This document shows, in pieces, positions 1 to 64,000 of a stretch of 64,000 bases of DNA. The stretch is from Octopus vulgaris. Lineage: Eukaryota. Where the stretch lies: positions 8,370,001 to 8,434,000 of the forward strand of contig OX597826.1 in assembly GCA_951406725.2 (NCBI GenBank). The letters are read 5' to 3'. Made by a program: the position numbers and the translations under genes. Numbering within the stretch: position 1 is the stretch's first letter; each line of letters opens with the position of its first letter. Under the pieces are notes generated by a model, which had not been told where the DNA came from, did not search any database, and saw nothing but the letters and a program-made list of their open reading frames with translations.

Positions 1-84
1 TATTCTACTTTATTTTATTTTTGAACGTTTTGCTCCGTTATTTTCTTTCATCTGTCTCCAGAAAAGTGGCAAACTCATCCGTGT

Positions 85-609
85 CCCTTTCTTCATCACC
101 ATCATCGTCATCATCATCGTCATCGTCTTAGTCATAGCCATCGTTATCGTCATAATATTCTTCTTCTTCATCATCTTCTTCTTCTTCTTCTTCTTCTTCT
201 TCTTCTTCTTCTTCTTCTTCTTCTTCTTCTTCTTTTTCTTCTTCTTCTTCTTCTTCTTTTTCTTCCTCCTCCTCATCATCATCATCTTCATCATCATCTT
301 CATCTTCGTCTTCTTCATCACCTTCTTCTTCTTCTTCTTCTTCTTCTTCTTCTTCGTCTTCATCTTCTTCTTCTTCTCCTTCTTCTTAACCTGGTTCCTT
401 CTCCTCCTCCCCCTCCTCCATTTTTTTGCCTCGTTCCTTTTCTTCAGCATCATCAGCATAGTCATTTCCTCCATCCTCTTTCGTCGTCGACGTCGTTGTA
501 AATGAAGTCTTTGTCATCAGCATCATAATCATCATCATCATCATCATCATCACCAACTCAGTGCTTCCCCTCTTCCTGCTTATGTTCCTTCGCCTCATCA
601 TCTCGTCAC

Positions 610-668
<59 letters not shown>

Positions 669-705
669 ACATCATCGCCATCACCCTCAGCAGCAGCAGC
701 AGAAG
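85..705. repeat. Compound (CTT)n/(CAT)n trinucleotide microsatellite, pyrimidine-rich on +
   Basis: Direct inspection; source of the poly-K/D/S ORFs. Confidence 0.95.
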
Positions 706-951
706 AAGGTTTTTCGCAGTTTTTCTCTTCCTGTCTCAAATTTGTTATGTATATCGCCGGATCTTGAAAAAGTTCTATATGCGTGTAGAGGAATGTATCA
801 TATACACATACATACACATACACACACACATACACACACACACATACACACACACATATATATATATGTATATCTGCTTGTATGTATGTGTGTAAAATAC
901 AATCCTCAACACATATACGACGTTATATATATATGCATATATATATATATC

Positions 952-996
<45 letters not shown>

Positions 997-1068
997 AAAG
1001 GGCTTAGTAAAATAAATTACTTAGTAAAATAAATTACATTATATAAAAGGGCTTAGCAGAAATTCTTC

Positions 1069-1121
<53 letters not shown>

Positions 1122-1358
1122 GTACATACATATACATGTAAATATATATATATACACACATTCATACGTACATATATGTATCTATACGTGTGTGTTTGTG
1201 TATATATGCATTCGTTCCATTTTCTTCTTACTTTTCTTTCACCTTAATCTTAAACTATCAATCTTCACCACAGTTTCCCATAATCCCTTCGTGTCTCTCA
1301 AACCCACATTTTCCTCTTGGAATCCTCTATTTTTTTTAGTTAGAGACTGGTTTCGTAA

Positions 1359-1405
<47 letters not shown>

Positions 1406-3613
1406 ATCTCTCTCTCTGTCTGTCTCTCTCTCGCTCTCGCTCTCTCTCTTTTTCTGTTAGTCCATCATTCTTTCCATCCAATCCTGTTACACCATTTTCT
1501 CTCATTCACTCTCTCTTTCCAATTCTGTCCTTCTCCCACACTATCTCTCTCCCCGTCTCTCTGTCTCTCACACTATCACTCTCCGGCTCCTTTCTCTCAA
1601 ACACTTAATATATGTTGTTTACAATTACCCCAGATGCTTTCAGTTTCATTATTTTCTTTCTATAATTCCTCTCTCACTTGAAAATTCCCTTTCACACTTT
1701 CCTTCTTTATTCTGCTTTCTAAGTTTTCTTAGCTTGATCGTTTCAAATCTCTCTCTATTTTTTGCATATGTGTGTGTGTGTGTGTGTGTGTTTGTGTGTG
1801 TATGTATCAATAAATAAATGTGTGCGCATGTGTGTGCATGTTTGCGCGTGTATTTGTGTGTATGTATGTATATATGTATACAAACACAAACATACATGTC
1901 TCTCTTTCACTCTTTCCCTGTCTCTGTCTCTGTCTCCCTCTTTCTCTCTCTCTCTCTCCATCTCTCTTTATATATATATGTATATCCATACATACATATA
2001 TATGTGTGTGTGGGTGTGCGTGCGTGTGTATGTGTGTGTGTGTGTGTGTGCATGTCGTGTATTTCCTCGTCTCCGCATTCTCTCTCTTCCTCTCTTCCTC
2101 CCTCTCTTTCTCTCTCTTTCGTTCACCCGCTCTCTATTTCTCTCTCACTCTCTACCCCTCTTCCTGTCTATATTCCACCTCCCCCTTCTCCTCATATCTC
2201 TTCTTACTGTTCTCCACTCAAGAACTTTCTGCTTCTTTCCGCCATTTCCTTCAAACACTTACTCTCTCCACATTTACTCTTCCTCTCCAAATTACACTTC
2301 CTCTAATCATTTAACTCAATCAACCTGTCACTCAATATGTCTGTATGTATATGAGTGTTTGTGTGTTTCTTTAATGTCTCACTCGTCTCTACAATGCCAT
2401 CTATTTTCAGAAATGGTGGGAGAGAATTAGATTGTGCTGGGTGGTAAGAAAGACGAAGTATAGGGATAGAAAAAGAAAAAAAACGGAGGGAAATAGTGAG
2501 GGTAATAAGAAAGTGGAATAAAGATGAGCAGGGTAAGATGAAAAATTCACGGTGTGTGATAGTGTGTGCATGAGAAGAAAAGAGGGAGACATAGAGAAAA
2601 GGGACAGAGCTATTGACGGAAGTGACGTGTCTGCAAACATCTATATGTGTATGTGTATACACGTATGTATATATATATATACATATATATATAGAGAGAG
2701 AGAGGGAGAGGGAGAGACATATACACACATACATATATATTTTTATGCATATATATATATATATATATACACATACATACATATACATATATATAGATAG
2801 AGAGAGAGATAGAGAGAAGAAAGAGAGAGAGTTGTCTGTCTTAATATTTCCATAGAACTATCTATTTATCTAACAAGCTACCTATCAATCAATCTATCCA
2901 TTTACACATCTTCCTTCTTGCCTTTTTTCTTTCTCTCCCTCTCTAATATTTGTATATACTTGCGTATATAGGTGTATGTATATAGATATATGTGTATATA
3001 TGTATGTATGTATGTACTGAGGCATGCATTTAAGTATGTAAGCATGCATGCATGCATGGATGCCTGTATGTAAATATGCATGTTTGTGTGTGTGTTTGTG
3101 TGTGTGTGTGTATGTGTGTGTGTGTATTTGTGTGTGTGTGTATTTATGTATATTCCCGCCATTCCCATGTTGGCAGACGACACACCGTTATTACCAACAC
3201 ATCATTTTTCGATTATTTACTACCGAAAATGCTAAATCGATTCACTCAGACTGTCACCTCAATAGATTGAGATATGTGAAATGAAGAAACGAAAAAGGAA
3301 AAAGAAAACGATATAAATATATTACAGGAATAAGGGAAGGGAATGAAAAATGATGAAAAAAAAAACATCAAAAGAATGAAGTGTAAGGGGATATAGGAGA
3401 TGAGGAAAACAGAAAAATGGTGGCTGTTAGTGAGACATGGTTGGTAAAAAAGTTAAAATGTGAAAGAGAGTAAGAAATTGCATGAAATAAATATACAAAT
3501 TTTGAATGAAATTAAGGAAGGAAAATATATGAAGAAAATGAAGGAAATAAAGAAATGAATATAACAAGATCGAAAATTGTATGGTATGGTGTCGTGAGGA
3601 AGAAAGTGTGAAA

Positions 3614-3666
<53 letters not shown>

Positions 3667-3842
3667 CAAGGAGGGCGTAAATGCAAGAAGGAAGAACAAA
3701 GATTGAGAATGAACGAAAGGGGGGATTAAATTAAGGAAAATGATAGAAAATGAAAGAAAAGTATGAAAGAAAAAAGAAACAAAGTAAGAATAAGAGAAAG
3801 AAAGAAGGACAGATGTTAGTAATAACAGGAAACTGATAGATC

Positions 3843-3900
<58 letters not shown>

Positions 3901-3940
3901 TGGATAGATAGATAGATAGATGATAGACAGATAGACAGAC

Positions 3941-4028
<88 letters not shown>

Positions 4029-4944
4029 GTTAAGGATGAAAGACCGAAACTAAGTGTTGAAATGCGTGTGAAAGAAAGGGCAATGAACGTGATAACGGGG
4101 AAGAGGAGAAGGAAAAAGAAAGAAGGATAAAAGAAGCATAATTGGAAAAAGTGAGAAGATGAGGATTGACATGAAGGGGATGGCTTGGGGGTGGGGGATG
4201 AAGATTGACGATAAATAAAGGAGTACCAAGGAGTATTGATAGGGAGAATTTTGACGTTATAATAAAGAGAGAGGCAAAATAGGGGTGTGATACTGGGGGG
4301 GAGGAGTAAGAGGTGACTTGATAGAGGAATATATTGGTCGGGAGAGAAGAATGGATGGGATCTGCATATTAATAAAAGAAAAATGGGGTTATGAAAAGAT
4401 GAAGAAAAAAAGATATTGAAAAAATAAAGTGAGGTGGTAATCCCGTTAGACGCTTTGGGCAGTGGAAGATAGCAAATAGGGGAAAGATGGTGAGATGGAA
4501 GGGGAGAGAGAGAGAGAGAGGGCAAGGGAGAGAGAGAGAGGAAGAAATGGGAAAGAGGGGAAAGAAATTGAAGGGACGATAAAGAAATAAATGGAATTAG
4601 GAGGAAGCAGATTGAATATTTAAAATAGACAGATTTTATTGACTAGAGGAGAATACAGATGTCTGTTTTTTCTTTTCTTTTTTTGTCTTTTCTATTTGTT
4701 GCTGATGTTGTTGTTGTTGTTGTTGATGCAGTAGTGGTGGTACTGGTGGTACTGGCGGTAGTTGAGCGTGGTGGAAGAACGGCGGGAGCGGATAGTAGAA
4801 GTGTAAGATGGTTAGAGAGAGGGGGACGACTGAAATAAATTACTTGTATTGAGTAAGAGTAAGAGATATAAGGGGAGACAGAGAGAGGGGGCGATAGCAC
4901 GCTTTAGAGTATATGCATGGAAGAGGGAGTGAAAGAATTTTGTT

Positions 4945-4977
<33 letters not shown>

Positions 4978-5547
4978 AATGTATAAGCAAAAGAGGGTGG
5001 ATGCGAGAGGGAGAGAGAGAAAGTAAATGTGTTGTAACGAGAAATAGAAAAAAAGAGAAAGCTATAAGAGAAGAAACCTATGAAATCCGGGTAGACGGAT
5101 GAAGGAGGTGTTAATGAACAGGAAAAACGAAAATATAATTAAAAAATAAGGTGGGGGAGGCCCAAAGTTTCAGCAGAGTTAAAGAGAAGGGTGAACGGAC
5201 AGATGGATAGTCAGGTGACCAAGTAGTTAAAATGGCGGAGACATGTATTCAGTTGTATAGAAAGCGATTCATTCATATGTTGAGGATGTTGTCTAAATTC
5301 CAATGAACGAACCCTGTTTTTTAATTGAAGACTGCTTCTTTATTTATTCTTTGCTGCAGAAATGTAAAGAACGAAAACAGAGCAGCGAAAATACATGCAT
5401 AAAATACATCAAAATTACAAGCACGAAGGGTTATCATGCGATCGATATGACAGGGTGCCTGTTTATTCTGTGGTTCAAATCCTAACACCAGCTAAGTTAT
5501 AGCCTTTCAAGAAAATACTTGTTGATATCGGTTTCAAAATTTAGTAC

Positions 5548-5690
5548 AAGTGTAAGAGGAAAGTCGATTAGATAAACCCAGGTGATCAACAGGTACTCAT
5601 TTTATCGATCTCGAAAAGATGAATCGCAAAGTGATCTTCGGCGTCATTTGAACTCAGAACGCAAAGACGAACGTATTGCTGCTCTAGCAC
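5548..5690 (-). mobile_element. Degenerate tRNA-derived SINE, family B (Meta/MESC-core-like)
   Basis: Similar to the reverse complement of 37868-38095 (atcgatctcgaaaagatgaa..caaag..ttcggcg..atttgaactcagaacg). Confidence 0.7.
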
Positions 5691-6104
5691 CTGTTGATAT
5701 TAGATCTTGATCTGTACTCTGAACATCAAGAATTAGTACTGTGGTATATATATATTAATTCCTAATACTTTGCAGCAGATTCGATCATGAATATGCTAAT
5801 CGCTGATGTATTTCGTGATCGAAGAACAATGCCTTTCAGACGTCTGTGTGTTCATAGACTCACTCGGTTCATTAGGATAAAGGGACTTTGGACAACCGGT
5901 GTTTCGACGTTGTAACGGTTCCTCAGTCACAGCTACTTCATTTTAATGAGACAAACATGCGTTGCTGGCTCCCGTTTATATATTCAGCAAAGAAAATTAT
6001 TTGTGGATGCGTGATGATCTGGCAACCATTAATAATTCAGCATGTACACAGCGAAAGGAAATCAGAACGATGATATATATTTATATATATATACATATAT
6101 ATAT

Positions 6105-6230
<126 letters not shown>

Positions 6231-6782
6231 TGTGAGTGTGTGCGTGTGTGTGTATGTATATATATTCACTCTCAATAACTTGTGAAATATATATATATTC
6301 ATTCCCTTTCCAAACAAATATTTGTTGATGTTGTTTTAGCTTATATTCAGGCAATCCGTGTCACGAAACACAAATCTATAATCAAATACATTCAATCGGT
6401 AATCGTCTGCTTATAAGATGTAATATATCCAGTCTTATATTATCATTGAGCCTTGTATTTGATAAAAGGCGCTTCTTTCCCGAAATATTTTTGAACCAGC
6501 AAACCATATATATATAATTATGCAATATATTTTCTCTTTGTTCTGCTTTATTTACATTCATTTACACCTTTTCCCTAACTTCTTACCTGCACGACCCAAA
6601 AGATATTTTTTCCTCTTTCCAAATATCTATTAAGTTTATATACTTTACAATAATTCAAGCAAGTCATAATACGCTTTCTCCCCATCAATGTCATTTACCT
6701 TTTACTGGTTTCAGCACAGGGCTGAGCTCATGCTGGAGCACCACCTGTATTTTCCTCCTCCGTTTTCGAGAGTAGAGTATTT

Positions 6783-6783
6783 T

Positions 6784-6834
<51 letters not shown>

Positions 6835-6847
6835 CAACAGCAGCACC

Positions 6848-6946
<99 letters not shown>

Positions 6947-7120
6947 TCAGCAGCAGCAGTAGTAGTAGGAGGAGGAGCAGGAGCAGGAGGAGCAGGAGGA
7001 GGAGCAGGAGGAGGAGCAGGAGGAGGAGCAGGAGGAGGAGCAGGAGGAGGAGCAGGAGGAGGCGCAGGAGGAGGAGGAGTGGTGGTGGTGGTGATGGTGG
7101 TCGTCGTCGTCATCATCGAC
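6783..7120. repeat. Compound (AGT)n/(GCA)n/(GGAGGAGGAGCA)n repeat
   Basis: Direct inspection. Confidence 0.95.
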
Positions 7121-7496
7121 GTCTGGATGATGGTAGTGATGGCGGTTCTTACTGATTGGGCAAACATCTGGAGAAAAAACATCCTAACAGGGTTCATCCC
7201 GTATTTTAGGGGTATGGTGGTGTAAATTTTATAATGTATACTTCACTTTCTCTCAGATAATAGCTTGTAATTTGAATATAGTTCAAACTGTTATTTCTCG
7301 TACGACGACTGATGAATAATATGTCCTTGGCTGGGTCGAATCTCAAATATAAAATAAAAAGGGAGGGATTTTGTGAAGCTCAAAGAAATCTAAGAAGTAC
7401 ATGTAGTAGTAAATACAGTGTGTCCACAAAATCTTTAGTCGATTTCAAGTCATTAGGAAAATCTTATAAAAGGCGGCAATTGAACATTTTTTTGCA

Positions 7497-7890
7497 TACT
7501 CTTTTACTTGTTTCAGTCATTTGACTGCGGCCATGCTGGAGCACCGCCTTTAGTCGAGCAAATCGACCCCCAGGACTTATTCTTTGTAAGCCTACTACTT
7601 ATTCTCTTTTGCCGAACCGCTAAGTTACGGGGACGTAAACATAGCAGTATCGGTTGTCCAGCGATGTTGGGGACACAAATATAGACACATAAACACATAC
7701 ACACATATATATTTACATATACATATATATGACGAGCTTCTTTCGGTTTCCCTCTACCAAATCCACTCACAGAGCTTTGGTCGGCACGTGGCTATAGTAG
7801 AACACAATTGCCCAAGGTGCCACGCAGTGATACTGAACCCGAAACCATGTGGTTGGTAAGCAGACTACCTACCACACAGCCACTCCTACG
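7497..7890 (-). mobile_element. tRNA-derived CORE-type SINE, family A (octopus OR2-like), near full length
   Basis: Minus strand reads ggagtggctgtgtggt (A box)..gggttcagtatc (B box)..ccttgggcaa (CORE-like)..internal TA/TG tract..tgactgaaacaagtaaaagag tail; more than 10 copies in the window. Confidence 0.9.
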
Positions 7891-7895
7891 ACTAT

Positions 7896-8003
7896 TGAAA
7901 GGAAGAATCGACCTCAGCCGAATTTGAACTCAGAACGTAAAGACGGACGAAATGCCGTCATTCATTTTATCCCGACGCGCTAACGATTCAGCCAGGTCGC
8001 GGC
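7896..8003 (-). mobile_element. SINE family B, 5' fragment
   Basis: tcgacctcagccgaatttgaactcagaacgtaaagacggacgaaat matches 38935-38980 and 39118-39200. Confidence 0.8.
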
Positions 8004-8354
8004 ATGGTAATATGTTATTATTGAATTCTTTTTTAATGATACTAATAGCTTTATCGATGTTAAGTTATCCAATTTCCGTTGTAATGCTTCTATTTGTCTG
8101 ATGGCTGTGAACACTCTGTATTGTAAACGCGTATGAGTATGAGAGGGGTAAGAAGTATGAATAAGAATTTACGTAAACACGACTGAGATATGGAGTATAT
8201 ATATATATATATAGTAGGTGAATGAATTATCCTAGTATGGATAATTCGATTAATCGATACCTGGGTAGCAAATTCACCTCAGGAAACACGGTTGAATCTA
8301 CATGCCAAGGGCAAAACCCCGTGTTCCTGTGTGGAAATTTGTGTGTTTTTTTTT

Positions 8355-8404
8355 TATATGAATAAATGAAAAGAATGGAGTCGAACGAAGATTCTTTTCA
8401 TTTA

Positions 8405-8412
<8 letters not shown>
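8355..8412. repeat. Perfect 22-bp inverted repeat with 14-nt loop
   Basis: tatatgaataaatgaaaagaat / attcttttcatttattcatata. Confidence 0.9.
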
Positions 8413-8474
<62 letters not shown>

Positions 8475-8478
8475 AGTG

Positions 8479-8524
8479 ATAGGGTGAAAAATAATTAATT
8501 TAAATTAATTATCTTTCACCCTAT
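8479..8524. repeat. 46-bp near-perfect palindrome
   Basis: atagggtgaaaaataattaattt|aaattaattatctttcaccctat, one mismatch, no loop. Confidence 0.9.
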
Positions 8525-8745
8525 ATCGGTAATGATTATTCCACTCCCCTACGACAAAACTACGAATCTTTTTTCGGCAGTACAATTTTGTAACTCACAT
8601 GGTGGTAGAATTTTAGAGGGAAGTACGAATTCACTCGTCTATATAAATGTGGATATGCTGATTAACTTTTCTATGTTCCGATGACGTTTGGTCGTAAATA
8701 TAAGGAGTAAGTTCTCCTGGCATTTCTAGATTTATTTATCGGAAT

Positions 8746-8804
8746 ATTATATTGATGAAGGAAATGAATCTTATGATTCTAATCAAGAAACGTATGTCCA
8801 TAAT
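8746..8804 (+). ncRNA. Degenerate type I hammerhead-like motif
   Basis: attat-a-TTGATGA-A-..gaatc ttat gattc..-GAAAC-GTAT-GTC^-c-ataat; C3 and the first stem I pair are mutated. Confidence 0.5.
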
Positions 8805-9011
8805 TAACCGAAGACTGTTTGATTTCATTGTTTTTCGTCTTTTTTTGCCATATGTGAGTTGCAAGTATTGTTGTCTGGGGAGACATATTTTTGTAGAAAA
8901 AGGAAATAGTAGTCCTTTGGCTGCTATTTCTAAATTTTTTCGGTATGTGATCAAGCAACTTGTTGCTAAACCCAACCCTTATTGTTATATATATATATAT
9001 ATATATATATA

Positions 9012-9316
9012 CTAGCAGTATCGCCCGGCGTTGCTCGGGTTTGTAAGGGAAATAACTGTATAAGCATTTTTAGAGAGTTACTTCCCTTATATAAACCGAG
9101 CAAAAAATGCATTAAAAATGCGGAAAAATGATGCTAAGTTTTTTTTTAAATCGTAGACTCATCGTAGACGCGCGCTAATACCCAAAAGGGCTCCATATGA
9201 ATCACAACTATAAGATACCCGCTTTTGGTTAAACTACACCGCAAAATGTGGGAGTAGTTAGGAATCTAAATCGGAGTAGACAGACACACACACAACTTCA
9301 GTTTTATATATAAAGA
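9012..9316 (-). mobile_element. Non-autonomous Helitron (305 bp)
   Basis: Minus strand A|TCTTTATATAT...CCCGAGCAACGCCGGG hairpin (9024-9039)...CTAG|T; no TSD; inserted in (TA)n. Confidence 0.88.
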
Positions 9317-9327
9317 TATATATATAT

Positions 9328-9363
<36 letters not shown>

Positions 9364-9904
9364 GCGTGTGTGTCTCAAAGCGTACGCGTGAGTGGACGGA
9401 ACCGTATGCATTTCAAGCTACAATTGCTATGGGTAGCATGAGATAAATTAGCTTCCGGGCCAAAATCCGCTTCAAACACTTTTACACAGCTTGTTAGTAA
9501 AGAATGTCTATGAGTGTAACTCCATCCTTTTAAAACTCTTTCAACCGTTACAACGTAAAATCATATCGAAAGAAATATAAACACAAAAGTAGGTGTGTGA
9601 ACGTATACGTGCCACGGAAGTTAGAATTAATTGATAAATTAAAATGAGGGACATTCAATATTATGAGTGCCTTAAAAATTTACCCCGTACGGAAATCAAA
9701 CTGGCGGCCATATTGAAACAGCTTTCTTTGAAATGTTGCCTACAGCGGGAAAGAGAAAAATACATAGCAATTAGACAATATACGATTATCAATATAAAGG
9801 TGTATATTATAGTAATCAAATGTTTCGGTAGATATAAGCTCACTCCCTCCATCAGATCGATATTATCTGTAAAGGTGCAACGGGTGGCACGTGTCAGATG
9901 TCGT

Positions 9905-9972
9905 CGAAATGATCTTGAAATGAAGTGCTTTGCCCAAGAACACAACGCAACGCCCGGTCTGGGAATCGAACC
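9905..9972 (-). mobile_element. SINE family C head fragment
   Basis: Minus strand ggttcgattcccagaccgggcgttgcgttgtgttcttgggcaaagcacttc matches 49850-49905. Confidence 0.7.
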
Positions 9973-10232
9973 ATTGCTATTACTGTATCAATAAATAAAA
10001 TAGCAGATACAACTCATTTATTGTCATATAATAAACAAACAGAAGTTCATGTAAGAAATTGACTTTTATCTTCAATTATTACATATTTTTCTCTTATAAA
10101 AACATACACATACAGGAGGAGTAAATTATATATATAATAATACTTTGAATGTGGGTCCCAAGAAACAGTAAAAGTAATTAACCGACCAACGACGAGTAAT
10201 TCTGCTAGTAGGTATATATGTATGTATATATG

Positions 10233-10299
<67 letters not shown>

Positions 10300-10308
10300 G
10301 TATGTATG

Positions 10309-10357
<49 letters not shown>

Positions 10358-10364
10358 GTATATA

Positions 10365-11351
10365 CGATGGGCGTTCAATAAGTAATGCCCCTGACCCACT
10401 TCCCATAGCAGTAGAGCAACGAAACTTGGCACAGTTATTAGTCTTTTCCTACATAGGAACGACCCAGAGTTATGCATTTCTCCCATCGTTTGATACAGCT
10501 CTGGAGACCGTTTCTGTAGAAGACCCCAGCTTGGTCCTCCAACCACGACGTGACTTCAGAAATAAAGTCTGCATCATCTGGGAAACGCTTTCCTCTCAAA
10601 ATCAACTTCATGGCTGGGAAGAGGTGAAAATCAGAGGGTGCAAGGGGAGGAGTTCATAGCTGCACGCCTGTGCTTCTGATCTGGCGACACGCGAGTTGTG
10701 GACCGGAGCGTTGTCCTGCAGGAGGAGGATGCCTTTGCTGATCTTGCCCGCCTCTTGATTTTGATAGCTTCTCTTAATTTCCTCAAAAGTGAAGCATAAT
10801 AGGCTTCTGGAAAGGTGTGAGCAACCTGGAAATCCATCTGGCAGACACCTTTTGCATATGCAAATGGTTATGAATGATAGTTTCCACAGACCCGGTACTA
10901 ATCTTGACCTTATGGGCTATTTTGCGAATAGTTATGCGTTGACCTTCCAAAATGGCAGCCTCAACTTGACGGACAGACGTCTCATCAACGACAGAAGGGG
11001 GCGACCAGATCTGGGAGCTGTTTCCACAGAGTTCCGACTATGTTTTAATTCACAATGCCAGCGTTTTACAAGGTCATATGATGGGGCATCCTCACCATAA
11101 GTTACTTTCATCAAAAGTCTCCCGTGGTGTGCGTCCTTTCAAATACAAAAACCAGATCACTGCTCGACACTCAACAGGCTCCATTTCACACTTGACTCAG
11201 TTCAAACACCTGTAAATCAGAGACCACAATTAGTTCAGAGCTGTAATTCGCTACTTAATCTATAGAGGTATAAATAAGTGCACATGCAAAATTTCAGCTA
11301 GATCAAACAATTGCAAGTGGGTCCGGGGCATTACTCATTGAACGCCCCTCG
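10365..11351 (-). mobile_element. Mariner DNA transposon, internally deleted (987 bp), probably irritans subfamily
   Basis: About 38-bp TIRs CGATGGGCGTTCAATAAGTAATGCCCCTGACCCACTT / reverse complement CGAGGGGCGTTCAATGAGTAATGCCCCGGACCCACTT, TA on both sides, transposase remnants inside. Confidence 0.95.
10438..11184 (-). pseudogene. Mariner transposase pseudogene
   Basis: MEPVECRAVIWFLYLKG..YGEDAPSY..VKRW..APRSGRP..HLHMQKVSARWISRLLTPFQK / [44 protein letters not shown]; frameshifts and deletions. Confidence 0.92.
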
Positions 11352-12112
11352 TATATATATGTATATATATACATATATATATTTCCTATCGAAGTTATAT
11401 CCCAAAAAGTTATATTCCAGTAAAATCATTTTTTATTTGTTTCTTTGTTTGTTCTTGGTGTCTTCTTTCGTATTTCTTCATAAGGCCCTTACCATTTCTT
11501 TGGAAAAGAAAAGTTAATGAGTCCTTTTTATATATTTCTGAAGACACACAGACAACATTCATGAGTCGCAAACAGGATAAACACAGGAGTCGCGTTCAGG
11601 ATAAACACGCGACTGACGATATGTTAATAAAACAGTCAAAATAAGTGCTTGATGGCGTTCAGCCGTAACAGTCAAATAGAGCTACAAAATGAAAAATTAA
11701 AAGTCACCGAACATGGGAGAGGGCATTTCAGAACCCAATGGCGACCACATATCCTGATGACAAGTTTGAGATAATTTAGAAACATTGATAGAAATCACTT
11801 TGCTTCAAACAATCTGCAAAGCTCTCATTCGGAAATGCGGAAAAGAAATCGAATTAAAAAATTATACCAGTACATTATCGGTTCTTTAATATATCAATAA
11901 AGCACTCAGTGTTCAAAGAATTTGGTTTACTATATCCAACAATCAGACACCACTAAATGTAAGTAGAATATACATCCAAGGTAATTCCTCATGTATGACT
12001 AGTATCATTTCGAAGAATTTTGAGAAATTCAGATATATTCAAGAAGAATACATATAGGGAAAATCACATCTGTATTGTAGAATTCACCTTATAAAGCCGA
12101 CAATCTTTCTAT

Positions 12113-12288
12113 ATATAGATATAGAAAATATCATTGATATTAATATTTCCGAAAATATATGTTAACAAAACGTGTTCATGCTGATCCAAAATTAGTTTAA
12201 TTTCATTAATTTTGGATCGTCTTGAAAAGGTTGTATAACATGTATTTTCGGAAATAATAATTTCAATGATATTTACTGTAGCTATATA
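12113..12288. repeat. About 175-bp imperfect palindrome (MITE/fold-back-like)
   Basis: aatatcattga..tatttccgaaaata.atgtta..gatccaaaatta mirrored by taattttggatc..taacat.tattttcggaaata..tcaatgatatt. Confidence 0.85.
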
Positions 12289-12370
12289 TGTTACTGCAAT
12301 AGAAGCAATTGTCGGTTTTATATGGTAAATTCTTCAATAGGGATGTGAAGTTCTCCATACGTATATATAT

Positions 12371-12560
12371 AGGGAGAGTTTACAAAAAAAACAAAAGACG
12401 AAGACAGGTGGTGTACAAAACTAACAGATGTATTAGTATAACGCTCAGGAATAGTAAAAGTCTTTTACGTTTCGAGCCTACGCTCTTCTACAGAAAGGGA
12501 CACAGAAAACAAGAAGAGAATCAAGGAGAGATAAAAATGTGTGTAATGGCTAACGATATA
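12371..12560 (-). mobile_element. Short Penelope-like non-coding element, family H1, with hammerhead-like motif at 12462-12497
   Basis: Homologous to 41492-41680 and 48760-48955; minus strand cttt-CTGTAGA-A-GAGC gtag GCTC-GAAAC-GTA^-aaag; flanked by TA tracts. Confidence 0.75.
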
Positions 12561-12641
12561 TCATATATATATATATGTATTTGTAGGTGTGTGTGTGTGT
12601 ATGTTGTGTGTGTGTGTGTGTGCGTGTGTGTGTGTGTGTGT

Positions 12642-28429: not shown

Positions 28430-29399
28430 GTATCACTACTATTGTGTTGTTGTTACCTGTTTATTTATTTAGCGCCCTTCTCATCAGAATACGCGCATCT
28501 ATGTGCAATTGGGTACACTGTGCTTCTGAGAGTTTTAAACGAAACGCTGAGTGCCCTAACCTCCGACAATGGTACGTATCTACAACTAAGTCACCTGGAA
28601 TTTTAACTATAAAGCATCTTAGTCGCGTAGTGGTCAAAAACACACATAAAGTGGACTCCTCCACAACCTAAACTGGATTGCTCAGAACTAAATGAGTTTG
28701 CTTGTAGACACACTATAGTGGACTATTTTACATTGTGTTATCTATTCTCAGACTGAAGCGTTGACAGCTAGTTGCATGTACCTATTATTATTGCATGTAC
28801 GTATTATTACAGACAGTCATCTTACGTCATTTACCATAGAATTATCCACGAATTCGAAAGCAAACGGCCGTTTCCTCATAGATGCAAAAGATGTTGGCCC
28901 AAACCGTAGGACACCAGATCACAGATGCTACACAATTTTGTCCTATCACTTAACGGTCTGGCATAATTCTTTATTTTTTAATTCTTTTTTTTTTTTGTTT
29001 ACTGTCGGCAAACTTTGTATTTTCATTCTGTCTTCGATAAAGAGAACATGAAGTGAAATTGATTTCGTCGACTCGAGCGAGTTTGTGTAAAAATTGGCTT
29101 AGTATCCCATTTATACGGGAAAATACTTTGTGGGTGGGGGTGCGTGTGTGTGTGTGTGTGTGTGTGTACATCGCAGTTGCTACCAAACGCTTTTATATAC
29201 ATATATGCATTTCTAGTATTTTATACTTCGAATATACTTATGATTTTCTATGTATACTTGAACGTATATAACACTAAAATACATATATTTATGCATATAA
29301 ATGCATACACTAATACAATAGCCGCACATTTCGATTGATAGTTAGATATTCATATACATACATATGTACGTGTATATATATATATATCAAAATATCTAC

Positions 29400-29487
<88 letters not shown>

Positions 29488-29525
29488 ATATATATATATA
29501 TATATAGATAGATAGATAGATAGAT

Positions 29526-29645
<120 letters not shown>

Positions 29646-29964
29646 GTAGTTAGATAGATAGACAGATACATATATATGCATATATTCGTATACGTACATG
29701 CGTACACATATGTGTATATATGTGTACATTTTTTGGTTTCAATACATTAGCAAATATACATGTGTACATGAGTATAGATACATAGCCAGAAAGATACATA
29801 TACACTTTATCACACACACAGTCACACACACATACATACATACAAACATGTGTATGAGTGTGTGCGCTTGTGTGCTTATGTGTGTGTGTGTGTGCGTGTG
29901 TACGACTCTGTGTGTGTGTGTGTGCGTGTGTACGACTCTGTGTGTGTGTGTGTGTGTGTGCGTA

Positions 29965-30125
29965 TGATGGGATATCTTCAGTTTCCATCTATTAAATCCA
30001 TTCATAAGGCTTTGGTCGGCCAGAAGCTATTTTACAAGAGATTTTTCTATGGTGCAACGCAGTGGCACTCAACCCGGAACCACGAGGCTGGAAAGCAAAT
30101 CTATTAACTCACAGCCACGCCTGTA
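29965..30125 (-). mobile_element. SINE family A, 5' half, degenerate
   Basis: cttcagtttccatctattaaatccattcataaggctttggtcggcc..acccggaacca..cacagccacgcct. Confidence 0.8.
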
Positions 30126-30128
30126 CCT

Positions 30129-30208
<80 letters not shown>

Positions 30209-30261
30209 CAAGAAACGAAGGAAAAAACTCCTTCAATGGGGTGTAAAACATCCACCTTGTA

Positions 30262-30503
30262 CGTCTGTATATATGTATGTGTGCGTGTGTTTTTGTGTCT
30301 GTCACCCCATCACCGCTTGACAACGGGTGTTGGTATGTTTACTTTCTCTTATCTTAACGGTTCGGCAAAAGAGATCCCTTCAATAAGTACTAGGCTTTAA
30401 AATAAGACCTGAGCTTCGATTTGTTCGACTTTAAACTTTCAAACTAGTGCTCCAGCATGGCCGCAGTCAAGTGACTGAAAGAAGTACAAGAATAAAAGAA
30501 TAA
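30262..30503 (+). mobile_element. SINE family A, 3' half
   Basis: cgcttgacaac..ggttcggcaaaagag..gtgctccagcatggccgcagtcaagtgactgaaa. Confidence 0.85.
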
Positions 30504-30504
30504 A

Positions 30505-30922
30505 GGAGTATGTGTGTATGTGTGGTAAGAAGCTTGCTTACCAACCACATTGTTCCGGATTCATTCCCACTGCGTGACACCTTGGGCAAGTGTCTTCTAC
30601 TATAGCCTCGGGCCGACCAAAGCCTTGTGAGTGGATTTGGTAGACGAAAACTGAAAGAAGCCCGACGTATATATGTATATATATATATGTATGTGTGTGT
30701 GTGTGTTTGTTTGTCTGTGTTTGCCCCCCCCCCCCCCCAACATCGTTTGACAACCGACGCTGGTGCGTTTACGTCCCCGTAACTTAGCGGTTCGGCAAAA
30801 GAAACCGATAGAATAAGTACCTTACTTCCAAAGTATAAGTCCTCGGGTCGATTTGCTCGACTAAAGGCGGTGCTCCAACATGGCCACAATCAAATGACTG
30901 AAACAAGTAAATGAGTAAAAGA
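30505..30922 (+). mobile_element. SINE family A, full length
   Basis: tgtggtaagaagcttgcttaccaaccac..ccttgggcaagtgtcttctactatagcc..tgactgaaacaagtaa. Confidence 0.92.
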
Positions 30923-30948
30923 ATATATATACATACGTGTGTGTGTGT

Positions 30949-30980
<32 letters not shown>

Positions 30981-31546
30981 ACAATCAGAGATAGAGAGAG
31001 AGAGAGAGAAAAAGTGAAAGGAGTTAGAGACAAGCGAAAAGACAACCAGACAGGCTGATAGATAAATATGTAGATAGATACATACTTACATACATACATG
31101 CATACATACATACATGCATACATACATACATACATACATACATACATACATACATACATACATACATACATACATACATACATACATACATACACGCATG
31201 CAGACTCAAAACACTTCTGTGCATGACGTAAATATCCACACAAGTGTACTTTTACTTACATTTCGTTGTACGTTCGCATCACTTTGTCTGTGTACTTAGA
31301 ACATTACTTGACAGAAGCTGCATTCAAGTCAATCAGCTCTACGTCAATTCGGAGAAGTTACGGAAGACATATTGGCATTCACAGATGACATATTGTCTTT
31401 CGATAAACGACATTTTGTCTGTCATCCTTAAATATGCATTTTGCCAGTTTCTTGAAAATACAATAAGGAATAAAATAAAATCTGAAGCAGAGACTTTCGT
31501 AGACGTTTCGTTCGTGTATGTATGTATGTATATGTGAGTATGCGTG

Positions 31547-31600
<54 letters not shown>

Positions 31601-31652
31601 GGCATACATGTATATGTATATTTACACATATATATGCATACATACATACATA

Positions 31653-31706
<54 letters not shown>

Positions 31707-32767
31707 TTACGTACATATATATATACATATGCTTGTATATAGTGATATATAGTGATATATAGTGATACTTATATACCAGTGTGTATATATATATATATAT
31801 ATATAGTTGCATATATATAAATAGTTAAGTGTATATATATATATGTATGTGTGTGTGTGTGTGTAAACATGTTTATGTGTATGTATGTAACTACGTATGT
31901 ATCTGTGGTTCGAGAAAAATTGCTTGTTGAATAATTCTCGTACATACAATTCACACTCTGGGAATTGCTAAGAAGACAAACTGCCTGAAATAGAGGAAAT
32001 TTTCTTGTTAAAACTCGAGCTGCGTAAATTGATTTGCTTCTGTCGTTTGCCGTTGCAAAAAATATGGGACATTATTTAGGGTGCATCCTTTTAAACTAGT
32101 GGGTGTTGTCTTGTTTACATCATATGTTTATAAACCATTGTTATTGTTATTGTCGCTTTGGGTTCTAATTTATCCTTATTGAAATCACCTAATTACTATA
32201 GATTTTGTAGTTCGTCATCTGCTGTCCTCTGCGTATTGGGCCTTTGATGTACATAACATAAAGTATAGTTATAGTTGTTGAAAATTGATTTATAAGTGAA
32301 GAGGTGTGCTTGAACTATGCGCCAGTAGACCGATGTATGCGCCTGTAGAAAGCTCTTACACTATCTCATCAGGGTAATCGAAGTTCTTTAGGTCCTTACG
32401 ATTGGTCCTAAGTTACTGACATTGATATTATCAAGAAAATTGTATCTGCTGGTATTATCTCTTCTTTTTGTTATCTTTTCAAACGCTTTCTATATATATT
32501 TACGTTGTTATTTCTTGTTCATTGCATTGCTTCTAGCTAGTTTCATGGGAATAATACATTGAAATCATTACTATCACCCTCTTTTCTATAATTATGATTA
32601 TTAACAGTAGTATTCCAGTTAGCAGTGTAATAATGTTTTCTACTGTTAGCTGAAGGTCTGAAATTTGTGAGAAGCGGGGCCAGTCGATTACACCGACCCC
32701 TCTGGTCAGCTATCAAGGACGAACGGGATGAAAAACTTCAGACAAAAATCATGCCTCCTCATTGAAA

Positions 32768-33230
32768 TGACTGTCCCAATCGAACTCGGAACCTTGGGGT
32801 TAGTAGCCTGCGCTCTGAAGCACTATGTCCGCGGGCATATGGCGTAGTGCTTAAGGGCGCGGGCTACTAACGTCAAGATTCCTAGTTCCATTCCAGGCAG
32901 TGACATGAAGAAGAAGAAGAAGAAGAAGAAGAAGAAGAAGAAGAAGAAGAAAAATGACGACGACGACGATGATGACGATGACGATGATGATGACGATGAT
33001 GACGATGACGACGATGACGATGATGACGATGACGATGATCCCGATGACGATGATGATGATGATGATAGCAACAACAGCAACATCGATAAATACCTTAGGA
33101 ATGAGAACGCAGGTTCGAAATTTCCCCAAGACACCTGATGAAGGCTGGAGGCTATATCAGCTGAAACGTTGTGTTAACAACAAACAAGATGAAGACAAAT
33201 ATCCGTCAAATGTAAATAATGTAAATAATA
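32768..33230 (+). mobile_element. Composite element: inverted tRNA-like heads, trinucleotide spacer, and hammerhead-containing tail
   Basis: Head 32833-32904 (A box tggcgtagtg, B box agttccattcc) mirrored at 32768-32827; (GAA)n(GAT)n spacer; tail 33080-33230. Confidence 0.7.
33130..33175 (+). ncRNA. Type I hammerhead ribozyme motif, intact core
   Basis: gacac-CTGATGA-A-GGCTGG aggctata TCAGCT-GAAAC-GTT^-gtgtt. Confidence 0.75.
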
Positions 33231-33477
33231 TCGTCCAGATTCTAACGCTAACCTGCGGGCCAACGAAGGAGCAGCTAAATGGTGGCTCAAATCTAGAGTA
33301 AAAGGAACCAAATTTCTAATCGTACTGAATCGAAAATAGAAATGCTCGTGGGAAAATGTACTCATACATTATTCACTTCAACAGCTGGAATACATGTAAA
33401 CATAGACCTAATCGATAATAGCGAATCGGATTTTCTTTTTAAATTCTCAAAACTGCCCTTTAAGTTACTAAATTTTT

Positions 33478-33711
33478 CATCTTTTATTTGTCTTAGTCAT
33501 TGGACTACGCTCATAATGACAGCTTGAAAGTGTTTTAGTCAAACAAATCTATCTCAGTGGTTGCTTTCTTTTATAAAGCTTTGTACTTATTCTATCGGTT
33601 ATTTCTGCCGAACCGCTAGATTACATGACTGGACAAACAAACACCAGTTGTGAAGCAGTGGTGTGAGAAACATAGATACAATGACGCGTACCCATTCATA
33701 CACACACACAC

Positions 33712-33772
<61 letters not shown>

Positions 33773-33952
33773 TACACACACATACATGTAAATCTGTATA
33801 AAGGACGAGCTTCCAAAATTTCCGACTACCAAATTCACTCACAAGCCGTTGATGAGCCCGAGTCGATAGTAGAAGACACTAGTCTAAGGTGTCAAGTAGA
33901 ACTCAAAACCTCGTGGTTACCAACGAGCGCCTTAACCCCACAGCCTTGGCTA
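33478..33952 (-). mobile_element. SINE family A, degenerate full length
   Basis: gtacttattctatcgg..tgccgaaccgcta..ctaccaaattcactcacaag..tagtagaagacact..cacagcc. Confidence 0.8.
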
Positions 33953-34504
33953 CGAGAACACCGAACACAAAAATGATCAAATTGCCGTCCTGTAGACTGT
34001 ATCGATCGATGAACATACTAGACCATAAACCATATATCGAATCGATTACCTGATTGATTCTTTCAAAAACCATATGATTGCTAGTCGAACATCATGCTGT
34101 CAAAGAAAGACTTTAAGTGCAACAATAGTCGGACACGTCAAATTGAACGAGGTCGCCATTTTTTTCTATATTCTTTCCCTTTTTCCTATCAGCTTCGCTC
34201 AATTTAACGTAACACTCGTCAACACACAGTCTCACTAATTACTTATATGTAACGCATTTTCTACAAAGTGACCTTCTTAATTCTGTGTTTCTGCATGTTT
34301 ACGCATATCTACGCACATACAAACATATATATACGCATACACACATACATATGCATATATATATATATATACATACATACACACACATATATACATACAC
34401 ACATATACATATACAAACACACAGATATACATATATATACATTTATATAAATAATACTGCATAGATTAAATGTAAGATTTATAATAAAAAATATATTATA
34501 AATG

Positions 34505-34668
34505 CAAGCATGGCCGTGTCGTTAAAGTGATCGCTGTTAATCCAGGTGGATTCAGGCTCAATCCTACAGCATGTCGACATGGACAAGTGTCCTTTACTAT
34601 AACACCGTGCTGGCTAACCAAAATTTGGTAGATAGATGGTGGAAGACCTTCGTTGATATATATATATC

Positions 34669-34707
<39 letters not shown>

Positions 34708-35052
34708 ACATATATATACACACACAGACACACATATGTTTCAGCCCTGAGGTTGTGGTGTGCTGGGGCACTGCCAGTGATACACACATAGACACACACA
34801 CACACACACTCACGCACGCACACACATACATATATATAGACATAATTATGCGTTTATCGCCTCACCGTTTGACAACTGTTGTCGGTGTTTTTATTCCTTT
34901 TTTTGCATATCGGTTCAACAAAAAGTGACTGATAGAATAAGTATCAGATTTACATAAATGATAAGTTGATCGACTTATTCAACTAAATGCTTTAAAGTGG
35001 TTCCAAAACATAGCTGCGATCCAGAGACCGAAACATATAAACTATAAAAGAG
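34505..35052 (+). mobile_element. SINE family A, degenerate, with expanded internal microsatellite
   Basis: atggacaagtgtcctttactata..atttggtagatag..cgtttgacaac..gatagaataagta. Confidence 0.7.
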
Positions 35053-35336
35053 AAAATATAAATAGACTTTATTTATATATTTTAATTTTGTAGTTTAAAA
35101 TTAAAACAAATAAATATACTCTATTTATTAATTTTAATTTGTGCTTATATATCTTATATCACAATTTCAGAACAATTCATTGATTAAATTGAAATTTGAG
35201 TGAAGGCATTCAAGGAGCTGGTCAGTAAAAGCTAGCTGAGAACCATTTGGATGGGAATAAGGCATCGTCATTACAGGAGCATACTGATGGCCATATATAT
35301 ATATATATATAGACGCAGGAGTGGCTGTGTGGAAGT

Positions 35337-35795
35337 AGCTATCAGGAGGCGTTCGATGTATCCTAGGGCTATACAACGGTGGTGTACCCCCTACTGTCAC
35401 GTTCTTGTTAGATTGACAGTATACAACCATTCTATCGCCCCACCACCGTACATGTCTCTACGAGAGATTTAGAAATTCAATATTTCTTATTTTGATAATC
35501 AGTGAATAAACTTCACTGAGTATACATATATACAATTATGAAGTCGAGGAAAATATCACCAGCCGACCGGTGTCTGCTACTCTAGGCCGATGAAGGACAA
35601 TGATCCTGAAACACGGTGTCCCTAGATGCAGTTCCGGCGGCCGGGGGTGTTTGTCTCCCCTTCGTATATGTATATAAGGACACAGGGAAAAAATGTCTCG
35701 AAGCTATCAGGAGGCGTTCGATGCCTCCTAGGGCTATACAACGGTGGTGTACCCCCTACTGTCACGTTCTTGTTAGATTGACAGTATACAACCAT

Positions 35796-35798
<3 letters not shown>
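35337..35798 (+). repeat. 97-bp direct repeats (35337-35433 and 35702-35798; period 365) bracketing a hammerhead motif
   Basis: Copies differ at only 2 positions (gatgTAtcc versus gatgCCtcc). Confidence 0.92.
35581..35626 (+). ncRNA. Type I hammerhead motif (U4C change in this copy)
   Basis: tctagg-CCGATGA-AGGA caatga TCCT-GAAACAC g GTGTC^-cctaga; all three stems pair. Confidence 0.72.
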
Positions 35799-35842
<44 letters not shown>

Positions 35843-35902
35843 TTAGCCATGATAAGATGGCTTCTATACTTTAAATTATCGAGCAATTACTGTTTCAATC
35901 TC

Positions 35903-35921
35903 ATTCTGAGATTTAATTATG

Positions 35922-35993
<72 letters not shown>

Positions 35994-36012
35994 CATAATT
36001 AAATCTCAGAAT
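35903..36012. repeat. Perfect fold-back: 21-bp unique arms flanking (TA)n
   Basis: attctgagatttaattatgct-(TA)n-agcataattaaatctcagaat. Confidence 0.95.
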
Positions 36013-36624
36013 TATAAAGCAGGTATGACAAAACAGAGAATCTGATTTAAACTCATTTAGTTATTAATCGAAATCAGTGTAATAAATATTCTAGAGTTCA
36101 TCCAGTCAATAATTGATATTTACTGTGTCCTCCTTCTGCCAAAACGCATTAAAGTAGTTATAAAAGCAAAATGAGGGCACATCAATTGCTAAGCATTGAT
36201 GGCATAGACTCTAGAATGTTTATTATACTCTTTTTCAATTATTAAGTTTCAACCATATTCTCTATGATTTTTCATAGCTGCTCCATAATTTTGGCAAAGT
36301 CTGTATATATTTACAATGATAAGCAAAGTATTATGTAACAACAACCGTGTTTGACGGCATAAAAGACACACGGGAACATTAGATGGTGACCACTTTCATC
36401 GGCCCATATTTTCAGAAACGAGATTTTAGTGTATATAGACTAATGCAAGAACAGCTTCGCATAGAGGACCGGGGGTGATTTTTAGGACCAATTTTTCATA
36501 CGTAATCAAACATTGTAAGTACCTTAACTTGGAACATAAACTTTCCAATTTCAGTGCTCTGTGATGCTTTCTCTGTTGAAAAATTAGCAATACAACCATC
36601 TGATAAGTTTTCATAATTTTGAAA

Positions 36625-36835
36625 CAAGTTCAGCAATATCAAGAGAGGATATTAGTCAGCTACATCGACCCCACTGTTCCGCTGATATATATTTCATCAA
36701 CGTCGAAAGGAAAAAAAACAAAGGGGCAAAGTCGACTTCGGTGTTATTTGAACCCAGACCGTAAAGAGCCGGAAGAAATGAACGACACTGAGCTTTTCAC
36801 CCATCTCTCTAACAATCCTACTAGCCCTCCACCTT
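36625..36835 (-). mobile_element. SINE family B, degenerate
   Basis: tacatcgacccca..ggcaaagtcgacttcgg..atttgaacccagaccgtaaaga. Confidence 0.7.
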
Positions 36836-37151
36836 CGTACAACTATGTAATATCTTGGCATAAAGCTAAAGCTAACCATACTCTAACAAGCAGAGAAAAG
36901 AAAGCATCAGTTATATTTCGATCGAATTTATCACTATTCATTTCTAGATATCAGACTTGGCTGTCCATATCAGTCTTCGTATAGCATTCTTTAACCTATT
37001 TATCCGGTCAACATGAGATAAAACAGCGAATCGGGGAAATGTTTTTATTGCAAGTAACGTAAGATAATAAATTCTCCTTGTGCAACCAAACACTTCTTTA
37101 TTTATATTATCTCTTTTCCTTATATACATACATACATACAGACACATATAC

Positions 37152-37201
<50 letters not shown>

Positions 37202-37867
37202 TTAGTAAACTAAGCTTGAGTGATTAAATGACTAGTAGTTTCCATATAGATAAGGAGACACATAACGATGACATTGTATGTACATGCTTGTGTAAACACA
37301 TAAAAGTGTGTATATTCATATGTATGATATATATATATATATGAAATTACATGTACATACATAAATTTAAATATATAAATTATATATATATATATATACA
37401 CGCAAATATATATATAAACATATAACATATGTATATATATATATTTGATATGTTTCGTATTTATAGCTATGTAATAACTAAACATCGCGTTTGTGCATAG
37501 GTATGCATATATGAATATATATATATCTACATACATATGTATGTATGCTTACAGACATACTAAGAAACGTATATACACAAAGACTTATATGAATATGAGA
37601 GAAGGTGTATCAGAACCATCATAAATATCTTGAATATGGTATATTTGTGGATGTGTTTGTGGTTTATTTTCGTATCCGTTTATACTATGTCTGAATATAT
37701 ATATACGCTCATATATATATCCATCCGACGATGTTCTTGTTGTAGACATTATACTACCGTAGCGTCTTTTACTGTTTTATTCCTACGACAAAATGACTCT
37801 CCACACTTGAACAAATACATGTTTAATTTAAGAATCATGGTTATGTTTTTGGCTAAGCAAACGTACA

Positions 37868-38095
37868 AGACGGTGAGCTAGCAGAAACGTTAGCACGCTG
37901 GGCGAAATGCGAAGCCGTATTTCGTCTGCCGTTACGTTCTGAGTTCAATTTCCGCCGAGGTCGACTTTGCCTTTCATCCTTTCGGGGTCGATAAATTAAA
38001 TACCAGTTACGCACTGGAGTCGATGTAATCGACTTAATTCGTTTGTCTGTCCGTGTTTGTTCCCTCTGTGTTTAGCCCCATGTGGGTAGTAAAGA
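37868..38095 (+). mobile_element. SINE family B (tRNA-derived, Meta/MESC-core-like), full length
   Basis: gagctagcagaaacgttagcacg..gagttcaatttccgccgaggtcgactttgcctttcatcctttcggggtcgataaatt. Confidence 0.88.
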
Positions 38096-38411
38096 CATAC
38101 CTGTTTACATACATACATATATACATAAGCTTGCATAAGCAATTCACCTATAATAGAAAGCTTAAGTATCACGCTGTACCTTCGCAGGAGCCTGAAAGCT
38201 CGGGGTCTTCATGTGTTACATCCGTACTCAAATAGGAGTGCATTGCGTCCCATAGCAGAAACAGCCGTAAGCTATTGAAACTCTTTACATAAATTCCTGT
38301 TCCTTTGTCATTTATATAATGTCTTATGATAGTCTGTACTCGACTGCTTTTTCTGAACCATAACTATATTAAGTTCTAACACCTGGTTATTGCCATCACT
38401 ATGCCTAAGCG

Positions 38412-38449
<38 letters not shown>

Positions 38450-38453
<4 letters not shown>

Positions 38454-38656
38454 GATAGGAATGACCACTAAATTGGACACCCTGTATGATAAACATAGAC
38501 GTCAAATCGTCATTACCACGAAGAATGAGTTCTCAAGAAAAATGTTGGCGTTTTACTGAGTTTTTTTTCTTGAGAACACATTCTTCGTAGTAATGACGAT
38601 TTCACGTCTATGTTTAGCATACAAGGTGTCCACGTTAGTGGTCATTCCTCTTAATT
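38450..38656. repeat. About 207-bp hairpin element (arms of about 92 bp, about 90% identical; loop about 20 nt)
   Basis: aggaatgaccactaa..ggacacc.tgtatg.taaacatagacgt.aaatcgtcattac.acgaagaatg.gttctcaagaaaaa and its reverse complement. Confidence 0.93.
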
Positions 38657-38754
38657 TTGTATGTAACAAAATTTTTAATCTTCGGATTTTTTAAATATAC
38701 TAAGTCACTGGTTTTATTTGATTAATATCAATTTCTACCCTTATTATTTAATTT

Positions 38755-38802
<48 letters not shown>

Positions 38803-38803
<1 letters not shown>

Positions 38804-39202
38804 CTTTATCGCTTACGGGGGGCTAAACATGGAGGGGACAAACAAGAACAGACAAAGGGATTAAGTCTATTACATCGACACCAGTACGTAACTGGTACTT
38901 ATTTAATCGACCCCGAAAGGATGAAAGGCAAAGTCGACCTCGGCGGAATTTGAACTCACAACGTAACGGCAGACGAAATACCCATTTCTTTACTACCCAC
39001 AAGGGGCTAAACACAGAGAGGACAAACAAGGACAGACAAAGGGATTAAGTCGATTATATCGACCCCAGTGCGTAACTGGTACTTAATTTATCGACTCCGA
39101 AAGGATGAAAGGCAAAGTTCACCTTGGCGGAATTTGAACTCAGAACGTAACGGCAGACGAAATACGGCTTCGCATTTCGCCCGGCGTGCTAACGATTCTG
39201 CC
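38803..39202 (-). mobile_element. Two tandem SINE family B copies (38803-38983 and 38985-39202)
   Basis: ggctaaaca..gacaaacaag.acagacaaagggattaagtc..gaaaggatgaaaggcaaagt..ggcggaatttgaactca occurs twice. Confidence 0.9.
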
Positions 39203-39211
39203 TTATATATA

Positions 39212-39520
39212 GTGGAGGCGCAATGGCCCAGTAGTTAAGGCAGCGGACTCGCGGTCATAGGATCGCGGTTTCGATTCCCAGACCGGGCGTTGTGAATGTT
39301 TGAGTAAAAACACCTAAAGCTCAATGAGGCTCCAGAAAGGGGTGGTTGCGAACCCTGCCGTATTCTTTCACCACAACTTTCTCTCACTCTTTCTTCCTGT
39401 TTCTGTTGTACCTGTGTTTCGAAGGGCCAGGCTTGTCACTGGCACATTAATTTCACGAGTGGGCTGTTCTCTTGATCGGATCAACTGGAAACCTCGTCGG
39501 CTTAACTGACGGAGTGCCAC
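39212..39520 (+). mobile_element. SINE family C (tRNA-Arg-like head, octopus OR1-like)
   Basis: gtggaggcgcaatggcccagtagttaagg cagcggactcgcggtc..ggtttcgattcccagaccgggcg. Confidence 0.85.
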
Positions 39521-39656
39521 GACGACCATATATATACATATATATATTTATTTATTTATCGATAGATATAAGTTGATATCTTTATGGCACGCAGATTTCC
39601 CCTTAGAACATCAGAAATAATGGGTAAATTACCGTTACAAGGCGGGAAAATAATTG

Positions 39657-39741
39657 TCAGCAAACAACGAAGGGACTCAAACCTGTATCTTTCAAAGACT
39701 GCGGATACATGATTCACCATTAAGCTAAACCGTCCGCTGAC
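39657..39741 (-). other. Degenerate tRNA-like sequence or SINE head
   Basis: Minus strand gacggttTAGCTTAATGGtgaatcatgtatc..gatacaGGTTTGAGTCC, bracketed by gtcagc/gctgac. Confidence 0.4.
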
Positions 39742-40495
39742 AAATTCACCGCCGAATTTAAACGCTAAATACTTTAGCTTCATGGAAAAAACATTTTTAA
39801 ACAAACAAATATTTGTTCATTTATTAAGCATTGAAAATGTGTTTTCTATGGTACAAATGAGATGATATTATTTCGAAAGCAGAGATGCCATTAGAGCAGC
39901 AGAATTACTGGATAAATTTAGTGATTCGGCAGAGAGAAATGAGAGAATAAACACAACGTTTTAAAGAAATATTGTGGTCGATTTCTTAGATTAAGCGCTT
40001 CAATGCATAGCCCCAGCATGGCCGCATCCAAAAACGCCTTCTTTTTAGCATGACGAACACAAAAACAAACGACAAGAAACTTGTAAGAGATATCAAAATC
40101 TACATATAGCAAAAGTTTTTTTCCTTTAGAAAGATTCTTGTGTACAATTTCAGGGAAACTTTGTTACTACTTTTAGCAGGCCGTACGACCACTTATGGGT
40201 TGCCTATCTTAGTGTTGACGCATTGCGGGGCTTTCCATTTCATGTTAGATTTGAATATTTTTGACACAGTGTGAATTCAACGTCTGCTAAAAACATTATT
40301 GGAGTTTACGCAATGCTAAATTTCATCAGCGCGAACTTTAGTAAAAGCGAAGAGAAGGAGTGGAGATACGAAGCGAAACGAATAAATAACTATGAACAGT
40401 CAAAAAGCGGTTGACAGACACAGAGACAGCGAGAAAAGTAGAGCCAGACACATCTCTACTTATGGATTAAAAATTCGATCATTTTATTTCATATA

Positions 40496-40528
<33 letters not shown>

Positions 40529-40561
40529 ATATGTATATATAGATATGTATGTATATATGTA

Positions 40562-40630
<69 letters not shown>

Positions 40631-40633
40631 ATA

Positions 40634-40666
<33 letters not shown>

Positions 40667-40711
40667 ATATATATATATATATATATGTGTGTATGTATGT
40701 ATATATGTATA

Positions 40712-40747
<36 letters not shown>

Positions 40748-41283
40748 TGTATATATGTATATATATATGTATATATGTATGTATGTATGTATGTATACTT
40801 TATTTATATTTTGGCTGTTTAAACACGCACACACACACGTACATACTCACACACACACACATATATATCCGCAAACTATTTCTTTTTTTAGTTTTATCCT
40901 TCTGTGTCTGTGTAAAGAGCGGGAATGTGTTTATGGACGCATACGTTTTGAGTGTGTTGTATATGTGAGGTGTACTTTTCTATGTATGTATGTATGTATA
41001 TACGTATGTATATATAAATGTATGTATGTACTTATGTACGTATGTGTTAATATATGTACGTATGTATGTATGTGTGTATGTATGCATGCATTCATGTGTG
41101 CATACTGTTGATTTGTGAAATATTTGTGAAATGATTAGAAATTTTAACGTTGTAACAATACAACTTTTAACAATACACGTACAGTAAGACTCACCGATGT
41201 GTGTGTGTGTGTTGTCAAATTTTCCGTCAGCTTTTGAATTTTTCCTATTTTTCATGTTAAATCCTTCGTACACACACACACAA

Positions 41284-41316
<33 letters not shown>

Positions 41317-41373
41317 TAAAAATATATACTTTTTTATATAAATATATATATATATATATACGTAGTTTCTATT

Positions 41374-41426
<53 letters not shown>

Positions 41427-41491
41427 GAGAATTTAAATATATATCTATATATATATATATATATAGGGTAGAATTTAAATATATATATATA

Positions 41492-41680
41492 TAGGGAGAA
41501 TTCGCAGAAAAAATCAAAAGACGAAGGTGTAGACAACAAACAGTTTTATTAGTTTAACGCTCGGGAAGTGAAAAAGTCTTTAACGTTTCGAGCTCACTCT
41601 CTTCCTCAGAAAGGAACACAGAAAGAAACAGGGAGAGAAAATAAAGATTTTGTTGTGGCTAGCGATCTATCATGGCGAAT
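41492..41680 (-). mobile_element. Family H1 element with hammerhead motif at 41578-41613
   Basis: Minus strand cttt-CTGAGGA-A-GAG agtgag CTC-GAAAC-GTT^-aaag. Confidence 0.78.
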
Positions 41681-42050
41681 GCCGGAGAGAGGGGTCACAC
41701 AGGAGGGCTAGGAAGAAGGGGGAGATAATAAAATGGTGGTGATACCAAAATGAAGGTGTGCGTGCGTGTGTATAAAGAGCATGTATGTGCGTATGGAAGG
41801 GGGCTGGTGACCTTGACGTTTGCGTGTGTGTATGTGTAGGTGTGTGTATAATAGTGTGGAGCTGGGATGTGGTCAGTGCTAGTGTGTGCGTGGTGGTGTG
41901 ATGTGATGTCATGTGATGTGGTGTTGTGTGGTATGGTGGTCTATGGTGTAGTGGTGTTACGAGGGAGGGGTGACGATGAAGGGAGAGTGGAAGGGAGTAG
42001 GTGGGTAGGAGTGAAGAGATTTGTATGTGTGTATGTGTGTATATATACAT

Positions 42051-42143
<93 letters not shown>

Positions 42144-42265
42144 CTATATATATACATGTATATATATATATATATACACTAATATATACATATATATACT
42201 TACATATACATAAATATATATATATACACACATACATGCGTATGTACATACATACATATATACTG

Positions 42266-42957
42266 TAGGCGTAGGCGTGGTTGTGTGGCGCGAAGCTTGC
42301 GCTTCCCAGCGACAAAGCATTTTCGGCAAGTGTTTTCTACTAAAGCCATGGGTTGACCAAAGACTTGTGAGTGGATTTGGTTGGTGAAACTGAAAGACGC
42401 CCACAGTATATATGTATATGTTTGTGTATGTGTGTGTGTTTATTTCTTTGTGTCTATGTTTGTCCTCCACCAACGCTTGACAACTGCTACTAGTGTATTT
42501 ACAGCCTCAAAATATCACTTGGAGGCGTCATCCAACCAAAGTACAAATATATGGGAAATTACCACCTGTATCATCTCTTGTGAAAGGTAGAAGAGTTCAG
42601 TTTGCTGGACATTTTTGTAGAGCTGAAAACGAGTTAATTTCTACTCTTCTCCTCTGGAAGCCATCTCCTCGCGATACCAGAGGGCGCACACTCTCCTACC
42701 CTGATGTAATCTCCAGGGATACAAGCATCCAGCAACAGGGCCTCCGTAATACTATGATGGACCTTGAAGTCTGGCGTAACATAGTAAATTCCATTGTCTC
42801 GACCACGGTCGAACAATGAAGATGATAAAAGACCGACAGAATAAATACATTTCTTAAAAAAATGTAGCTCCTAAGAATCGATTTGTTCGACTAACACTCT
42901 ACGACGCAGTGCCCCAGATTGGCCACAGTCAAATGACTGAAGCATGTAGCAGATAAA
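42266..42957 (+). mobile_element. SINE family A interrupted by a LINE fragment
   Basis: 5' part runs to gtgtatttac (42500) and resumes at aaagaccgacagaataa (about 42828). Confidence 0.8.
42501..42826 (+). mobile_element. 5'-truncated RTE-group LINE (ORF C-terminus, still open)
   Basis: NITWRRHPTKVQIYGKLPPVSSLVKGRRVQFAGHFCRA..LLLWKP..RGRTLSYPDVISRD..MMDLEVWR, typical of post-RT RTE C-termini; short tga/gat tail. Confidence 0.85.
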
Positions 42958-43022
42958 ACATGCATAAATACATACACACACATACATTCATACACACGCA
43001 TACATACATACAGACATACACT

Positions 43023-43300
43023 ATTGAGAAATCTTCAGTTACTCTATCCACATTGCAAGTTCAGGTTTGTACCTGCAATTATTGGGGCCCTGGATATGTT
43101 ACACACTGCCTAAATACCAATCTTGAGACATTAGGCTTGTCAAAATCAAAAAGGAGAAAGGTAATTCGAAGACCACAGATCGAATCCATCACTGGAACTG
43201 TAAATATCTGTAAAACTTTCCTGAAGTTTACCATTTAAATATATATGATCAAGTCTAGATATGTAACTATATGCATGAGAATACATATATAAAAAATACA
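43023..43300 (+). mobile_element. 3' end of an RLE-type (R4/Dong-like) non-LTR retrotransposon
   Basis: LRNLQLLYPHCKFRFVPAIIGAL/GYVTHCLNTNLETLG..IRRPQIESITGTVNICKTFLKF*; second copy at 50007. Confidence 0.75.
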
Positions 43301-45335
43301 CACCTGCTCAGAGATGTGGTGGAGGATGAAGGAAGGGGGACGAAAAGGAGAAAGTTGTGATGGGGAGGAAGGTGACAAGCGGAGACTGATGTCGCTATAG
43401 CTACAAGTTTGCTTCGTGTGGTTCCCTCGTCTTGTTAATGGCTGGGCTCATAAACACGCATGTATACACATACTCTCAGATGTATATATGTGTGTGTGTT
43501 TACATGTATGCTTATGCGTGTATCTCTATGTGGATAAGCATGTGGGTGAGCATTTTCGGAATTTGATACACATTTTGTATAAATTGAAAGGCTCATTCTT
43601 TTGTGCTTAACTATCATTGTCGTTGGTGATTTTCTATAACCTTCTAGTGTAGCATTTTATTATATTTTCGTATTGAGGTTTTCCATTGGTCAATTCATCA
43701 GTTGTTTTGTATCTGTTAATCGATTTCGTCATTGCATCCGGTTCCTCTAAATCCATCTTGTTAATTCATCTATATTTTTAATGTGATGTTGTTTATTTTA
43801 CCGCCCAGCGTGTTTCACATCGATCGTTCAATTTTATTATCATATCCGGGTTTACGAAATTGGCATTTTGCTTATGTCTGTAGTGAGTGTTAAAGCGGTG
43901 CGATGTATCAGATACAGCTAATTTTCCTTTTTCCTGTTGTCGTTTTAATTGAATTTGGTATCTCTTAATTTTTATTTTGGTTTCTTAATCACTGAGTTTC
44001 CATGGCAATCTTTTTTTTTTTTTTGCGTGCGTACGCTAGGCTCCCATTTTTTGTATCTCCACTGCGCCATTTTATAGTTAACCGGATTGCAATTCGGATC
44101 AGTCTTTTTGCAATTGATTCTGATGACCATTTACGTATGGTTAATGGGCGGCATTCCCCAAGCAGTCGAGCGTCCATCATTGACAAAACCAAGGAAGGTC
44201 GAAATTACGTGAACTGGTGGCATCGACACTAGAGGTGGCAGGAATTTATTTTTCCCACCTGCAAGATTAACATCAGTTCATTTTTCACCAAAAGCCAACA
44301 TGAGAGTTTCTCTCGTGGCAACTACCACAGTATATTTTGTTTCAACAGAACATCTACGTTTAAGTGGGGATAAATGTCACCTCTCGGCGTTAATCCTGCC
44401 TCTTTCCCTAATGTATAATATGAATATTATACATATATTTTGTTACTTAGGTCGAAAATGGGCTTTGGTGGCGACATTTTGACCCTTCTGTACTGTTATC
44501 TATGATAAGACAATACGTTCTGCGAATATGCGGCAGTATATTGTGTATGGACTTGAAAAATTCTCAGATACAGGTTTTATCGTTTTTTCCCTCGGTTCAC
44601 AAGGGAAGGAATGTCCCAGAGAAATTTTATGTGATTGTTAGAAGTATCTATTGTTACTCTGTTTATACTTACAGACTGTTCCTTGAATTGTAAATATATT
44701 TCGATGCATACATTCCATTCTTCGTGTATATACTGTGGGAAGTGAACAATGTGTATTGTTCATGTCAAGCTTCGAATATCACACTTGTTGTTCAGATATA
44801 GTTTAAATCGATTATTCTTTACGGTTGCCTTATGGGCATCCGCTTTACATGCAGGGATTTCATTTATTTCAGCTGCACCTACATTCGGTTGTAAGCTGTT
44901 CGTTTCTAGATAATTAGCTGTTCGTAAATTCGGTGACGTAATTTGTGGTTCCTGTGCACCTATAGCTATCTTTCATATTGTTCTTCTTATGTAGCTTTTA
45001 GTAAACACCCGGTTGATAGAGTTTAGATATTAATTCCAGAATTGGTTATTTACCACATTTGTTGTTATATGTAAACTGATAAACGGGTGGGATTAGAGGT
45101 TATTTATCTGGCAAACATTGAATATTGATTCCTTTGTGTACTCCATGTTTTCTAATGTTTCATTGAAGATCACATATGTATACATGTGTATGTGTACGTG
45201 TTTGTGGGTCCTTGAGTGAGCCAACACATTCATGCGGAATTATATTCATTATTTGTGCGTGTGTCCCAATGTGAAAGGTATCCCAAAATGACATGTTTGC
45301 TGTGTATACTAATGTACGTTTACACAGGTTTTGTG

Positions 45336-45375
<40 letters not shown>

Positions 45376-45654
45376 GTACATGTGCTTGTGTGCGCGAGTG
45401 AAGCAGCGACAATGCCAAGCAGTGTTTGGGCATAAGCGAACATTGGATTAGTTAAAATATGTTTGTGACATATATCAACTTCTAAAGGCACATTCATTGC
45501 AGTTACCGTCGAAAGAAAAAAATCTCCCTTATAGCAGAAGTTTTGTTTGTTTGTTTTTTTTGCACATTTTACAGTAATAGAAGATTTCTAAAAACATGCC
45601 ACAAAAATATTTTAACTAACCTAAAGTATGATATATATATATAAACATACACAC

Positions 45655-45701
<47 letters not shown>

Positions 45702-45767
45702 AATCTAATATATCGTTTTCGTTCCAGCGCACGAACTTGATAGTCACTCGCTATGCAAGTACATCCG

Positions 45768-46346
<579 letters not shown>

Positions 46347-47523
46347 TATATATGGATATGCATATATGCATAAGCATACGCGTATATATATGTAGTGCTC
46401 AATCTTTTGTTTGAGAAATATATCACTAAATGTAGACCTATCTCAATATACTTACCTACCTCATAGATTTTTCTTAATCTCCGCCTCCCTCTGCCTTTAC
46501 CGCCTATTCTCTCCCCGAAACTCACCTTCTGTGTGATATGCTGGTGTATATAAGAGTAGGTGTACGAATATGTATATATTTACGTTTATATGCGTGCACA
46601 TTGATTTGTGAAACGTGCATGAGTGTATGTATGATTTGCATGTATGTATTTATGCTTGTGTGTGTGTGTGTATGCACATATGCTCCTGTTGCCGGTTTGT
46701 GTGTTTCAGTGTATCATGCATGCGCATAATCTTCGGCTATTCTCCCCCTTTCCACAACATTAGAAGCTTAAGACAACTACACGTTCGATAATTTTTATAA
46801 GGCTTCGTTCTTGGTGTCATTGTCTTTGGTTGGATTAGCATAGAATCCTTTTGAATTCTTCTTATCTCTGAACAGGATATAACTGTGCGTTCTGTATACA
46901 TTGTGTGCATATTTGATATCTATGTATATATATATGTGTGTATTTCTCTGTGTATGTGTGTGTGTGTGCATGCGTGCATCTTGGGGCCTGTCTGTGTGTT
47001 TATGTACGTATATGTATGTATATATACTTATATATGTTGCCATTATAAATTTGATATATATGGAGAAAGATGGTGAGGCTTGTCGCTCGAAGTCCCCTGA
47101 ACAACTCATGAGATTAATGGTTTTGTGCGGCTATTTGGCTTATATGATTTAGCTCCTATTTCTAGCAATTGTAGGTGTTATTTGCACCCTTATTTTTGAA
47201 TTCTACCTTTTTGCTTTTTGATTGCTTTAGCCACCTATATTATAATGTATTTGATACATCATAATATATTAACTTATCATTAAAATACCTTGTTGTATAT
47301 GTCTGTGTATGTATGTATGTGTTTTTGTGTGTGTGTGTGTGTATGTGTGTGTGTGTGTACATACAAACATACATTCAATCATTCAGAAACGAACGAACAT
47401 GGATAGATACATTTGTACACACATGTATATATAAGTCCGTGAACTCATTCATGTATAATTGTTTGCGTATACATAAAAATGTCCTTGTATAATACATATA
47501 CATATATATTATTATACATATAC

Positions 47524-47582
<59 letters not shown>

Positions 47583-47654
47583 TCTAGCCTTTGAATTATT
47601 GGTAGAATTACGCCTTGGCTATAATTCTAAGACTAGAAACTCTTCTCTGATGTT

Positions 47655-47950
47655 CTTCATCTCAGTTGTCCAAAAGAATATCAAACCATTTCTCTACATT
47701 TATATATATCAATAAACGCAGCAATACTGGGCTAAGTAAAGTAATTTGATCTCTGAAGGAACATAATAAACAATTTGATTTGGAATGGAATATTCTATCT
47801 AGGTCCTTTCCATATGAAAAAGGTAAATGTTCTTGTCCGCTCTGTATCGATGAATCCTATCTCATCCGGTTCTCTGAGATTTCGCTTGTAAACACGTTTA
47901 AACAACGCGTTTATCGTTGTAAAGACTCACAAAAACATACCTTTGTTCCT
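47655..47950 (+). pseudogene. Penelope-like element GIY-YIG endonuclease C-terminal remnant
   Basis: NTGLSKVI*SLKEHNKQFDLEWNILSRSFPYEKGKCSCPLCIDESYLI..LVN..YRCKDSQKH fits the T.LSK.IW.LK....W.IL...PY....C.LC..E..I..LN....C.H..K pattern of PLE C-termini. Confidence 0.72.
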
Positions 47951-48237
47951 ATTAGTAATTTCTACCAATGTATAAAAATCGACGTTTAACTTTCTTTTTG
48001 CATTTATTTTCCACGAATTCTATATATTTCCACGCCTTTAAGCGTTATTCCCATTCATCTAACGCATTACATTTCTCCCCTCTTGGATTTCTGATATTTT
48101 CTCCCTTTCTGTTTCTCAATATTGCATTTGACGCGAAATCTATTAACGATTTTTTTTTAATAACATACCAGCGTTCCCTTCATCGTATATGCAGTAATCA
48201 CATTCGGTTAAAATAGCTTACTGGGGTCGTTTCTATT

Positions 48238-48325
48238 TTCCCCCGAATGAGAATATCGTATTATTTTACATAATTTTATTCCCTATGGAAAAATACCAAT
48301 GTTTTCTTCGAAACATATGTCGGAA
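48238..48325 (+). ncRNA. Degenerate hammerhead with long stem II, in the 3' region of the PLE remnant
   Basis: ttcc-cccgaATGA-gaa..cata/tatg..ttc-GAAAC-ATAT-GTC^-ggaa. Confidence 0.5.
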
Positions 48326-48414
48326 GTATAAAGATTTGAATAACACCTGCGTTTAACTCCATTTCTTTATTTATCTATATATAAACACACACAAACACAC
48401 CCACATACACAAAC

Positions 48415-48449
<35 letters not shown>

Positions 48450-48611
48450 CATATAGATATATATATATATATCAGATTCAATGATCGAGATGTAGGGAGA
48501 AAGTTAGCTTCAAGCAATCCGTGATCTCTACGCATTACGATCGAATCTTCCATGTGTTAATATATACCTCCTTCCGGCAATGTAAACTTTCATTTAATCA
48601 CAGTACACACA

Positions 48612-48692
48612 GCCTGCGAGTGGCCTGCGGTATGCCCTTCGGTTGTATTTTCCCCACTTCCGAGGTTCCGCTCCATATGAAATATATGTAGC
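48612..48692 (+). ncRNA. Degenerate hammerhead with long stem II
   Basis: gc-CTG(-)CGA-gtgg..gcgg..ccttcgg/ccgagg..ccgc.ccat-at-GAAAt-ATAT-GTA^-gc. Confidence 0.42.
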
Positions 48693-48759
48693 CCGGATCT
48701 TATCTACTCCATTCTTTAAGTCTTGTATACATACATACACACACAAACGCACACATATA

Positions 48760-48955
48760 TTCGCCATGTTAGATCGCTAGCCACTATACCTCTTTCTATT
48801 TTCTATCCCTGCTTATTTCTGTGTTCCTTTCTGTCGAAGAGCGTAGGCTCGAAACGTAAAATACTTTCTCACTTCCCGAGCGTTAAACTAATGCATCTGT
48901 TTGTTGTTTACACACCCGTCTTCGTCTTTTGTGGGTTTTTTTGTAAATTCTTACT
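48760..48955 (+). mobile_element. Family H1 element with hammerhead-like motif at 48827-48862
   Basis: ttt-CTGTCGA-A-GAGC gtag GCTC-GAAAC-GTA^-aaa. Confidence 0.78.
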
Positions 48956-48984
48956 ATATATATATATATATAAATATATTCAAA

Positions 48985-49179
48985 ATGTGACCGCATGTAT
49001 ACCGTTGGCGATTTTTTTCCTCCGTCTTCCCTTCTTTGGATCTTTCCTTTCGTATGTTTCTGACGAAGAGCTCCGCTCGAAACGTTAAACCCTCTTTCTT
49101 TCCCTCTTTCCTGAGCGTCCAATAATACTATACTTGTTCCACGTCCTCGCGTTATTGTGTTTTCGTGTTTGGATTAACT

Positions 49180-49180
<1 letters not shown>
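48985..49180 (+). mobile_element. Family H1-related element with intact hammerhead at 49056-49090
   Basis: gttt-CTGACGA-A-GAGC tcc GCTC-GAAAC-GTT^-aaac. Confidence 0.8.
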
Positions 49181-49214
<34 letters not shown>

Positions 49215-49346
49215 TTTGTATATGTTTGTATATGTATACGTGTACACAACACACACATACCTCCTTACATGTTTATCTCCGTAATTGAACCTATAGGCAA
49301 CCAGCGCCTGCTACAGATATACCTGTAGGTTACACATATATTTATG

Positions 49347-49530
49347 TATTCTTTTATTGTTTCATTCAGTTGAGTACGGCCATGCGGCAGCAATACTACT
49401 CAAACAAAATGACCCCTCACCATTTGTTTTAAATTCTTTAAAACCTGGTACTCATCCTTTCGGTCGTTTTCGCCGAACCACTAAGTTACGAGCGAAATAA
49501 ACACACACACACACACACATAGACTAACAT

Positions 49531-49561
<31 letters not shown>

Positions 49562-49782
49562 TATATGTGTGTGCGTATCTGTGTGTCTGTCTGTCTTTGT
49601 GTGTCTGTGAGTGTGCGTATTTTGAGGGTTCTTTTTTAATTTTGTATCCATTAAATCCCCTCACAAAGCTTTAGTCTGCCTGAAGCTATTGTAGAATGTA
49701 CCTGCCGAAAATGTCACGCAGTGGGGTTGAACCTGGAACCATGTAGTTGGACAGCAAGTTTCTCACAGTTACTCCTACGCCT
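49347..49782 (-). mobile_element. SINE family A, degenerate
   Basis: ggccatgc..gccgaaccactaagttacg..ctcacaaagcttt..cacgcagtgggg ttgaacctggaaccatgt. Confidence 0.8.
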
Positions 49783-49794
49783 ACACACTTTAGA

Positions 49795-49910
49795 TGTGGA
49801 AGCGCATGGCTTAGTGGTTAGCGTGTTGGACTCATGATCGTAAGATTGTAGTTTCGATTCCTAGACCGGGCGATGCGTTGTGTTCTTGAGAAAAACACTG
49901 CACTTCAGTT
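49795..49910 (+). mobile_element. SINE family C head
   Basis: gtggaagcgcatggcttagtggttag..gtttcgattcctagaccgggcg. Confidence 0.8.
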
Positions 49911-49949
49911 TCTTATAGTCAACCAAACAAGCATACACACACACACACA

Positions 49950-50006
<57 letters not shown>

Positions 50007-50015
<9 letters not shown>

Positions 50016-50718
50016 CTAGGTAGCAATCTTGAAATATTAGACTTTTCAAAATCAGAAAGGTGTAAGCTGATTCGAAGACTGCAGATTCAAGCCATCACTG
50101 TAAAAATAAGTAGAACTTTCCAGAAGTTAATCATTTAAGTATGTGTGCGCATGTCTAGACATGCAACTATATGCATGAGAATACATACATAAAACAAGAC
50201 ATAGAAATGTACTAACTCCATATTTTTGTTTCTTCTTTCTCGAGCCATGCCTGGCTCTTACGTTCCGGTTTCCCGGTTTCCTTGGCGTATAGGTTCCCCA
50301 CCTGGACAGGACGCCAGTCCGTCGCAGGTGAGCTGCAAGATGCAGGCGGAAAGAGTGAGAGAAAGTTGTGGCGAAAGAGTCAGCAGAAGTTCGCCATTAC
50401 CTTCTGCCGGAGTAGCGCGGAGCTTAGGTGTTTTGCTCATAAACACACACATCGCCCGGTCTGAGATTCGAACCCGCCATCCCTCGACCGCGAGTACGCT
50501 GCTCTAACCACTCGGCCAAGTGCCTCCACACTAACTCCATACAAATGCACTGACTCCAAATACTGCACATTCACACGTATACATACAAAAGTACCGTCTT
50601 GATGTTGCAGAAATTTCAATGAAGTAATCTTGGATCTAGGTTAGAAAGCGGCTCTAATGACATACATATATACAAACAAACATACCTACATATATAAATA
50701 TATGCATACATACATATA

Positions 50719-50749
<31 letters not shown>

Positions 50750-51065
50750 TTTCATACAAACATATACACATGCATTCATACAAACACATGTATACGTACA
50801 TTCATACAAATATACACACATATATACATTCATAGAAACATATATACAAATTTAAGTATATATGAGTATTTCTAGCATGCAAGTTTATGCATGAGAAGAC
50901 ATACATAAAACAAAACATACAAATCTGCACGTGTGCATGCCTACATACATATATACAAAAATACCCTGTTGGTGTTGTTGAAATTCCAATAAAGGAGCCT
51001 TGGATCTAGGTTAGGAACTGGCTATTTCCCTATTGGCAAGTAACTTGAAATAAACTGAATAATGA
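50007..51065 (+). mobile_element. R4/Dong-like 3' fragments (50007-50660, split by a SINE; 50870-51065)
   Basis: Homology to 43100-43300; shared 3' UTR tctag..atgcatgagaa.acatacataaaac and cttggatctaggttag; both end taatga|catacata. Confidence 0.7.
50223..50529 (-). mobile_element. SINE family C, full length, with 12-bp TSD
   Basis: TSD actaactccata at 50211-50222 and 50530-50541; head gtggaggcacttggccgagtggttagagcagcgtactcgcggtcgagg..gggttcgaatctc. Confidence 0.92.
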
Positions 51066-51567
51066 CATACATACATACATACATGCATGCATGCATACAT
51101 ACATACATACATACATACATACACACATACATACATACATACATACATACATACATACATACATACATACATACATACATACATACATACATGGTTCAAT
51201 GTGAACAAAATTTTAAAAAAGATGAGCGCTCAATACTGAAAGTCGAATTATACACTGTATTGATCTGGAAGCTAGAAATTATCAGTTAACTATACCGTGT
51301 TTCACATTTCTGATCTTTGCTCGATAATGATCGATGGCAGAAAGGAAATGGTATTGACAGAGTACATAGAATATATTTAACTATACAAGCATGTTACTGT
51401 TAGTTGCTGATCTCATCCGTTAACATATATCAACTTAGTCAATACAAGCTTCAGTGCCGCTCAAAAGTCTGCTGACTCTCACTTCTAAATGAAAAACTAT
51501 GAATTTCGATTCAGATCTCCGTCAAACTAAACTTAAAGCAGAATGTTTGTGAAGTATACTTACATGT

Positions 51568-51887
51568 GGGAGCGCAATGGCCCAGTGGTTAGGGCAGCGT
51601 ACTCGCGGTCGGAAGATCGCGGTTTCAAATCCCAGACCGGGCGTTGTGTGTGCTTATTGGGCGAAAATATCTAAAAGCTCCACGAGTCTCCGGCAAGGGG
51701 TAGTGGCGACCCCTGTTGTACTCTTTCGCCATAACTTTCTCTCAATCTCTCTTCCTGCTTCTTGAGTAACACTGCGAAGGACTGGCGTCCCGTCCAGCTG
51801 GGGGGAACACATACGCCACGGAAACCGCGAAACCGGGCCCATGAGCCTGGCTAGGCTTGAAAAGGGCGACGTTTATCGTTTTCTTTT
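51568..51887 (+). mobile_element. SINE family C, full length, with 13-bp TSD
   Basis: TSD tatacttacaYgt at 51555-51567 and 51888-51900. Confidence 0.92.
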
Positions 51888-52199
51888 TATACTTACACGT
51901 ACCTTTCATTCAGTTGTATGCCACTAAATGGATAATGCAATAGACACTTAGCGATTGCTGCATCCTGCAGCTAATTCTTCATACATTTCGAAGGAGTATT
52001 TCTTAAAAATTCCTTTCTTGAAAAATATTTGCAGTTGTTTAAAACCATAAATTATCTCCCTTGCTTGCTTTATACATTAAAAAAATTTAAGTAGGCCATC
52101 TTCCTTTGAAACATCCTTTTAATTATCGATTCAACATATTCTCAATTTTTATTCATACTCTATGAGCCTTCGGTCAGGAAATGACTGATCATGACTCTC

Positions 52200-52750
52200 C
52201 AGTTACCTATGTATTGTCCTGCACGCATACAATCAGCCAAGCTCTTGTTTCCAGTCCATTCTTTGATGTTGTCAGTCTACAAATATCTTTGACGACATCT
52301 CGTTCTCTTGCAGTGAGTATTGTCTTGTGCAATGACGCATTGTGCATTGTAGGGTCCAAATATGATAGCTTTTGTCGCCTTGATTCTCGGCGATAAATGA
52401 CTTCGGGCTTTCAGCATTTCTTTTACTGCAATTTTTCTTACCCTCTCTTTCCTGCTTATTCTACCCAATCTGCGAAATATCCAAATCACGAACGTTTCTA
52501 ATTTTTTTCTTCGTCAACCTGTACGTTTTCCTAGTTTCTGCAACACAGAGGACGATTATTATAATATGATAGCTTAAAAACCCCCATTCTAGTTCAGTAT
52601 TCTAACTTTCGAGGTGAAGATTCTTTTCATTCTTATATAAACATGCATACAATACTATGCATATTTGTATTCATTTTTCTGTGTATATACATATCTTATT
52701 ATAATACATCGCTCTCCTACCATAATCCACACCCAAGAAAATTTCAGATA
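52200..52750 (-). mobile_element. Decayed RTE-clade LINE 3' fragment
   Basis: WIFRRLGRISRKERV...K.(Y)FG.IMR...RQRYL.TDNIKEWTG across frameshifts. Confidence 0.65.
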
Positions 52751-53251
52751 CTGGCAGCTATATATTAATAGAGTAATACATGTGAAAACAACTGAATTAC
52801 AAAAGAAAAGCTACGCCGCAGCACATCAGTAAATGGACATCACTCTACTTTCATATAATTTCCCGACCAGCAATTCATCTCGTTTCGAGGGGATCCGAGT
52901 ACATGGCATTAATAAGCTACAAAAATAGTGACATATCGATCTCCACCATTCCCAGTCATTCGAGGCGATTTGCTTCGTGTGATTTCGGACATTTGATGTT
53001 CTTTAACCTTCGGCTTCGTGTAGGGAGCTCTCTCCGTACGCTATACTTCAGCAAATTAGCGAATAAACAAATACACTGTGTATGTGCAACCGATGATGTT
53101 TACACACATATACACACATAAACAAATATGCATTTTCCTTTATGTGTGTCTATATATTAGTCTATTTATTTCACTTTAACAACCCACCGTGACCTCATCC
53201 TTAAGATGCGTGCGTAAAGCTCTTCCTCCCACCATCCCTATGTCTTTCTTT

Positions 53252-53386
<135 letters not shown>

Positions 53387-53541
53387 GTACAAATATAGAA
53401 GGCTATCATACTGATGTAGGGTAAATATCAATAAAAAAAATTTGTTTCTGGCCTGGAAAAACACCTCATTGCCGAGAAATTAGAAAAATTCATCCAGTAA
53501 AACCTACTTAAATGTGTGTGTTTCTGTGTATATATATATAT

Positions 53542-53623
<82 letters not shown>

Positions 53624-53767
53624 TTATATATACATATATATATATAAATTGTTTTCCAAGAACCAAGCGATATGTGAACAACCATCGTAGACACTTCTGA
53701 TGTTTTATCTGTATGTGGTGAAAATGTTACATGTTTGGAGGTTGTGTGAGTCGTAAACGTGTCAGTG

Positions 53768-53852
<85 letters not shown>

Positions 53853-54059
53853 ATGTATGTATGTATGTATGTATGTATGTATATACCCATGTGTTTGTGT
53901 GGGGCTTGGGCATGTGTGTGTCTGTTAATTTGTGTATTTGTGTAAGTAAGCATGTTTGTATTTTGTATTTAATTTTGAGGAAAAAGGTTATTTGCTTTCC
54001 TAACATTCTCATTTAATCATTTACAATTATCATACGTTAGTGAATGCAATGACACACAC

Positions 54060-54090
<31 letters not shown>

Positions 54091-54125
54091 CATGTGAGTG
54101 TATTATATATATATACATATATATG

Positions 54126-54173
<48 letters not shown>

Positions 54174-54194
54174 CATATACATACACATATATAC

Positions 54195-54228
<34 letters not shown>

Positions 54229-54587
54229 ATTATGTATACATACATATATGATCGGGTATATTTAAGAAAATAGAATCAGGAAAAAATTAACGCAAACATC
54301 CAGGAGGTTTTCGTGTTTGCTTCTCGTTATTATTTCTTTGTTTTCTCATTTCGTTTAAAGTTTGCTGCTCCCCAAGTATTGCAACTGAAAAGGAATGAAA
54401 TTGCGTTGTTATATTTGAAATAAAAGAATAAAAATATAGAACAACAAATACATGGATTACATTAAAGATAAATGACTCACAATCAACCACTTCTGTTTTA
54501 CTTACGAAACTTCCAGCAATGATATATCTATATATTATACATATGTATGTGTACAGGTGTATGTGTGTGTCTGCGTGTGCGAGTGCG

Positions 54588-54619
<32 letters not shown>

Positions 54620-55547
54620 GACATATATGTTTGTGTGTGTGCTATTCATATATATATATGTGTGTGTGCTGTATGAGCGTTTATGTATTTATTTCTAATA
54701 TATTCCTAGGTTTGTATATATATATGTATAAATACTTATATATCTACGTATGTTTCAGTGAATGTGTTTTTTCGGCATGTTTGTGTTGGTTTGTCAGTCG
54801 AAAAACATTAACACAAATAACAATATGACAAACAACAACAATAACAAGCGAAGATAACTAAGATAAGAATCAGTAAGGAATTTTTGGAAGGCTACTGAAG
54901 TAGAAGGAATACTGCACTGATGTGCTAGATATGTAACAAGATGGTAATATGGCGGTTTTCTACAAGGATTAAAGATTTCTATAGGAGATTGCTAATAGAA
55001 AATTCTTACAGAGGACCCTATGCCTTAGCAACCGTGTTTTCCCTTACACCATTGCTTATTGTTGTACATTATTGTTATGCTTCATTGTTGCTTTTCTGAT
55101 TCTTGTTGTTCGTTATTGTTGTTGTTGACCGGTTATCTGCTATTTCGTCGTTGTGTCTTCTATTTTACCATCTTTTCTAGGGCATGCATGCGAGCACTTA
55201 ACAGAATTATAAGATGTGTGTGAGTGTGTTCTGTGTATGTGTATGTGTTGATGTGTATTTGTTCGTGTGTGCGTGTGTTCCAAATTCATATATATATATA
55301 TACGTATGCATATGGGAATATATATATATACATATATATGTACATATGTACATGTATACATATATACATATACATATGTATGTACATATATCTCTATATG
55401 TGATAAGTATATTTATCGTGTTACTACATATTCATTTGTATGTATGTATATACGTATGCATGCATGCATATAAAGAAATATATACGTGCTTGACTTTCTG
55501 TGTGAGCGCGAGCGTGTGCGTACATGAGGGAGCGAGCGCATACGTGT

Positions 55548-55627
<80 letters not shown>

Positions 55628-55888
55628 TTGTGTGTGAACGCATTCGCTATATCAAGTGTTAAAATCACTGATCGGGTGATGACTTCAAGACAATTAAATT
55701 TTGAAAAAAAAAACTTTTTCTTCTAACGTAGACTTTTATCTTCCATCCCTTTTTCTATTTTATTCAATTCTGTTCGATGCGAGATAGACACACATATATA
55801 AACACACACACAAACAAACATTCACATATATATGCACATGAAAACACGCCGTCATACACACACATACACACATTCATACGTATATACG

Positions 55889-55930
<42 letters not shown>

Positions 55931-64000: not shown

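Follow-up and report, generated by a model that had tools for sequence, protein, structure and literature searches.

Four hammerhead-like motifs behind a Penelope-like endonuclease remnant in Octopus vulgaris, probably stacked transposon debris

A truncated Penelope-like element (PLE) endonuclease tail followed by four hammerhead-like motifs (A to D), all on the + strand, occupies positions 47648-49181 of the window, the 64,000-nt stretch of Octopus vulgaris DNA analyzed here. We consider it highly probable that the locus holds four separate Penelope-type insertions, now immobile, that were stacked in one microsatellite tract and amount to ordinary transposon debris; judged from the sequence, a working RNA-releasing unit is unlikely, and transposon debris is the preferred reading. 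The analysis established the endonuclease homology, the anatomy of the motifs, damage to three of the cores (A, B and C) and the existence of solo C copies at dispersed sites; that the four insertions are mutually independent is our inference. The setting is repeat-rich, animal-type DNA in which the tandem-repeat mask covers 31.7% of the window, and only one of the four motifs, D, has an intact CUGANGA core. A previous sequence-only reading had described four same-strand hammerhead-like motifs spaced by microsatellite, and both observations held: all four motifs were located on the + strand, and CA/TA repeats separate them, with (TA)/(CA) at 48372-48472, (TACA)/(CA) at 48724-48759, (TA)n between C and D at 48954-48975 and (TA)n 3' of D at 49182-49204. 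A further (TA)n tract at 47530-47579 forms the 5' junction and is the likely insertion target, given the (TA)n preference of Hydra-clade elements (PMC8557442). Parts of the locus are matched with 0 differences by contigs from public DNA runs (47809-48195 and 48491-48705 in run X1; 47788-48158 in run X5).

The endonuclease remnant (47648-47989, +) was confirmed by phmmer and by a reverse transcriptase-endonuclease (RT-EN) profile as a 5'-truncated PLE C-terminus of GIY-YIG type, and its features are those of the Hydra clade. Its residues include W..LK, W.IL, PY, CxLCxxE, N and a degenerate CxH; CPLCIDE, N and CKD (H degenerate) form the CxxC/CxH pattern around E and N, in which three cysteines and the E are at least 90% conserved among 31 aligned sequences. 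In frame 1, a single in-frame TGA (47747-47749) is followed by an open frame of 79 aa (47750-47989). Position 47749 is G in related contigs (depth 7658 of 8295 in X1), which changes TGA to TGG (Trp), and most related contigs have TGG where the remnant has its stop. An exhaustive phmmer search with the remnant returned 30 proteins at E <= 0.001 (best 1.8e-11), short hits of which two matched Pfam GIY-YIG, one above cut-off; a Pfam scan of the remnant itself matched no family, and a word-indexed protein search with the remnant gave seven candidates, none passing. An EN profile built from the remnant and 16 of the 30 phmmer matches drew 79 proteins, 676-937 aa long, from 3635 candidates. According to loose patterns run with no control, these full-length homologues carry [YF]xDD (79/79), DK[TS] (78/79), R[WF]K (50/79), a CxC linker (73/79), CxLCxxE (73/79) and N..CxH (74/79), and CxxC was absent from 69 of the 69 GIY-YIG spans located, the span not being located in 10 homologues. 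Pfam found no family in eight of the 79 homologues submitted to it, and a cluster look-up returned names for none of nine proteins. An RT-EN profile made from the full-length homologues of up to 780 aa (705 model positions) matched the window at 47651-47947 with an E-value of 2.5e-15, aligning to model positions 601-700 of 705, and this HMM check bore out the PLE origin that had been proposed for the remnant. The remnant copy lacks the RT, and the linker, DKT and RWK regions fall in its missing part; no full-length member of the local Hydra family was retrieved.

Hydra-clade elements are described as having no CCHH motif, a CxxC before the E and a CxH after the N, a CxCX5C linker, DKT and RWK (PMC8557442); they insert in (TA)n and carry a canonical 3' hammerhead (Craig 2021, PMC8557442), which lies at 2403 of 2507 nt in an Octopus Hydra family (PMC8557442). 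The local element resembles the C-terminal EN+ PLEs of this clade (e.g., Hydra-1_Obim, PMC8557442) in its CxxC before E, its CxH after N and its (TA)n flank, in having one hammerhead, close to the 3' end, whose stem III is palindromic, and in homologues of ~700 aa that combine DK[TS] and a CxC linker with a GIY-YIG core free of CxxC. In contrast to Hydra-1_Obim, as compared by eye, its 3' UTR and hammerhead show no resemblance, which indicates a different family (PMC8557442). Read from its sequence, the remnant is a truncated, decayed PLE copy of the Hydra clade. Decay of the local copies is indicated by related contigs that restore the W codon, the U4 of A and the A6 of B. At the 5' junction, an imperfect palindrome (47580-47640; 61 nt, 71% self-complementary), over which the summed contig depth is low, is likely the short inverted 5'-truncated piece typical of PLE insertions. 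Two other Hydra-like remnant candidates on the - strand were dropped, one at 8913-8821 (E 0.3 versus a null best of 0.39) and one at 45042-44854 (E 0.004 with the RT-EN profile, absent from the EN-profile matches).

The 3' UTR of the Hydra element (47990-48371, +), delimited by related-contig cover and laid out as in Hydra consensus sequences, ends in an actccatt(t)ctt tail (48356-48367), and related-contig depth across it peaks at 48282-48335. Within it lies motif A (48238-48326, +), identified from its anatomy and related contigs as a decayed type I hammerhead with a long stem II/loop and a palindromic stem III (core 48244-48250, GAAA 48310, GUC 48319-48321, predicted cut after 48321). It ends ~50 nt before the end of the element, with TA/CA repeat following after 48371. 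The long stem II reported for position 48238 was recovered, stem II and its loop spanning ~59 nt; those of the Hydra motifs listed in PMC8557442 are shorter, and the local copy further differs in being truncated and decayed. In the core of A, position 4 is G and position 5 is A. Among the positions listed, T stands at 48245 in all four X1 contigs and G at 48254 in most of them, letters that bring back U4 and one stem II pair; given this uniform T at 48245, the damaged A core of the window may be an allele or assembly difference. Altogether, it is supported that motif A is the Hydra-clade element's own 3'-UTR hammerhead.

Cassette B (48476-48722, +), recognized through contigs and its 3'-end similarity to A, belongs to a second repeat family, of which it forms the 3' end. 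The tail motif that A and B had been said to share was found in both, at 48356 and 48706. In the B hammerhead (48612-48692; core 48614-48619, GAAA 48679), A6 is missing and the stems are weak. An extra A after 48616 is present in two X5 contigs, giving CUGACGA, and the X1 contig matching 48491-48705 with 0 differences is also without A6, so the missing A6 is real at this locus. The alignment score of the A and B 3' ends was reached by 5 of 2000 shuffles, the aligned windows having been chosen after seeing the motif, and a global alignment of A and B was not above chance; stem III type and tail motif are common to both. From this sequence comparison, B probably represents the 3' terminus of a Hydra-type, A-related element. 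Of the 15 joints listed out of 110, five connect opposite strands within family A or family B, each in 1-2 contigs per run, and inverted PLE insertions would fit them. Elsewhere in the window, an actccattctt tail motif lies within a short inverted repeat beside (TA)n at 8360-8405 on the - strand, possibly a tiny inverted PLE end.

Cassettes C and D are of another kind. Cassette C (48760-48953, +) is a ~195-nt dispersed element with a minimal hammerhead, three further copies in the window and very high summed depth in all four runs. Its core (48831-48837) has U at A6, stem II is 4 bp, stem I consists of three A-U pairs, and stem III is of the ACGU type, with a predicted cut after 48858. Cassette D (48977-49181, +), identified by alignment and by the minimal hammerhead (min-HHR) consensus, is a distant relative of C that carries the only intact core of the locus (49060-49066; predicted cut after 49086). 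C and D are identical in 124 of 178 aligned columns (70%), a score above all 200 shuffles; the A-C and B-C alignments scored at shuffle level, and the hammerhead type of C and D differs from that of A and B. The other C copies lie at 12374-12564 (-, 83%), 41495-41679 (-, 85%) and 59036-59218 (+, 69%; identities over aligned columns), start within ~10 nt of each other and end at (TA)n. D is absent beside these three copies, two of which are on the - strand, and a sequence-only model built from the five C/D copies detected no sixth copy above 9 bits in the window. When the C-family core sites were compared (48831 +, 12493 -, 59097 +, 41609 -), three of the four had U at position 6, with differing N7 letters, and the fourth had the canonical A, which suggests that U6 is a subfamily-level core change.

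Both C and D have the extra base after A9, the G10.1-C11.1 pair and the palindromic 15.2-16.2 of the min-HHR consensus, the core CUGANGA...GAAA...UH being intact in D and not in C (U at A6), A or B. They fit the consensus published for the min-HHRs of metazoan PLE pLTRs (Cervera and de la Pena 2014, PMC4209133), and like these they are mostly solo, dispersed, variable and predicted to need dimers; min-HHRs are usually solo in metazoan genomes (PMC4209133). Unlike them, C has U6, the core variant named in that source being U3-A8, and stem II of C and D has 4 bp compared to 7-8 bp in Schistosoma motifs (PMC4209133). Summed contig depth in X1, which is not copy number, reached 0.41-3.6 million for C and 1.0-4.2 million for D, compared to ~50-60 for locus-specific contigs and 870-32,000 for the EN and upstream 3' UTR; the C and D families are clearly very abundant. 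The D/C ratio of peak summed depth was 1.15 in X1, 0.64 in X5 and 0.054 in X11, a ~20-fold range between organisms in a quantity that does not equal copy number, and the two families thus vary separately; a low ratio may mean just that D is more diverged in one organism (organism E). C- and D-family contigs were also present in run X15 (presumed RNA), none of those listed spans the locus, and the run is silent on expression. A depth dip at the C-D junction was rejected as evidence, the repeat at 48946-48986 having been skipped in contig matching. Pattern scans for C/D gave no match in metagenome contigs and none in viral contigs, and three matches in prokaryote genomes were treated as chance, their similarity being limited to the motif itself. 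No autonomous partner of C/D was found, so a PLE origin is proposed for them from the type of motif and the flanking (TA)n. The proposal that a PLE driver is linked to the ribozyme cassettes stood for A, through its own 3'-UTR hammerhead, and probably for B; a tie of C and D to the local PLE is not supported, since they have no detectable A/B similarity, another hammerhead type and solo copies on both strands.

A relaxed hammerhead descriptor gave six matches in the window (4 +, 2 -), compared to a mean of 0.83 and a maximum of 3 in 30 shuffles. C and D were among the six; A and B were absent and rest on related contigs instead. Rfam returned no matches for the whole window at gathering thresholds, no hammerhead among five weak matches in 48150-49180, and, in a whole-window E-value scan, microsatellite-driven miRNA matches only among the 150 of 497 matches listed. 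Folds of the single motifs A-D gave z-scores from -1.1 to +0.2 versus shuffles, as expected for minimal motifs, and hence are uninformative.

The proximity of C and D raises the question of RNA release. Their predicted cuts, after 48858 and 49086, are indeed 228 nt apart, with GAAACGU directly before each and an ACGU stem III in both motifs, as had been pointed out. ACGU cannot close as a hairpin, so an active form would need a strand swap. In the fold model, a swapped C-D dimer is nested and feasible, with a 4-bp helix III, both stems II intact, and cross stems I of three pairs (C arm with the D 3' side) and five pairs (D arm with the C 3' side). In this only feasible dimer, the D core faces the cut after 48858 and the U6 core of C faces the cut after 49086. 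The suggested pairing as a dimer is therefore geometrically possible, but the second cut would depend on the U6 core of C and on a stem I of three A-U pairs. The suggested release of a monomer is not supported: C and D are 70% identical, the core of C is damaged, and the 228-nt piece would be a chimera of the C 3' half, (TA)n and the D 5' half, which is no repeat unit. Since both cuts are required and the damaged core of C must cut the site of D, a 228-nt product is unlikely; defined RNA release from the locus is not predicted, and at most the D core could make a single cut after 48858 in this model.

Taken furthest, these observations would make C-D a working double hammerhead that releases a circularizable 228-nt RNA, a nascent chimeric retrozyme mobilized by the upstream PLE. 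We regard this as very improbable. Beyond the feasible geometry, 228 nt falls within metazoan retrozyme monomer sizes (PMC7229834), PLE hammerheads cleave as dimers and one is protein-assisted (PMC11167929), and an A6C core keeps low activity, which is greater with Mn2+ and also persists at higher Mg2+ (PMC7151607, PMC3088659). Yet A6 changes strongly reduce activity (from 0.3 to 3.6e-6 per min for A6C at 0.3 mM Mg2+, PMC7151607), and a measurement for A6U was not found in the portions of the hammerhead literature that the search covered. A nearest-neighbor model, run with no positive control, puts the constrained dimer fold 23.5 kcal/mol higher than the free ensemble, C and D are not tandem copies, and the upstream PLE has a stop codon and no RT. 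Moreover, even perfect min-HHR dimers cleave weakly (PMC4209133), and eight of nine tested Xenopus dimers were uncleaved (10.64898/2026.07.22.740005). Like animal non-LTR retrozymes (Cervera and de la Pena 2020, PMC7229834; Li, Clavereau and Pollet 2026, 10.64898/2026.07.22.740005), the locus has co-oriented type I hammerheads spaced by a few hundred nt, and for retrozymes, too, a PLE origin and mobilization have been proposed (PMC7229834; 10.64898/2026.07.22.740005). In retrozymes, however, a single unit is repeated in tandem, the hammerhead is complete in two or more successive units, and linear and circular monomer RNAs occur in vivo. The local units, by contrast, are 70% identical or unrelated, split by microsatellite and endowed with one intact core. 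A partial tandem of 365-nt period occurs elsewhere in the window, at 35337-35795 (+), with a 94-nt repeat that is 97.9% identical; its one hammerhead, at 35587, combines a U4C core with a complete stem III and folds into three stems, and (TC)n(TA)n forms the end of the element. As a candidate retrozyme-like element or pLTR, it is stronger than the locus studied here.

The common orientation of the motifs invites a different explanation, namely that separate insertions were oriented non-randomly, with the sense strand on the CA-rich strand or by homing beside earlier PLE ends, producing head-to-tail chains of unrelated families. We hold this to be quite possible, somewhat short of an even chance; it refines the best explanation without excluding the debris reading. 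In the 150-nt sense-strand flanks of A-D and the three C copies, CACA exceeded TGTG in seven of seven cases (in four clusters), against a window bias in which the + strand overall shows the opposite (TGTG 976 versus CACA 588), and PLEs tend to insert into or beside earlier copies according to a review (PMC6765202). But the numbers are small and the choice was post hoc. Among the 12 cassettes scored in the flank test, three of them weakly identified (~8900, 8381 and 12750), those at 33135 and ~8900 were neutral and that at 35587 leaned the other way. Furthermore, (TA)n is strand-symmetric, and with the first cassette fixed, all four fall on one strand with p = 1/8. That the cassettes follow the CA-rich strand is accordingly a weak hint. 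The five C/D copies in the window are split three + to two -. The only other close pair in the window is also co-oriented, combining the C copy at 12493 with a weak motif near 12750, a degenerate hammerhead-like stretch (12645-12800, -; E 0.085) ~250 nt upstream on the same strand with (CA)n between.

It is improbable, in our view, that C and D are not PLE-derived and represent a ribozyme-bearing, SINE-like element moved by LINEs that shares only microsatellite targets with the Hydra remnant. Their lack of similarity to A or B would fit this, as would starts that agree within ~10 nt, unlike random 5' truncation, and three short C/D motifs had no exact match in the Naiad/Chlamys/Hydra consensus supplement, in which line breaks may hide matches. 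Against it, the PLE min-HHR consensus fits in detail, including the U-rich 5' flank, the extra base after A9, G10.1-C11.1 and the palindromic CG, and (TA)n-type repeats adjoin both ends in most copies; a tRNA gene search of the window found none, and a LINE-like tail is not evident by eye.

Under the preferred reading of stacked, separate insertions, a PLE RT-EN protein would nick AT-rich (TA)n DNA, and reverse transcription would start near the RNA 3' end and mostly stop early, leaving chiefly 3'-UTR or pLTR pieces with their hammerhead. Every inserted piece would be flanked anew by (TA)n, which could in turn receive a further insertion. C and D would represent non-autonomous elements of pLTR size, mobilized in trans by some PLE, and the hammerheads would be decaying passengers. 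Nicking, a 3' start of reverse transcription, frequent 5' truncation and reuse of microsatellites are taken over from the PLE literature. For an Anolis PLE in vitro, hammerhead mutants insert normally and cleavage is dispensable (PMC11167929), which fits the view of ribozymes as passengers; the Hydra paper left the need for cleavage in PLE insertion open (PMC8557442).

The locus in itself is of little importance, its components being already in print: PLE hammerheads, dimer cleavage and its requirement, (TA)n targeting, PLE clustering and Hydra elements in octopus are known. The locus adds a Hydra family that seems to be uncatalogued and has a hammerhead with a long stem II, and it draws attention to two very abundant short hammerhead elements. 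No description of the local Hydra family, the C/D elements or the U6 core was found in the portions of the literature covered by the search; Repbase and Dfam were outside the comparison, so these families are possibly catalogued, and a repeat annotation of O. vulgaris exists (PMC13282606), with its consensus library deposited on Zenodo. A more ambitious reading, which we put forward tentatively and think rather unlikely, is that C/D form an undescribed, extremely abundant, non-autonomous PLE-derived family of fixed length (~200 nt) in which a U6 subfamily was amplified, as a dead ribozyme or with a natural variant core, and whose copies stack in microsatellites with a CA/TG-set strand polarity. 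If true, it would provide a natural genome-scale test of whether hammerhead catalysis matters for PLE retrotransposition, and if U6 were the consensus of a successful subfamily, it would lend in vivo support to dispensable cleavage in PLE insertion (PMC11167929).

Several other features were observed in the window. A solo minimal hammerhead at 33130-33175 (+), with an intact core, a 5-bp stem I, a 6-bp stem II and ACGU, is its best-scoring motif. A dispersed two-part repeat with an internal microsatellite lies 3' of D (49345-49790) and at about nine other places; we take it to resemble an octopus tRNA-derived SINE in reverse orientation. Broken frames at 10611-11037 (-) read like what we presume to be a Tc1/mariner transposase, and a 112-aa open frame at 42481-42816 (+) presumably corresponds to the C-terminus of a LINE reverse transcriptase.
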